In this document: positions 1 to 64,000 of the stretch, piece by piece
How positions within the stretch are numbered: the first letter of the stretch is position 1
How the letters are laid out: every line of letters begins with the position of its first letter
DNA from: a virus
Lineage: Duplodnaviria > Caudoviricetes
Length of the DNA stretch: 64,000 nucleotides
Virus record (IMG/VR): IMGVR_UViG_3300028591_000096
Strand: one strand, 5' to 3'
Notes under the pieces: model-generated
The model's database searches: none
What the model saw: only the letters and a program-made list of their open reading frames with translations
Told to the model about the DNA's origin: nothing
Position numbers and translations under genes: made by a program

Positions 1-2
1 AC

Positions 3-3000
3 CTTGCTTCCAGCTTGAGGTTTTGAACGTCTTGGAAATATAGTGCTAAGTTTCTTAGGCATAGCCATTTCATTAATAAATGACTCACTTAGAGCTATTC
101 TGTTCTTAATGATATCAGCTACACTTTCGTTATTTCTCTTAGTCATTGTAAATACATGTTTTGGTTTATTTTCGAGTTCACTTATTGGTGTAAGAGTCTT
201 CATCAATGATGTAACATATTTATTCTGAGCATCCTTTGATATATGTTTATTCATTGGATAACATACATTGATTGATACACGCCCAGTAACTGCCTGTGGA
301 GCATTGTCAAATCCACCCAAATTGGCAAGATTAAACATTACTAAATCACCACCTATTTCCTTAGGGAACCCAACAGGGAATCCTCTGAATGTTCTGGTAT
401 TCTTCAGTTTTACATTACCGATAAGCTGATCGATAGTCATTACGGAACAAGCTTCGCAGAGATTATTGATGTTAGATCCATCAACATCCATATGAAGAAT
501 AACATGAGCTTCCTCTGTAACATAATATGTATTAGGAGTAGCCATTACAGCCGTATATTCCTTTACCATATTACAGTTAGGGAAGAACTTTTCCAGATTA
601 GCAACAAGTTCAGGAAGAACCTTCTCAAGCTGACCCACAGCACGAGCACCCTGAATTTCGGCTTTTCTCAGACGCTCATTCTTTTCATCTTCTGTTCTTT
701 CAGATGGATCGATCTGAGCTTGTTGTTGCTTTTGCTGAATCTTCTTCAAGCCTCCAAGAGCCTCGTTCATATTCATTCTCTTTTGGTTAATATTCATTGA
801 TTCACTTTTCAAGTCGATAATACCACGACTCTTTCTGATACGATCTTCAATTTTCTTCATTGTTTCAGCGGCTTGAGACGCAAACTCCTTTTTCCATTCT
901 TCAGATGGATCGATCTGACCTTGTTGTTGCTGTGTCTGACCTTGACTCTTTCTGATACGATCTTCAATTTTCTTCATTGTTTCAGCGGCTTGAGACGCAA
1001 ACTCCTTTTTCCATTCTTCAGATGGATCGATCTGACCTTGTTGTTGCTGTGTCTGACCTTGTTGTTGCTGTGGCGGAATCTTCTTCAAGCTTCCAAGAGC
1101 CTCGTTCATATTCATTCTCTTTTGGTTAATATTCATTGATTCACTTAATATTTGTTTTCTAAATGCTTCTACTGAAATTTCATAGTGTTGTGAATACTTT
1201 GATACAAGTTGATCCATTTCTTCTGTAACTTCCTTGAGATACATATTAGCATAATCGTTATATATTACGTAAAGCATTCTCTCAAGTGTATGCTGACCTA
1301 ATTTAGCCGCGAATGGTTTAATGTTTCCAGAATACTGCATGCCAGAAACGTCTGTAATGATAATGATCGCATTAATATCATAATTAAGCTCACCATCATT
1401 CATATAGTTCTTGATAATATGCTTGTAAACTTCGTGAATGTTCGTACCACCACCGTCATCAGCACCTTCAATACCCCAGTTTTCATCCTGTACTGTATAT
1501 GAATCCACATCAAAGTGTTCATTATATACAACATCATCAAACAGATGAATATCAACAGTATTGAAATGACAATCCTGCATAATCTTTCCAACTTCACCAG
1601 CCATGATAGGAATAAGCTGTGTCATGCCGTTATTTACAGAACCAGATGTATCTATATATACAACACACTTATTAAAATCATTGAAAGCCTTTACTCTATG
1701 TTTAAGACCTATACCAGTTCTCTGATATACGTTCTTACGTAGTGGGCCTTTTTCATATGTATGAGATCTCTCGGAAATAAAATCCTGTAAGGCTTTTTTC
1801 CAGTCGATAATACCTTCACGACTCTTTCTGATACGACCTTCAATTTTATTCTTCATTGTTTCAGCGGCAGACACAAGCTCCTTATCGTCTTGTGGGGCAT
1901 GTTTGAATATATCGCCAATGATAGGGAATGCTTCTTTAATCATAGCGTCTTCATCATCACTCATACCCCAATCTGGATCCTTAGGTGTAACACCCATTTC
2001 CTTGCGTATTTCATCACCTATCTTTTCATCTATTACGTGAGCACCAATCATAAGTTCACCTGGATCTACTGTTCCGTTCCTCATAACAATAACATCATCT
2101 GGAACATAGATTTCTTTCTCTTCTGGATCCTGTTGTTTGTTTCCACTACCTTTTATTGTATTTCTGAACAGATCATGAATCTTGCTTGTTCTCTCATCAT
2201 CATTTATACTTGTATCATCGAGCAAAGCTGCAATGTCATCATCGATAGATTCATTCAATGATTCGAGAATCTTCATAGGATCAAGATTATCTGGAAGCTC
2301 AACCTGGTCTCTCATAACAGGTGCAAGACCTCTATGTTTGTACATTTCCTCAGCATATTTCTTACCAAGAATATATCCTATAGAATATTCGTCAATCTGT
2401 GAAGCATTTTCTTGTGAACCTTGTTGCTGTTGGTTTCCTTGTCCATGCTGACCGTTTTGATTCTGGCTTTGTGAATTACCTTGTCCTTGACCTTGCTGTT
2501 GGTTTCCTTGTCCCTGCTGTCCTTGTGAACCACCACCTTGACCATTCTGATTACCAGATTGTCCCTGCTGTCCACCTTGCTGACCTTGAGACTGTGAACC
2601 ACCTTGTCCGTTTTGCTGATTACCTTGAGATCCTTGAGATCCTCCACCGTTCTGTTGATTACCAGACTGGTTTCCTTGCTGTCCGCTTTGAGAACCACCA
2701 TTTGATCCTTGATTACCAGATTGATTACCTTGCTGACCATTTTGTCCACCATTTGAACCATTCTGACCTTGATTACCAGACTGATTACCCTGATTTCCTT
2801 GTGATCCGTTTCCGTTTTGCTGATTACCATTCTGTTGACCATTCTGACCAACACCCTGATTCTTCAACTGATTATGGCTTACATTATGGACACCATTGTT
2901 ATTGTTCTGTCCATTCTGTCCCTGACCCTGTCCTTGACCTTGACCGTTTTGTCCCTGTCCCTGACCGTTCTGACCTTGTTGACCGTTACCTTGATTCTGA

Positions 3001-3230
3001 CCCTGGCCTTGTCCCTGACCATTCTGATTCTGATCATCATTTTGTCCGTTGCCACTATTTCCACCAGAGGCAGAATTACCAGCACCACCAGCATCTTTTG
3101 TATCAGCACCAGTCACACCACCAGAATTTGCGGAATTGTAAATATCCTTAATCTTCTGGATTTTCTCTTGCTTGGATAATGTCTTATCCTGTACAACTTG
3201 GTTGATTTCTTTTTTTACATCGTAACGCAT
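3..3230 (-). CDS. Large vWA-domain protein (DUF2201-C-like) with N-terminal Q/N/G-rich low-complexity region and internal repeats; runs off the left edge (at least 1076 aa)
   Basis: ATG at 3230 (MRYDVKKEINQ...) is in frame with open sequence at the window edge; it is absent from the ORF track, consistent with no in-window stop. MIDAS motif VVYIDTSGSV (about 1638-1652), GGGT and IIITD vWA motifs, preceded by IDWKKAL. Confidence 0.85.
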   Translation of the reverse strand, partial: MRYDVKKEINQVVQDKTLSKQEKIQKIKDIYNSANSGGVTGADTKDAGGAGNSASGGNSGNGQNDDQNQNGQGQGQGQNQGNGQQGQNGQGQGQNGQGQGQGQGQNGQNNNNGVHNVSHNQLKNQGVGQNGQQNGNQQNGNGSQGNQGNQSGNQGQNGSNGGQNGQQGNQSGNQGSNGGSQSGQQGNQSGNQQNGGGSQGSQGNQQNGQGGSQSQGQQGGQQGQSGNQNGQGGGSQGQQGQGNQQQGQGQGNSQSQNQNGQHGQGNQQQQGSQENASQIDEYSIGYILGKKYAEEMYKHRGLAPVMRDQVELPDNLDPMKILESLNESIDDDIAALLDDTSINDDERTSKIHDLFRNTIKGSGNKQQDPEEKEIYVPDDVIVMRNGTVDPGELMIGAHVIDEKIGDEIRKEMGVTPKDPDWGMSDDEDAMIKEAFPIIGDIFKHAPQDDKELVSAAETMKNKIEGRIRKSREGIIDWKKALQDFISERSHTYEKGPLRKNVYQRTGIGLKHRVKAFNDFNKCVVYIDTSGSVNNGMTQLIPIMAGEVGKIMQDCHFNTVDIHLFDDVVYNEHFDVDSYTVQDENWGIEGADDGGGTNIHEVYKHIIKNYMNDGELNYDINAIIIITDVSGMQYSGNIKPFAAKLGQHTLERMLYVIYNDYANMYLKEVTEEMDQLVSKYSQHYEISVEAFRKQILSESMNINQKRMNMNEALGSLKKIPPQQQQGQTQQQQGQIDPSEEWKKEFASQAAETMKKIEDRIRKSQGQTQQQQGQIDPSEEWKKEFASQAAETMKKIEDRIRKSRGIIDLKSESMNINQKRMNMNEALGGLKKIQQKQQQAQIDPSERTEDEKNERLRKAEIQGARAVGQLEKVLPELVANLEKFFPNCNMVKEYTAVMATPNTYYVTEEAHVILHMDVDGSNINNLCEACSVMTIDQLIGNVKLKNTRTFRGFPVGFPKEIGGDLVMFNLANLGGFDNAPQAVTGRVSINVCYPMNKHISKDAQNKYVTSLMKTLTPISELENKPKHVFTMTKRNNESVADIIKNRIALSESFINEMAMPKKLSTIFPRRSKPQAGSK
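827..1060. repeat. Two 117-bp tandem copies (39 aa: QGQTQQQQGQIDPSEEWKKEFASQAAETMKKIEDRIRKS) inside the vWA gene
   Basis: 827-943 and 944-1060 read identically; flanked by a further direct duplication, 701-807 versus about 1019-1147. Confidence 0.95.
2415..3130 (-). repeat. Low-complexity Gln/Asn/Gly coding repeats (QGQGQNG, GNQQ)
   Basis: Recurrent cttgacc/ctgacc/gattacc units on the plus strand, in frame with the 3230 ORF. Confidence 0.9.
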
Positions 3231-3922
3231 TTTTCAACAAGACTTTCTTTTCTTAATTTATCCATAACTTCTGCATATCCATCTGCAAAACCTTTCTTCC
3301 ATTCATCGGATGTCTTTTCAAGAACCTTTGTTCTCTTCTGTCTTGGTACTTTGTCATATATCTCTTCCCAAGTAAGACCTTTCTTTCCGAATTCATCACT
3401 ATAACATCCACCTAAAGCATTAGTAATACCTTTGAAAGGTGCTGTTCCTGGCCCCTGTCTCATGAAATTCTCAATAGTATAATTGATTTCATAGTCCTGT
3501 GCCATGTTTACTATTTCAGCATCCGAATATTTATCAAGCGTAGCCATGTGCTTGTTACAGTGATCAAACAGAATATGAAGTGCTTCGTGAATAAGAACAA
3601 ATTCAACATATAATGGACCTTTGTCTTCATCCATATTGATAAGCTGTTCAGCAAAAGCTGGGTTAATAAAGATAGAAACACCGTCAGTAGCCATAGTAGG
3701 AACATAAGGATTATCAGTATATATAATATCCTTATGTTTCATGATACGTTCAACGCTTGGAAAATACTGTGCTAAGTCTTGCATTACAGCTTCAACGACC
3801 ATAACAACAGTATCCATGTCAACGGCTGTACCATCTTTCTTTATCCAAATAGGATTTCCAGACTGCGATTCAAACAATCTGGAAGTCTCTATTGGAGCAT
3901 CTGTATATTTTATCACATACAT
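3215..3922 (-). CDS. Putative HEXXH metallopeptidase (DUF2201 N-terminal-like)
   Basis: TMATDG..IFINP, FVLIHEALHILFDH and NMAQDYEIN motifs; lies between the AAA+ and vWA genes. Confidence 0.8.
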   Translation of the reverse strand: MYVIKYTDAPIETSRLFESQSGNPIWIKKDGTAVDMDTVVMVVEAVMQDLAQYFPSVERIMKHKDIIYTDNPYVPTMATDGVSIFINPAFAEQLINMDEDKGPLYVEFVLIHEALHILFDHCNKHMATLDKYSDAEIVNMAQDYEINYTIENFMRQGPGTAPFKGITNALGGCYSDEFGKKGLTWEEIYDKVPRQKRTKVLEKTSDEWKKGFADGYAEVMDKLRKESLVEKCVTM

Positions 3923-3927
3923 AGTGA

Positions 3928-5946
3928 TTAAACTAATTCGTTTTTAGCAATAACTTCTTCTTTATAATTTGCCGCATCAGCATATGGGCCTTGCAGTGAC
4001 TTAAGATCAACATTGAATTCAAATCCGAACATTGTACTTATAGTCTTGAATCTGTTCAAGTTAAACTTACCACTGTCATAGCAGCAAGCCTCAAGGAATT
4101 GCATAAAGTGAAGCGCAGCATCAGGAGCAACACCATTCTCAAGTCCACCAGGATAACAATCCTTCAGAAGTGGGAAGATATGATTAGTGAAGTATTCCTC
4201 AATGTTAGAAGAATTAAGCTTCTGCTGCTTGATAATTTCATATTTAGCATTATCACCCTTTGTCCATACATTCTCTGCATCAGCTGGAGTGAACAAAGAG
4301 AACTGAGCAACGAATGTTGCGAATCTCTTGGCAACGTCACCACCGACGATACCAGAAGCGATGTGTGCAAGAGCAGCCTTTGGCATAGACGAAATTGCAG
4401 GATACTTCTTACCAAATCTATTATCAAGGCACTGATCAATCAACGTTTCGCTAAGTGCCTCCCAAGTACGAGGGTTAGCTGTACCCTTTTCACCATTAAG
4501 TACTCCTGTTGGATGAGTCCACATTTCATAGAAATCACCAAAATTCTTTGGATCTCTTTTAAGTTCACTTTCAATATAACTTACAATATCAGTAAGAACG
4601 TTCTTTCTTCCTGGACGACGTGAAGAATCTCTTTTTGCCCAATCAAGCCAGTCTTTAGGATCTGGAACAAAATTACAGTGGTTGAAACGAGTCTTAGATG
4701 CACCTTCAAATAAAAGAGCTTCAGAACCTCCTCTGCGACTCATATCATCTTTACGGTTAGCAGCACACACAATAATCCATCTATCACCAAATCTTAATGT
4801 AGAGTTAGAACCAATTTCACGAGTTGTTGGGGTTTGCATGAGAGAATCCATACCAGCTTGTGTCATACGTGAATATTCATCGATGAAGAATATTCCGCCA
4901 GGACCATTTTCAATTACATCATTTCCGTTCTCATCCTTAACAAGACCACCTCCATTTGCAATAGCATTGAGAAGTTCTGGATCTGCCTCATCACTTTGTG
5001 GATTATAAACTGGTAACCATGTCTTTGGAAGATCCTTAATCACAGTTTGTGTTGCCCCCTTGAAGTCATCGTTGTCAGCATCTTCAATATCATTTGATGT
5101 GATAGTCTTTACGATTGAAGCTGGCATAGTGAAGTCATCTGGACCTACGTTACCACCATTTATAGAAATAATGTTAATTTCCTTTCCAGTTTCATTCTTT
5201 ACAACCTCTTTAAGTGAACGAATAATAGAAGTCTTACCAATACCAGGCGCACCCCAGATTAAAAGAGGAAGTGAGTTAGGCTTTCTTCCTTCATAGCGAC
5301 TCATATATTCGTTTGCAATATAATTTACAATTTGTTCTTGTGACCAGTCACAAAATGTACCCTTAAGATCAATTTTTTCTTCTTTTTTAAGATATGTATC
5401 CTCAGCCTCGAACAAAGTCTTGAGAAGACTAGTTGATCCTTTAACAGATTCATTTGTTGCACCACTGAAATCAATAGCACCTTCGTATTCACCACCAAAC
5501 TCGTAATTCTCTACAGCTTCTGGTGTAATGCCGAGTTCGTTACAAAGTTCAACTGTATCAGATCCAGGAACATAGTTTACACAATTTGTAGTCTTAGCAC
5601 CTTCCATAGCATTAACTGGATGGCTTGCCTCAAGATACTTGTTTTCTGTTCCCTTGAAGATAACGAATCCGTCAGTAACGAAAGCCTTAACCAAGAATTC
5701 TTTTACATTCTTTGCAATATCCTTAACTTTTGATGCAAACTTGCGACCATACTTGTTGACTGTCTCAGCAGCACCTCGAACAGTATCAAGAACACCTTCA
5801 TCAATTTTGTCAAGATTTGTTACTCTGCCCTTAGGGACATTCTGAATAACCCCGTTCTTAAAACGAACAATGTAATTGTTTGCTGATTCATTCAGAATCT
5901 CACAATTTACAACGTTATTGCTATTCTTTAATTTATATTTTGCCAT
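3928..5946 (-). CDS. MoxR/AAA_5-like AAA+ ATPase with N-terminal extension
   Basis: Walker A GAPGIGKT, Walker B FFIDE, sensor AANR, arginine finger RF, NPRTWE motif. Confidence 0.85.
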   Translation of the reverse strand: MAKYKLKNSNNVVNCEILNESANNYIVRFKNGVIQNVPKGRVTNLDKIDEGVLDTVRGAAETVNKYGRKFASKVKDIAKNVKEFLVKAFVTDGFVIFKGTENKYLEASHPVNAMEGAKTTNCVNYVPGSDTVELCNELGITPEAVENYEFGGEYEGAIDFSGATNESVKGSTSLLKTLFEAEDTYLKKEEKIDLKGTFCDWSQEQIVNYIANEYMSRYEGRKPNSLPLLIWGAPGIGKTSIIRSLKEVVKNETGKEINIISINGGNVGPDDFTMPASIVKTITSNDIEDADNDDFKGATQTVIKDLPKTWLPVYNPQSDEADPELLNAIANGGGLVKDENGNDVIENGPGGIFFIDEYSRMTQAGMDSLMQTPTTREIGSNSTLRFGDRWIIVCAANRKDDMSRRGGSEALLFEGASKTRFNHCNFVPDPKDWLDWAKRDSSRRPGRKNVLTDIVSYIESELKRDPKNFGDFYEMWTHPTGVLNGEKGTANPRTWEALSETLIDQCLDNRFGKKYPAISSMPKAALAHIASGIVGGDVAKRFATFVAQFSLFTPADAENVWTKGDNAKYEIIKQQKLNSSNIEEYFTNHIFPLLKDCYPGGLENGVAPDAALHFMQFLEACCYDSGKFNLNRFKTISTMFGFEFNVDLKSLQGPYADAANYKEEVIAKNELV

Positions 5947-5975
5947 TTTAATATATTAAAAATTTTAATTATCAA

Positions 5976-6791
5976 TTATAAGAAAAGCCACATGAAAAGA
6001 GTATTCTCTTTCATTAAGCCTATAAGGTTGTTTACAAATTTTTCCTTTTCTGATTGAGCTAGTGAAATATGACTTGCATTTATCAAATTAAATAAAAAAG
6101 TCTTAAATTCATTTTCATGTCCTCCAGATTCCCAACCAAGTTTATTAAGGTAAGCTATAATATTCTTTGCAAATGTTCTACATTTAGTATTTTCTGGACG
6201 ATATGAAAGATTATCAATATTATCAAATGCTAAACATATTTCAGCGTACATCTCATCAGTTCTGTTTAATACAGATTCATATAATTTCTTGCTAAATCTG
6301 ATCTTGGATTTATAAGATTCATCAACACATTTGACATCAACATCACCACCATTTTCAGCGATTGTCTTGTTAATAAGAATCATCTGCTGTTCAATGTTCT
6401 TTACATTCTGCTGATAAGTTGTTTTCTTTACAAGCTTTTTGTTAGCAAGATCATTAAGAGCTATATTTGTTTGTATTAACTTTGCTTTGTTTGCTTGTGC
6501 CTGTTCATCTGTCTGAATGTCAGCAGCCTGCAAATCTCCTCTTTGTTTTTGTAAAAGAGTAATTTGATCATTCAACACCTTGATATCAGCATCGTATTGA
6601 GTTTTTAATTGAGTCTTTTTATTGACAAGTGCAACAAGTTGCTGTGAAAGTTCAGTCGTATCTGTATTTTTATCTTGTGTTTGATCTACAGTATTAGTGT
6701 TGGTTTCCTGACTTGCGTTAGATTCACCATCGCCATTCTGAATTTCATCAGCTTCTTGAAGTTTTTTGTTTGTGTAAATATTAATCTTCAT
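5976..6791 (-). CDS. Hypothetical coiled-coil protein, first gene of a late operon
   Basis: 271-aa ORF with Q/K-rich heptads; AGATAAATA lies 25 bp upstream. Confidence 0.75.
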   Translation of the reverse strand: MKINIYTNKKLQEADEIQNGDGESNASQETNTNTVDQTQDKNTDTTELSQQLVALVNKKTQLKTQYDADIKVLNDQITLLQKQRGDLQAADIQTDEQAQANKAKLIQTNIALNDLANKKLVKKTTYQQNVKNIEQQMILINKTIAENGGDVDVKCVDESYKSKIRFSKKLYESVLNRTDEMYAEICLAFDNIDNLSYRPENTKCRTFAKNIIAYLNKLGWESGGHENEFKTFLFNLINASHISLAQSEKEKFVNNLIGLMKENTLFMWLFL

Positions 6792-6815
6792 TGCTATAAA
6801 GCAAAATCATTTTAT

Positions 6816-6824
6816 TATTTATCT
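6816..6824 (-). promoter_or_regulatory. Putative late promoter AGATAAATA
   Basis: Variant of the T4 late promoter TATAAATA, recurring upstream of structural genes. Confidence 0.7.
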
Positions 6825-6876
6825 AAAAAGAAAATGCTTGAACAAATAAATAATTAAACAAAAATACAGATTACAG

Positions 6877-7017
6877 ATGAAAACTTGTCCAACATGTCCA
6901 AAGAAAAGAACATCATCAACAAAACAAGAAAACAAAAGTTCTGATATTAGAAGCACAAAATTTACATCTATTAGGACATCACCTATTATAAAATCAAGCA
7001 GAAAAACAACGATTTAA
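6877..7017 (+). CDS. Small basic protein with N-terminal CxxC (46 aa)
   Basis: MKTCPTCPKKRTSS...KTTI*; AAATAAATA upstream and a hairpin terminator downstream. Below the ORF-track cutoff. Confidence 0.55.
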   Translation: MKTCPTCPKKRTSSTKQENKSSDIRSTKFTSIRTSPIIKSSRKTTI

Positions 7018-7022
7018 ATAAG

Positions 7023-7049
7023 AAAACGCCGCATAATTTGCGACGTTTT
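7023..7049. terminator. Bidirectional intrinsic terminator
   Basis: aaaacgccgca-taatt-tgcgacgtttt hairpin between convergent ORFs. Confidence 0.7.
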
Positions 7050-7053
7050 ATTT

Positions 7054-7416
7054 TTAAGATGTAACGTATATATCTGACAATAAAAAAGATTTTAGTTTTC
7101 CTTCTGGTTCAAGCTTAAATACAAACTTGTTAGGATTTATTTCAAGCATAGGGACACCTTCATAATCTACACCATCCTTTGAAAATGCTAATGCACCTCT
7201 GTCTGGTTCATGTAATTTAAGTTCATCCCTGAGTGCAGATAATAAAGTTTTTGGTTGAACTGGGATATGTACGTCATCTAAATCTTCATCATATTCTAAT
7301 GTGTCTGGATCGTCAAGTATTATTCCATGATTTTCTGGATCCAAATCATGCATCATTTCCTCGTCTGAAATTTCATCCTCATTGTCAATATATTCATCGT
7401 AATAGATCTTTTTCAT
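7054..7416 (-). CDS. Hypothetical acidic protein
   Basis: 120-aa ORF in an operon downstream of the gp55-like gene. Confidence 0.7.
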   Translation of the reverse strand: MKKIYYDEYIDNEDEISDEEMMHDLDPENHGIILDDPDTLEYDEDLDDVHIPVQPKTLLSALRDELKLHEPDRGALAFSKDGVDYEGVPMLEINPNKFVFKLEPEGKLKSFLLSDIYVTS

Positions 7417-7450
7417 TGAATCATCATTTATTTGAGTATTTATTCCAGCA

Positions 7451-7876
7451 TTATCCGTTTAATTTTGAAAATTTTTTCTGAGAATCTTCTTTTGACATTC
7501 CATTTATATACTCAGAGAAAATTCTCTTATATCTACCTTTCTTAGCATTACGTAAGAATTCAGCATAAATCTTACGTCTTTGGCTATGATTAACAAGAAT
7601 TATCTGATTCTTAATATAATTATCAAGAAGAATTTTTGCCTGATTCTTTGGATCTGAGAAAAATTTTCTTCTGAGTTCAATCTCATGTTCAGACATAACA
7701 TCATTATTCAATTCAACAAATGACATTGCGTCATCCGATGAAAGTAAAGATCCTTCCTGTGTTTCTGATGATGTACCAATAGAATTTTCATGATCATCTA
7801 AAAGAGATTCAAATCCTCCATTTTCAAGATCATTACTAACTTGATCTATGTTTAATAAACTGTCAATATTTTGCAT
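7451..7876 (-). CDS. Hypothetical protein
   Basis: 141-aa ORF, acidic N-terminal half and basic C-terminal half. Confidence 0.7.
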   Translation of the reverse strand: MQNIDSLLNIDQVSNDLENGGFESLLDDHENSIGTSSETQEGSLLSSDDAMSFVELNNDVMSEHEIELRRKFFSDPKNQAKILLDNYIKNQIILVNHSQRRKIYAEFLRNAKKGRYKRIFSEYINGMSKEDSQKKFSKLNG

Positions 7877-7896
7877 AATTGTTTCTGTTATATTTG

Positions 7897-8343
7897 CTAA
7901 ATTGAATAAACATTATCTGATAATGAAACCTGCATACTTTGAGTTAGTTTCATATATCCAAGATTTCTCCATCCCTTTGCAAATCCGTTTCTACATATAG
8001 ACGTTATATAAGCAAACGCGTTCTGTGTCACATTCTCATCAAAATCATTGAAATATCTAATACAATCACCAACGGCTGTATATATACAATCTATTCTATC
8101 TTCTTCATTTGTATATTTAAGTTTATTTGATAATTTTGTTGCAATCTGTATAAACATCTTTGCAAGTTCATCACTAGCTTGTCCGTTGTTTTCTCGTTTA
8201 CATTTTAATATTTCAGCAAGTAGAACAGAGTTTTTTACATAGTGTTGTGATTCTGGAGTTCTTCCTATACTATTGAGTGTTTCATCAATAAATTCCTCAC
8301 CTCGTTTCTGACATCTCAGTTTTTCCTGTAATTTTGTAGACAT
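7897..8343 (-). CDS. gp55: T4 gp55-like late-transcription sigma factor
   Basis: HYVKNSVLLAEI...MFIQIATKLS...FNDFDE..QNAFAYITSICRNGF matches the gp55 pattern (YVNNKELL...NFDE...N.HAYITQACFNAF). Confidence 0.85.
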   Translation of the reverse strand: MSTKLQEKLRCQKRGEEFIDETLNSIGRTPESQHYVKNSVLLAEILKCKRENNGQASDELAKMFIQIATKLSNKLKYTNEEDRIDCIYTAVGDCIRYFNDFDENVTQNAFAYITSICRNGFAKGWRNLGYMKLTQSMQVSLSDNVYSI

Positions 8344-8371
8344 CTATTTTATAAAAGTTACTCTTTTATAT

Positions 8372-8402
8372 TATTATACGTTATTTTTATTAAAATGATT
8401 AA
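8372..8402 (-). promoter_or_regulatory. Bipartite promoter-like motif TTAATC-N16-CGTATAATA upstream of gp55
   Basis: One of five copies with identical spacing. Confidence 0.75.
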
Positions 8403-8406
8403 AAAA

Positions 8407-8436
8407 TAAAGACGGAAGATTAACCTTCCGTCTTTA
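8407..8436. terminator. Intrinsic terminator
   Basis: taaagacggaag-attaac-cttccgtcttta perfect stem. Confidence 0.8.
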
Positions 8437-8455
8437 TATTACTTTATTTTGATAA

Positions 8456-8890
8456 TTACTCATTATCGTTATCATCCTGACATATTCCTATAGATTTAAG
8501 TTCTGGGTGTTCAGCTTTGTATTGTCTATAACCACCATTCAGGTATTGAACAATACTTGAAACTTCACCCTTAACATCAGCTACAACATCATGAATTTCC
8601 TCCATCTTGTTACTAACAGCGTCCCATGATTCTTTCCTCTCATAACTATTAACTTTACTCATAGCGAGATTTTGTTCCTGTGCTGTTTGTAATTTTTCAA
8701 GCATAACAAGCATTTGGTTAACATACTTATCACCTAAGTCTATTCTTTCTGCTTGCTCTTGATTTGCTGCGGAATCAGCCTCTGTTCTTGCTTTTCTTTT
8801 TGAATATTTTAAAGCTATCAGTGATCCTATTCCACCACTACCAATCAATCCTAAAAATGTAACTACAATAGTTGTCCAATCTATAGCCAT
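8456..8890 (-). CDS. Single-TM membrane protein with coiled coil (holin-like candidate)
   Basis: Likely start MAIDWTTIVVTFLGLIGSGGIGSLIALKY at 8890; hydrophobic N-terminus followed by a coiled coil. Confidence 0.55.
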   Translation of the reverse strand: MAIDWTTIVVTFLGLIGSGGIGSLIALKYSKRKARTEADSAANQEQAERIDLGDKYVNQMLVMLEKLQTAQEQNLAMSKVNSYERKESWDAVSNKMEEIHDVVADVKGEVSSIVQYLNGGYRQYKAEHPELKSIGICQDDNDNE

Positions 8891-8909
8891 TTCAATTCCA
8901 GTTTGTTTT

Positions 8910-11900
8910 TTAGGAAAGTGTTGTAATAGCACTCTCCATCAACTTTTCAACCTCTGGCTTGAAATAATCTTCAGATCCACAAATCATAAGATTTCCACCA
9001 GGAATATTACTCATATGAGTTTCTCCATTTTCGTCAAATATAAGTGTTCTGACAGGAACGGTTTCCTCATTCATAACCATATAATTTTGGTAGTCTCTTA
9101 TATTAATCAAAACATCGGTATTTTGTTCAACACCTTCAACGATGTATGTCATAGTACCTTTTGAATAATTAGCAAGATCTAAAATCTCATCAAGACTTTC
9201 TGTAATTCTGATATACTTTTTCTGAGCTGTTGTTTTCTCACCTTCTATAATCAAATTAATTTCAGCATCGTCTTTTGCAGTCATGAATTCAAGTAACTGA
9301 ACTTTACAATCATTTGGTGTAACCTGAGTGTTGTTTACAAATAGTCCACAATTTACGTAGCTTTCGTAAACACCTTTTAGTGTAGCAACATCATATTTGA
9401 AAGGAGTATCAACAAGATCAAATCTTGTATGTACCAATTCAACATCAGATTTTGGATAAATCTTTGTATGACCATTAACATTCACAATAAAGTTACCGTC
9501 AGCTTGCTTGCAAATAATCTGCCCTTTGTTACCATCCTTGCATTTTACATAGTCAATTACATTAGGTTCTGCAACATTGAGTTCTGATTCATTCAAATGA
9601 TTATTGCCGTTTGACTTCATCGATTCGTCAGTCTTTGACTTCTTAACCTTAAACTTAAACTTCTTCTTTGGTTTATCGTCTTCTGAATCTTTATTCTCTA
9701 ATCCATCATCCTTTTTAGATTCTTCCTTGTTATTTTCTTTCTCGGGATTTTCTTCATTGGATTCGACATCATCAGCTTTATCGGATTTTTTGTCCTCAGT
9801 TCCTTTATTGGAACCATTTACATTTTCATCACCCTTATCGTTATTGTCTTTATCTTCATCGTTTTCGTCCGCTGATTCTTCATCATCTTTAAATGCAAGA
9901 CTTTCTTGTGGATTAAATGTAACATCCTTAAATGAATCATCAAAATCTGCTGTTACCTCATCAGCTGTTCCTTTATCATCATCACCATTAAGTTCGCTGG
10001 TGTTGATCGTCACCGTCTTACCAGTGGTATCATCCTTTACAGTGATGGTGACGTTCTCACTTAGGAATTGAAAAAAATCCCTGGCCTCTACAGGAGCAGT
10101 ATCACCATAGAATGATTCAAGAATCTTCTTTGCTTTCTTGTAATTTTCTTTCAAGATTTCTGTTGACATATTTTCGTTTACATGTGTAACTTCGAATCCA
10201 TTAGATGTCAATTTTTGTGCAAGAAAATTATTGTAAGGAACATTGAGTTTGTAGCTGTAATTGCTTTCACAAATCTTACCATATTCATCACCGTACTTTT
10301 CAAGAATATCAACAACGTCCTGCTCTACATTACCATTATTCTTTCTTGCGTAGTTATAGAGTGATTCATAAATTTTGAATTCTTCGTCTTTATTCTCAGG
10401 AACAACCTGGAATTGAGTTATGTTTCCTTTCTTCTCAATACCGAATAATTCACAAAGACCTTCATTGCATGGAAGCATTACACGAAAAGAATCCTTCTTT
10501 GATTCGCTAATTGCCTTAACACCCTTAATATGAACACTTTCATTTGCTGGCATTACATCAATGTTAGCTGGCTTGTTGTCAAAGCATTTCTTTAATTCTG
10601 GGAAGAATGAACAGAATTGATCGTCATCATAAGCCTTCCACTCATGGAAATACTTCTTTAATGCATGAGCTTGTGCTTTATTTGCAATCTTCAGACAAAT
10701 TTCTCCGTCATTTGCTTCGCTTTCCGTATGTTCAATCTTCATCTTATCATCAAGATCCTTCTCAAAATCAGCAACATCGATTGGTGCAATCTCTTCTGGA
10801 TAAAGACCTACTGTGATAGGATATGCTGCTTCCTCTGCGTCAGCCTGTTGAATTTCAGCAGGAGTTTCTTGAAGATCGGATTTATCTTCGGTTTTTGTGC
10901 TAGCATCTATTGTACCCTCTATATTTATATCATCTGTGTCTTCTGCTGGTATATCTATAACAGTAGATTCAATCGTATCTTCTTTTTCTGGAACTTTTAC
11001 TTCACCTACCGATACAGCATCAGTTTGTGGATCATTAATAATAGCATCAACAATCTGAGTATACATATCAAGTGGCATGTATTCATTATTGATGATAGGT
11101 GTCTTATCCTGATCAAGATAGAAAGTTACCTTTCTCATATCATCATGAACATCACCATTAGCATCAACAGAAGGAATAACAAGTATTACTTCACCATGTC
11201 CGTTTTCAGCACCAGTTTTAACATTTCTATTATAAGAAACCTTTACAATTTGAAACTTACCGTAACCTATATCTGTTGACTTCCCTTGTTCTGTTTCTGA
11301 ATTAACAACTTCAGTTGGAACATCGAAATCTGGATCATATTCAACAACATCAGCAAATTCAGCATCACCAGCAAACTCATCTTCACCAGAAGTTTCACCA
11401 GTCTCATCCTCAATAGGTTTTTCCATATCCTCAGCTGATTCCTTATCTGGATCTAAATCATCACCAACTTTATCGTTGTTTTCTTCACTATCGTCAGATT
11501 TATCATCATTTTTATCATTACTATCATCGTCATCAGGAACTTCATCATCAAGACTATCATGAGCGTCATCATCATCACCATTCAGATACTTTTCAGAATC
11601 CTTTTGATATTTCAAGAAATCAGACTTTGTATCATCAAGCTCCTTATCGATCATATCAATAGCATTATCGATATCTTCTGTATCTGCACCCTCATCCTTC
11701 ATTGCTTTTAGAGTTTCCTTCTTCTCCTCAAGAGAATCGATATAATCCTGATATTCCTTCTTCTTATCTTCGATGTTCTTTATAACCTTTTCCTGTTCTG
11801 GAAGTTCATCCTCAAACAATGGGCCACAGTTAATTTCCATATGTTCGTTAATATACTTACGACATTGGATAGGATTAACATTACGATAGAATGTAGATCT

Positions 11901-13508
11901 ACCAAGATTACTATTTGTTGTATTTACGAAAATACTTTCCTTAAGCTTGAATACATCACAAGATTTTCCGCTATTATCTCTTGATTCAATTCTCTTAACG
12001 AAATCAATATAAGCAATATCATTATAATGTTCATTAAGTGCAACAGACATCGCATAGAACTCAGCATCGTCACTTCTCATAGCGATTGCTGTTTCCATAA
12101 GTTTCTTCAATTCATCAGAAGTAACTTCTTTATCATTAACGGTAATCTCTGATTCTGTAATAACACACTTATTAGCACCACCATAAACAGTGATGGAATT
12201 AAGTTCATGAGAGAATCTCACCTTATCAGAATTAACAAGATTACAAAGCGATTTGAAAGACTCGTTAAGTTCTGAAACTTCATTTTTTGTAAGTTTTGCT
12301 ATATTGTTACCCTTTCTTGCAAAATAAGCACCCTTGACGTTGAATACACATTCATTTTCCTTAATAAACTTAACAGGAGAGAAAATAAGTTCCGTCTTAA
12401 CCTGATTGTTAAGATATTCAACAGATTCTCCAAGATATACAGTGTTTTCAATAGAAAGATCTCTTGTAATCAAACACTCCATATCTCTAACAAATGGATC
12501 ATATTCAAAAGCCTCTAATCTCTGTAGAAGAATAGCACGAGTTGCCATGTTCTTATTCTCAACATAATCAACAACTACATCTTCGATAAGCGGAACGATG
12601 TAATAAGAACCAGTCTGAGCCATAGTCTCAAGAATCTTCTTAAGATCAATATCCTGCTTATACTGTGAAACTCTGTCTTTCAGTGCTGATAATTCAGTGT
12701 CAACCGCACTCAGATAGTTCCAGTTAGATATACCAGAAATGAAAGATTCATATAAAAGTTCCTCTGGTTTTCCAGCATTAAGAGCATTTATATACTGCTC
12801 ACAGAAAACCTTAAGTTTTTCATTTTTATTACCTTTCAGAATTGCTGTAATAGCTTCGCTAAGACCAATATGATTCTTAATCATACTCTTTGTCTTTTTC
12901 TGAACATTCTTTTCAGCCTCGGCCATCTCGTTAACCTTATCGTTGAGAATCTTATCAACTTCCTCTTGAGTATATGTCTTAACATCTGGAGCCTTGAAAG
13001 CTTCTTTCAATTCCGCATTAACAAGTTTCTTACCGTTCTTCTCTTCATACTGCTCATACTGAAGAGTCTCAAGAATGTTCTGAATTGTACTATCACTTTC
13101 AAACAGTGAAAGATTGATCTTAACATTATCTCTTGTTGTTGAATTCTTGTCAATAATGTAATCAACAACAGCAGACTCAATCATTGGAGCAACAAACATA
13201 CATGAACCGTTGCTTAAGTTATAAACACTGTTTGCTAACTTAATATTAGCTTCATTAGCTTTCACGGCCTCATTCATGTCATTCAGAACAGTCTTAGCTG
13301 TTTCGGATTCTGCAATCTTAGAAAGATCCACAACAAACTGCTCACAGATCTGTTCCTCATGCATTCCGCTGTCAAGCTTCTCCTTATATTCTTTACAGAA
13401 ATTCTGAATGGATATAGAATTTGACTCGGAAAGCGAAAGCTTCTCAATTGCGGCACGGATCGGTACGATCGTGACCATAGAGAGGGTTTTGTTTTCCATT
13501 TTTTCCAT
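8910..13508 (-). CDS. Large acidic protein, probable head core/scaffold or internal virion protein (1532 aa)
   Basis: Long ORF, AAATAAATAGT upstream, many [ILVM]xES motifs, D/E-rich linkers, duplicated N-terminal domain. Confidence 0.6.
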   Translation of the reverse strand: MEKMENKTLSMVTIVPIRAAIEKLSLSESNSISIQNFCKEYKEKLDSGMHEEQICEQFVVDLSKIAESETAKTVLNDMNEAVKANEANIKLANSVYNLSNGSCMFVAPMIESAVVDYIIDKNSTTRDNVKINLSLFESDSTIQNILETLQYEQYEEKNGKKLVNAELKEAFKAPDVKTYTQEEVDKILNDKVNEMAEAEKNVQKKTKSMIKNHIGLSEAITAILKGNKNEKLKVFCEQYINALNAGKPEELLYESFISGISNWNYLSAVDTELSALKDRVSQYKQDIDLKKILETMAQTGSYYIVPLIEDVVVDYVENKNMATRAILLQRLEAFEYDPFVRDMECLITRDLSIENTVYLGESVEYLNNQVKTELIFSPVKFIKENECVFNVKGAYFARKGNNIAKLTKNEVSELNESFKSLCNLVNSDKVRFSHELNSITVYGGANKCVITESEITVNDKEVTSDELKKLMETAIAMRSDDAEFYAMSVALNEHYNDIAYIDFVKRIESRDNSGKSCDVFKLKESIFVNTTNSNLGRSTFYRNVNPIQCRKYINEHMEINCGPLFEDELPEQEKVIKNIEDKKKEYQDYIDSLEEKKETLKAMKDEGADTEDIDNAIDMIDKELDDTKSDFLKYQKDSEKYLNGDDDDAHDSLDDEVPDDDDSNDKNDDKSDDSEENNDKVGDDLDPDKESAEDMEKPIEDETGETSGEDEFAGDAEFADVVEYDPDFDVPTEVVNSETEQGKSTDIGYGKFQIVKVSYNRNVKTGAENGHGEVILVIPSVDANGDVHDDMRKVTFYLDQDKTPIINNEYMPLDMYTQIVDAIINDPQTDAVSVGEVKVPEKEDTIESTVIDIPAEDTDDINIEGTIDASTKTEDKSDLQETPAEIQQADAEEAAYPITVGLYPEEIAPIDVADFEKDLDDKMKIEHTESEANDGEICLKIANKAQAHALKKYFHEWKAYDDDQFCSFFPELKKCFDNKPANIDVMPANESVHIKGVKAISESKKDSFRVMLPCNEGLCELFGIEKKGNITQFQVVPENKDEEFKIYESLYNYARKNNGNVEQDVVDILEKYGDEYGKICESNYSYKLNVPYNNFLAQKLTSNGFEVTHVNENMSTEILKENYKKAKKILESFYGDTAPVEARDFFQFLSENVTITVKDDTTGKTVTINTSELNGDDDKGTADEVTADFDDSFKDVTFNPQESLAFKDDEESADENDEDKDNNDKGDENVNGSNKGTEDKKSDKADDVESNEENPEKENNKEESKKDDGLENKDSEDDKPKKKFKFKVKKSKTDESMKSNGNNHLNESELNVAEPNVIDYVKCKDGNKGQIICKQADGNFIVNVNGHTKIYPKSDVELVHTRFDLVDTPFKYDVATLKGVYESYVNCGLFVNNTQVTPNDCKVQLLEFMTAKDDAEINLIIEGEKTTAQKKYIRITESLDEILDLANYSKGTMTYIVEGVEQNTDVLINIRDYQNYMVMNEETVPVRTLIFDENGETHMSNIPGGNLMICGSEDYFKPEVEKLMESAITTLS

Positions 13509-13601
13509 TTAAATTTATATGTTAAATATGTTTAAAATTGTCCTTTTACTATTTATTTTCAAAATGTAAAAAAATTTTATAAAAATGTAAAAATACAACT
13601 A

Positions 13602-14975
13602 TCAGATAATCAATAAGTTATGTATTTCATCTTTAATTTCTGTATTTTGTGGGTATGCTATTCCTATTGTAATTTTTGTTACAAAGTCACCTTTTTTGTA
13701 TTTTAAACGCTTCGGATTTGTAATTACAAACATATCATCACTGAGATCTTTATAGTAATATATCTGTTTTAATCCTTTGTTTTTTGACACTTCACCGATA
13801 TAACAATCATGTATTTTTATATTTGATGAAGTGTCCATATATTCACATGAAACTTGAACATACCCATAATTTGTGAATTCTCCTGGATCTAAAATATCAA
13901 AGCACCCAGAATTAACATAACCAGTAGATTCTGGTACAACTACAACCTTTGGTTCTTTTTTTATAGATATTGCTTCATTATCATAGAATAATATATTAGG
14001 TTGCTTAAATTTTGAAATAGTTTCTGGTATGGTCCAATCATAAAAATTATGTTGTCTTAATGAGCAATCTATAATATGCTTATCACCATCAGGTGTTATG
14101 TAATAAATCAAAATAGTATAAACATCAGATGATGTTGAAATTGCATCCCATGATATTTCTAGAGTTTGACCAACAGCATAATATTTTGATGTGTCAATCT
14201 GATGAAGATGAAGTTCAATCTTTTTGTTTTCTGGTGTAATGTGATTATTATATACCGTAGGATCAAATCCAAAATATTCAATCTTTTTATCGGATTTAAT
14301 TGATTGTGATTCATCAAAGCAAGGCTGATATGCTTCAACAGCGAGAGAAAAACTCATTTTTATAAGTTGAGATTCACTCTCAAAAGAATAACTTACTGTT
14401 TTATCTGCTACAGTGTATGACTCTGGGAACCCAGCACGACATCCTATTTTCATTCCCTTATAAAGAACATTAAATGTCTGATTCTTATAGAATGTGTTTC
14501 TTATCTCCTGTTCAATTTTGAATGCGGTTTCAAGTGTATCAATCCACCCTTCAAACTCAAAATTAAGTGTGAGAGGAATAGAGTACATAAAAGCTGTGTA
14601 TGATGTTAATACACCGTTTTCATCTTTCATATATGTCCCCTTAACAAACCTATTTGTAATATTTGACGCCTCAATCTGTGATCCTGTATATGTCATAGCA
14701 AAACGAGGACACATATCAAATTTTCCGTCTATAAGTTTATCAGAAAAACATTCTCGTCCGAAAAAAGTGTAATTGTCTTGAGCAAACCTTTGATCCTTAG
14801 CATGGGCAAAATTATAAGCAAACGGTATAGTTACATTTTCAACCGTATTATCATCCCATACCTGTTCATAAGTAAGTTTATGATTAAGAAGATATAAAAG
14901 CCCCGCAATAACGCTTCTGTTAAAAACGTTATCGTAATTGTATCTCTGATATAGTGGTGTCTTCTGTTCGTCCAT
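13602..14975 (-). CDS. gp15-like tail sheath stabiliser/terminator with C-terminal extension
   Basis: YNYDNVFNRS...TIPFAY...PRFAM...SIPLTLNFE...FKIEQEI resembles the T4 gp15 pattern. Confidence 0.6.
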   Translation of the reverse strand: MDEQKTPLYQRYNYDNVFNRSVIAGLLYLLNHKLTYEQVWDDNTVENVTIPFAYNFAHAKDQRFAQDNYTFFGRECFSDKLIDGKFDMCPRFAMTYTGSQIEASNITNRFVKGTYMKDENGVLTSYTAFMYSIPLTLNFEFEGWIDTLETAFKIEQEIRNTFYKNQTFNVLYKGMKIGCRAGFPESYTVADKTVSYSFESESQLIKMSFSLAVEAYQPCFDESQSIKSDKKIEYFGFDPTVYNNHITPENKKIELHLHQIDTSKYYAVGQTLEISWDAISTSSDVYTILIYYITPDGDKHIIDCSLRQHNFYDWTIPETISKFKQPNILFYDNEAISIKKEPKVVVVPESTGYVNSGCFDILDPGEFTNYGYVQVSCEYMDTSSNIKIHDCYIGEVSKNKGLKQIYYYKDLSDDMFVITNPKRLKYKKGDFVTKITIGIAYPQNTEIKDEIHNLLII

Positions 14976-15196
14976 TATTTTTTAGTCTTACGTTTACGAA
15001 CTTTATATTTTTTTGGCTTGATTTGCATAGTTTTAACAAATCCAGCACCAAGTATATTGTCAAATCGGTCACCAGAATGACCAGGAATAACTGTACCCAT
15101 CCCATCAGGTATGTCTGTCATTGGTGCTGCACATCCACTATCCATTCCACCATCACACTCATCTACAACCTTTTTCTTTCTGATATAATAAGCCAT
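14975..15196 (-). CDS. Small hypothetical late protein with basic termini
   Basis: 73 aa; late motif at 15223-15231; TAATG coupling to the next gene. Confidence 0.65.
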   Translation of the reverse strand: MAYYIRKKKVVDECDGGMDSGCAAPMTDIPDGMGTVIPGHSGDRFDNILGAGFVKTMQIKPKKYKVRKRKTKK

Positions 15197-15222
15197 TATT
15201 GAGCTTTGATTCCCTTTTTGAT

Positions 15223-15270
15223 TATTTATCTAATATAAATATTAATATGCTTACTAAGAACAGATAAATA
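15223..15270. promoter_or_regulatory. Divergent pair of late promoters (AGATAAATA, minus 15223-15231 and plus 15262-15270)
   Basis: Exact motif on both strands between divergent operons. Confidence 0.75.
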
Positions 15271-15291
15271 GTGAAAAGAAAGTCTCAATAA

Positions 15292-15840
15292 ATGGTATTA
15301 AATAATTTACCACAAATGTTTTCGTTCTATTTCCCGTCGAACTTTTGGTACGATGAGGTTGTTGAAACGTGGACACCATTTGTACAAAGAATGAGGCTAC
15401 CATACGAAACTGTATCTGATTTTATGAATGATCAGGTACAAAGTGTTGTGTTTCCTGCAATGAATCTTGATTTATCAACACAACAGAGAGGTCAATATGA
15501 AGTTGCATATTATGGAGGTAAGGAACTTGAACCACTGATAGATAAAAATCTCAAAATAACAATGAAGTTAACTGAAAGTTATATCTCATATTGGATATTT
15601 TGGCATCAAATGGACGTTTTTCTTCATTATGTTGATAATTTTAAAGATAAAAAACCATGTTGGATGGAACCAGTTAAATTAGCATTCCTATCAGATGCTG
15701 GTTTTCAATTACTTGAATTTACATTCTGGGAGATAACACCTACAAGTACAAGCGAACTTAATTTAAGTTATGCTGCTACGGTAGCTTCATATAACACATT
15801 TAATATAAACCTTAGATATAACAAGTTTGACATCAATTAA
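15292..15840 (+). CDS. Tail-tube-fold protein (gp3/gp19-like)
   Basis: VQSVVFPAMNL...LKITMKLTESY..YW...FWEITPTS.SELNLSY...FNINLRY tube-family pattern. Confidence 0.6.
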   Translation: MVLNNLPQMFSFYFPSNFWYDEVVETWTPFVQRMRLPYETVSDFMNDQVQSVVFPAMNLDLSTQQRGQYEVAYYGGKELEPLIDKNLKITMKLTESYISYWIFWHQMDVFLHYVDNFKDKKPCWMEPVKLAFLSDAGFQLLEFTFWEITPTSTSELNLSYAATVASYNTFNINLRYNKFDIN

Positions 15841-15862
15841 AAAAGAAATATAAACAAAAAGA

Positions 15863-17299
15863 ATGGCAACAGATCTTTTTTCTAAATATTATAACAACCC
15901 GACAAAATCATACATTTATACAGATATACTATGTAATGGTGACTCTGCGGATGAAATGTCATTTGATATAAACAGATCGAGTGGTGAAATAACAGATAAT
16001 AACAATGTTCTTTCATCAATAGATTTATCTGATATACACGTTGGACTTTCACAATATATGTCAAATTCAAGAATAATAGGTCCGAATGAATTCTGTTATA
16101 TCAGAGGTTGGTTGTTTGGTGATTCTTATTGCTCTAAAGCATACGGAAGAATCATAGGTCATATCACCGAAGATGATGATTGGATGTATAATGGTATGAT
16201 TTTCTTTGTTATAAAGTATCTTAACTTGAAGACTGGAAATAAAGTAGTTGAAATATTAAAATGCACTGGAAACATTGATGAGGAAATTACTTTCATTGAT
16301 GCTATAAACAATTACTTTAAATTAAAAGAAATTCCAATTGAAGCTAAATTTGAAGACGGATATGTTATATTCACTGCAACTAAGCTTGATTATGAGTTCT
16401 GGATATCACATGTTATGTTCTGGAATTCTGAAGACGGTACTGATATTCTATATTACATAGATCGATGGATGAAAGAAAACGGACATTCATATGATTACGG
16501 ATGGTCTGATGGGTATGTTACTGGGAATAATATAGACAATAACTCACCTGGAGCAATAAACGCTTATACATCTATACTAAAGAAAGGTGATTATACGCGT
16601 CTTTATAATCTTTTGAATTGTTTAGATACAGATTTCAATGATATTCTTGAGGAGAATGACGTTAGAAAGATTTATTTGTTTGAGGACTTCAGAAAATATG
16701 TACCATCAAAGAGATATAGAAATGGCGCAATGTTAGGTATAGTAATGTCAGTTATATATCCACAATATAACACAGAGGATATTGAACCTATACACAAAGC
16801 TGTAAAAGTTGCACATATAGCTGATCGTGTTCAAGAATTCTATGCAATACCAGAATGTCTTTTAGATGGTACATTTGTAGCAGTGAGAAAACTTATTGAT
16901 GTAAATGATCTTTTCCATTGTGAATTTGATATGGATCTTTATAATAAGTGGATGGGGTTCTATAGCCATAATTCTGTTTATGATGATTGGATTGATTCTG
17001 ATGAAATACCACAGGTTATCCCAGAAATGATTAATGACTGGGAAAATTCAAGTATATCTTATACTGAAGCTGGACGTTCAATAGAAAAAAACCTTGAACA
17101 TAGAGATCAAATGGGAGTTGAAGGATATTGTGCTTATCTTTCAAAAACAAACGGATGGATGACAGTAGGACAGTTTTATGCTAGAACAACAATACCAGAT
17201 GATCCAAATTATCCAGAAGTTAAAAATCTTATCCCAAGCGTAATAGTATATAATCCTAATCCATTCCCTGTACAAATTAAATATTTAGCATTTGCATAA
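15863..17299 (+). CDS. Hypothetical protein (478 aa), probably structural
   Basis: Long ORF in a late operon; no recognised motif. Confidence 0.7.
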   Translation: MATDLFSKYYNNPTKSYIYTDILCNGDSADEMSFDINRSSGEITDNNNVLSSIDLSDIHVGLSQYMSNSRIIGPNEFCYIRGWLFGDSYCSKAYGRIIGHITEDDDWMYNGMIFFVIKYLNLKTGNKVVEILKCTGNIDEEITFIDAINNYFKLKEIPIEAKFEDGYVIFTATKLDYEFWISHVMFWNSEDGTDILYYIDRWMKENGHSYDYGWSDGYVTGNNIDNNSPGAINAYTSILKKGDYTRLYNLLNCLDTDFNDILEENDVRKIYLFEDFRKYVPSKRYRNGAMLGIVMSVIYPQYNTEDIEPIHKAVKVAHIADRVQEFYAIPECLLDGTFVAVRKLIDVNDLFHCEFDMDLYNKWMGFYSHNSVYDDWIDSDEIPQVIPEMINDWENSSISYTEAGRSIEKNLEHRDQMGVEGYCAYLSKTNGWMTVGQFYARTTIPDDPNYPEVKNLIPSVIVYNPNPFPVQIKYLAFA

Positions 17300-17301
17300 A
17301 G

Positions 17302-17763
17302 ATGAAAAAAAGAAGAAGTATAAACGAAAGTACTCTGATAAGCGGAGGATACGGATTTGTAGGAGGTGGTGGATATGATAATACACTTTCTCCTGCATCT
17401 TATAATGTTCAGGGTAAACAACCTGGATATGTATATTCTATTTTACCAATGACTGACACTCTTCAGCAGAAACCTAACAAAATAGAACATGAATATTATA
17501 TTCATCCTGGATGTACAGTAAGGGGTGTAGGATATAATAATAAAGACAAACATTATACTGGTATTGTAAACAGAATTGTAAAGAATGAAAATGGTGAGGT
17601 TGTTTGTCTTTATGTTCAATCATTCAAAACAGCAAAACTTGTAGCTGTCAGAGCCGACGAAAACCTTGAACTAATTCTCCCGAAAGGTCTTGATCAATAT
17701 GGAGGACACAGATTGGCCACAAGTGATAACTTAGATATACAAAGAAAAAGCCTGAATGTTTAA
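17302..17763 (+). CDS. Hypothetical protein (SH3/KOW-like C-terminal half possible)
   Basis: 153 aa; basic N-terminus followed by INES and a G-rich segment. Confidence 0.65.
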   Translation: MKKRRSINESTLISGGYGFVGGGGYDNTLSPASYNVQGKQPGYVYSILPMTDTLQQKPNKIEHEYYIHPGCTVRGVGYNNKDKHYTGIVNRIVKNENGEVVCLYVQSFKTAKLVAVRADENLELILPKGLDQYGGHRLATSDNLDIQRKSLNV

Positions 17764-18707
17764 TTCAGGATTTCTTTTTTCAATTCATCGAACATTTGTT
17801 TTGGTTCTTTATTGTCTATCGCAACAAATTTCTTATGATTTTCGTTTGATAAACCATATTCTTTATTAGACGTACCCTCGTTTTCATTTACTTCTGGTTT
17901 GCTATTTTGTTCGATAAATTCATCATTATTTTGAGTTTCCTTATTATTAACCGTAGTTTCTTCAGATTCAATCACATTTTCATTTTCAAAAGGAGTGATT
18001 TCTTCTTTGTTTTCATGTTCTTCTTCAGGTGTGATATCGATATCATCTTTAATTAAATCTTCATCATTTGAATTATTATTTAAAGTTTCATCTTTATCAT
18101 TATCTAAATTTATCTGTTCTTCTTTTTCGTCAGAAACATCTGGAATAATAAATGGAACTTCAGGTGTTTTCTTTTCATCTTCAGTCAATTTATGATTTTC
18201 AATATGCTTAGTTGTTGGTTCAGTTATTATCTCATTTTTATGATCATCTATCATTTGCGTTTCATTGATTCCATTTGAAACCATTTCTGTCATCAGCAAT
18301 GCAACAATAGGAAGAATAGCACCCATAATCCATGATATAATCACCTGAACAGTTTCCTGACTCACTTCCTCTATCATAAACAACATAGGTTTAGCAAGAT
18401 AGTTATAGTAATCATATCCAGATTCGGATATAAACTTAAAAACCGAATATGTATTACCTATTACCTGAACTAAAACCAATATTGTTAGCAATAACCATGC
18501 TATATTGTTTCTCTTGTTTATTCCTATAATAATAGAAGCAAGACATACAGCCAATCCTAATTCAAATGCAAATGCAAGCATTATAGACATCCAGTGAGTG
18601 TTACCTATATCAAAGAATTCTATAGCATGACAAAATGATATAAACGCTACAAGAGCATAAAGAAAAAGAAAAGCATATATAAATATTTTATTTATTAACT
18701 TCTTCAT
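17760..18707 (-). CDS. Multi-pass membrane protein with acidic C-terminal tail
   Basis: About four hydrophobic helices in the first 145 aa, then an E/D/N-rich tail. Confidence 0.7.
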   Translation of the reverse strand: MKKLINKIFIYAFLFLYALVAFISFCHAIEFFDIGNTHWMSIMLAFAFELGLAVCLASIIIGINKRNNIAWLLLTILVLVQVIGNTYSVFKFISESGYDYYNYLAKPMLFMIEEVSQETVQVIISWIMGAILPIVALLMTEMVSNGINETQMIDDHKNEIITEPTTKHIENHKLTEDEKKTPEVPFIIPDVSDEKEEQINLDNDKDETLNNNSNDEDLIKDDIDITPEEEHENKEEITPFENENVIESEETTVNNKETQNNDEFIEQNSKPEVNENEGTSNKEYGLSNENHKKFVAIDNKEPKQMFDELKKEILN

Positions 18708-19030
18708 TATTTCTTACCGTTGTTTGTATTGTTTACACGAACAATAACTGGTTTATTTGCAAGCTTATTGTTCTGTTCCTTATATATGGAAATTTCGTTG
18801 TTAAGTGATGCAATTTCCTTATTTAGAATCTTCATTTCATTATTCAGACTATCTATATGATTAGATGCATTACTGAATACATTTGTAAGCGAATCCTTTA
18901 CATACTCTGTCTGTTGGACTTGCTTTTCGTATTTTCTTTTATAATTTCCTTTACTTGTACAATTTGAAACAAAAAGTATCGCAAGTAAAACTATAAGTAT
19001 CTCTTTCCAATATTTTTTAATCTTGTCCAT
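18707..19030 (-). CDS. Membrane-anchored or lipoprotein coiled-coil protein (spanin-like candidate)
   Basis: Likely start MDKIKKYWKEILIVLLAILFVSNC, then a long coiled coil; the track start at 19066 lies inside a terminator. Confidence 0.55.
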   Translation of the reverse strand: MDKIKKYWKEILIVLLAILFVSNCTSKGNYKRKYEKQVQQTEYVKDSLTNVFSNASNHIDSLNNEMKILNKEIASLNNEISIYKEQNNKLANKPVIVRVNNTNNGKK

Positions 19031-19064
19031 AACATGAAAATATTTGTTCCTTCTATTTATTAAC

Positions 19065-19101
19065 AAAAGGATCGATCCTGTTTTATAAGATCGATCCTTT
19101 T
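19065..19101. terminator. Intrinsic terminator
   Basis: aaaaggatcgatc-loop-gatcgatcctttt. Confidence 0.75.
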
Positions 19102-19102
19102 A

Positions 19103-19357
19103 TCATTTTGGAAAATTAAATCCGCTTGTTATAGAACTTGGTGTTAAAGAACCCATCTTTGTTGTAACCTGTGAAATCTGGCTTTGTATGTTTGAATATT
19201 GATCCTGCGGATTTCCATATTGTTCATCGTATTCGGCTTGTTGTTTTTCTTGTGCTTCCCTTTCGTCCTTTACAAATGCTTCATATCTGTTATAAAGCAT
19301 CATTATATCGTAAAAATACATCTTGCCCATTTCCATAGGGTTGATGTGAAGCTTCAT
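19103..19357 (-). CDS. Small baseplate/tail assembly chaperone partner, possibly expressed as a frameshift fusion
   Basis: LHINPMEMGKMYFYDIMMLY resembles the small ORF that follows gp26-type chaperones; the frame is open for 27 codons upstream of its ATG. Confidence 0.6.
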   Translation of the reverse strand: MKLHINPMEMGKMYFYDIMMLYNRYEAFVKDEREAQEKQQAEYDEQYGNPQDQYSNIQSQISQVTTKMGSLTPSSITSGFNFPK

Positions 19358-19376
19358 TGCGAATACTAGTTCCAGT

Positions 19377-20405
19377 TCAACATATTGAGAGTAACGGATT
19401 TGAAAGCACGAAAAGAGAGCGGATACCTCCTCGAAAGGTTAAGGGGATTTCCACTTCCCCACCATCCTCGTTGATATATTTTATTTTTGGTTCGGTTGCG
19501 CCACTAAGTTTTTCTGTAACATATGCGAGTACAGACCATTCTTTAACGTTCCATAGACGTGAAGCTCCTACCATTTCCTCGTATGCTCTCTGACTTAACC
19601 CTCGATAATCCTTGATTAACATAGGGGCATATGTGATGAAATCTTCATCGTAACCCTCCTTTGCATTTATCTTCTGTGCTACATATTTCTTCAACCAATC
19701 GTTTACACCAAGCGAAGGAACATGAATTTTCATAGTATTTCCAGCAACATTGAAAATGAAACATTTATCATCTGGATTATAGAACTTCATGATTTCATCA
19801 GGAATCTTAATGAAATCAATCATTTCCTTAACAACAGGAATCTGCTTATCTTCTGAAATTGGAACCATAAGCTCATTCTCACCATCAATAAATGTAAATT
19901 CCTTGATTGCAAGAAGAATGTAGAATCTGTCGACATTCTTAAGATCCTTCCAACAGTTTCCTGGATAATTAGGATTCTTTACGTTACAACATTTCTCAAT
20001 CATATAGTTAAGAATATCATCAACTCTTGAAAGTTGGTTAATATCCTGATCATTCATTGTTGACCAGTGTTTGATTTCCTCACCTCTTGCAGCACGTATA
20101 CTTATTTCAAATCCATCTGGATAGAATAATCCCTGTGTAGGAAGAGTCTTAACATCAACCTTAAGCCATCCAATGTTATCCTTGTATTTTAATCCAGAAC
20201 CGTTTCCAGTTACAGGAGTACCTTCTCTACCATGTGTTCTGTTTTCTCTTGCTATTTCAGCCATAGATTTATATTCTGGTGCTTGTGGTTCAGCTGGTTG
20301 CTGTATAACCTCTACAGTAGCATCATTAAAAGGACTCTCTGTTATAGGAGTTTCCTCTGATGCAACATATGCACTCATTAAATCCTCTTCAGTTTTCTTC
20401 TTCAT
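19377..20405 (-). CDS. gp26-like baseplate hub assembly chaperone
   Basis: LPTQGLFYP...IRAARGEEIK...DRFYILLAIKEFTF pattern. Confidence 0.65.
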   Translation of the reverse strand: MKKKTEEDLMSAYVASEETPITESPFNDATVEVIQQPAEPQAPEYKSMAEIARENRTHGREGTPVTGNGSGLKYKDNIGWLKVDVKTLPTQGLFYPDGFEISIRAARGEEIKHWSTMNDQDINQLSRVDDILNYMIEKCCNVKNPNYPGNCWKDLKNVDRFYILLAIKEFTFIDGENELMVPISEDKQIPVVKEMIDFIKIPDEIMKFYNPDDKCFIFNVAGNTMKIHVPSLGVNDWLKKYVAQKINAKEGYDEDFITYAPMLIKDYRGLSQRAYEEMVGASRLWNVKEWSVLAYVTEKLSGATEPKIKYINEDGGEVEIPLTFRGGIRSLFVLSNPLLSIC

Positions 20406-20435
20406 TTGTGTATCAAATATAATTTGTCTTTATAA

Positions 20436-20466
20436 TATTATACGTTATTTTATCTAAAATGATTAA
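20436..20466 (-). promoter_or_regulatory. Bipartite motif TTAATC-N16-CGTATAATA
   Basis: Exact spacing match; upstream of the gp26-like gene. Confidence 0.75.
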
Positions 20467-22409
20467 ATAGAATAAATAAAATCAAACATTGAACTTACAG
20501 TTCCATCCTCATTATATGCAACAATAGACATCTTTCTTTCTTCTTCTGATACAGCAAGCATCTTGTTAATCATGGATGCGTTGAAATTGAATTCAAGTTC
20601 ACCAACATACAGATTCATATTTGTAGAGAATGTAGGATCAATAAGATTATTATTACCACCTTCATCCCTGAACAATAGTTTATAATACCCGTTAGACATA
20701 TCCATATACGAATATGTACCGTTGTTACCAAGAGTCTTAAATACAAATTTGTAAGACTTTGGAGCCTGGCTTACATTAAGCGTGTAGTTATATTCACCAT
20801 CCACAACATTACCTTGATCATCAAGTACAACCTCTGTCGAATTATAGAAAACTTTTATGTATTTTGTCTTCTGTACACCGTTCTGATTCTGTATATTCTC
20901 GTGTTTATGTTCAATAATTTTATTGTATATCTTATAAGGGGTAAGATCGGCAATCTTCAAACTTGTCCCCTTTACATAGTATCTTGACATGTTTCCATAC
21001 AATGACAAAGTTGAAATTTTAACAAACTGAATCTTATCATGTGCGTTTACAAGTCTCATCGTATATACAATTTGAACGTTATCTATATACATACCTACAG
21101 ACTCATCGAATATAATAGGTCTATAATAGAACTTATTAGGATCAGTATCATTAACAAATATCTGAGTCATTGAGTAAGTTTCTTCCTTGACAACATGATC
21201 TGCCATACAGAATGAACATTTTATCTCATGTATGACAAGCCATTTCTTCATATCATATTCAGGTTCATAATCATCACCAACCTCTTCATCATAATCATCT
21301 CTGATTAATGATCGATCATAAAGTCTTATACCTTTATTGAACGACCATACTGTATTAGCTGTTAATGGTTTATCTCTCCATGTTGCGTAGAATATAAGAT
21401 ACGGCATATCATTACATTCAGAAATATATGCTCCAAGATTATCAGAATTAAGATCAACTCTAGGAATAATTCCGTTAAGAATAGAAGATCTTGTAAAATC
21501 AAGAACAATATTATCCGTATCTATATCTGGAAACTCAGTCTTATCTGCATTAGTATACTCGTTTCTATCAAGAATCCTAGTAGACATGTCATCTTCTGTG
21601 ATATACGCAAAACTTAACTTTATCTGAGTATCATCATTTATGTTCAGTGCATTGAATAGCTCAGTATCATAATGTTTATGATTATATCTGTTCTGTATAA
21701 GATCCCATACACAAGCAACATTCACCTCAATGTATCTGTCATATATGTTATTACCGAACATCGTTGGATTTATTGAGAATTTACAAAGCTTGTAGAATGT
21801 TGACTTGTTGATGAATATGTCACATAAGTCAATAAGTCTGTCAGTCTCTATGACTTTTCCAGTACTGTCCTTTATATCGTTTCCGCTTACAGATATTCTC
21901 ATATATATGCCATAGATATTACTGAAATCATAACCGTTTACAAAATATAATCTAGCAGAATCCCATCTTACATCAGTGATATTTGAATAATAATGCTCAA
22001 GTGGTGCTGAATTATTGTTGAACGGATTAAGCATGTGCTTTTCATACATCCTTGCTTTGATCTGATTGTAGTATATATCGTTCATTATGCTTTCATCTAT
22101 ATACTTATAATCTGGATCAAGGAAATAGAAAAACATTGAATCTTGAGCATCAGACGGTACCACTGTATGGTTAAGTGTATTTATAGATAAAGGATTCTTC
22201 ATGATCTTATACTTGTCATTACTTTCCTCGTCTATAGTCTTAACACACTCATATGAAATAGGTGAAAACAAAAGCGTGTGATTATCCTTCAGCTTTGTAT
22301 ATATAAAAGACGTTGGGTTTGACTCGTCAGCATTGTTTGGACCTTCATGCATGACATATTCAAACATCATAATATCGCTAATCTGTAAAAATCTACTCTT
22401 CAGTGCCAT
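20463..22409 (-). CDS. Hypothetical structural protein (648 aa)
   Basis: Long ORF among tail and baseplate genes. Confidence 0.7.
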   Translation of the reverse strand: MALKSRFLQISDIMMFEYVMHEGPNNADESNPTSFIYTKLKDNHTLLFSPISYECVKTIDEESNDKYKIMKNPLSINTLNHTVVPSDAQDSMFFYFLDPDYKYIDESIMNDIYYNQIKARMYEKHMLNPFNNNSAPLEHYYSNITDVRWDSARLYFVNGYDFSNIYGIYMRISVSGNDIKDSTGKVIETDRLIDLCDIFINKSTFYKLCKFSINPTMFGNNIYDRYIEVNVACVWDLIQNRYNHKHYDTELFNALNINDDTQIKLSFAYITEDDMSTRILDRNEYTNADKTEFPDIDTDNIVLDFTRSSILNGIIPRVDLNSDNLGAYISECNDMPYLIFYATWRDKPLTANTVWSFNKGIRLYDRSLIRDDYDEEVGDDYEPEYDMKKWLVIHEIKCSFCMADHVVKEETYSMTQIFVNDTDPNKFYYRPIIFDESVGMYIDNVQIVYTMRLVNAHDKIQFVKISTLSLYGNMSRYYVKGTSLKIADLTPYKIYNKIIEHKHENIQNQNGVQKTKYIKVFYNSTEVVLDDQGNVVDGEYNYTLNVSQAPKSYKFVFKTLGNNGTYSYMDMSNGYYKLLFRDEGGNNNLIDPTFSTNMNLYVGELEFNFNASMINKMLAVSEEERKMSIVAYNEDGTVSSMFDFIYSI

Positions 22410-23155
22410 TAGAATGAAAATAGTTTACGACCTATCGTCACCTGTAATCCTGGTAATATCACAATCTTGCTGTCATATACAGAGATTGTCGGACCTACTC
22501 CGACAACAACACCCCATTTTTTATCGAATCTCTTTTTTATGACGGAAGATTCCTCTGGTGAGATGATCGATCCGTTTAAACTATTTATCTGACAATATGG
22601 ATTGTCTGACTTTGCAATAAATGATAATTGATTATTCTTCTCTATAAGATCTATCGTTATGGTGTTAGGAAACGAAATTGAATCAAATTTAGTTATACCA
22701 ATCATAGTACTTATATCAAACGTGGATCTTCCAGAAATATTAACCCATTGATCTTTATAGTTCATATTGAAAGTATAGTTACCTGAAGGATCTACAGTAA
22801 CAGTATCTTTAATAACCTTATCTTTAAATTCAGTAACAGTTTTAACTTTCGTCACAACTACAGGATTATCCTTAAGATTCTTCACTTCAGCATACAATTC
22901 AGAATTACTCTTCTTCAGATCCTTGATTTCAGTTATATATGTTTTTTGTTGTGAATATAATTCACCAACTTTATTCTTATATACCGTTAAAGTATCTTGA
23001 GAAGTATTTTGTATATCATTAAAATCATTTTTCAGATTTTTATATTTAAAAAATAAAATTACCAAAGCAATCAATGAAGAAACAATAACAACATGTTTCC
23101 AATCTTTAAATATCCATACAAAAATATTTTTGAGGAATTTAAAAAAAGTATTCAT
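22409..23155 (-). CDS. Membrane-anchored coiled-coil protein with C-terminal amphipathic beta-hairpin (lysis/spanin candidate)
   Basis: N-terminal TM, coiled coil, C-terminus KKWGVVVGVGP...GLQVTIGRKLFSF ending in Phe. Confidence 0.6.
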   Translation of the reverse strand: MNTFFKFLKNIFVWIFKDWKHVVIVSSLIALVILFFKYKNLKNDFNDIQNTSQDTLTVYKNKVGELYSQQKTYITEIKDLKKSNSELYAEVKNLKDNPVVVTKVKTVTEFKDKVIKDTVTVDPSGNYTFNMNYKDQWVNISGRSTFDISTMIGITKFDSISFPNTITIDLIEKNNQLSFIAKSDNPYCQINSLNGSIISPEESSVIKKRFDKKWGVVVGVGPTISVYDSKIVILPGLQVTIGRKLFSF

Positions 23156-23329
23156 TTTCTGTTTTAATATATTTTTAAAAAAAGATTTCCTTTCTTACAA
23201 TATTTATAATTTTATAAAATTTCAGAGGAATCTCTAATAAAAGTTTAACTTTTGACGGGTGTTTTGCGTTCTAAGAATATTTATAATATTAATATAAAAT
23301 ATATATAATTTTTCAAATTGTCCTCAATT

Positions 23330-23360
23330 TATTATACGCAACTTTTTGAAAAACGATTAA
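23330..23360 (-). promoter_or_regulatory. Bipartite motif TTAATC-N16-CGTATAATA
   Basis: Exact spacing match in an AT-rich intergenic region. Confidence 0.7.
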
Positions 23361-23512
23361 ACTTTTGAGAACTTTTTTTCAAAATTTTTTTCATTTTTAT
23401 TGTAAGTTATTGAAAATCAATAAAATAAAAATTAATTTAGATTAATTCTAAATAACAATTTTATTATTATTAATATAAAAACAAAATAAGTTATTGAAAA
23501 TCAACAATTTAT

Positions 23513-24268
23513 TTAATTTAACTTAACTGTGTCTGAAAGTATTTCCTTAAAATCTCTCCCAGCTAATGTTGAAACACCAGTAGGATATTTAGTATTAAGC
23601 TCAGTTACTATTTGTTGCAGCACACTTATAAGTTTCTCTCCTTTTACTGCTGTTGCTGCTGCATTTTCTCCTAACATGATGCTGCTTGCATTTACATTTG
23701 CTGTTGGTGCATTGATGTTAACTGTTGCACCAGCTGCTATGTTTATCTCTCCATTAGCATTACTTCCTCCCTCACCAGTAGTTGCTATATTGATATTATA
23801 GTCGTTAACTTCTATTACGTTGCTATTATTTTTATGTTTGAGTTGTATTGATCCGTTAGCATCAATAAGAATCATTGATCCTCCGAGCCACATCTTATAC
23901 CCAGTCATTGGCTGATATATAACTATAAGATCCTTTTCTGAATCATATAGCATCACATGTGTGTTCTGATAATCGTCTTTTATCTCATCTATCAGTGCTG
24001 GATCAATATTTTGTATGTTGCTGTATTCACCAGAATATATATTACCAAATGGGAATCTTACTCTAACTATTGTTCCAACTTTTGGTATTGATATATTGCC
24101 AAAACCGTTTCCGCTACTGAATATTGTAGATGATTGTGGTGTAAACCATGGTATGTTTTCTATTTCAAATGTATCAAATAATCCAAAAACCTGCACTTTA
24201 CATCTTCCAGAGAATGTGGGATCCTCATTGTATACAACTCTACCTAAAAAGTCCTTGCTTAAATCCAT
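23513..24268 (-). CDS. gp5/gpV-like baseplate central spike (OB-fold, no lysozyme domain)
   Basis: GRVVYNEDPTFSGRCKVQVFG...IPW..P...IPKVGTIVRV followed by beta-helix-like repeats. Confidence 0.8.
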   Translation of the reverse strand: MDLSKDFLGRVVYNEDPTFSGRCKVQVFGLFDTFEIENIPWFTPQSSTIFSSGNGFGNISIPKVGTIVRVRFPFGNIYSGEYSNIQNIDPALIDEIKDDYQNTHVMLYDSEKDLIVIYQPMTGYKMWLGGSMILIDANGSIQLKHKNNSNVIEVNDYNINIATTGEGGSNANGEINIAAGATVNINAPTANVNASSIMLGENAAATAVKGEKLISVLQQIVTELNTKYPTGVSTLAGRDFKEILSDTVKLN

Positions 24269-24273
24269 TATAT

Positions 24274-26235
24274 TTATTCTTGATTTTTTATTACACGATA
24301 ATTCTTAAGAAATTCTCTCATGCTATAATCTTCAGATGTTGCTGTTGATTCTTCAAGTTGTCTCACAAATTCTTCAAATGAATTGTTTGCTATCATTGCA
24401 CGTTTTTCATCTGATACACCTTGTGCTGCCATAGACTTCATTTCTGGACCATTATATATTCTATCAACAGCTGCGTTCATCATTTCACCTATAGATTGCA
24501 TAGCCGAAACCTGTTCTTTCTGAGGATTTGTTGCCAAACTTTTGGTTCCAATTATACTATCACTTACACCAGCATGTGTTGCAATAGAAACAGCTTCATT
24601 CATAGCTGTTGCGAATAACCCAGATCTGGCTGCATTTTGTGATGAACTTCCAGGTATATAGTTCATTCTGTTATTGTTATTTATAATTTCGTTTGGTAAT
24701 CTCTTTACACTTATTGTGTTTGCTTTAGATTGACCGACATTATCGTTAAGATTATGAAGATAATTAACTTGTCTATCACCAATTGAGGTATCAACGTATT
24801 TTTTATTAAGTGCATCATCATTGAGGAAATTACCAAGAAATGCAGCATTACTGTCTCTTGCTTGGAACAAAGTTCCAAACCTATTGATAGATTTTAGGTT
24901 GCCTTCTAATTGACCATCGACATTTATTCTATCGATAATCGTTTTCATATATCCGTCTTTACAAGCCTGTAATGTAGCATTCAAAGGATATGACTGCTTT
25001 TCTCTTACTTGTCCTACCTTTATTTTAATTTTTGGTCTTGGTGATGATGTATCTTTGTTTGATGAATTTAGTTCAGATATGTGCGATAATGTATTTTTAA
25101 TGTCAAATTCGCACATATGACATTCAAAACAAAGTGTAGGCATAACTTCATTTATAGCATTGTTACAATATTCAAGCTGATTCAATGCTCCAGTAATGGA
25201 GTCATAGACACCAAGTGCTGTATTTACTGTTCCTGATGTATAATTTAAAGCTTTTGTTATTATACTTTTTGTACCTAAGAATGATTGAGATACAGCAGTT
25301 GATTGTGTTAAATTATTGGAATCGTTTTTAACTAATCCCAAGAAACTACCACCAGATTCATCAACCTGTCCGTTGTATGTCATATTTCGATATGCTGCAT
25401 CTCCGAAATTCCAAATACCTACTGTTCCGTCCTCGTTCTTTACATCACTGAATAATCTTATCTCTGAAACGTATATTCTCATTCCGAAATATCTCATCAT
25501 ATCTGGTAATATCCATCTCTGATATACATCATCCCATACAATCTTTCTATAAAGCTGAAGAAGTTGTGTTATTTTAAGATCAAGTCCTTCCATGCATTCT
25601 AGTGTGATCTCACCTTCTTTTACACGTATACCTTCTTCTGGATTTATTGATGTTAGTGTATCGATTCCGCTTAGTGATGTGAAATAATACGGAAAGTTTT
25701 CCTGTATATCTTTTAATGCGCGTTTGAATGTATGTAGAAGCATAGCTCTTCCGTGATCACCGATGTTAAAATCAAGGTAATTCTCAGTTGAATACAATAT
25801 ACCAACAGAAGTATCTGTAGGTTTCATAGCGCTTTTTTCATCTCTTGTAAAGAAATCATTTAGAAAAGGTTCTGGCATATAGTCATACATCTGGCTGTAG
25901 AACGCAGTTCTTATAGCACTATCGTTGATTCCTTGGTTGTTATATACTGTGTTTCTCATTGTCATTTCTGGATCGTTGAACATAAATTCAACCCTAAATG
26001 AAAGATACGTTGGCTCATCAAAAGCTCTAGCAAAGAAATTTGGTACAAACTGACTATTTTGTGCAAGAAAACCATTTGTATTAAAGTCTCGTATAGCACC
26101 AACGGACATCTCTTTACCGTTAAGGCTTTTTATTTTCTTTATAATACTCCCAGTACTCCCAGCAATGTTTCCGAATGAGCTAAGGGCGTTTCCGTACCCT
26201 CCACCAATATTTAATATTTGATCTGTTATAGCCAT
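24274..26235 (-). CDS. Baseplate/tail-tube-like protein
   Basis: 653 aa; ITLECMEGLDL..QLYRK.VWD tube-like segment; between hub and spike genes. Confidence 0.45.
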   Translation of the reverse strand: MAITDQILNIGGGYGNALSSFGNIAGSTGSIIKKIKSLNGKEMSVGAIRDFNTNGFLAQNSQFVPNFFARAFDEPTYLSFRVEFMFNDPEMTMRNTVYNNQGINDSAIRTAFYSQMYDYMPEPFLNDFFTRDEKSAMKPTDTSVGILYSTENYLDFNIGDHGRAMLLHTFKRALKDIQENFPYYFTSLSGIDTLTSINPEEGIRVKEGEITLECMEGLDLKITQLLQLYRKIVWDDVYQRWILPDMMRYFGMRIYVSEIRLFSDVKNEDGTVGIWNFGDAAYRNMTYNGQVDESGGSFLGLVKNDSNNLTQSTAVSQSFLGTKSIITKALNYTSGTVNTALGVYDSITGALNQLEYCNNAINEVMPTLCFECHMCEFDIKNTLSHISELNSSNKDTSSPRPKIKIKVGQVREKQSYPLNATLQACKDGYMKTIIDRINVDGQLEGNLKSINRFGTLFQARDSNAAFLGNFLNDDALNKKYVDTSIGDRQVNYLHNLNDNVGQSKANTISVKRLPNEIINNNNRMNYIPGSSSQNAARSGLFATAMNEAVSIATHAGVSDSIIGTKSLATNPQKEQVSAMQSIGEMMNAAVDRIYNGPEMKSMAAQGVSDEKRAMIANNSFEEFVRQLEESTATSEDYSMREFLKNYRVIKNQE

Positions 26236-26238
26236 TTA

Positions 26239-27870
26239 TTATTCAGTTTTTTTATCTTTTGCTATAGCCTCTGGTGCTGGCCATTCTCTTCTTTTTAAAA
26301 CGTATTTTGTTGTATACGGTGAAACTCCTTCGTTGAATATAGGGTTGTATACATATTCAACACTGTCTACAATATAATATCCAGAATAAAATTTATTAAT
26401 CTGTCTGTGCTCATCGTTACCTGTTGCATTATTGTACATATCATTTTCAAATGAGTTTGTGAAACCTATTATAACAGGTATTCTTTCACCTTTCATTATC
26501 TGTAGATTTAGACCTTCACATACAACTTCTAGATACATTTTATTTAATTCATTGATATTCTGTGTATTATGATATGGTGCTCTATTGTAGTTTTTATGTA
26601 CGTTTCCAGACCACTCGTTTGGATTTTTTGTTTTATCATCATCGCTCATTACATATTCAACACCAGTCCATTCTGCTCTGTTATATGTTCCTATGTATTC
26701 ATGATTTACACGTGCCTGTTCGTTATCTGGATTTTTACCAGCTTCATATTTTGCTCTACCTCGAAGAAGTATGAACGAATCGGTTTTATTTTGATCATAT
26801 GCTGGAATGTTAGTAAGTTCTTCAAAACAATCATAATCCCCGCTATTAATTATATTCTGGTTATGCTTGAATGTAAAACTGGATGTACTGTATCCAGTTG
26901 ACATTGATATAGCTGATGATTGATTTATAGGATTCCATCTTCTTATTAAGAATGGTGTGTTTTTAAATTCTGACATTGTTGTAAGAACTTTAACTGACAT
27001 TCTTGCACTACCCACAGATGTATCAGTGGCTAATTGATTATACATATTCATGATATTCGTTGCAAAAGTAATATCTACATCTTCTTCATTTTCCGTAGAT
27101 AGAAGAAATTTGTTAACGTTTACAAAGCAGATGTTATAGTATAAATCAATCCATGCTTTAAAGAAAGATGTTTCGTTTTTCCACGAATGACTAATAACGT
27201 TTTCTATAAAAGTTTGAGTTGTTTCCCTACATTGTATCCAGTTCATGAAATCATCCGTATCATCAAAATCATTATATGCAAATCCTAAACCGAATTTTTT
27301 TGCAATCTCTTTCATTACAAACTTACTTGAGCCAGCAAATGCATCAATTGAAGTTCTTGAATCAAAAGCCTCTATAAAAAGCCTACCACTAAGTGATATA
27401 CTTGAACTCATTTCACCCCTTGTTGCATTAAATCCATTACAGTTTGTTATTACAAAATCATCTCTTAAATATGTAAGAGCAGCAGTATCAACACGTATGA
27501 ATATAGAAATTATATCTCCATCCTTTGGCATGTTTTTACTGATGAAATTAACATTTTCAAACATAAGATTTAATGATATTGTAGGCATAAATCCATCCAT
27601 TGATAGTGTCATTGATCTTATATTAGATCTTGATAGTATCATATCATTGATTCGTATCATAGGATAAACGAGACCAAGTTCGTCCATCTTTTTGTTTCCA
27701 CCTTGTTCTGTGGTTGGATCTGGTCCGTTATCTATAGACATTTCATCAAAACGTATAGTCTTATGAATTTCTGAGTCTTCAACAAGCCTCACGATATTGG
27801 AAGATTGTATATCTTGTGATTGATTATAAGATGAAGGTCTATCTGTTATGTTATTTAATATTAATTTCAT
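26239..27870 (-). CDS. gp27-like baseplate hub protein
   Basis: Hub-like layout with C-terminal FYSGYYIVDSVEYVY; context between gp53-like and gp5-like genes. Confidence 0.6.
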   Translation of the reverse strand: MKLILNNITDRPSSYNQSQDIQSSNIVRLVEDSEIHKTIRFDEMSIDNGPDPTTEQGGNKKMDELGLVYPMIRINDMILSRSNIRSMTLSMDGFMPTISLNLMFENVNFISKNMPKDGDIISIFIRVDTAALTYLRDDFVITNCNGFNATRGEMSSSISLSGRLFIEAFDSRTSIDAFAGSSKFVMKEIAKKFGLGFAYNDFDDTDDFMNWIQCRETTQTFIENVISHSWKNETSFFKAWIDLYYNICFVNVNKFLLSTENEEDVDITFATNIMNMYNQLATDTSVGSARMSVKVLTTMSEFKNTPFLIRRWNPINQSSAISMSTGYSTSSFTFKHNQNIINSGDYDCFEELTNIPAYDQNKTDSFILLRGRAKYEAGKNPDNEQARVNHEYIGTYNRAEWTGVEYVMSDDDKTKNPNEWSGNVHKNYNRAPYHNTQNINELNKMYLEVVCEGLNLQIMKGERIPVIIGFTNSFENDMYNNATGNDEHRQINKFYSGYYIVDSVEYVYNPIFNEGVSPYTTKYVLKRREWPAPEAIAKDKKTE

Positions 27871-28475
27871 TATTTACTGTTTTTTAATGCTGAATTTAAG
27901 AATTCACCTAATGATGTTCCGTTTGTTGCACAGTTTACAATAGATGAATCTACTTTTGTTATCTGATCGTCAATGTCACCAAAATAAATCTTTCCATCTT
28001 TTATTGTTAATCCAGTATCTCCTGTCTTTGATATATTTGCTTCAGAATCTTTATTAGAACTAGGAATACTGATATTAACTTTATCTGATCCTGGTTTTTC
28101 TGGAACTTTGCTTTTATCTATGTATTTGTGATAATTTTTCACAGCGTCAAATACACCAGTATTATCAATTTCTGCATCTTTTACTGGATTATATATGTCT
28201 GACATCGATGCACAGTATATAAGATCATCTTTTTCTATTGCAAATGGGTTGTTTATTAATGAATATTTTAGTATCATTTCTGTATAGTCCGTAGTGCCAT
28301 AAAGTACATATGAGACAAGATCTGGTCTCATTTCATACTCTTTTCTTACTTTGTATACGCTGCAAATTTGAGTCATTGCTTTGTTTGGATCGAATATTCC
28401 ATCAGCAAGATCTATAACGTCGATACCTTGATCTATTTTGTATGTTCCTTTTGAGTCTAAAGTTCTTGTAAACAT
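27870..28475 (-). CDS. gp53-like baseplate wedge protein (LysM-like)
   Basis: EMRPDLVSYVLYGTTDY..MILKY..INNPF. Confidence 0.75.
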   Translation of the reverse strand: MFTRTLDSKGTYKIDQGIDVIDLADGIFDPNKAMTQICSVYKVRKEYEMRPDLVSYVLYGTTDYTEMILKYSLINNPFAIEKDDLIYCASMSDIYNPVKDAEIDNTGVFDAVKNYHKYIDKSKVPEKPGSDKVNISIPSSNKDSEANISKTGDTGLTIKDGKIYFGDIDDQITKVDSSIVNCATNGTSLGEFLNSALKNSK

Positions 28476-28493
28476 TTTTATTAATATTATTTT

Positions 28494-30686
28494 TTACATA
28501 TTCAGGCCCATTTGCCATGTATTTACATAATATGATGACACGGTTTGATGTGACATTAAAGTGTCTGTTGGTATCAATGATTTCATATTTTGTGTTGATC
28601 CATTATATATTACACCTTTATTTCTGAGTGGTGAATGTTCTGTTTTTGCTATAAATCTTGTTCCTCCTCCGAAATATGTATTTCTAACTTCATCATAAAC
28701 TTTACGTCCTTCTTCCGTATTTACATATCCAGTATTTTCATCAACTTTTGTCTCTCCATCCGCAGATGATCTAAAATTCTTTGGTAGTGTATATATTCTA
28801 CCAAAACCTCTGTTGAACATAGATTCGATAGCATCCCTGTCTCTACCTAATCCATGATCAAGTGTTATATCCGCTGTAAATCCTATAGGAAAATCGTCTG
28901 GTCCAAGTTCATTACTCCAGTTGAACTTAACATCTTTAACAATAAGATTTCCTATCATCGCTATAGGGTTGAGAGGGTTTCCAATTGTTAGATGCCAATC
29001 GCCAACAGGTTCACCAGTTAGAAGTGCTCTTTGACCCTCTATATATGGAACAGTCATACCTTTCATTGCTTTAGCGGCTATAACTTTTTGTATAGCCTTT
29101 GCTGTACCAGTACCAAGAACGTTTTGAAATTCTACTGCCGCTTTTTCTGTTTTTTCGTCTCTACCAGTTATTAAACCATATACTGCATCAATAGCACCTT
29201 TAAAAAGATTTGATATGAACTTAGCTGCATCTGGTAGGAAAGATGCAAGATAATCTTTACCATCAGAAAATACATGCTTTGTCAGTGTCATTACTGCTCC
29301 TTTTTTACCAAAAATCTCACCACGATAAAGTTTATTCATCGCATCTCCATATTTCCACGGATATACAGCTGGTCCAGAACATCTATATTTCCACATTCCT
29401 CCAAACCACGACCCAGACGAATATGTCAGTATAAGAATATTTGACATAAGATCGAGCAATACGGCTTTATTGTTTATACCAGCAATAGGTCTTGCAATAT
29501 AATCGAATTTAATTTTCAATCCGTCCTGTTTAAATTCAAGCCCTCTTTCTCTTCTCCATGTATTTGTTATGACATTAATTGGTCCAAGAATTCTGTTTGC
29601 ATATGGTCCATCTTTATAAGGATCTGGTGGAAGACTATTTGGCGCCCCGTCAAGATTTATAGTTTTTCCTCCAGAGACTTCACCTAAGAATCCCATGAAT
29701 TTAGCTATGACTCCGAGACCACTTGATATTCCATTAAAAGTATCATTTACAAGTTCATTTCCAGAATCATTTTGTTTCGAAGTTATTTCAGTTGGGTGTT
29801 GTTCATTATTTTTTAATTCTGTCCATCTATAATTAGCACTGAATGACATTATATCTGATAAATTATTTCCAGTTCCATCTCCAAAATATGTCACTGCTGT
29901 CGCAAGAGGTGTCCAGGGATTAATACTGTTTCTACCAGAATATTTTTTAACAACATTTCTACCATTTTCTTCTACAGTTACCTGATACATTCCGCTATTA
30001 TCTCCGCTAGAGGCAGCTTCACTTACAACATAGTCTGCAAATTCTATATTGTCTGTAACAGGTGCAGCATAACGTCTAAGTGTTATCATTCTGTTATTTT
30101 CTATCTTGTTCCACCATTTACAGAAAATGAAATCTTGGAAAGAATATGGCGTTTTTCCTCTCTCTGATTCATTGCCCCATTTTATAAGAGTTGTAGTTGT
30201 TGGGTTTTTTGAATAATTTCCAGCATATGTTGAATTACCATCAATTTCATAGAATCTTCTTTTATTGTAATGGTCATATGTTAAGAATTGATTAACAACA
30301 TTTGGAGCACCATGTGCACCAGCAAGCTTAACAAGAGCATAAGGATGAATAAATGAACGAGCTGCAAGATATTTGTTTTCGTTTACTTTGATAAACTTTT
30401 CAATAAATTCTTTTCTTTGCCGAAGACCTTGTTTAACCTTTGGTTGTTCGGTTTCATTAGTTTCTTCGATCATTCTTTCGACAGATGTCGGCGTTTCATG
30501 GAAGTCCATGACATATGATCCATAGTCGAAATGAGGGTAGAATAATTGACTGAAATCATGATTATCTTTCATATGTTCATTATACAGGACAAGATTTCGA
30601 TACAATCGCGCATCGAATAGATTCATTCTTCCATCGTTGATGAATTTTTCTTGTTCTCTTGAAATATCTATATTTGAATCTGCCAT
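28494..30686 (-). CDS. Baseplate tube-initiator-like protein (gp48/gp54-type)
   Basis: C-terminal WHLTIGNP..PI.MIGNLIVKDV...GPDDFP..FTADITL tube-type segment. Confidence 0.45.
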   Translation of the reverse strand: MADSNIDISREQEKFINDGRMNLFDARLYRNLVLYNEHMKDNHDFSQLFYPHFDYGSYVMDFHETPTSVERMIEETNETEQPKVKQGLRQRKEFIEKFIKVNENKYLAARSFIHPYALVKLAGAHGAPNVVNQFLTYDHYNKRRFYEIDGNSTYAGNYSKNPTTTTLIKWGNESERGKTPYSFQDFIFCKWWNKIENNRMITLRRYAAPVTDNIEFADYVVSEAASSGDNSGMYQVTVEENGRNVVKKYSGRNSINPWTPLATAVTYFGDGTGNNLSDIMSFSANYRWTELKNNEQHPTEITSKQNDSGNELVNDTFNGISSGLGVIAKFMGFLGEVSGGKTINLDGAPNSLPPDPYKDGPYANRILGPINVITNTWRRERGLEFKQDGLKIKFDYIARPIAGINNKAVLLDLMSNILILTYSSGSWFGGMWKYRCSGPAVYPWKYGDAMNKLYRGEIFGKKGAVMTLTKHVFSDGKDYLASFLPDAAKFISNLFKGAIDAVYGLITGRDEKTEKAAVEFQNVLGTGTAKAIQKVIAAKAMKGMTVPYIEGQRALLTGEPVGDWHLTIGNPLNPIAMIGNLIVKDVKFNWSNELGPDDFPIGFTADITLDHGLGRDRDAIESMFNRGFGRIYTLPKNFRSSADGETKVDENTGYVNTEEGRKVYDEVRNTYFGGGTRFIAKTEHSPLRNKGVIYNGSTQNMKSLIPTDTLMSHQTVSSYYVNTWQMGLNM

Positions 30687-32224
30687 TATCTTTGTCTACC
30701 CTTATATTCTTTATTCAGATAAGTATCAGCACTATCGTTAATTATAGCATTATGATCATTTCTGATATTATATGATACTAAATCCGTCAATTGTTTATCT
30801 ATTTCTTTATTAAACGAATTATACAGTCTGATATTTGTAATATTACCATTAGATGAATTAATATAGTAATTTTCTATTTCGACAGATTCGTATATTTCGT
30901 TTGCAATATTATCAACAGATGATATTCTTGTAAGTTTACCATCAACAGTTGTATATAAATCAACACTAAAGTTATCACCGAAATTAATAATAACACCATA
31001 CCATTTATCTGTTTTGATCTCTTCGGATGAAGGTATAAGTACTTCCTCTTCAGATGTTGATATTGAAATCATATTCAATCCCTTAACAGATATATTGAAC
31101 ACGTCACTATTTAACAATCCTATAACACTATCTGATGTTATAGCATATCCTGGCATGTTTTTCCATTGTGGTACTGTTTTATTAAGTTTTGTTATAAGAT
31201 CTCCATTAACTTTTATTCTGGATTTGCTTATAACGACACCAGGAATAACTATTGATCCTCTCTTTATAACAATATTTTCATTTTCATCAAATTTATTTCC
31301 TACTGATGTGTCTATGAAATATTCTCCACTTTCTTTAGATACAACTATAGATTCCTTGATATTCTTTATTGCTGTGTTCTTAATATCGTTAATTTTGAAC
31401 CAGCATGAAAGACATCTTTCATTTTCTGTTGATATAATGTCTGATCTCTTATATTCAACAATGTGTCTTACTGGTGAATCGAGGTTGTAATGATTCCTAG
31501 CAACAGTATGTCCGTCTATAACAAGATCCTCAGATATAATTGTTCTAGCATCAAGCGTTATAGAATCACTTGTGTTTGTTGGTGTAACCTTCTTATGTTT
31601 ATCCTTTGATGTTGAATCAAACAATGATAACTGATTATCGTCAACAATATCCTCAACATTCTTATGTATATCATCTCCGAATTTTTCCATAAGATTTGTT
31701 GTGTTATTCTCAATGCTTTCTCTGAGTTGTTCTCCAACAATTCTGTTTCTTGTCGGTGTGTATATTGAAAGATTAACTTTATATGATGTTAGTTGTCCTA
31801 CAAATTGCTTAAATGGTTGCATACTTACAACCTCCATTAACTTTCTTGTCATTGGTATGAAAACGATGTCACCCTTTTGAGGGATTGTTCCGTCGTTACC
31901 AGTAGCTTCATTCCAAATGCGTATTGGTATATCAAGAGTCATAGGTACATTAAAATTAATACCCATGATGTTATAAGTTATAGCAGCATCATCATAGCTA
32001 TTATCTGAATACATAGCCTTAAATGTTATAGGACAGTCTTCTACACCATATAGTGTATAAGATTGAAATATAACGTCCTGTGAACGTTTATCTGGTTGTA
32101 GCCTGAACCACATAACATCAACACCAGCTACTTGTGTAGCTGCTAAATTAAGATCACCTAAAATATCCTTAACGAATTTTTTTGCGGCCTCTTGTAATGA
32201 TGCGACATCATTTACTACTAACAT
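30686..32224 (-). CDS. gp14-like neck protein with C-terminal LamG-like domain
   Basis: PQKGDIVFIPMTRKLMEVV pattern; C-terminal SCWFK...KWYGVII...ITNIRLYN. Confidence 0.55.
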   Translation of the reverse strand: MLVVNDVASLQEAAKKFVKDILGDLNLAATQVAGVDVMWFRLQPDKRSQDVIFQSYTLYGVEDCPITFKAMYSDNSYDDAAITYNIMGINFNVPMTLDIPIRIWNEATGNDGTIPQKGDIVFIPMTRKLMEVVSMQPFKQFVGQLTSYKVNLSIYTPTRNRIVGEQLRESIENNTTNLMEKFGDDIHKNVEDIVDDNQLSLFDSTSKDKHKKVTPTNTSDSITLDARTIISEDLVIDGHTVARNHYNLDSPVRHIVEYKRSDIISTENERCLSCWFKINDIKNTAIKNIKESIVVSKESGEYFIDTSVGNKFDENENIVIKRGSIVIPGVVISKSRIKVNGDLITKLNKTVPQWKNMPGYAITSDSVIGLLNSDVFNISVKGLNMISISTSEEEVLIPSSEEIKTDKWYGVIINFGDNFSVDLYTTVDGKLTRISSVDNIANEIYESVEIENYYINSSNGNITNIRLYNSFNKEIDKQLTDLVSYNIRNDHNAIINDSADTYLNKEYKGRQR

Positions 32225-32243
32225 TATCTGTAATTTCTTTCAC

Positions 32244-32252
32244 TATTTATCT
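32244..32252 (-). promoter_or_regulatory. Putative late promoter AGATAAATA(GTGAAA)
   Basis: Heads the neck/baseplate operon. Confidence 0.75.
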
Positions 32253-32308
32253 AATATAAAGCATTTCTGTCATTTTTGGATATGTACTATTTCCTGTGTT
32301 AAAAAATT

Positions 32309-32335
32309 GTTGTATATTTGCAATTGAGATAAATA
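32309..32335 (+). promoter_or_regulatory. Bacteroidota-type -7 element GTTGTATATTTGCAA followed by a late motif AGATAAATA (32327-32335), upstream of uvsW
   Basis: TATATTTG fits TAnnTTTG; the same 15-mer occurs at 58813 and 62305. Confidence 0.7.
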
Positions 32336-32364
32336 GTTAGAAAACAGAAAGAATTAAAGTAATA

Positions 32365-33936
32365 TTGCTTACAGCTAGATTAACAGAAGATAAGAATTGG
32401 ATACTTGTTGAAGGTGATATCATTGAGGTTAGGCAACTTAGGTTGTGTTTCACAAAAAAGATACCATCTTGGTTTATTATAAAGAGCAAGAATCCTAATG
32501 CCGTAGTTGAGGAGAATTTTATGAACAACTTCGGACTTATTCCTGTTGGGTTATGGATAGAACTTATAAATTCATGTAAAAGATTTGGATATCAGATATC
32601 ATTTATTGATGATTTTGATAGGAAAATAAGAAATCCAAATATATCATATGAAACGTTTAACGAATATATAAAAAGACTTTTTCAGAATTCAAAACTCACA
32701 CCAAGAGATTATCAGATTGATGGTGTATATAAAATGATTGAATTCATGAGATGTTGTGTTGAGGTTTCAACTTCTGGTGGTAAAACACTTATGGCTTATA
32801 TGCTGTTTAGGTTTATGAAGGATTTTCTTCACTTTAACCACATATTATTCATAACACCAAAGACTAACCTTACTACACAATCAGCAAATAAATTTATAGA
32901 ATATGATAAGACGAATCAAATGCTTACTGATTGGACTTATTATGAGGTTCATGCTAAAGCCAAGAAAAAAGAATCTTACGATGAAAACATAATCTTTGGT
33001 AACTATCAATCACTTTGTAGAAAAAGTAATGAGTTCTTCGAAAAATTTGATGCTGTAATTATCGATGAGTGTCATCACGCAACATCACCAAGTATAAGAA
33101 AAATTGTAAGAAAGTGTGTTAATGCTCAGTATAAACTTGGTATGACAGGAACATTCCCAGATGATGATTCTTATGATAGTTTTGTTTTGTCATCATATGT
33201 TGGTCCTGTTGTATTTAGACTGCCAAGCTATGAGTTGATTGAAAACAAAAAATCAGCAACACCTGTTTATATCAATTCATTCTTCCTAAGATATCTTGAT
33301 TATGAAACTCTTGATGGTCTTTATAAAATACGTTCTGTGAGTAAATCAGATGATCCTACAATTGGAAACAGAATCCTTGCTAAAGAAAGAGAAATTGCAA
33401 GAGACAGTACATTAAGATTAGGCTACATTTGTGATATGATAGGTAAAACTACAAAGAACACACTTGTGATTTTTTCTGATGTTGAGAACGGATACGGAAA
33501 AAGAATATATGATAGAGTAAAAGAATCAACAGATAAAACATGTTTCTATATTGATGGTAACACGAATACATCTGTTCGGGATGAAATGAAACAGTCAATG
33601 GAAGATGATTTGACTGGAAACACTATTATCGTTGCATCTATGGGATGTTTCTCAGAGGGTATTGATATTGCAAATATGTGGAACATATTTCTTGTTGAAA
33701 CTACAAAATCTGATACGATACTTGCACAGATTCTAGGTCGTGGCATGCGTAAATTTGAAGGAAAAGACAAGACGATAATGATTGATTTTGTTGATGATTT
33801 CAGATTTGGTGGAGGCTATTATAATGAGAATTATCTGTTTAAACATGGAATGGAGAGAATAGAAATATATAATAAAAGAGGATTTCCATGTAATACATTT
33901 GGAATAAATCTTACGCAAAAAAGTCTATTCAATTAA
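32365..33936 (+). CDS. uvsW: UvsW-like SF2 helicase
   Basis: PRDYQ, STSGGKT, IIDECH, GMTGT, SEGIDI and QILGRGMR motifs. Confidence 0.9.
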   Translation: MLTARLTEDKNWILVEGDIIEVRQLRLCFTKKIPSWFIIKSKNPNAVVEENFMNNFGLIPVGLWIELINSCKRFGYQISFIDDFDRKIRNPNISYETFNEYIKRLFQNSKLTPRDYQIDGVYKMIEFMRCCVEVSTSGGKTLMAYMLFRFMKDFLHFNHILFITPKTNLTTQSANKFIEYDKTNQMLTDWTYYEVHAKAKKKESYDENIIFGNYQSLCRKSNEFFEKFDAVIIDECHHATSPSIRKIVRKCVNAQYKLGMTGTFPDDDSYDSFVLSSYVGPVVFRLPSYELIENKKSATPVYINSFFLRYLDYETLDGLYKIRSVSKSDDPTIGNRILAKEREIARDSTLRLGYICDMIGKTTKNTLVIFSDVENGYGKRIYDRVKESTDKTCFYIDGNTNTSVRDEMKQSMEDDLTGNTIIVASMGCFSEGIDIANMWNIFLVETTKSDTILAQILGRGMRKFEGKDKTIMIDFVDDFRFGGGYYNENYLFKHGMERIEIYNKRGFPCNTFGINLTQKSLFN

Positions 33937-33946
33937 ACTCTTTCTA

Positions 33947-33955
33947 AGATAAATA
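33947..33955 (+). promoter_or_regulatory. Putative late promoter AGATAAATA
   Basis: 28 bp upstream of the Dps-like gene. Confidence 0.65.
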
Positions 33956-33983
33956 CTAAAAAACGATTTTTGGTTTTCATTGT

Positions 33984-34490
33984 ATGAAAAGAATACATAG
34001 ACAAGATAGAATGCTTCTTGAAAGCCTTGAAGACAAATATGGTACAGATGCAATTGCTACGGCTATAATGGCTATCGCAAATAAGCAAAATAATATAGAA
34101 GAAGAAACGATTACACCACAAGAGGCTGTTCTTGATTTTATAAAATATATCGAGGGTGTAAGAATTAGATTAAGGGAACTTCATTGGGTTGCAGAAAGAA
34201 ATTCAAAGCATTTGCTAACTGATGATATTATTTCCTCTCTTGAAGAATTTGAAGATAATGTTGCTGAAGATCTGATGGGTATTTGTGGTTTTAGAATACA
34301 AGTTGGTGCTATTGTACCTACAATGACAAATCAGGTTGAACTTAGTCCTCTTCTTTGTGAACTTCATGAGGCCGTTGTTCAATTATGTGCTTGCCTTGAG
34401 AATGATAAACTTTATGGTGGTATCGTAAATGAGCTTGAGGATCTTATGCATGATATAGGAAAATGGAAATATCTTGCAACTTTTAAATAA
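33984..34490 (+). CDS. Dps/ferritin-like protein with N-terminal leader
   Basis: LRELHW...H...DD....LEEFED.VAE...KWKY ferroxidase-type pattern. Confidence 0.75.
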   Translation: MKRIHRQDRMLLESLEDKYGTDAIATAIMAIANKQNNIEEETITPQEAVLDFIKYIEGVRIRLRELHWVAERNSKHLLTDDIISSLEEFEDNVAEDLMGICGFRIQVGAIVPTMTNQVELSPLLCELHEAVVQLCACLENDKLYGGIVNELEDLMHDIGKWKYLATFK

Positions 34491-34512
34491 ACAATATAAT
34501 ATTTTTTATATG

Positions 34513-34541
34513 AGGATGTAACTTTTGTTACATCCTTTTTT
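34513..34541 (+). terminator. Intrinsic terminator
   Basis: aggatgtaac-tttt-gttacatcct followed by a T-run. Confidence 0.85.
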
Positions 34542-34570
34542 AATCGTTTTTATATTGTAGTAGTATAATA
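34540..34570 (+). promoter_or_regulatory. Bipartite motif TTAATC-N16-AGTATAATA
   Basis: Same spacing as the other four copies; heads the glycosyltransferase operon. Confidence 0.7.
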
Positions 34571-34599
34571 TTATAAAGGAAAACTTATTTTTAATAGAT

Positions 34600-34788
34600 A
34601 TGTTTAATGATGATCAGAATGATGTTTTATACGCTGATATAGAAATTGATAGCAACGACTTCTTCGTTATCACACCAGAAGGAAATTATTTTAATTTCCC
34701 AGCAGATAAATTTAATGAAAATAGTGACGATTTTACGATAGTTGATACAAAATCACATAAACCATATACAGTAAAGTTTCACGATTAA
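34600..34788 (+). CDS. Small acidic hypothetical protein
   Basis: 62 aa, directly after the promoter motif. Confidence 0.65.
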   Translation: MFNDDQNDVLYADIEIDSNDFFVITPEGNYFNFPADKFNENSDDFTIVDTKSHKPYTVKFHD

Positions 34789-34803
34789 ATACATTAATAA
34801 GTA

Positions 34804-35658
34804 ATGAGTAAAATCACAAAGCTTGGATATGGAGTTATAGTATTCGATGATGTGTGTCATTTGAGAAATATGCTTACAGAGGTTCGTCCAAATTGTGACG
34901 AAATTGTAGTTTGTTTACAAAATGAATCATATTATGGAATACCTATTAACCCTAAAGTTATAGATCATGTGAAATCCCTTGTTGAAGGAAAACTTGTGGA
35001 TGATGTTATCTGGTTTAATCCAACAGATATGCATGAAGATGAAGGAAATCATTCACCAAGATTCGTAGAAACCGATAAGAGAAACTTTATCCTGGATTAT
35101 TTAGAAAAAGAGAAAGGATGTTCTCATAGTATTGTTATAGATAGTGATGAGTTTTATGATGGAGAGGATTTTGCAAGAGCTAAAGAAATTATAGACAGGA
35201 CAGACAAGATAAAGATATCTTATTGTCAGTATATTAACTATTATAGAGATTACATACATCTTATGGTTTGGCCTTTCCTGTGTTATGTGCCTTTTATAAC
35301 GGAAAGTCACTATAGGTTTAATTTTAAACATGGAAGTTTTGATAAACCATCTGATCCAACAAGAAGATACATGATAACACAACAGGGTGAATTTTACAGT
35401 ATACTTAGTTTCAGTATAGTTAAGATGCATCATTTATCTTGGATTAGACAAGATATAAGATCTAAGATTGACAACTGGTCATCAAGAAAGTATTTTGACA
35501 ATGCTGTAGGATTAAGAGACAGAATACTTGATAGATATGATAATTATCAGGAAGGACAGAATGCTGTTATTATGTTTAATACGCCGAATTATGAAGTTGT
35601 TGTAAATAAATTACCTAAACAATACATTAACCCAAAGTACAATTTAACAGAAATATAA
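34804..35658 (+). CDS. GT-A fold glycosyltransferase (GT2-like)
   Basis: ETDKRN, IVIDSDEFY (DxD), MHHLSW.R motifs. Confidence 0.75.
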   Translation: MSKITKLGYGVIVFDDVCHLRNMLTEVRPNCDEIVVCLQNESYYGIPINPKVIDHVKSLVEGKLVDDVIWFNPTDMHEDEGNHSPRFVETDKRNFILDYLEKEKGCSHSIVIDSDEFYDGEDFARAKEIIDRTDKIKISYCQYINYYRDYIHLMVWPFLCYVPFITESHYRFNFKHGSFDKPSDPTRRYMITQQGEFYSILSFSIVKMHHLSWIRQDIRSKIDNWSSRKYFDNAVGLRDRILDRYDNYQEGQNAVIMFNTPNYEVVVNKLPKQYINPKYNLTEI

Positions 35659-35661
35659 AAT

Positions 35662-36627
35662 ATGAAAATTGCAATTATGGTGATGGCAGCTCATGCTGAA
35701 CCATCTACAAGAAATCTTGATGCTATACAGAATACACTTGTTAAGTATCAGAATGAGCATAAGGATAGATTTAAGAATGAATATGATTTTTATTTCTACT
35801 GGTCTGGAGGAGAAAATATGGATGATGAAGTGAAAATTTCGGATTCAACCAAATATTCTAATTTGAAATTTGTAGAAGTAAAAGAAGAGGAGAGCGTTTA
35901 TAGAACATTTGAAAAGTCAATTAAAGCTTTTGATTATATTCATAGGAATAATGAATACGATTGGTATGTTCGTATGAACATTTCAATGTGGCTTAATATT
36001 GATCTTCTTGATGCTGTTATATCTACATTCAAATCTAATAGTATGTATGGAAACGCATTGAACAGTTATGTGAATCTTAATTGTGCATATTGTGATGACT
36101 TATATGTTCGTGGTGATTTGATGATTTTTGACAAGAATGTGATGAATGGTATTCTTGATAATGCTATGAAATTCCTTTATAGTGATTGGAACATGAAACT
36201 TCGTGATGGGGTAGATCATGTTGATGATTGTCTTATAGGTTGTTGTTTCATCGATTATGTTGGTCCAGAATACTACAAATCGTTGTATATGCTGTCTTAT
36301 ACGTATTTGCCAGATTATGATGTTAGTGATGAGTTGAAGCCGCAAAAATACAATATAGGTACACGTGTAAAGACTGTTCCACCTACAGAAACATACTCTG
36401 GATATTCCTGGGATGATAATGAATGGAGAAAGAAGGATTGTGATAAGATGTTTAAACTTACTGAATATGTAGAGAAAAATCCATTCACATATATAGGACT
36501 TAAGATGAAAGATGTATTGGTTGATAAGAAAAATTCAAGACAGACGTTATTCATATCAGCAAGCGGACAAAATGTGTTTGACGTATTTCATAGATTTTTA
36601 GAGCAAAAAAGAAAGGTTGGAAAATAA
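35662..36627 (+). CDS. Putative glycosyltransferase (GT31/galactosyltransferase-like)
   Basis: EKSIKAF...YDWYVRMNIS...GDLMIF...VDDCLIG pattern. Confidence 0.6.
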   Translation: MKIAIMVMAAHAEPSTRNLDAIQNTLVKYQNEHKDRFKNEYDFYFYWSGGENMDDEVKISDSTKYSNLKFVEVKEEESVYRTFEKSIKAFDYIHRNNEYDWYVRMNISMWLNIDLLDAVISTFKSNSMYGNALNSYVNLNCAYCDDLYVRGDLMIFDKNVMNGILDNAMKFLYSDWNMKLRDGVDHVDDCLIGCCFIDYVGPEYYKSLYMLSYTYLPDYDVSDELKPQKYNIGTRVKTVPPTETYSGYSWDDNEWRKKDCDKMFKLTEYVEKNPFTYIGLKMKDVLVDKKNSRQTLFISASGQNVFDVFHRFLEQKRKVGK

Positions 36628-36639
36628 TTCCAACCTTTT
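36612..36639. terminator. Bidirectional terminator
   Basis: aaaggttggaa-aataa-ttccaaccttt between convergent operons. Confidence 0.8.
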
Positions 36640-36664
36640 ATCGTATCTTTGGTGAATGGGATAA

Positions 36665-38203
36665 TCAAAATCCTCCGAATAATCCTCCGAATTTTGGATA
36701 TTGACATACTGTAACTATCCATTGTGACATAGCTGAACTTCCAGCATTAGGTCCATATGATAACGTATTATCTGTAGTTGTATGTACAAAATATGCATAT
36801 CTTACAGATCTAGTTTTGTTTTCGCTTGTAGCTTTATATACTAATTTATGATTAACATTATCATATGCACAATTACACCAATTTCCTGAACCAGCATTTG
36901 TTTGAATTGTTATGTGTTCTACATAAATATTATCTTTAAATGTTCCACGACCATAAGCATACATTGAAATTATGTTGGTGTTTTGTCCAGAATGTTCAGT
37001 GCCAGCATATTTAGTAACAGGTGATGGATCATGTGTTATATCGTTAATATAACCTTCATTTATTTCGTTAGTTGGATTTGTTCCGTATATACTTGAATCA
37101 GCTTCAAGTACAGCTGTATTAAATGTAGACGACATGTCTCTCATGAATATTTTTTCTTTTGAGCCGTTTGTTCCGTCTACGTAAAGATACAGTAAGCATT
37201 TATAAGGATGCCCAGCATTGTACGCGTTCTTTAGAACATCTATTGGTATAAATGTTGTTGTTTTGTATGATTGTTCTCCTATACCATCCGAATAATCTTT
37301 TATTGTAACTTCAAAGTTATCTAACTTTTCATCATCAAAATTTTCAGAAACAACTTCTGGATTTTTTGGTAATGGTGATGCATGATTACATGTGTTACAT
37401 AATCTTGCCCACCATCCATTAATCCATGATATATCTGTTGTGTTTCCACAAATTGGACATTTTGAATATTCCTCTGTTGATCCTTTACATGAATAATTTG
37501 TTATATATCCTCTCAATGTACATTTTTCGCCTGTTGATGAATCATAATCATTTAATCCAGAATACAATTTTGGTGTTTGGAATTTTTTAGCTATTCTTGT
37601 ATCCATACCAGGTGATATCCAATCTGTTATAAATTCAATTTGTAGCTTATATTCACCTAATAGAAATGAGTTTAAAGATGTTACCAAAAATGTAAATCCA
37701 CAAACAGAGTTGACGTATAAAGAATTTGGATCTTTTTCTCCTATAAACCTAGCTTGATCTATATCTGACGTTTCTGATATTGCATATACGATACTGCTCT
37801 TAAATCCATGATATATTTGAGATATATTATTTACACATGTAACATTAAGTTCTATATTTGATATATCTGTTTCTTGTTCATGAGATTTTGATAACCGTGT
37901 GTCCCATATATTTGAAATGTTCACAATATATGCACCAGTTATTTTTTCTGTTATATACAGTAAATATGTGCTATTTGGTTCAGAATATACAATACAATCA
38001 CCAATATCTGGAGTGATTGAATTACCGTAAATATTTGATATTGTTACAGAACTATCATTTAATCTGAATGTTATAGGATCGGATATTGATTCTTCATTAT
38101 ATGTTCCATAAAATGTTACAGCGGCTCTTTTGCCAGAGTTACCAGTACCTCCTGGTATAAATGTAGATGTTGATCCACTTTTATTTATGATGTTTGCTGA
38201 CAT
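36665..38203 (-). CDS. Tail-fibre-like protein with Zn-ribbon insert and C-terminal BACON-like domain
   Basis: GxxGxxG N-terminus; CPICG...CNTC; C-terminal W.......N.....R.A....WIVTVCQ. Confidence 0.5.
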   Translation of the reverse strand: MSANIINKSGSTSTFIPGGTGNSGKRAAVTFYGTYNEESISDPITFRLNDSSVTISNIYGNSITPDIGDCIVYSEPNSTYLLYITEKITGAYIVNISNIWDTRLSKSHEQETDISNIELNVTCVNNISQIYHGFKSSIVYAISETSDIDQARFIGEKDPNSLYVNSVCGFTFLVTSLNSFLLGEYKLQIEFITDWISPGMDTRIAKKFQTPKLYSGLNDYDSSTGEKCTLRGYITNYSCKGSTEEYSKCPICGNTTDISWINGWWARLCNTCNHASPLPKNPEVVSENFDDEKLDNFEVTIKDYSDGIGEQSYKTTTFIPIDVLKNAYNAGHPYKCLLYLYVDGTNGSKEKIFMRDMSSTFNTAVLEADSSIYGTNPTNEINEGYINDITHDPSPVTKYAGTEHSGQNTNIISMYAYGRGTFKDNIYVEHITIQTNAGSGNWCNCAYDNVNHKLVYKATSENKTRSVRYAYFVHTTTDNTLSYGPNAGSSAMSQWIVTVCQYPKFGGLFGGF

Positions 38204-38204
38204 A

Positions 38205-39074
38205 TTATGATATTGTTATTTTCTTTATATATTCTTTATTGTTAACGTGGAATGATATATATCCAGAGCACATACATTTACTGTCTGATGTTGTAATGTT
38301 AGATTTTAAATAAACAGAGGTTGATGCGTCTTTTTCTTCATCATATGATGATATTGTTGATATATCCCACATTGTGCTTGTGTCTCTATGTCCAAATGGA
38401 TACAAATATCTGTTGTCTATAAATATGCTATTATTATAATTTTCTGATGTTATAACCTTTTCTATTCTAAGACCACTTATAAAGTTAAGAACAAATTTAC
38501 ACATGTGATTATCCATCTTATCTAAATATTTTGTGAAATTAGAAGGTGTGTCTAAACGTATGCTGTTTCCATAACATGAGCTGTCATTTGTATCTCTATG
38601 ATGATATAAAGGTGACGCACCATTCTCTATATAATTATAATCGTTTATAGCAGGAACAGGGTTAGAATCTATTTTGTATTCTATATTGATTTTATTATTG
38701 TTTTCCTCAAATATATCTTCACCTTCACCATCATCAGAAATTATTTTTATATATCCTATTTTTTTAATCGTACAGTTTGAAATATCATCTGAAATACTAC
38801 TATTATCTGAATTAGCTATTCTTAACATCATAGCATCTATTGTTATTATAACATCTCCTATTTTATAATTGATTACCTGACCTACACCATATTTTGGATT
38901 TGTCGATAACACTTTCTTCTGTTTTATAAGAAGTATCATGTCTTTAATACTATCTTCCGATGAATCAAATGAAGAATAATGAACAGAATATCCATCTTTA
39001 CCAGATGAACCAATGCTGCCTTGTGGAGCGTATCCACATATACCGTTTTGAAATTTATATAAGTTGTTCGACAT
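38205..39074 (-). CDS. Tail-fibre/baseplate-associated protein, paralogous to its neighbours
   Basis: GSIGSSGKDGYSVHY...GDVII N-terminal motif. Confidence 0.5.
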   Translation of the reverse strand: MSNNLYKFQNGICGYAPQGSIGSSGKDGYSVHYSSFDSSEDSIKDMILLIKQKKVLSTNPKYGVGQVINYKIGDVIITIDAMMLRIANSDNSSISDDISNCTIKKIGYIKIISDDGEGEDIFEENNNKINIEYKIDSNPVPAINDYNYIENGASPLYHHRDTNDSSCYGNSIRLDTPSNFTKYLDKMDNHMCKFVLNFISGLRIEKVITSENYNNSIFIDNRYLYPFGHRDTSTMWDISTISSYDEEKDASTSVYLKSNITTSDSKCMCSGYISFHVNNKEYIKKITIS

Positions 39075-39087
39075 TTTTTAATTCTTT

Positions 39088-40650
39088 TTATAATATTTGA
39101 TTCAACGATAATATTTTTGATTTTGTTCTACCAGTTCTTGTATCAACACATACAAGTTCAAATACATTATTTTCATTGAATATGAATTTATTCATTTCAT
39201 CACAAACATAATTTTTAACAACGTTTATTCTATTGTTGCAGAAAGTTTCAGATGAATCACCATATTCATCATTCAAGTTTAATTTTTTATTTAATGATCT
39301 TTGTGCCGCAACGTACTGATCAAACACAATAGGTGATAATGATGATATGCTCTTTGTATATGACCCTACTGTTTCGTTAAAGCAATAAGACGGAAAATAA
39401 TCATTTGATATCATACTTGAAAAATATGCAGATTCCCCGCTTCTATAATGAACTTCACAATATCCACATGATGAATTTACGTTTGGGTTTTTTGAATATT
39501 GTATTATTGATGAACTTGGGTTACCAATACTTGTGTAACTATAACAATGATTAGATACTGATATTATGTCATAAAGAATTGTATCGTTAGAATTAATGCT
39601 TGTTATATTTTTTCCAATACAATAATAACCAATGAACCTACTAACGAGATTTACAATGTATCTGAACATAAAAAGATGGAAAGGGTAACCCATACTATCT
39701 TTTACAGATGTTATATAACCGTTATTTCTATAAGGATCAAAAAATGATGAACTATAATTATTAATAGATGGGTGAAGTTTATCACATGCCATATCTGATA
39801 TGTAATATGATCTTTTTTCGTCTATCACTTCATCTTCATTTCCTTTACGCAATAATTTTGATACTGGAATTTCAATTACTTTTTCGAATAGAACATTATT
39901 AATATTGTTATTATCGGTAAAAGGTTCTTCATTTATGTTTGTTGCGTATGAATCAGAAAAGCCTTTCATTATAGGAAGATTGTTGCGACCTAATATGGTT
40001 TTTCTGTTTTTTATATGAATCTTCAGGTAAAAGTCATAATTTTGAATAATACTTTGATCGGTTAGTGATATTTTTGGTCCAATCTCAAAACCAAACAATA
40101 ATCTTAATGCTTCACTATAATATGAAATACATCCAGATGCATCCTTTACTTGAAGACCGTTAACATATGATAAATTATCTGCTCTAGAATATTCATATGA
40201 CCTATTTACGGGCACATGGCACTCAGTTGTAGTATATTCACCCCTGTTTAATTTAACGCTATGTATACAATCAAAAACATTGACTACATTTGTTTCGGAT
40301 TCTATATATCCCAATCTTTCAATATCGTATGGGTTTGATGTATTGTCTGTTTTTATTATTTTGTATATGTAATTGTATACACTTTCAGATATTTCACATA
40401 TAATCAAATCATTATTATGATATATTCTTGTATCACCAGATCCATTAAGATCTGTGGACTCATTTATTCGAGTCAACAATGTAGACTTTAAATCATCAGA
40501 TATCGTGCTGTAATTTATAAAGTACACTGTTGATCCGCTTAAACCGTCTTTACCTTCAACCCCACGTTCACCACATACAGACAGACCTGCTGGTTGTATA
40601 TCCTGGAACATTTTTGTTTGTTTGTATTCAAAATTAAAAGATTCTATCAT
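39088..40650 (-). CDS. Tail-fibre/baseplate-associated protein, paralogous to its neighbours
   Basis: GERGVEGKDGLSGSTVYF...NDLII collagen-like motif. Confidence 0.5.
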   Translation of the reverse strand: MIESFNFEYKQTKMFQDIQPAGLSVCGERGVEGKDGLSGSTVYFINYSTISDDLKSTLLTRINESTDLNGSGDTRIYHNNDLIICEISESVYNYIYKIIKTDNTSNPYDIERLGYIESETNVVNVFDCIHSVKLNRGEYTTTECHVPVNRSYEYSRADNLSYVNGLQVKDASGCISYYSEALRLLFGFEIGPKISLTDQSIIQNYDFYLKIHIKNRKTILGRNNLPIMKGFSDSYATNINEEPFTDNNNINNVLFEKVIEIPVSKLLRKGNEDEVIDEKRSYYISDMACDKLHPSINNYSSSFFDPYRNNGYITSVKDSMGYPFHLFMFRYIVNLVSRFIGYYCIGKNITSINSNDTILYDIISVSNHCYSYTSIGNPSSSIIQYSKNPNVNSSCGYCEVHYRSGESAYFSSMISNDYFPSYCFNETVGSYTKSISSLSPIVFDQYVAAQRSLNKKLNLNDEYGDSSETFCNNRINVVKNYVCDEMNKFIFNENNVFELVCVDTRTGRTKSKILSLNQIL

Positions 40651-40652
40651 TA

Positions 40653-43600
40653 TTAAAACATAATTATCATTTCTGCATAGTATCTGTGAGGTTCAAGATT
40701 CTCAATATTCATGTAATATCTGTTTTCAGAGAATACAATAGTATTTTCAAGATTCTTCATTTCTTCATATGATGATGTGTCTGATGGCTTTTCATATTTG
40801 AACTCAAGTTTATCGCTTGACTTATCTACATATAATATAAACTTTGTGTTATTATTTATGTCTATAAGTTTAAGTATTGTGTTTTCTATATACTTTGACT
40901 TATAACTTGAATATGAAATATCTTTACTGTTTATGTATTTTTGATTTTTGCCCCATGAATCTGAATAACCATTACTCTTGTCACTATTTATGAAATTTAT
41001 AATGGATGATGTTATGTTGAGTACAATTTTTTTGTCACTTGGTGATTCTACAGTGTCAACCCATGTTGTTAGATCTATTCCGTGTATAATATTACCATTT
41101 TGATCTTTTGTTTTTAAGTTGATACCTCTAGATGCAATATAGTTGTTTTTTTCAAATCCTGAGAATGCTCCATAATATGAAATATATGTATCATATTTAC
41201 TGAATAATCTACACATATTTGTATACCAATATCCGATAAGTGGATCATGGTTTCTTAATAGTGTTACAGAATGTGATTGATTTATACTTTTTATCTCTTT
41301 AGTACTTGATTTGTCAATTGCGTTTTCAAACTTTATACGTGTAACAAGATCATCTACATTGGTTGTATTTTCAAGTATTCCATCAGTACTGTGTAAACGA
41401 CTATCAACATCTTCAGAATATAATAATATCGATGCATCTTGACATTTTTTCGTAGTCTCTATATTTGATACATTAAAATATATAAGCCTAGATAAACCAT
41501 TTTCTTCATATACTGGATTATCATTTTGATCAAATTTAATTGCATCAGAAGAAGAATCTTCTCGTGATTGAACAAAATACAAATATTTTAAATCTCCTAC
41601 ACTTATATCACCTACACTTACATCAAATGTTCTTAAATGTAGTTTTGTTCTTCCTTCAATTTTTTCTGTTCCGTCAAAATAAAATTCATATATGGTTGAA
41701 CTATCATTTTTACCATAAAGTAAACTATCAAATTGAAGTGTATCAATTATAGAGGAGTCATCAACAAAACCAGAAAGTGTCTTCGTATCAAAGCTGTATA
41801 TTCCCTTAATAACATTATCATTATCCACATTATCATTATTTGTTATAATTTTGCCAGAATATTTTCCTTCATTTTTTTCTAATTTCATATCTATAAAATC
41901 ATTAGGAAATTCAAGTGAATGATACTTATCTGCTATCCATTTTTTATATAGATCGTTTGGTTTTATAACCATATCATCAACGTAACATACATCTATTATT
42001 GAATCGTATGTATTTACTATAACATCTTTTATATAAAAGCCAAAATCATACAAACCGTTATCGATTTTTTCTTTATAAATATCTCCATTTATTTTTGGTG
42101 GAATAAACCAAGTACTAGCATCTGAAACACTAGCATCTGGAACCATTCTGATTTCATATGAAATATCTTTTTTTATTATCATTGTTGATGCGTCCTTATC
42201 GGAAATTTTCATTATGTTGTCTATATCTATTACTTTTTTCATCCATGTTTGATTTATATAATCTACATCATTTAATATTATATTACAACCATTAAACCAT
42301 GTTAAGAACGAGTCAGATATTTCTACTGGAGCTGCATATTCAAATTTAAACACATCTTTCATTACAGGTACAGAATATGATGGATGTGTGTATCCAGATG
42401 TGATTACTTCATATTTCGTATTCTCTCGTTCTATTTTAAACGGATCAACAAGATCTATACTTATTATACTTGCAACATTATTATATTTTTTTGTTTCGTT
42501 TTCATTTTTTATCGTTATTGCATAATATGATTTTAATTTTTTTAATTGTGATAATGATAACGAATTTGTTGCTATGTTAATACATGTAGATGAATCTATT
42601 TCAGACAGATTTATATACGCATCAACATTATTGTTACCTATGTCTAATGTTTTTATAATCTGATTACTATTAATTGTTTCTATTTTATCATCTTTTGCTA
42701 AAAAAAGATTAGAACTATCTAATCGAATATATCTTTCGTTTATATCTTCATCGAAATGTATCTCTTTTACATTTCCATATATAACAATTTGATTTGGTGA
42801 CGTACTTTCTGCTTTTTCACCGTTTGTTGTTGGTTTTGATATAAGAAATATATCTGATTTTTCATCTACAACTTTATCAATTCCTTCTATTTTTGTAAGA
42901 TATCCATCATCTTTTATTTTTAATCCACCACCGTCATATACACAATCTGATAACTTGATAGAATGTTTAATTCTATGTATTCCAGATGTGATTGTTTCTG
43001 GTCTTTGTATTTTGTTATTATCACTACTTAATCCGTTATATATAATAAGAGCAGCTTGCTCCTTTGTTTCATCTATGAATAGTTCATATGTTCCAGGCTG
43101 ATTTGCGTTGTTTCCGCTCATAGAAAGCAATATTACAGAATATCCAACATATTTTGATAGATTTATCTTTGATTTATCTGTTGATTTTATTCTTGCTTTT
43201 ATTCCACATGAAACAAATTCTATCGAATTATCTCCATATTTGTATATCTTTGAAAACTTGTTAAGATGATTTTCATTTCTATATAATAAATCTTCTATAG
43301 ATCCATTTTCTTCGCTATTGTAAATATAAGAGTTGAACCCACCTGTTTCATCTTCATCATAATAGTTGTAAATGTATTTTGTGTACTTCATATTGTTATC
43401 ATCTTCTCCTAGATTACATGAAACAAACCCTATATGAGTATTATCGTCACTTGGTATCCAGTATGAGCTACTGTCGACTAAAAATGGATTTTTACTATAG
43501 CTTTTTGATATTATTACTGTTGTTTTAAAATATGGAAGATACACCGAATAAGTTATTCTTATATAATTTGATATTTTTACAAGATCGGTATCAATAGCAC

Positions 43601-46600
43601 TTTTTCCATATCTTAACTCTATAGGAATAGTATTTATATCTGTATAATATGCTATTATATCAACTGGTACATTTGAGTTTATAATAATATCTTTATTTTC
43701 AGATATATCTATAAATGGAGATGTTTTAAAAGAATTATCTGGATTAATTATAGATCCAGAATAAGTTAAATATCCATATTCACAATCTGGATCATCTGGT
43801 GTATAAACTTTATATTGATTTTCTGCGAAGTTATACATTACTCTCATTCTATTTCCAGTTTCATCTGTTCCAAGTATTCTCCATTTACAGCAATATGGTG
43901 ATATTAGAGATATATCGAATTTATTGTGACCGTTTATTTGCATGTTTTCAAGAAATACAGCTAGATCTTCTATATTATTAAGATCCATATAGCCAAATCC
44001 ACTTGTGTTGATGTTATATGTTTTAAATTTATCACAATAATCTGCTATAAATTCTTCAGAATTCTGTATAATTTGTTTATTATATACATTTGTTTCAGTT
44101 TGAGTATACTCTCCTAAATTTCCTCCTACTTTTGTTCCTTCTTCTTGGTTGTTTTCATTATTAAGAAAGAAAACACTATCTTTATCAAGAACATCTAAAT
44201 AATAATCTTTTAATGGAAATATAGAGCAAATTCCAGAATTCATAGGGAAATTCTGATAAAATTGAAGTTTACCGTTTGCTTTTATTAATGGATTAAATTC
44301 AAATTTAATAATATATGATTCTTGGTATCCAAATCCTACAATACTATACATAGGATCTGTGTGTTTATGTACAATGAAATTACCATCTATAGAAATATAA
44401 TTTATCTCTATATTTTTTCTATATAGTTTGTTTTCATTGAATTTTGTTGTGTACAAAACAGTTTTGTATGGTGATATACTTTTTTGTATATCATCATTAA
44501 TAAGGACCATAGTTTCACCATTTTCATTATAAACTATATCCATAAAATTAACACAATATGCAACTCTTGTTCCTAGACTTTCAAATCCTATAGGATAATA
44601 TACTTTTATGTCCGTATTATCAAAACTATTCGATTTTGGATCAATGATCATTTTCTTTATAGAATCACAACCGAATATATATGAAGATTTGTCGATATAT
44701 TCATTATCTGGATTTGTATTTTTTATTATATCATCATTTTCCTTATTGAATCCACATATAGATGATATTTTCTCAAACATTACAGTTTGTTGACCAGTTG
44801 AGTTTTTCTTGTATAATAATGAGAATGACGATTTACCATCATCGTATGCACTTATATTGTTACTAAGCTTATTAAAAGCTTTTGTTATAAGACTTAGTTG
44901 CTTCTTTATTATTTCTGGTTTATCTTTCTCGTCAATGTTTGAACGATATTCTGTGTTTAATATAGATATTCTTATAATCTGGAATTCTTTTCCATTTATA
45001 TCGTACTGTGTATATGATATATCAGAAAGTTCATCATCATCAAAGAAATTAGAAACAATCACTTCATATATGGTGTTGTTTGTTAGATCCAAGATTCTAT
45101 AATGTTCACCTGGATCTAATACATCATTTAGCTTGTTTGAAGCATACACCCATAATCCATTATTATAACTGCTTATATCGTATGTGTCAACGGTAACTAT
45201 ACTTTTGTATGTTTCTAATTTGTGTGATTTTGCTTCTTCGCTTTTACTAATATTCTCTTTTAATCTTTTGAATTCTTTGTCTGTTGAAATCCCATAAATT
45301 ACAGTAGGATAGTATGATGGATCAAAATCTAATCCATGAATCGAACTATCAAATATAGCTGCTTCATCTGAATTTATATCTATGCATGTAAATGTTTCAT
45401 CTTCTCCATTAAGTCTTACATATACACCAAAATATGTAGGTAAAGAGAATAATCTTTCGCTTGTGTCATCAAACATAAACTCAAAGTTTATTATATCTTT
45501 ACTTACAATATGATTTCTCTGAAATCCAAGTGTATACCAATCATTCATAGACACTTGGTTGTTTATGCTTCTTTCTTGTGTTGTTTCTTCGTAAATATTA
45601 GATACAACACCATGCTCTAAAGATATACCATTAAATATATTGAAGTGATCGTAATCAGATCCTGTATAAACATCACCAACAAAATCTTTATTATTTTCTA
45701 ATATTCTTCGTATGTATGAACCAAGTTTTGTTCCTTGTCTGAAATCAAATGATTTTATAAGTTCACATTTATTACAGTCTATAAATTCTGTTCTGTCGGC
45801 TATTTCTATATTATTGTTATTAAATAAAGATTCATAATCATTTATTTTAAAAATAAGGAAGAAATCTGGAAGTACTTTTCTTATACACAATGGCGCAAGA
45901 AGTGAATAGTTTTCACTATACATTTTATCTGTATTTGTTCTTACACCATAGTTATATTTGTCATAATATTGCTCATCAAAATCATTAGCTGTAGCAAAAA
46001 GATCATAACATGAATCTTCAATTTTATAAAAATCATCAGTTGTTATAGATCTCATTTTAGACATAAGTGTTCTTCCATAATATTCTGATGGATTAATAGG
46101 AATATGTCTGTATTTATTCTGAGATAAACCTAATGACACTTTAAATGTATCAAGATACATGTTTGATTCTGAATCAACAACAACTTTAACATTACCTGTA
46201 AGTTTAGGATTTACACGAAGTATTGAATATGATGTATCATCATCGATCATCATATCCAATCTTTTATATTTCATTTTTTTGTATAGACTTGAATCTTCTG
46301 AATCAATAGGTGAATATTCATATTTTGTAGGTTCATCTTCAGATCCTTCTATCTTTGTCGAAAGTATTGAACCAGACTTAGATGAGAAATATATAACATA
46401 GTATCCATTAATTGGTTTTATCGTTTTTATGCTTTTTTTGTTCTTTATTATATCGTTTATTAAAACACTAGCATAAATAGAACTATCTCCGTTTGATATT
46501 ATATAACCAGAAAGATCTGGTGAATATATACTACCATCATCTGAATGTTCACCGTAAAGTATGCGTTCCTCGTTATCCAATATTACATATTTCCACTCTG

Positions 46601-46778
46601 GATTATCTATAGTATAAATTGTCTGAATATAATCCGCATAATGATGATCATCATTCGGACTTACAAGAATGGCAGAGTTTATATAAATATCTCCATCACC
46701 TTCCTCATATGTGAATTCTCTATTTTCTCCAGGATTATCTTGGAAATGTAATATTAAAGTCTTTTTTGTGATAACCAT
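40653..46778 (-). CDS. Very large hypothetical structural protein (2041 aa)
   Basis: Uninterrupted ORF in a late operon; D/N/I/Y-rich. Confidence 0.7.
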   Translation of the reverse strand: MVITKKTLILHFQDNPGENREFTYEEGDGDIYINSAILVSPNDDHHYADYIQTIYTIDNPEWKYVILDNEERILYGEHSDDGSIYSPDLSGYIISNGDSSIYASVLINDIIKNKKSIKTIKPINGYYVIYFSSKSGSILSTKIEGSEDEPTKYEYSPIDSEDSSLYKKMKYKRLDMMIDDDTSYSILRVNPKLTGNVKVVVDSESNMYLDTFKVSLGLSQNKYRHIPINPSEYYGRTLMSKMRSITTDDFYKIEDSCYDLFATANDFDEQYYDKYNYGVRTNTDKMYSENYSLLAPLCIRKVLPDFFLIFKINDYESLFNNNNIEIADRTEFIDCNKCELIKSFDFRQGTKLGSYIRRILENNKDFVGDVYTGSDYDHFNIFNGISLEHGVVSNIYEETTQERSINNQVSMNDWYTLGFQRNHIVSKDIINFEFMFDDTSERLFSLPTYFGVYVRLNGEDETFTCIDINSDEAAIFDSSIHGLDFDPSYYPTVIYGISTDKEFKRLKENISKSEEAKSHKLETYKSIVTVDTYDISSYNNGLWVYASNKLNDVLDPGEHYRILDLTNNTIYEVIVSNFFDDDELSDISYTQYDINGKEFQIIRISILNTEYRSNIDEKDKPEIIKKQLSLITKAFNKLSNNISAYDDGKSSFSLLYKKNSTGQQTVMFEKISSICGFNKENDDIIKNTNPDNEYIDKSSYIFGCDSIKKMIIDPKSNSFDNTDIKVYYPIGFESLGTRVAYCVNFMDIVYNENGETMVLINDDIQKSISPYKTVLYTTKFNENKLYRKNIEINYISIDGNFIVHKHTDPMYSIVGFGYQESYIIKFEFNPLIKANGKLQFYQNFPMNSGICSIFPLKDYYLDVLDKDSVFFLNNENNQEEGTKVGGNLGEYTQTETNVYNKQIIQNSEEFIADYCDKFKTYNINTSGFGYMDLNNIEDLAVFLENMQINGHNKFDISLISPYCCKWRILGTDETGNRMRVMYNFAENQYKVYTPDDPDCEYGYLTYSGSIINPDNSFKTSPFIDISENKDIIINSNVPVDIIAYYTDINTIPIELRYGKSAIDTDLVKISNYIRITYSVYLPYFKTTVIISKSYSKNPFLVDSSSYWIPSDDNTHIGFVSCNLGEDDNNMKYTKYIYNYYDEDETGGFNSYIYNSEENGSIEDLLYRNENHLNKFSKIYKYGDNSIEFVSCGIKARIKSTDKSKINLSKYVGYSVILLSMSGNNANQPGTYELFIDETKEQAALIIYNGLSSDNNKIQRPETITSGIHRIKHSIKLSDCVYDGGGLKIKDDGYLTKIEGIDKVVDEKSDIFLISKPTTNGEKAESTSPNQIVIYGNVKEIHFDEDINERYIRLDSSNLFLAKDDKIETINSNQIIKTLDIGNNNVDAYINLSEIDSSTCINIATNSLSLSQLKKLKSYYAITIKNENETKKYNNVASIISIDLVDPFKIERENTKYEVITSGYTHPSYSVPVMKDVFKFEYAAPVEISDSFLTWFNGCNIILNDVDYINQTWMKKVIDIDNIMKISDKDASTMIIKKDISYEIRMVPDASVSDASTWFIPPKINGDIYKEKIDNGLYDFGFYIKDVIVNTYDSIIDVCYVDDMVIKPNDLYKKWIADKYHSLEFPNDFIDMKLEKNEGKYSGKIITNNDNVDNDNVIKGIYSFDTKTLSGFVDDSSIIDTLQFDSLLYGKNDSSTIYEFYFDGTEKIEGRTKLHLRTFDVSVGDISVGDLKYLYFVQSREDSSSDAIKFDQNDNPVYEENGLSRLIYFNVSNIETTKKCQDASILLYSEDVDSRLHSTDGILENTTNVDDLVTRIKFENAIDKSSTKEIKSINQSHSVTLLRNHDPLIGYWYTNMCRLFSKYDTYISYYGAFSGFEKNNYIASRGINLKTKDQNGNIIHGIDLTTWVDTVESPSDKKIVLNITSSIINFINSDKSNGYSDSWGKNQKYINSKDISYSSYKSKYIENTILKLIDINNNTKFILYVDKSSDKLEFKYEKPSDTSSYEEMKNLENTIVFSENRYYMNIENLEPHRYYAEMIIMF

Positions 46779-46794
46779 AATTTTCTGTTTTTTA

Positions 46795-49116
46795 TTATTG
46801 GAATGAATTTAAAATTCTTGAGAAGAATGGGTAGATTTGTTGATTTGCGTAGTTGCTTATAGTTTCGTCTACTGTTCTTCTTCCTTCCTTCGTTAAATTC
46901 GGAGCTTTAATAACAAGTTTTCCTCCATATGTTGTATCATCTTTTTGTAAGTTGAATTCAACACTAGGAGATACATTATCTCCTCGGCCACTGATGGATC
47001 TTAACTTGTCGGCTAGCGACATTGTTATGATATTTGTATTTCCAGAAGCATCAATATCCGTCTCTGTATATTCGATATTATCTGCGCTGTGTTTATACTG
47101 AGAATTACTGTCGGATATATGTGTATAAAGTCCAGCCGCTGACAGTGTTTCCTGTAAAACTACAGATGTCATATCACTCTTTACATTATCAAGTATAGTT
47201 GTTACTGAGTCATTTGTACTCAAATTATCTGGGAATGATACGATTACAGAGTTACTCCATTCCGATTTAAGTGGTGAGTAAGGGTATCCAGCTTCAGATA
47301 TAGATCTAACTTTCAATTCAACTTTTTCACCAGATCTTATAGGAATATCAACTTGGTTTATTGTAACATGTGTTCCGTCTAGTGTTTCAGATTTCCATTC
47401 GAATGTATCGGTGTCCTCATTATATTGTTTATCGAGTATTGGTGATGATGCTATAGACCAGTCTGTGAAAACACCACTTTCTGTTGTAGCATTTGATGAG
47501 TCCGTATAATCGAATGTGTTCAGTTTAGCACCAGTTTCATCAACGTGCAGATATCTGTACATTGTCTCAAATCCGATAATACTTTGCTTTCCTATTTTTT
47601 GATCCTCTATTGAGTATTGTGGATCAGGAATAGCAAAGAATCCTCTGACGTGATATTTTGGTGTATAATTAATAGCACCAGCATCATTAAGCAACGTATT
47701 AAGTTCATCTACAAGTGAACTGAACTGAGTAGTAAGGTTATTGAGTTTTTCTGTGTCTGAATTTATAGAGTTTGTTATTATATCACGTCTATTAGCATCA
47801 TACTCGGTTATAAGTTTATTCTTGTTTGATGAAATTGTATTACGTGTCGCTGTTATATTAGATTTAACGGATGCTATTTCTGAAGTGATAGATGTGTATC
47901 TTTCGCTATCGAGAGTTGCATTAAGTTGTGTATTAATTTGTACAACACGTAAATCACCTTCATTTAATATAGGAGCAGAAGGAATCTTTCCTCCGTATGC
48001 TGGTATTCTTCCTTCTTTAACCTGAGCTATCCACATTCTACCAAAGTCGGCCACGTTCTTCACATAATATGTAAAGAGATTCATATCTGAATCCTTACTG
48101 TATATCAGTGTATTTGTTTCAAATACTACTGGATTTGACCATTCTCTTGAAAGAAGATTAAATTTTTCATTTACGCCTTTGATGTAGACAATGTTTATTT
48201 CATCTATTCCTATACCTACGCTTACAACCTTTTCTTTGAATGGATCATTATAGAATTCAAGGACATCATATAATCCAATTGTATCGTAACCTACATTGTA
48301 TTCCAATTTAACTCTCATCTCTTGTTGATTAATTTCCTTAATCTTGAAAAGAGAGTTATTAAATCTTAAATAATCGTCAACTTGTAGAACATGTCCAGCT
48401 TCATCGCTTTTACCATTATCATCAACTGTAGCGTAGTTAATGGTTGACAAATAGTACCATGTTGCATTTAAACCAGTTTCTTGATTTTTTATAAGATTTA
48501 TACCAGTAACCTGGAACTCACCATTAAACTTTTCGTATGTTAATGGTAATTTTATCTCATCTTTATCTTCTTTGTAAGTTATATAATTATCCTCAAGGAA
48601 TTTTATCATCTCTCCGTAAGGTAGAGTTGTATTCAAAATATCAGATTTAACACTGTCATTTAATCTTTCCTGATTTGTATCAATAATGATCCTAGTGACA
48701 TAGACTCTATCTGAATCTTCTTCTATTTTTCCAGCTAAATCAATTTTAACGTTGCATCTTGGGTATTGTAGACTCTCAAAGAACCAGTTAGGATCTATAT
48801 CAAACTGACTAACACTACCTAAATTTTCTATAGTGTTGGCTGGTCTTGATATTGTTTCGACATTTATTTTTCTATATGTTCCGTCACCAGTCTCTATAAC
48901 ACCTTTTCCAGCAGTAAATCTGGAAATTGTTCTTTCTGCTCTTTCAACCCTATTTACTATATTCTGATATGAAGGTAGAACAACATCATCTGTAACAACA
49001 ACTTCAGCGTTATTGCCAGTAATAGTTTCGTTCATGGCCTGAGCTACATCAAGCATATCACTTGCTGCCTTTGTTAATTGAGCCATGTTTTCGGAATAAC
49101 TGTTTGTATTAGCCAT
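46795..49116 (-). CDS. Hypothetical structural protein with central coiled coil and FN3-like segments
   Basis: 773 aa; VRSISEAG...SEWS FN3-like end; late motif upstream. Confidence 0.65.
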   Translation of the reverse strand: MANTNSYSENMAQLTKAASDMLDVAQAMNETITGNNAEVVVTDDVVLPSYQNIVNRVERAERTISRFTAGKGVIETGDGTYRKINVETISRPANTIENLGSVSQFDIDPNWFFESLQYPRCNVKIDLAGKIEEDSDRVYVTRIIIDTNQERLNDSVKSDILNTTLPYGEMIKFLEDNYITYKEDKDEIKLPLTYEKFNGEFQVTGINLIKNQETGLNATWYYLSTINYATVDDNGKSDEAGHVLQVDDYLRFNNSLFKIKEINQQEMRVKLEYNVGYDTIGLYDVLEFYNDPFKEKVVSVGIGIDEINIVYIKGVNEKFNLLSREWSNPVVFETNTLIYSKDSDMNLFTYYVKNVADFGRMWIAQVKEGRIPAYGGKIPSAPILNEGDLRVVQINTQLNATLDSERYTSITSEIASVKSNITATRNTISSNKNKLITEYDANRRDIITNSINSDTEKLNNLTTQFSSLVDELNTLLNDAGAINYTPKYHVRGFFAIPDPQYSIEDQKIGKQSIIGFETMYRYLHVDETGAKLNTFDYTDSSNATTESGVFTDWSIASSPILDKQYNEDTDTFEWKSETLDGTHVTINQVDIPIRSGEKVELKVRSISEAGYPYSPLKSEWSNSVIVSFPDNLSTNDSVTTILDNVKSDMTSVVLQETLSAAGLYTHISDSNSQYKHSADNIEYTETDIDASGNTNIITMSLADKLRSISGRGDNVSPSVEFNLQKDDTTYGGKLVIKAPNLTKEGRRTVDETISNYANQQIYPFFSRILNSFQ

Positions 49117-49145
49117 CTTCTGTATAGATGTTTTTATCTTTTCAC

Positions 49146-49154
49146 TATTTATCT
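49146..49154 (-). promoter_or_regulatory. Putative late promoter AGATAAATA(GTGAAA)
   Basis: Exact motif about 30 bp upstream of the ATG. Confidence 0.75.
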
Positions 49155-49193
49155 GAAAAGAACGATTATGTACATTTTTTAAATGAAATAAAA

Positions 49194-49222
49194 ATGATCG
49201 ACCCTTTATAAAGATCGATCAT
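49194..49222 (-). terminator. Probable terminator hairpin
   Basis: atgatcga...tcgatcat stem followed by a minus-strand T-run. Confidence 0.55.
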
Positions 49223-49322
49223 CATATATTATGGATATTTTGTTATACTATATTGTTTGTGTTTTTGAACGAGAAACTTGATCATAATAGTTTGCTATGG
49301 TTTCAGGTTTTATAGATGTTGT

Positions 49323-51179
49323 CTATGTTATACCAGATGTCCTCGAAACAAGTAAAGCTATAATAGATATTACATCAATATAATTATTTTCGTTTATACT
49401 TGTTTTCATTGTGTTTGCTATTTTTAATGGAACTCCAGATAAACCAGATTCGTCTATTTCCATATTAACTTTTCCTGTAGTGTAATTATATGAAACTCGT
49501 ATGCAATTCAACACCATTTTTGCTGTTGATGGCGTAACATCATATGAATATGTTCCTTCTTTTTTGTATATTTCTGATGCGGTGTATGGGAAATTTCCGT
49601 TTTTTATATTAGATATATCTGATTCTATTCCGTCTATTTTCTCCATAGTTGTAGAAACGAGCTGCTTGATGTCTTTACTGTCTTTAGACATAGAGTAAAG
49701 TGTTTTAGCATTCTCTTTCATTGTTGTTACGGCTGCTGTCAAATTTCTCAAAACATCATTAAAGTCTTCAGACATACTGTATCCAGCGGTAGAGTTATCA
49801 TTAACTGTAATATCTCCACTATATGCAGTAGAAGGTTTAACGTTTATTCGGAATGAGTATGATGAACCATTTTTGTTTGCACCAGATTTAGCCTTTAATA
49901 TTGATGGAAAATAGAACATTCCATCAATTTCTGATGATTCGATAGCACCATCAAGGATATAAAGACCATATGCATTAGTTGCTAGTCTTTTCGTCTTGTG
50001 AGCATCATATATTGAATAATATACCAATATAGCATTAAATCTGAAATCGTCATACATTTCTTGTTCGATCTCTTGATTTGATGTGTTGCCCATTCCTATA
50101 TCATCATAAGTTAATGAACTGTTTTCATAGTATGTTCTAAGTTTGTTTATATCAAATTCAACTTCAAACTTATCATAATCTTTGTTTTCACTTACTGTAT
50201 ATGTTGCATATGATGAATATTCAGAATCAGACTTCGAAATAGGGGATATACCAGTTGATTTTATAACATCATGAGAATTGTAATTAAAACTTTGATATGA
50301 TTGATTTTCATCATTTATTGTTAAATATCCTACCGATGGTAATTCTTCTGGTTCACCTATCCATTTTGCTGTTATTTTATAGTCAACTTTTTCTGTTTCA
50401 ATTACTTTAAATTGGCGTTCAGTTGATGTTTCTGTTATAATAGTACCGTATGACGGATATATAAAATCGTTACTAGTCATATGAAAATTAACAACATTAT
50501 CTGATTCTATCTGTGTTATTTCTGATTCATCTATATTTTCAATCCATCTGTTCACATTTGTTCCTTCATATGATGTTTCAATGTAGTTTTCATCTATTAC
50601 TTTTTTGAAAAGAACACGCATCTGTCCATATGATGATGGAATTTGTACAAACGTTTCATTATATAATCCGCTATCATCTGTTCTTTGTGAACCAGCCGAT
50701 ATTGCACCAAATGCTTTAGCTATAGCCTTTTCCTTTTTTTCATATATATAATTACCGTCTGTAACGAATCTGTCATCATCATTCTTCATTCTACCAAAAA
50801 GCCATTTCCAGAATGATCTTTCTGATACTGTTTTATTTGATGCATAATTGTAATTGTCCTGGTTTCTTAATACGGTTTCAAAGTTTAGGCAATAATTTTG
50901 GAATTGATCTGCAAAAATAAAGTCACCTTGTGTGCTTGAATCAATAGTATACTCAGATGAACTATAATCCATCTCACTTGTTAGATTCAAGAAAGTCTTG
51001 TCCGTATCTAGATCATTTGCAAAATTGGGTATATCTAACAGAACATAATGGGAAATTTCAACACTGTTATGACTTTCATTTATATTTAGACCAATATCTT
51101 CCATAGCAGAGCCGAATGTATAAAATGTTCCACCCTGTTTTCTTGGCATTATAATTGGTGTTCTAAGTTTCTTTGACAT
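49323..51179 (-). CDS. Hypothetical structural protein (618 aa)
   Basis: Long ORF in a late operon with a C-terminal coiled coil. Confidence 0.7.
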   Translation of the reverse strand: MSKKLRTPIIMPRKQGGTFYTFGSAMEDIGLNINESHNSVEISHYVLLDIPNFANDLDTDKTFLNLTSEMDYSSSEYTIDSSTQGDFIFADQFQNYCLNFETVLRNQDNYNYASNKTVSERSFWKWLFGRMKNDDDRFVTDGNYIYEKKEKAIAKAFGAISAGSQRTDDSGLYNETFVQIPSSYGQMRVLFKKVIDENYIETSYEGTNVNRWIENIDESEITQIESDNVVNFHMTSNDFIYPSYGTIITETSTERQFKVIETEKVDYKITAKWIGEPEELPSVGYLTINDENQSYQSFNYNSHDVIKSTGISPISKSDSEYSSYATYTVSENKDYDKFEVEFDINKLRTYYENSSLTYDDIGMGNTSNQEIEQEMYDDFRFNAILVYYSIYDAHKTKRLATNAYGLYILDGAIESSEIDGMFYFPSILKAKSGANKNGSSYSFRINVKPSTAYSGDITVNDNSTAGYSMSEDFNDVLRNLTAAVTTMKENAKTLYSMSKDSKDIKQLVSTTMEKIDGIESDISNIKNGNFPYTASEIYKKEGTYSYDVTPSTAKMVLNCIRVSYNYTTGKVNMEIDESGLSGVPLKIANTMKTSINENNYIDVISIIALLVSRTSGIT

Positions 51180-51190
51180 TTTGAAATTAA

Positions 51191-51784
51191 TTAGTTATTT
51201 TTATAGCTACCAAGGTCAACCCAACGTTTTGTTTCCTCATCTCTTTGATAAATGTGAAGGTTTGATGCACATAAGTACATAACACCATCAGTTACAGTGG
51301 TATCGAACCAATCGTATTCGTGTGTTTCTGGATCTTCATCCCATACTGTAACACCAAACTCAGAAAGAACTTTACATCCATATTCTGGATTTGTAGGTCT
51401 GATCATGCAGAAATCAGCATAAAGAGGCCAAGGTTGGAATGGGTATGTTCCAAGAGAATCAATCTGATCTTTTGAGATGTTACTTATAGAATTTATCTTC
51501 TTTTCTATTTTATCAAGTATTGTACCAATATCATTGTAATTATACATTACACCATCAGATCCTTTGAATCGAAGATTCTGAGCAACGATGGTTGTTGCGT
51601 CTATATAACTAGCTTCCAATTTTGATATATTCTTTAAATGTATATCACCGTTGTCAGCAGTATAGAAACTAAAAATACAATCACATATAGTATTGAAAGC
51701 TTCATTCAGCATTCTTGGAAGATCAGCGACAAAATTCTTTATTGAGAAATTTGTGCATTTTGATCTAACTTCTGATTCTTTCAT
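51191..51784 (-). CDS. Hypothetical late protein
   Basis: 197 aa; late motif at 51809-51817. Confidence 0.7.
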   Translation of the reverse strand: MKESEVRSKCTNFSIKNFVADLPRMLNEAFNTICDCIFSFYTADNGDIHLKNISKLEASYIDATTIVAQNLRFKGSDGVMYNYNDIGTILDKIEKKINSISNISKDQIDSLGTYPFQPWPLYADFCMIRPTNPEYGCKVLSEFGVTVWDEDPETHEYDWFDTTVTDGVMYLCASNLHIYQRDEETKRWVDLGSYKNN

Positions 51785-51808
51785 TGTTTATCGTTTTATC
51801 TTTTTCAC

Positions 51809-51817
51809 TATTTATCT
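51809..51817 (-). promoter_or_regulatory. Putative late promoter AGATAAATA(GTGAAA)
   Basis: Exact motif. Confidence 0.75.
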
Positions 51818-51882
51818 ATAAATTATGATTAAGTAAATTTTTGAAATGCATTTTTAATTCGATAAATATTCGTAACGAAGTT

Positions 51883-51913
51883 TTAATCAATTTCGATAGT
51901 TTAACGTATAATA
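51883..51913 (+). promoter_or_regulatory. Bipartite motif TTAATC-N16-CGTATAATA
   Basis: Upstream of the recA/uvsY operon. Confidence 0.7.
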
Positions 51914-52179
51914 ATATAAAGAGTATAGTTTATAATAACATTAATATTTATAAAAATTCATGATATGTTTTTATATAATATATAAAAATAAAAGAAACAA
52001 AACGTAATATATTATTACAAGATTTAGGTACACATAAAAACTTCTATATTAAGTCGTTGGAATATATTATGATTTAAAAATCCAATACTATATAAACTTT
52101 TTCTATATGAAACACATACAGAGTTTTCAAGACGTTTTTCGAAGACTAGTCTAATATAAAATTTTATAACAATTTTGAT

Positions 52180-52470
52180 ATGATTAATAAAAAAACACGA
52201 TCTGAAAAAAGATCCAATGACTTAGCAAGATTGAAGCGACTGCTAAAAAACGGTGTCGTTGAATTTAGCTACAAGAAAAAGGATGGAAGTGTAAGAAAAG
52301 CAAAAGGAACTCTTAAGGATGAACTCATTCCAGAAACTGATAGGGATGATGAAAGAAAGAAAAACCTAAGTAAAGAATGCTTCTATTACTTTGATTTAAA
52401 ACGAGATGATTTCCGATGTTTCCTTAGAGATAATTTTTTAGAAATCAAGGAGAAGAAAGATAGAAAATAA
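52180..52470 (+). CDS. DUF2693/WYL_2-like SH3-fold protein
   Basis: VEFSYKKKDGSVRKAKGTL...YFDLKRDDFRCF. Confidence 0.7.
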   Translation: MINKKTRSEKRSNDLARLKRLLKNGVVEFSYKKKDGSVRKAKGTLKDELIPETDRDDERKKNLSKECFYYFDLKRDDFRCFLRDNFLEIKEKKDRK

Positions 52471-52493
52471 ACAATAAAAACAATTATAGAAAA

Positions 52494-53456
52494 ATGGCAA
52501 AGAAAACATCAACAAAATCTACAGGTGGATCGATATTTGATATTGTGAAAAGTTTTGATGAATCGGCAGAGATTCTTGGTAAAAGTAAGACAGCAGTTAT
52601 CAGTGACTATATTGATACTGGTAGCTATATTCTTAATGCTTGCATATCTGGTTCACTTTTAAAGGGCGTTCCTGCTGGAAGATGTACTGTTTTGGCTGGA
52701 GATCCTGGAACTGGAAAAACGTTCCTCGCTATAAGTGTATGTAGAAATGCTCAAAAGAAAGGATATACACCGATATATTTGGATTCTGAATCTGCTATAG
52801 ATCTTGAATTTGTTAAACGTCTTGGATGTGATCCAGATAATTTTATCATAAAACAGGTTACAACAGTTTCAGAAGTATCGACTTTTATTGCTCGTACATG
52901 CAAATCTGTGTTAGATCTTCCAGAAAACGAAAGACCTAAACTTATTTTTGTTCTTGATTCTCTTGGAAACTTAACATCAGATAAAGAGTTAAATGATACA
53001 ATAGATGGAAATGACAAGAGAGATATGACAAGAGCACAAGCGGTAAAGGCTTTATTTAGAACTAATGCAACAGCATTAGGAAAAATACAAGCACCTTTTA
53101 TTGTAAATGCACATATTTATAAAACACAGGATCTTTTTGCAAAAACAATTGTCTCTGGTGGATGTTTGGTTCCAGAAGAAAAGATCATAACAAAAAATGG
53201 AATAAAATCTATAGAAAATATAGTTGTTGGTGATCAAGTTTTAACGGTTGATGGAACATTTAAGGATGTTGTGAAAACGTTTATTTATGAAAAACCAACA
53301 ATCAAATTTACATTCGAAGGAGGAAAAACAATAGAGTGTAGCGAAGATCATAAATTTTTGGTTGGAGAAGATCCAACAGTTGAAGAAAACTGGAAAGTAG
53401 CAAAAGATTTAAATGAAAATGATTTCGTTTATGAAATTGTTTCTGATGGTATTTAA
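52494..53456 (+). CDS. uvsX: RecA/UvsX N-terminal part (223 aa) fused to split intein N-fragment (97 aa, from Cys at 53163)
   Basis: IDTGS, Walker A GDPGTGKT, YLDSE, Walker B VLDSLG; then SGG|CLVPEEKI (intein block A) and ECSEDHKF (block B); stops with no block F/G. Confidence 0.95.
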   Translation: MAKKTSTKSTGGSIFDIVKSFDESAEILGKSKTAVISDYIDTGSYILNACISGSLLKGVPAGRCTVLAGDPGTGKTFLAISVCRNAQKKGYTPIYLDSESAIDLEFVKRLGCDPDNFIIKQVTTVSEVSTFIARTCKSVLDLPENERPKLIFVLDSLGNLTSDKELNDTIDGNDKRDMTRAQAVKALFRTNATALGKIQAPFIVNAHIYKTQDLFAKTIVSGGCLVPEEKIITKNGIKSIENIVVGDQVLTVDGTFKDVVKTFIYEKPTIKFTFEGGKTIECSEDHKFLVGEDPTVEENWKVAKDLNENDFVYEIVSDGI

Positions 53457-53535
53457 AAATTATTTTTACCTCCAGAATTAGTGATAGTTTTTTAAGGATA
53501 AAAAATTTTTGAAAACAGAAAAATTAATAAGATAA

Positions 53536-54219
53536 ATGAATCAATACAGAAAATTAAAAATACTACAGAAAGTAGAATCATGTTGTAGTAAAAAGGTGTG
53601 TGATTTGTGTGTTGATAAAAATCATACATATATTTCAGAAAACGGTATTATTAATCATAATTCTGGAATAAATTTTAACGCTTCAGTAACACTTCTATTA
53701 TCAACAGCAAAACTTGATGATAAGCAATCTGATAAGATAGCTGAAAATAAAGTTGGTGAATTTACGAAAACGGGTGTCGTTGTAACAGCAAAGCCAGAGA
53801 AGTCAAGATTCACAATTCCACAGAAAGTTAAATTCCAGATACCATTCTTTAAAGCACCAAATCCTTATGTTGGTCTTGAATCATATATAACTTGGGATAA
53901 TTCTGGTATAATGAGAGGAAAACTCATTACGGATAAAGAATATAATAAACTTTCTGATCTTGAAAAGAATCTTTGTTGTGAGATGAAGGATTCTGAAGGA
54001 AAACTTTGTTACGCTTATCCAAAAGAAACATCAAAGAACATTGTTGTGAAACATCTTGGTTGTGAGTTACCTGCTGTAGAATTATTCTCATCGAAAGTTC
54101 TCACCGAAGAAGTTTTAAGAAACCTGGATGAAACTATTATCAAGCCAAGTTTCGAGTTACCGTCAAATTCTGGTAATGATGACATTGAGGAACTCTTAAA
54201 TATTGATGATGGAGAATAA
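53536..54219 (+). CDS. uvsX: Split intein C-fragment (42 aa) fused to RecA/UvsX C-terminal part (185 aa)
   Basis: VCDLCVDKNHTYISENGIINHN (blocks F/G) then SGINFNASVTLLL...KSRFT, continuing the RecA fold. Confidence 0.95.
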   Translation: MNQYRKLKILQKVESCCSKKVCDLCVDKNHTYISENGIINHNSGINFNASVTLLLSTAKLDDKQSDKIAENKVGEFTKTGVVVTAKPEKSRFTIPQKVKFQIPFFKAPNPYVGLESYITWDNSGIMRGKLITDKEYNKLSDLEKNLCCEMKDSEGKLCYAYPKETSKNIVVKHLGCELPAVELFSSKVLTEEVLRNLDETIIKPSFELPSNSGNDDIEELLNIDDGE

Positions 54220-54667
54220 ATTTGAAGCTATAGAAAACAAATTTACAGAAAGACGTGATTATTGGATCAAATGGATAGAGGATATGAACAATAGCCTTAA
54301 ATCTATTGATACGGTTGTCAATCTTCAGGGTGTTGTTTATACAAAAAGACAGGAGGCTGTGGAGAATTATCATTCTCTTGCGGCAACTATTGCTAAATAC
54401 TCTAAGAAATATAAAGAAAATTCTGCAAGATTGTATAAAGACATCCGTCTTATGAAAACTGCACAAGGTGCTGCAACTTTCATGTTTACAACAGAATCTG
54501 CAATAAGAGAACAGATAGAATCTCAACTTTCAGATGATAAATATCTAATAGATATTATGGAGTCTCATCTTGGATATCTTGATAATACGATTAAAACTAT
54601 TGATGGAATTATATTTGCAATAAACAATCGTATTAGAATTGAAGAAATAAAGATAGGTAAAAACTAA
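54203..54667 (+). CDS. uvsY: UvsY-like recombination mediator
   Basis: Helical 154-aa ORF after UvsX; C-terminal YLDNTIKTIDGIIFAINNRI resembles the UvsY end. Confidence 0.55.
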   Translation: MMMENKFEAIENKFTERRDYWIKWIEDMNNSLKSIDTVVNLQGVVYTKRQEAVENYHSLAATIAKYSKKYKENSARLYKDIRLMKTAQGAATFMFTTESAIREQIESQLSDDKYLIDIMESHLGYLDNTIKTIDGIIFAINNRIRIEEIKIGKN

Positions 54668-55239
54668 TGAATACTCAAACGTATAAGAAAAATCACCCAC
54701 CAAAACATATAATGGAAAATGATTCTGGGAAACCACATCAAGGTATATACGTTCCACAGAATCCAGAGAAAGTTATAGGTGGTGATATCATATATAGATC
54801 TGGATGGGAACTTGCGTTTGCTCAATGGTGTGATAGAAATACATGTGTTGTTGAATGGGGTGGTGAGCCAATGTGTGTACAATACAGAAACCCAGCTGGC
54901 GTTGACTTTGATGCATGCAAGAAATTTGGCGCTAATCCGCAGGATCCAATGAATTGGCCAGTGGCAAATTATTACCCAGACTTCTATGTTAATCTTAAAA
55001 ACGATGAAGGTGACGAATTAAAGCTTATTATAGAAATTAAGCCTAAATATCAAACTGAACGTCCAGTGTCTTCGCTTTATGGATCAAAGCTTAAAGAACA
55101 GAAAGCATATGTGAATGCTGTAAAGACATATCTTCAGAACAAAGCTAAATGGGAAGCTGCTATAAAATGGTGTGAAGAAAAAGGATTTGAATTCAAAGTG
55201 TATACAGAGGATACTCTAGAAAAAATGGGTATTATTTAG
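54667..55239 (+). CDS. gp4-like head completion nuclease (TnsA-like)
   Basis: IIYRSGWE...WCD...YYPDF...IEIKP..QT...NKAKWEAA...FKVYTE. Confidence 0.9.
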   Translation: MNTQTYKKNHPPKHIMENDSGKPHQGIYVPQNPEKVIGGDIIYRSGWELAFAQWCDRNTCVVEWGGEPMCVQYRNPAGVDFDACKKFGANPQDPMNWPVANYYPDFYVNLKNDEGDELKLIIEIKPKYQTERPVSSLYGSKLKEQKAYVNAVKTYLQNKAKWEAAIKWCEEKGFEFKVYTEDTLEKMGII

Positions 55240-55241
55240 AA

Positions 55242-55898
55242 ATGAAATATCTTGAGACTTATATGAATTCTGATAGAGGTCAAATAGAGAAAGAAGCATT
55301 TGACTTTCTTATTACAGATCTTCTATCAAGAAATTTAAGAGGTGTTGATAAACAGAGAACACTTACAGCACATAACATGGAAGATTCACTTAAAAATCAA
55401 TTCGTACCTTCTATGTTCTATCTTCTTATGTATGCTAAATCTGATAAACCAGAGGTAATAGGAAAAAATGAATTTTATGATGTGTGCCCTCTTATCATGT
55501 GTCTTAATGCGAATAATAAATTTGTAACTGGCCTTAACTTCAATTTCATACCTAATGATGTTAGAGCGAGAATAATGGATCTGATAGTAGAAAGTAATCA
55601 GAAGTTCTATCATGAAATGGAAACAAGTAACATCAATAGTATAAAGGCAAACAATCCATTAGGATCGATGCTTATATCAGATAAAGGTGTATCATCATTT
55701 TTGTTATTTGTAAAATCAAAAACTGGATTAGATATTTCTAAATGTGTAAGAACATATTATAGAAAGAATATCATGAATGTAAGGCTTATTGAATATGATG
55801 AGTGGCGTTATATACCATATTTGTCGTTTAAGGACTCAATTAGAGGTTCAAGTCTAGCAAGTGTTCAACGTGATGTAATTATTGGAAGTGATGCTTAA
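55242..55898 (+). CDS. gp2-like DNA end protector
   Basis: FYD.CPLI...GLNFNFIP..VR...CVRTY pattern; adjacent to gp4. Confidence 0.65.
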   Translation: MKYLETYMNSDRGQIEKEAFDFLITDLLSRNLRGVDKQRTLTAHNMEDSLKNQFVPSMFYLLMYAKSDKPEVIGKNEFYDVCPLIMCLNANNKFVTGLNFNFIPNDVRARIMDLIVESNQKFYHEMETSNINSIKANNPLGSMLISDKGVSSFLLFVKSKTGLDISKCVRTYYRKNIMNVRLIEYDEWRYIPYLSFKDSIRGSSLASVQRDVIIGSDA

Positions 55899-55899
55899 C

Positions 55900-55908
55900 A
55901 GATAAATA
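55900..55908 (+). promoter_or_regulatory. Putative late promoter AGATAAATA
   Basis: Upstream of the portal gene. Confidence 0.75.
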
Positions 55909-55933
55909 GTTAAAATAATAAAAGACATTATAG

Positions 55934-57718
55934 ATGCCTCGATATATATTAAAATCGCTTGGTTCTAGTATTGCTCAAGTAAATCAGGGAGCAAATAGAG
56001 CGTTTGAGAGAAACCTTCTCAATCTTAGTGCTCTTGGAATAAAATGGAATAGCTCTTTAATAAAGCAGATAAGAACGAATGATGATTTCGATGCTGCAAA
56101 TGATACAGGTCTCGGTAATGTAAACCGTTCAATGTTTGCTGGTGATGATTTGTTTACAAGACAGTACGAAAATCTTGCTGGAAATAACAAGTTCATAGCA
56201 TTCTACGATCAGACTTACCAAATGAGAAGAGACTTTCTTCGTAAATTTGCTTTGCAGGGTGAGATTGATTATGTGTTGGATACTATTGCAGATGAAGTGA
56301 TAGTTAATGATGAGATGCATTATTTTGCATATCCGAACACAAAGCAACTAAGATCAATACTGAAGCCAGAACATGGTAAGAAGATAGTTGATGAGATAAA
56401 TGCATCATATAGAAGAATTTATCACATGTTCCACTTTAATGAATCTAACGACGCATGGCACTATGTGAAGAAATTTCTCGTTGATGGATTCCTTGCATTT
56501 GAGATCATATATTCAGATAAGAAGTCAAATAAAAATGTTGCATCTGATATTATTGGATTCAAGGAACTTGATCCTATTACTTTACAACCAGAAATAAGAA
56601 TTAATAGTAAAGGTCAAGAATATAAAGTGTGGGTTATTAATAAGGGTGATAAGCAGAATGAAAGGGAACTTCTTGACACAAATGTAATTTATATTTCATG
56701 GGCTAAGACTAATTTCGTATCACATTTTTCATATTGTGAACGTCTTATTCGTTCATTTAATATGCTCAGAACACTTGAGAATAGCCGTATAATATGGAAT
56801 CTACAGAATGCGCAAAAGAGAATAAAGATTGTTGTTCCGATTGGAACCGAATCCGACCAGGTTGCGAGGACAAGACTTAGACAACTTGAAGCGTATTATA
56901 AGGAAGATATAGTTGTTGATAATATGTCTGGTGAAATCACTGTTAATGGGCAACCTAAGTTCACATTTGCAAAGACTATGGTTTTCCCATCAAAGGAAGG
57001 AACCACAACAGAGATAAGTGAGATTGGTATAGAGGGACATGACATGAATTCTACTGAACAACTTAAGTGGTTCTGGCAGAGATTCATGATTGAATCAAAA
57101 CTTCCAAAAGATCGTTTTAATATGATCTTTGATGGAAATGAAATGTCAGCTATTCCAGACAATAGCAATATGACACGAGAAGAATACAGATTCTCTCTGT
57201 TCATAAATCAGATTAGAGATATTTTCCAGGAAATAGTAATAAAACCAACATGGCTTCAGTTCTCACTTCATAATCCTTCTTTTGCTGGAAATGATGTTAT
57301 TAAGAATTCATTAGGTCTTGATTTTGTTGAGGAAAATATTTTTAAACTTGGAAAGGAGAATGCTGTTCTTCAAATTTCATCACAAATTATACAAACTCTT
57401 TCTGGATTAAACGGTACAGATGGAAAACCTGTATTTCCTATGAAGTATTTGTGTCAGAAATACCTTAACATCAATGATGACGAATGGAAGCTTATCGACA
57501 AGATGAAAAAACAGGAGGAAGAAGAAGCTCAGAATTCTGGAGCACAAGGTATAGAAGGACCTGATACTGGATTTGGAACAGGATCTGAATTTGGATTTGG
57601 AGGAGAATCTGGAGGATTTGGTGAAGGTGCAGGTGGTGGGTTTGAATCTGAACCAGAACCAGCACCAGAACCAGAAATGTCAACAGAACCAGAACCAGCA
57701 CCTGAGCCTACTATATAA
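55934..57718 (+). CDS. gp20: T4 gp20-like portal protein with G/E/P-rich tail
   Basis: EIDYVLDTIADEVIV, FLVDG, FNMLRTLENSRIIW, LPKDRF and TREEYRFS.FI motifs. Confidence 0.9.
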   Translation: MPRYILKSLGSSIAQVNQGANRAFERNLLNLSALGIKWNSSLIKQIRTNDDFDAANDTGLGNVNRSMFAGDDLFTRQYENLAGNNKFIAFYDQTYQMRRDFLRKFALQGEIDYVLDTIADEVIVNDEMHYFAYPNTKQLRSILKPEHGKKIVDEINASYRRIYHMFHFNESNDAWHYVKKFLVDGFLAFEIIYSDKKSNKNVASDIIGFKELDPITLQPEIRINSKGQEYKVWVINKGDKQNERELLDTNVIYISWAKTNFVSHFSYCERLIRSFNMLRTLENSRIIWNLQNAQKRIKIVVPIGTESDQVARTRLRQLEAYYKEDIVVDNMSGEITVNGQPKFTFAKTMVFPSKEGTTTEISEIGIEGHDMNSTEQLKWFWQRFMIESKLPKDRFNMIFDGNEMSAIPDNSNMTREEYRFSLFINQIRDIFQEIVIKPTWLQFSLHNPSFAGNDVIKNSLGLDFVEENIFKLGKENAVLQISSQIIQTLSGLNGTDGKPVFPMKYLCQKYLNINDDEWKLIDKMKKQEEEEAQNSGAQGIEGPDTGFGTGSEFGFGGESGGFGEGAGGGFESEPEPAPEPEMSTEPEPAPEPTI

Positions 57719-57722
57719 AACA

Positions 57723-57751
57723 AAAAGGTTGGATTTTATGTCCAACCTTTA
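57723..57751. terminator. Bidirectional terminator
   Basis: aaaaggttgga-ttttatg-tccaacctttt. Confidence 0.8.
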
Positions 57752-57755
57752 TTTT

Positions 57756-58484
57756 TTAATCTAAGCATATATAATCGTTTAAAAGACCAGGATACTTTGA
57801 AATAATTGAGTTTCTTGTTTTTGCTAAGTCGCTTTCGTAGTTAGGATTCGATGCATATCTATGACCGTTATGGTTTACAAAATTTTGCAAAAGTTGGTCA
57901 ATTTCCTTTTTTCCATTCATCAAATAGTCTCTTTTGATTATTTTTATAAATGGAATAATAGATGAATCTTGATCTGCGTACTTTACAACATCTCTTCCGT
58001 CATCATATGCACCAATAGAAAACATACTGTTTGTTTTTTGTGCTCTTTTTGTTGTGCCAAAATGCGATTCTATTTGTAATTGGGCTAATAGTAATGGTAA
58101 ATCATATCCATACTGATATGAAGCAAGAACTAAGTTGTCTGGGTTAAATCTCAAGTCTGATAATGTTTTACCGTGTTTAGATAGAATATCTGAAATATAT
58201 TCCTTAACAAGTTTCTCCTTTTTAACTATATTTTTATAGTCTATATTGTTTATTCCATATGGATTATTATATTCTATCATGTTATCTTCTTTCTTTGATC
58301 CATTTTTTGGAAGATCCATAATAGATGATCCAGCAATAATACCAGCTCCTATTAAAGCGGCTAATTTCTTTTTGCTGAATCCTTCATTTAATAACCGTTC
58401 TGCGCCATATCTTTCAACAAGAACGGTGAGTTTGTTTTCATCTATATTAGAAAGTTTTTTCAGATCATGTTTGTTATTAATCAT
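57756..58484 (-). CDS. GH73/glucosaminidase-like peptidoglycan hydrolase
   Basis: LLAQLQIESHFG...NSMFSIGAYD...YASNPNY; hydrophobic segment near the N-terminus. Confidence 0.8.
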   Translation of the reverse strand: MINNKHDLKKLSNIDENKLTVLVERYGAERLLNEGFSKKKLAALIGAGIIAGSSIMDLPKNGSKKEDNMIEYNNPYGINNIDYKNIVKKEKLVKEYISDILSKHGKTLSDLRFNPDNLVLASYQYGYDLPLLLAQLQIESHFGTTKRAQKTNSMFSIGAYDDGRDVVKYADQDSSIIPFIKIIKRDYLMNGKKEIDQLLQNFVNHNGHRYASNPNYESDLAKTRNSIISKYPGLLNDYICLD

Positions 58485-58517
58485 ACCAGAAAAGTATTAT
58501 AATTCTTTAATATTAGA

Positions 58518-58754
58518 CTAGTCTTTAAAAACACCAGTCATACACCCCCAGCAAACATCACTAAGTCCTTTTGTTGTATATCCTGGTTTGAATCCATATG
58601 ATGTGGATGCTTGAAAACATTTGCTTGAATTATATTTCTTGTCTAGTTCATTTCTCATACTAGCATAACTTCCAGGTTGATTTGGGTTAAGGTTTCCCTG
58701 TGGGACCATTTTACCACAATTAACATCAACAAGTTTCATATCGTTGTTTTTCAT
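58518..58754 (-). CDS. Small Cys-containing late protein
   Basis: 78 aa; AGATAAATA at 58777-58785. Confidence 0.6.
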   Translation of the reverse strand: MKNNDMKLVDVNCGKMVPQGNLNPNQPGSYASMRNELDKKYNSSKCFQASTSYGFKPGYTTKGLSDVCWGCMTGVFKD

Positions 58755-58776
58755 TTGTCAACATATAGTTTTTTAT

Positions 58777-58827
58777 TATTTATCTTAAACGTATTTCCGA
58801 ATTGCAAAATAAGTTGTATATTTGCAA
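58777..58827. promoter_or_regulatory. Divergent promoters: late AGATAAATA (minus, 58777-58785) and host-type GTTGTATATTTGCAA (plus, 58813-58827)
   Basis: Both motifs are exact copies. Confidence 0.7.
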
Positions 58828-58879
58828 CATGATAAAATATTTTAATAAATAACTCACGCATAAAATAAAAAATAAAAGG

Positions 58880-60055
58880 ATGAGTTTTTTAAATAACAAA
58901 TGGTTTAGAGCTGCTATACCAGCATTATTTATACATGCTTGTATAGGCAGCGTTTATTGCTGGAGTCTACTAAAGGGAGAAATGGCTTCAGACATAGGAT
59001 GTTCTGTATCGTCAATAGAGTTTGCATTCTCTCTTGCTATTTTCTTTCTTGGCATGTCAGCAGCATTTGGTGGAGGATTTGTAGAAAGAAATGTAAAATT
59101 TGCATCGGTTACATCTCTTGCATGTTTTGTTTCTGGTTTGTTAGGATCCGTTCTATCAATAAAATTACATAGTTCAACTGGACTTATGTTAAGTTATGGG
59201 TGTCTTATGGGTATAGGACTAGGTATAGGATATCTTTCACCAGTAAAGACATTAATGCTATGGTTTAGTGAACATAAAGGATTAGCAACTGGTATAGCTA
59301 TATCTGGTTTTGGTTTATCAAAGGTTCTATTTTCTCCGTTTATTACATGGTGTAATGGTGCTTATTGTGTATGTACAACATTATCGTTAATGGCTGCAAT
59401 ATCTGTTGTTTTGATGTCTGTTGCAGCATATTTGATTAGAAAACCAGATGGATGGGTTGAACCAAAAACAAAACTCAGTATATCAGAGAGCTGGCATATA
59501 ATAAAAGATCTAACATACTTAAAAATATGGTTTATATTCTATATTAACATTACATGTGGTCTTGCTCTTATTTCGTTTGAAAAAAATTTAGGATTATCTG
59601 TTGGTATAGCTAGTGTAGGATTATTAGCGTCATTGACAGCGTTATTTAATACATTTGGAAGATTTTGTTATTCTACAGTATCAGATTATCTGAAGAAGAA
59701 AGAAATTATATATATGATTATTTTTGGATCTTCTGCTATATCAATAATACTTGGTATGTCTCTTATGACAATGCTTCCTATTGTAATTTTACTTTGTGTT
59801 ATCAATGCTGGTTATGGTGGAGGATTTTCTACTCTTCCAACGTTGCTTCAGAGTAAATTTGGAATGGAAAAGATAAGCACTATACATGGTTTTGCTCTAT
59901 CTGCATGGGCTTGGGCTGGATTATCTGGAAATCAGTTATCAAATTTAATAATAAACAGAATGAATCTTTCATATGAATATCTGTTTGTTGTTCTTCTTGT
60001 TTTGTATGTAACAAGTTTTATTGTAACTCTTAATCTTAAAAAGTCTTTACATTAA
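58880..60055 (+). CDS. MFS transporter, OFA (oxalate:formate antiporter) family
   Basis: About 12 TM helices; IGSVYCWS, GIGLGIGY..PV...WF...KGLATG..I.GFG, GYGGGF and IHG..LSAW motifs. Confidence 0.9.
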   Translation: MSFLNNKWFRAAIPALFIHACIGSVYCWSLLKGEMASDIGCSVSSIEFAFSLAIFFLGMSAAFGGGFVERNVKFASVTSLACFVSGLLGSVLSIKLHSSTGLMLSYGCLMGIGLGIGYLSPVKTLMLWFSEHKGLATGIAISGFGLSKVLFSPFITWCNGAYCVCTTLSLMAAISVVLMSVAAYLIRKPDGWVEPKTKLSISESWHIIKDLTYLKIWFIFYINITCGLALISFEKNLGLSVGIASVGLLASLTALFNTFGRFCYSTVSDYLKKKEIIYMIIFGSSAISIILGMSLMTMLPIVILLCVINAGYGGGFSTLPTLLQSKFGMEKISTIHGFALSAWAWAGLSGNQLSNLIINRMNLSYEYLFVVLLVLYVTSFIVTLNLKKSLH

Positions 60056-62230
<2,175 letters not shown>

Positions 62231-62304
62231 TTATCATATAATACATTAAACGATGGATTGATCAAAAAATAAAAAAGATAGATCCTTTCTTATTTGGATT
62301 AAAA

Positions 62305-62319
62305 GTTGTATATTTGCAA
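62305..62319 (+). promoter_or_regulatory. Bacteroidota-type promoter element GTTGTATATTTGCAA
   Basis: Third exact copy, 4 bp before the helicase ATG. Confidence 0.7.
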
Positions 62320-62323
62320 CAGA

Positions 62324-64000
62324 ATGAATATAAATAAGCCAAAATCTCCAGGAATAGAAAAGATCAATGAACAAATTGATATTGTTGCTATGGAATCTTT
62401 CGGTCCAACTTTTAAATTTAGACCAAATCAGAAAGAAGCTGTAGCAACAACTATTGATAATTGGTTAAATGGTGTTGATAATGTTATTATATCAGCACCT
62501 ACTGGATCTGGTAAAAGTATTACAGCATTAACCATAGCTGGAGTTCTTACAAAATTCTATGATATGACTGGATATATTTTAGCATCAGATTTGAACCTTA
62601 TAGATCAATATTCAAGAGACGTTGAAAAATATTTTCCAAATTGGAGTGTCATAAAAGGACAACAGAATTATCAATGTATAGTTAATGGCTTTAATTTTAG
62701 TTCTGGTGCATGTAAGCTTAAAGGGTGTAAATCTTATGGAGATATTAAGAAAAAGTTTCCAGAGTGTTATTCAGAATGCCCGTATATAAAGGAAAGAGAA
62801 AAGGCAATGCATGCAGATCTATTGGTTTGTACTTACTCATTTTGGTTAATTCAACAAAACATTGTAAAGAAATTATTAGGTGAACAAGCACCATTTACAG
62901 AAAGAAATTTTACAATATGTGATGAGGCTCATAAACTTGTTGGAATAGTACAAAATCATTTTTCTCCAGCTATGAAACCTGATGATATAGGTAAAATGAA
63001 AAATATAGCTGAATTCGGACTTGATAACGACACGATTGTTGATGAAATTGAAGTAATTAGAAGAAAAATTGTTTCATCGTCAGACAATTCGTCTATTCTT
63101 GAATATCTTGAAGAATACAACGGAAAGATGAAGGTTATAAGTGATGGTATAGATACTATCAAACGAGATATTTCCGTAAAAACAGATAACAATGAACCTT
63201 TATCTAAAGAAGATAGAACTTCTGTGTATAATTGCGAATTTTTAGAAAATCATATTAGTTCTTTTTCTGATTATGTCGAAATAATAAAGAGTGTTGGTAT
63301 ACACAACATGGTAAAGAATTATGATGATCTTAGTCCAGATAATATAACATTTAATTGTATTGATGAATCTTATCTTATGAATAAGCATTTTCATACTCAT
63401 TGTAAGAATAAGATGTATATGTCTGCTACAATCGGTGAAGCTGATGCCTTTGCTAAAGACTGTTCATTTTCTGTGTACGATTCAATAGAAATACCATCCA
63501 CTTTTGATTTTACATACTCTCCTATATTTTATATTCCAGATTACAGATTATCATATAAAGAGAAAGAACAAAATTTACCAAAAGTTGCAGAGTTAATTGA
63601 AGCCACGATAAATATGTACGCTGGTAAGAGAGGTATAATTCAAACTGGAAGTTATCAGTTTGCGAAGCAACTTATAGATTATGTTGGACCAAATGTAAGA
63701 CAAAGACTGATATTATATGATGACACGAAAGGGAAAACAGAAGCTATAGAATATTTCAAATATTGCAATGACAAGGTTCTTGTTGGTCCAAGTCTTATAG
63801 AAGGTTTATCGTTTGATGATGATCTTTGTAGATTTCAAATAATAATGAAGGTCCCATATCCAAGCTTGGCTGATAAATTTGTAAAAGCTAAAAAAGATAT
63901 TAATCCTTCGTGGTATAGTAATACTACAGCCATATCTATTCTTCAGGGTGTAGGTAGAGGAATAAGAAATGAACACGATTGGTGTGTAACTTTTATATTT
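62324..64000 (+). CDS. DinG/YoaA-family helicase; runs off the right edge
   Basis: Manual translation: FRPNQ, APTGSGKS, Cys cluster, CDEAH, MSAT, KVPYP, QGVGRGIR...DW. Absent from the track because there is no in-window stop. Confidence 0.9.
   Translation, partial: MNINKPKSPGIEKINEQIDIVAMESFGPTFKFRPNQKEAVATTIDNWLNGVDNVIISAPTGSGKSITALTIAGVLTKFYDMTGYILASDLNLIDQYSRDVEKYFPNWSVIKGQQNYQCIVNGFNFSSGACKLKGCKSYGDIKKKFPECYSECPYIKEREKAMHADLLVCTYSFWLIQQNIVKKLLGEQAPFTERNFTICDEAHKLVGIVQNHFSPAMKPDDIGKMKNIAEFGLDNDTIVDEIEVIRRKIVSSSDNSSILEYLEEYNGKMKVISDGIDTIKRDISVKTDNNEPLSKEDRTSVYNCEFLENHISSFSDYVEIIKSVGIHNMVKNYDDLSPDNITFNCIDESYLMNKHFHTHCKNKMYMSATIGEADAFAKDCSFSVYDSIEIPSTFDFTYSPIFYIPDYRLSYKEKEQNLPKVAELIEATINMYAGKRGIIQTGSYQFAKQLIDYVGPNVRQRLILYDDTKGKTEAIEYFKYCNDKVLVGPSLIEGLSFDDDLCRFQIIMKVPYPSLADKFVKAKKDINPSWYSNTTAISILQGVGRGIRNEHDWCVTFIF

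Follow-up and report, generated by a model that had tools for sequence, protein, structure and literature searches.

The window, as we call the whole stretch of 64,000 nucleotides analysed here, carries on its minus strand (19377-20405) a listed ORF of 342 aa, a putative gp26-like hub/tail assembly chaperone gene which sets frame 0 and ends with a TGA at 19379-19377. The 84-aa ORF that starts at the ATG at 19357 is the 3' part of a longer +1-frame extension on the same strand. As claimed in the original prediction, the +1 frame meets no stop over the 27 codons (PFEEVSALFSCFQIRYSQYVELELVFA) from a TAA at 19441-19439 to the ATG at 19357-19355, and then runs on to a TGA at 19105-19103. Re-reading of the sequence likewise bore out that the last 20 codons of the 342-aa gene are overlapped by the +1-frame ORF reaching 19103, and that ACC TTT CGA lies at 19439-19431. 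The two ORFs overlap by 59 nt. Read in frame 0 on the minus strand, the end of the chaperone gene is ...GAA ATC CCC TTA ACC TTT CGA GGA GGT ATC CGC TCT CTT TTC GTG CTT TCA AAT CCG TTA CTC TCA ATA TGT TGA. The proposed shift cassette, ACC_TTT_CGA (19431-19439, minus strand), is made up around the TTT at 19436-19434, the TTC at 19435-19433 to which the tRNA would re-pair, and the CGA at 19433-19431, the frame-0 A-site codon; the TAA that closes the +1 frame (19439-19441, minus strand) lies one codon 5' of the shift site. The overlap region (19380-19430, minus strand) encodes GGIRSLFVLSNPLLSIC in frame 0 and EEVSALFSCFQIRYSQYV in the +1 frame. Alignment, profile and entropy define the +1-frame extension (19103-19432, minus strand) as 109 codons (19432-19106) plus the TGA. 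A 19-bp hairpin (19061-19105, minus strand) begins at the stop codons of the extension, with a predicted RNA fold of -24.3 kcal/mol and z = -7.1 (0 of 200 shuffles folded as well). It was not picked up by a simple terminator scan; it is likely to be the end of the transcription unit.

The window comes from a giant gut phage that resembles, and is related to, the Lak megaphages of Prevotella. Its host is probably a member of the Bacteroidota; no tRNA genes were found in the window. The chaperone gene has as neighbours genes for proteins of unknown function and, 4 kb upstream, one for a gp5-like hub protein; no tube or tape-measure gene was identified beside it in the window. An ESM Atlas search with the upstream 648-aa protein was uninformative, and when the neighbouring window proteins were compared with the distant loci by tblastn only the close relative was matched. 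The order in MA9V-2 and PAU is sheath, two or three small genes, gp26-like gene, small ORF and a >1000-aa protein (putative functions).

Compared by tblastn with Lak-A, Lak-B and Lak-C phages, the 342-aa protein displayed 38-44% identity. Its AF2 model (pLDDT 78.5) gave 33 matches at E <= 1e-3 in a Foldseek search of BFVD, among them baseplate hub subunit or hub assembly proteins of SP-15, phiA8-29, 2050H1, AF3 and ACP17; Gp26 of Aeromonas phage 25 was matched at E 1e-2. The fold of the model is thus one found in proteins that carry the annotation gp26 or baseplate hub assembly protein. PF12322 was matched by five of 43 aligned family members (best E 6.3e-6), and the window protein itself gave nothing against it at E <= 1. 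Pfam and PHROGs searches of the window's own proteins returned nothing useful (the sole match was PHROG 36717, of unknown function); a direct profile comparison with T4 gp26 by hhalign was not significant (probability 2.5%), and no PDB match was obtained by Foldseek (E = 1.5). In a wide search of the model with VIA the top entry was 2ob9_B (Z 5.5, rmsd 4.0, 79 residues aligned, model 75-176) and 3klu (YqbN) reached Z 4.3, both below the tool's caution level; the PDB proteins matched in this weak way are tail assembly chaperones (N-domain: HK97 and YqbN chaperones). The 'gp26-like' label of the original prediction stands, as remote homology, on the BFVD fold matches and the PF12322 matches in relatives.

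The comparison set consisted of 78 readable IMG/VR loci (34-77% identity) with 68 unique junctions, and of ten further GenBank phage lineages. At 77 of the 78 IMG/VR loci the +1 ORF reads across the upstream stop, running at least 16 codons upstream and 73-150 codons downstream of it; the -1 frame at the same loci is short and does not span the stop. A +1 ORF across the stop was also observed in Lak-A/B/C, LR756500, LR756501, LR745206, MaF61, MA9V-2, PTm1 and PAU, and the arrangement is absent from LR756502, a distant homologue. The IMG/VR genomes are AT-rich, yet the +1 frame is open in them; stops in the +1 overlap of relatives, which had been put forward as evidence against a shift, were sought and were seen neither in these 77 loci nor in the ten GenBank lineages. 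The position closing the +1 frame is TAA or TGA in most relatives, which is to be expected where Leu (TTA, CTA, TTG) precedes an A-initial codon. The pattern of the +1 ORF far exceeds chance. A profile of the extension matched 506 cluster representatives, and in six distant lineages the overlap motif and QPSE are separated by exactly 12 residues. The sequence clusters with the arrangement, at least 506 of them, come from Lak megaphages, from other phages of >400 kb and from jumbo phages of Bacteroidota and Sphingomonas. The small ORF is in the +1 frame every time in four annotated phages, and it is not annotated as a recoded gene in the four annotated GenBank records examined; literature searches retrieved no report of a gp26-family UUU_C +1 frameshift. 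A word-indexed search yielded no longer in-frame fused proteins, and none of the best 150 of the 506 profile matches was longer than 190 aa, which is weak negative evidence.

Each of the 68 unique IMG/VR junctions has a TTT_C in frame, and so do PAU, MaF61, PTm1 and loci L091 and L092; in MA9V-2 it is placed at the second Phe. Exactly one in-frame TTT_C per overlap was counted in 67 of the 68 junctions, and the background in the rest of the same genes was 0.26% per codon (46/17,770). The slip-site Phe codon is TTT, never TTC. The codon after it is CAA, CAG, CGA, CGT, CGG, CGC, CTC, CTT, CAC, CCG or CCC, its first base always being C and the residue varying (Q, R, L, H or P); AAC, ACC or ACA stands in the E site. 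TTT_C is thus selected as nucleotides, beyond the need of the protein. The alignment of homologous loci, suggested earlier as a check, displayed both conservation of TTT_C at the nucleotide level and constraint on the overlap in both frames. UUU_Ynn is reported to be a sequence on which bacterial ribosomes slip to +1 with particular ease, and the influenza PA-X site is UCC_UUU_CGU (PMC5009743). The window genes contain fewer TTT codons ahead of a pyrimidine than expected (86 vs 150), and where a C follows, Phe tends to be encoded by TTC (odds ratio 0.52, p = 0.006).

The original prediction had tRNA-Phe slipping at a rare CGA codon. The first part of this claim agrees with the invariance of TTT_C, but the rare CGA is particular to the window lineage; as the frame-0 A-site codon is the common CAA in most relatives, a 'hungry codon' cannot be the general driver. 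The GC-rich codons of the overlap, read as a signature of dual coding, are indeed rare in the window (per thousand: CCC 0.4, CGC 0.6, CGA 1.4, CCG 1.8 and CTC 2.7, in 30 long ORFs with 16,221 codons), but the conserved frame-0 motif PL(T/N)F(R/Q)GGI(R/K)S(L/I)F plus the +1-frame peptide accounts for them in large part. TTT_CGA occurs in frame only once among the 30 long ORFs. RNAalifold predicted no pairs in the RNA 3' of the slip site (31 loci), where the fold of the window sequence is no more stable than that of its shuffled versions (z = +1.5). Transcriptional slippage was rejected, the T runs being merely 3-5 nt long. A second T-rich candidate site, NTT_TTC, is likewise conserved, and for this reason UUU_C stays a candidate position.

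Per-position entropy displayed the frame-0 pattern alone for +1 codons 1-6 and was low at all three positions for +1 codons 7-18; past the frame-0 stop it took on the +1-frame coding pattern. Frame-0 synonymous sites are invariant in TTC CTT ATT TCA. Selection thus acts on frame 0 before the site, on both frames in the overlap and on the +1 frame after it. In Lak-C1 a homologous +1 motif (LFKIPYDD...) lies outside any overlap: profile positions 8-106 of the extension align with Lak-C1 residues 56-164 (probability 97.8%, E 1e-12), which are encoded wholly 3' of the upstream stop. The overlap motif, judged by this alignment, is a real peptide. The linker ORF of Lak-B5 has one in-frame TAG where Lak-C1 and Lak-A1 read Glu, which fits the TAG-to-Gln recoding of Lak phages.

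The extension opens with a short linker free of constraint, continues as a small helical domain (LFSxFQI...P.E...FY.I) and closes with a tail rich in Gln, Glu and Lys. In its AF2 model, helices at 16-29, 34-39 and 42-73 (pLDDT about 90) are followed by a low-confidence tail that ends in a conserved F-x-[FIMV]-P-K motif. A fold search with this model returned nothing significant; the best entry, a 'tail assembly protein', had E = 0.13, and a few chaperones stood in chance-level rows. The nearest named cluster in the ESM Atlas was Phage_tail_T at 0.84, a lead only. A 'gp51-like' label for the downstream ORF was rejected (hhalign against T4 gp51, probability 0.3%).

We consider it very probable, from these patterns of conservation, that the 342-aa gene and the '84-aa ORF' are one recoded gene, giving two proteins via a +1 shift at UUU_C. 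Most ribosomes would stay in frame 0 up to the TGA at 19379-19377 and make the 342-aa gp26-like chaperone, the standard product, ending with the conserved tail GGIRSLF and ten further residues. A minority would shift to +1 at UUU_C (19436-19433), where the P-site tRNA-Phe (anticodon GAA) would exchange its wobble pairing with UUU for Watson-Crick pairing with UUC, in the window phage with the rare CGA standing in the A site. Decoding would restart at GAG (19432) and end at the TGA at 19105-19103. The predicted fusion has 433 aa and a mass of about 49 kDa: residues 1-324, the junction ...IPLTF/EEVSALF..., and then 109 residues; its junction peptide would be IPLTFEEVSALF, and that of a CTT_T shift GGIRSLSCFQI. 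We infer that the shift is ribosomal and inefficient, a low level of a few percent being expected because no stimulatory structure was seen, as at other UUU_Y sites. By analogy, the two proteins may act as lambda gpG and gpGT do. The body they have in common would attach to the tape-measure or hub complex, and with its C-terminal motif the rare extension would bring in a further tail component.

If there were two ordinary genes, with the 84-aa ORF translated only from the ATG at 19357, the open +1 frame upstream would be functionless. This ATG does exist, the ORF was called as a gene, a Met occurs within the first 40 codons in many relatives, and the missing Shine-Dalgarno sequence is uninformative because Bacteroidota-type hosts need none. 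However, initiation at 19357 only, raised earlier as an observation that would count against a fusion, relies on an ATG shared solely with the closest, 75%-identical relative; L011 has Leu there. None of the 68 junctions has an ATG within the first 19 +1 codons, 59 have none within 31 (through the conserved start of the extension) and 21 none within 60; the ORF starts set by gene callers scatter over profile positions. The peptide 5' of the window ATG (LFSCFQIRYSQYVELELVFA) is conserved and aligns with the non-overlapping Lak-C1 coding sequence, and the openness of the +1 frame in AT-rich genomes also argues against two separate genes, which we regard as very unlikely. Separate initiation at 19357 may take place alongside the shift, and in Lak phages an ATG inside the overlap could begin the ORF independently. 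For the 16 junctions without ATG, GTG or TTG within 31 +1 codons, what is needed is either a frameshift or non-canonical initiation or reinitiation. Initiation in the overlap, for example at the conserved ATC (Ile of FQI), or termination-reinitiation at the stop of frame 0 would produce a separate protein of ~95-100 aa without any frameshift. We find this extremely improbable: bacteria rarely initiate at ATC, the ATC is preceded by the conserved +1 peptide LFSLFQ, Lak-type phages have ~60 open codons and no conserved start between TTT_C and the conserved domain, and the invariance of TTT_C at the nucleotide level would be left unexplained.

A +1 shift could also occur further downstream, at CTT_TTC (19415-19410), with tRNA-Leu moving from CUU to UUU as in RF2 and the junction ...GGIRSL/SCFQI. 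CUU_U is the RF2 shift site (PMC10885494), NTT TTC is conserved (CTT, ATT or GTT, then TTC) with an invariant frame-0 third-position T, and constraint on the +1 frame is visible only from about that site on. We nevertheless hold this position to be unlikely, as Lak phages and loci L019 and L053 have ATA TTC or TTA TTC, which permit no re-pairing, and keep the upstream TTT_C. It provides no slow A-site codon, TTC being common, and explains neither the invariant TTT nor the following C, kept across five amino acids. In MA9V-2, which is without the first site, the downstream position has itself become an in-frame TTT_C (ATT TTT CTA), and this points to TTT_C being the required element.

The shift at UUU_C, if real, would mean that hundreds of large-phage genomes, including those of human-gut Lak megaphages, contain an unannotated recoded gene, and that the small 'hypothetical protein' past the gp26-like gene is the C-terminal part of a frameshift fusion. 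It would also make available, from nature, a large collection of UUU_C sites that differ in their A-site codons and lack evident stimulators, as well as a model for +1 frameshifting in Bacteroidota. The fusion and its role are directly testable in the cultured relatives PAU, PTm1, MA9V-1/2 and MaF61, where the gene pairs concerned are gp93/gp94 (PAU), ORF22/23 (PTm1), 059/060 (MA9V-2) and ORF155/156 (MaF61). On the wider proposition, that gp26-family hub chaperones are the jumbo- and mega-phage counterpart of lambda gpG/gpGT by way of a long-kept, stimulator-free UUU_C +1 shift, we are evenly divided. If true, the conserved chaperone frameshift would reach a structurally different chaperone family and the +1 direction, and T4 gp26 would be linked to the logic of tape-measure chaperones, with a hint as to how T4 gp26 works.

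Among known recoding sites, those of influenza A PA-X and Yersinia YopN-TyeA (PMC5009743) share with the proposed one an in-frame UUU followed by C and re-pairing of tRNA-Phe to UUC. The likeness to PA-X extends to the rare CGN in the A site of the window gene and to the absence of a visible stimulatory structure; unlike PA-X, this is a bacteriophage gene, in most members CAA takes the place of a rare Arg codon, and the E-site codon is AAC, ACC or ACA in place of UCC. In PSA, +1 recoding similarly gives a C-terminally extended structural or assembly protein, but there the ribosome shifts at a Pro codon that adjoins a pseudoknot or a stop codon, with no gp26-like gene and no UUU_C site conserved across hundreds of lineages. 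T4 gp26, a hub assembly protein of the baseplate (PF12322; internal product 26'), resembles the window protein in remote sequence and fold kinship, in its hub-gene neighbourhood and in having two protein forms (predicted here); its second form, unlike that of the window gene, arises by internal in-frame initiation, and since T4 gene 25 directly follows gene 26 in the other frame there is no +1 extension.

The closest parallel in gene logic is lambda gpG/gpGT, the conserved tail assembly chaperone frameshift (Levin 1993; Xu, Hendrix and Duda 2004; cited in PMC5009743). The differences from it are a +1 shift at UUU_C in every lineage with no XXXYYYZ heptamer and no -1 shift, a gp26-like body of about 300-340 aa vs about 100-150 aa, a short (about 75-110 aa), largely helical extension with a low-complexity tail, and, in the window, a gene that stands in a hub/baseplate block and not visibly between tube and tape-measure genes. 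As in lambda, an assembly-chaperone gene would give two products by a shift near its 3' end, and the second ORF is without a conserved start of its own. In the two sets of sequences searched, no product fused in frame turned up, as would suit a requirement that the two proteins be made at a fixed ratio, as in lambda G/GT.

The gp26-like gene of the window encodes 342 aa on the minus strand (20405-19377) and ends at TGA, its 3' end reading ...GAA ATC CCC TTA ACC TTT CGA GGA GGT ATC CGC TCT CTT TTC GTG CTT TCA AAT CCG TTA CTC TCA ATA TGT TGA. In the +1 frame, a TAA (19441-19439, minus strand) is followed by 27 open codons up to the ATG (19357) of an 84-aa ORF on the same strand, which continues to the TGA at 19105-19103. 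The original prediction had proposed a +1 programmed frameshift at ACC_TTT_CGA, joining the gp26-like chaperone to this ORF. All of its coordinates and translations were correct when the window was re-read, and the codons that it called unusual are indeed rare in 30 long window ORFs (CCC 0.4, CGC 0.6, CGA 1.4, CCG 1.8 and CTC 2.7 per thousand codons). In-frame TTT_CGA is found nowhere else in the 16,221 codons of these ORFs, the junction copy being unique. Frame-0 reading would yield the 342-aa product; a +1 shift would yield 324 + 109 = 433 aa, with IPLTF and EEVSALF meeting at the junction. The transcription unit probably ends at a perfect 19-bp hairpin (19061-19105, minus strand; -24.3 kcal/mol, z = -7.1) that begins at the TGA TAA closing the extension ORF. 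The hairpin arms, an A-tract and a U-tract, suggest a bidirectional terminator; a simple scan for terminators missed it.

All Prevotella Lak-A/B/C megaphages encode a protein 38-44% identical to the 342-aa protein. More remote relatives are present in phages of over 400 kb (LR756500, LR756501 and LR745206) and in the cultured jumbo phages Flavobacterium MaF61, Chryseobacterium MA9V-1/2, Tenacibaculum PTm1/PTm5 and Sphingomonas PAU (gp93), and at least 423 related loci were counted in IMG/VR. Of the 78 of these with a readable 3' end, 77 have a stop-to-stop +1 ORF that extends across the frame-0 stop, reaching at least 16 codons upstream of it (mostly 19) and 73-150 downstream; in the sole exception it is cut by the contig end, and the -1 frame at the same junctions is short. 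The ORF also crosses the stop in Lak-A1, Lak-B5, Lak-C1, LR756500, LR756501 and LR745206. The small ORF annotated downstream in MaF61, MA9V-2, PTm1 and PAU lies in the +1 frame in 4/4 cases, and in that frame no stop occurs until 100-143 nt inside the upstream gene. Stops within the +1 overlap, one of the outcomes that the original prediction had named as refuting, were absent from these phages and from 77 of the 78 loci. A distant homologue in the uncultured 642-kb phage LR756502 (locus L093, 1801-2526) matches residues 82-245 only (48% coverage) and has neither the GGIK..F C-terminal tail nor the +1 ORF; this could mean that it is a diverged paralogue, or that its lineage has lost the recoded extension.

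Split by codon position, nucleotide entropy has a frame-0 pattern before the site, indicates constraint on both frames in the overlap (0.46, 0.66, 0.69), and takes on a +1-coding pattern after the frame-0 stop (position 3 1.45, position 1 1.27, position 2 0.79). Frame-0 synonymous sites are invariant at four consecutive codons, TTC CTT ATT TCA, in proteins only ~40% identical. The motif [LI]FS[LC][FI]Q[IV]x[LM][TQ]N[FY][FY] recurs in six very distant lineages and is followed, after exactly 12 residues, by (Q/N/P)P(S/M/D)E..(L/M)(P/Y)[FWY]Y. In Lak-type phages, because of an insertion, the homologous motif LFKIPYDDLMHIVYV... is encoded entirely after the upstream stop, in non-overlapping sequence, and there it aligns to the window's LFSCFQIRYSQYVELELVFA... 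(hhalign probability 97.8%, E 1e-12). This last point is the most telling indication that the residues preceding the called starts belong to a real protein. The Lak linker to the motif, ~60 codons, is open in Lak-A1 and Lak-C1; that of Lak-B5 has a single in-frame TAG (L001 3588-3590), where Lak-C1 and Lak-A1 have Glu, and no other stop. Recoding of TAG to Gln has been reported for Lak phages, and the Lak-B5 codon is consistent with such a sense reading. In the window TAG ends 2 of the 30 long ORFs, and the recoding may not apply to its phage.

Independent initiation at 19357 only was another outcome that the original prediction had set against itself. This ATG is common only to the window and its 75%-identical relative, Leu standing there in the 57%-identical relative L011. 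In the +1 frame after the site, ATG is absent from the first 19 codons of all 68 unique junctions, from the first 31 (the whole conserved domain start) in 59 of them and from the first 60 in 21; in 16, ATG, GTG and TTG are all absent from the first 31. A profile of the +1 products matched 506 cluster representatives among 1.84 billion proteins, and the called ORFs matching it start at scattered profile positions. The best 150 of these matches contained no in-frame fusion, none exceeding 190 aa, and therefore no lineage in view has replaced the shift by such a fusion. Judged by these sequence patterns, the extension is not an independent gene. Lak-type members (L002, from Lak-C1, 3213-3707; L001, from Lak-B5, 3390-3929; L019, L053, L060, L069 and L086) have a 40-60-codon insertion between the overlap and the helical domain, and an ATG (MKAARRQ / MKAEPRP) inside the overlap, from which the extension might also be started independently in these phages.

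The candidate shift region shared by every lineage starts at the +1 stop, which precedes TTT by one codon, and ends where the constrained +1 peptide begins. Alignment of the homologous loci confirmed that TTT_C is invariant within it: Phe is always encoded by TTT, and the next codon is C-initial throughout while its residue varies among Q, R, L, H and P (CAA, CAG, CGA, CGT, CGG, CGC, CTC, CTT, CAC, CCG, CCC). An in-frame TTT_C occurs exactly once per overlap in 67/68 junctions and twice in the other, the background being 0.26% per codon. PTm1 retains CGG TTT CAA in spite of a 5-residue insertion; in MA9V-2 the first site is lost, and ATT TTT CTA is found at the second Phe. From TTT_C up to the LFSLFQ motif, constraint is limited to frame 0 (GGIK), as expected for a +1-read linker. 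A shift at CTT_TTC (19415-19410) in place of TTT_C is a less likely alternative: it would not work in the Lak phages, where ATA TTC stands at that position, and it leaves the invariance of TTT_C unaccounted for. For bacteria, UUU_Ynn is described as a sequence on which +1 shifting is especially likely, and the PA-X shift site is UCC_UUU_CGU (PMC5009743). Phe before C favours TTC in window genes (odds ratio 0.52, p = 0.006); the junction nevertheless has TTT. In the 30 long ORFs TTT before a pyrimidine-initial codon is depleted (86 observed, 150 expected) and TTC_Y enriched (129 observed, 96 expected), which may reflect avoidance of shift-prone UUU_Y or a general codon-pair bias. Taken together, the conserved +1 ORF, the missing starts and the invariant TTT_C support the predicted joining of the two frames: the +1 fusion is probably made, and UUU_C is its likely shift site.

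RNAalifold on 31 loci predicted no pairs of a conserved stimulatory RNA structure, and the window sequence at the junction folds worse than shuffles. The rare A-site CGA invoked in the original prediction applies to the window lineage and a few others, but not to the family, in which CAA is the majority codon. As no stimulators were found and the rare codon is not general, shift efficiency is expected to be low, as for lambda G/GT and PA-X.

A Pfam search with the window's 342-aa protein gave no match; of 43 aligned relatives, 5 match PF12322 (T4 gp26; best E 6e-6), and the BFVD matches of the AF2 model (pLDDT 78.5), 33 of them at E <= 1e-3, include proteins annotated as baseplate hub subunit, hub assembly protein and Gp26. 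The description 'gp26-like' therefore holds as remote homology; we infer the label 'chaperone' from statements on T4 gp26. In a Foldseek-independent search of 48,161 PDB chains the HK97 tail assembly chaperone came on top (2ob9, Z 5.5, 79 residues, model 75-176), with YqbN at Z 4.3, low scores that are a hint at most. A gp5-like OB-fold hub protein is encoded 4 kb upstream. In the gene order of MA9V-2 and PAU, the gp26-like gene comes after the sheath gene and small putative tail genes and before a protein of >1000 aa, which would be the place classically taken by a tail assembly chaperone. Directly upstream in the window lies a 648-aa protein (20463-22409, minus strand; 59% identity in a close relative) with no match in family, Atlas or sequence searches; its C-terminus resembles, by eye, the gene upstream of the Lak homologue, and it may be one of the tail or hub parts on which the chaperone acts. 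The extension is modelled as three helices (residues 16-73, pLDDT ~90), a low-confidence Gln/Glu/Lys-rich stretch and a conserved terminal F-x-[FIMV]-P-K motif, which in relatives is repeated one to three times; fold and family searches with it gave no significant match.

Our literature search found no frameshift reported for gp26-like or baseplate-hub genes, nor for Lak or related jumbo phages. T4 differs in being without the +1 extension, gene 25 directly following gene 26, and its second gp26 form (26') arises by internal initiation. If the pair works as in lambda, the body common to both products would hold the tape-measure or hub complex, and the role of the rare extension would be to bring in a further tail part. 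Shifts to +1 in phage structural or chaperone genes are rarities, known from PSA and, as 'very likely +1', from HSTV-2. On comparative grounds, the junction appears to be a real, strongly conserved recoding signal, and to represent a version, with a gp26-like body and a +1 shift at UUU_C, of the frameshift known from phage assembly chaperones.
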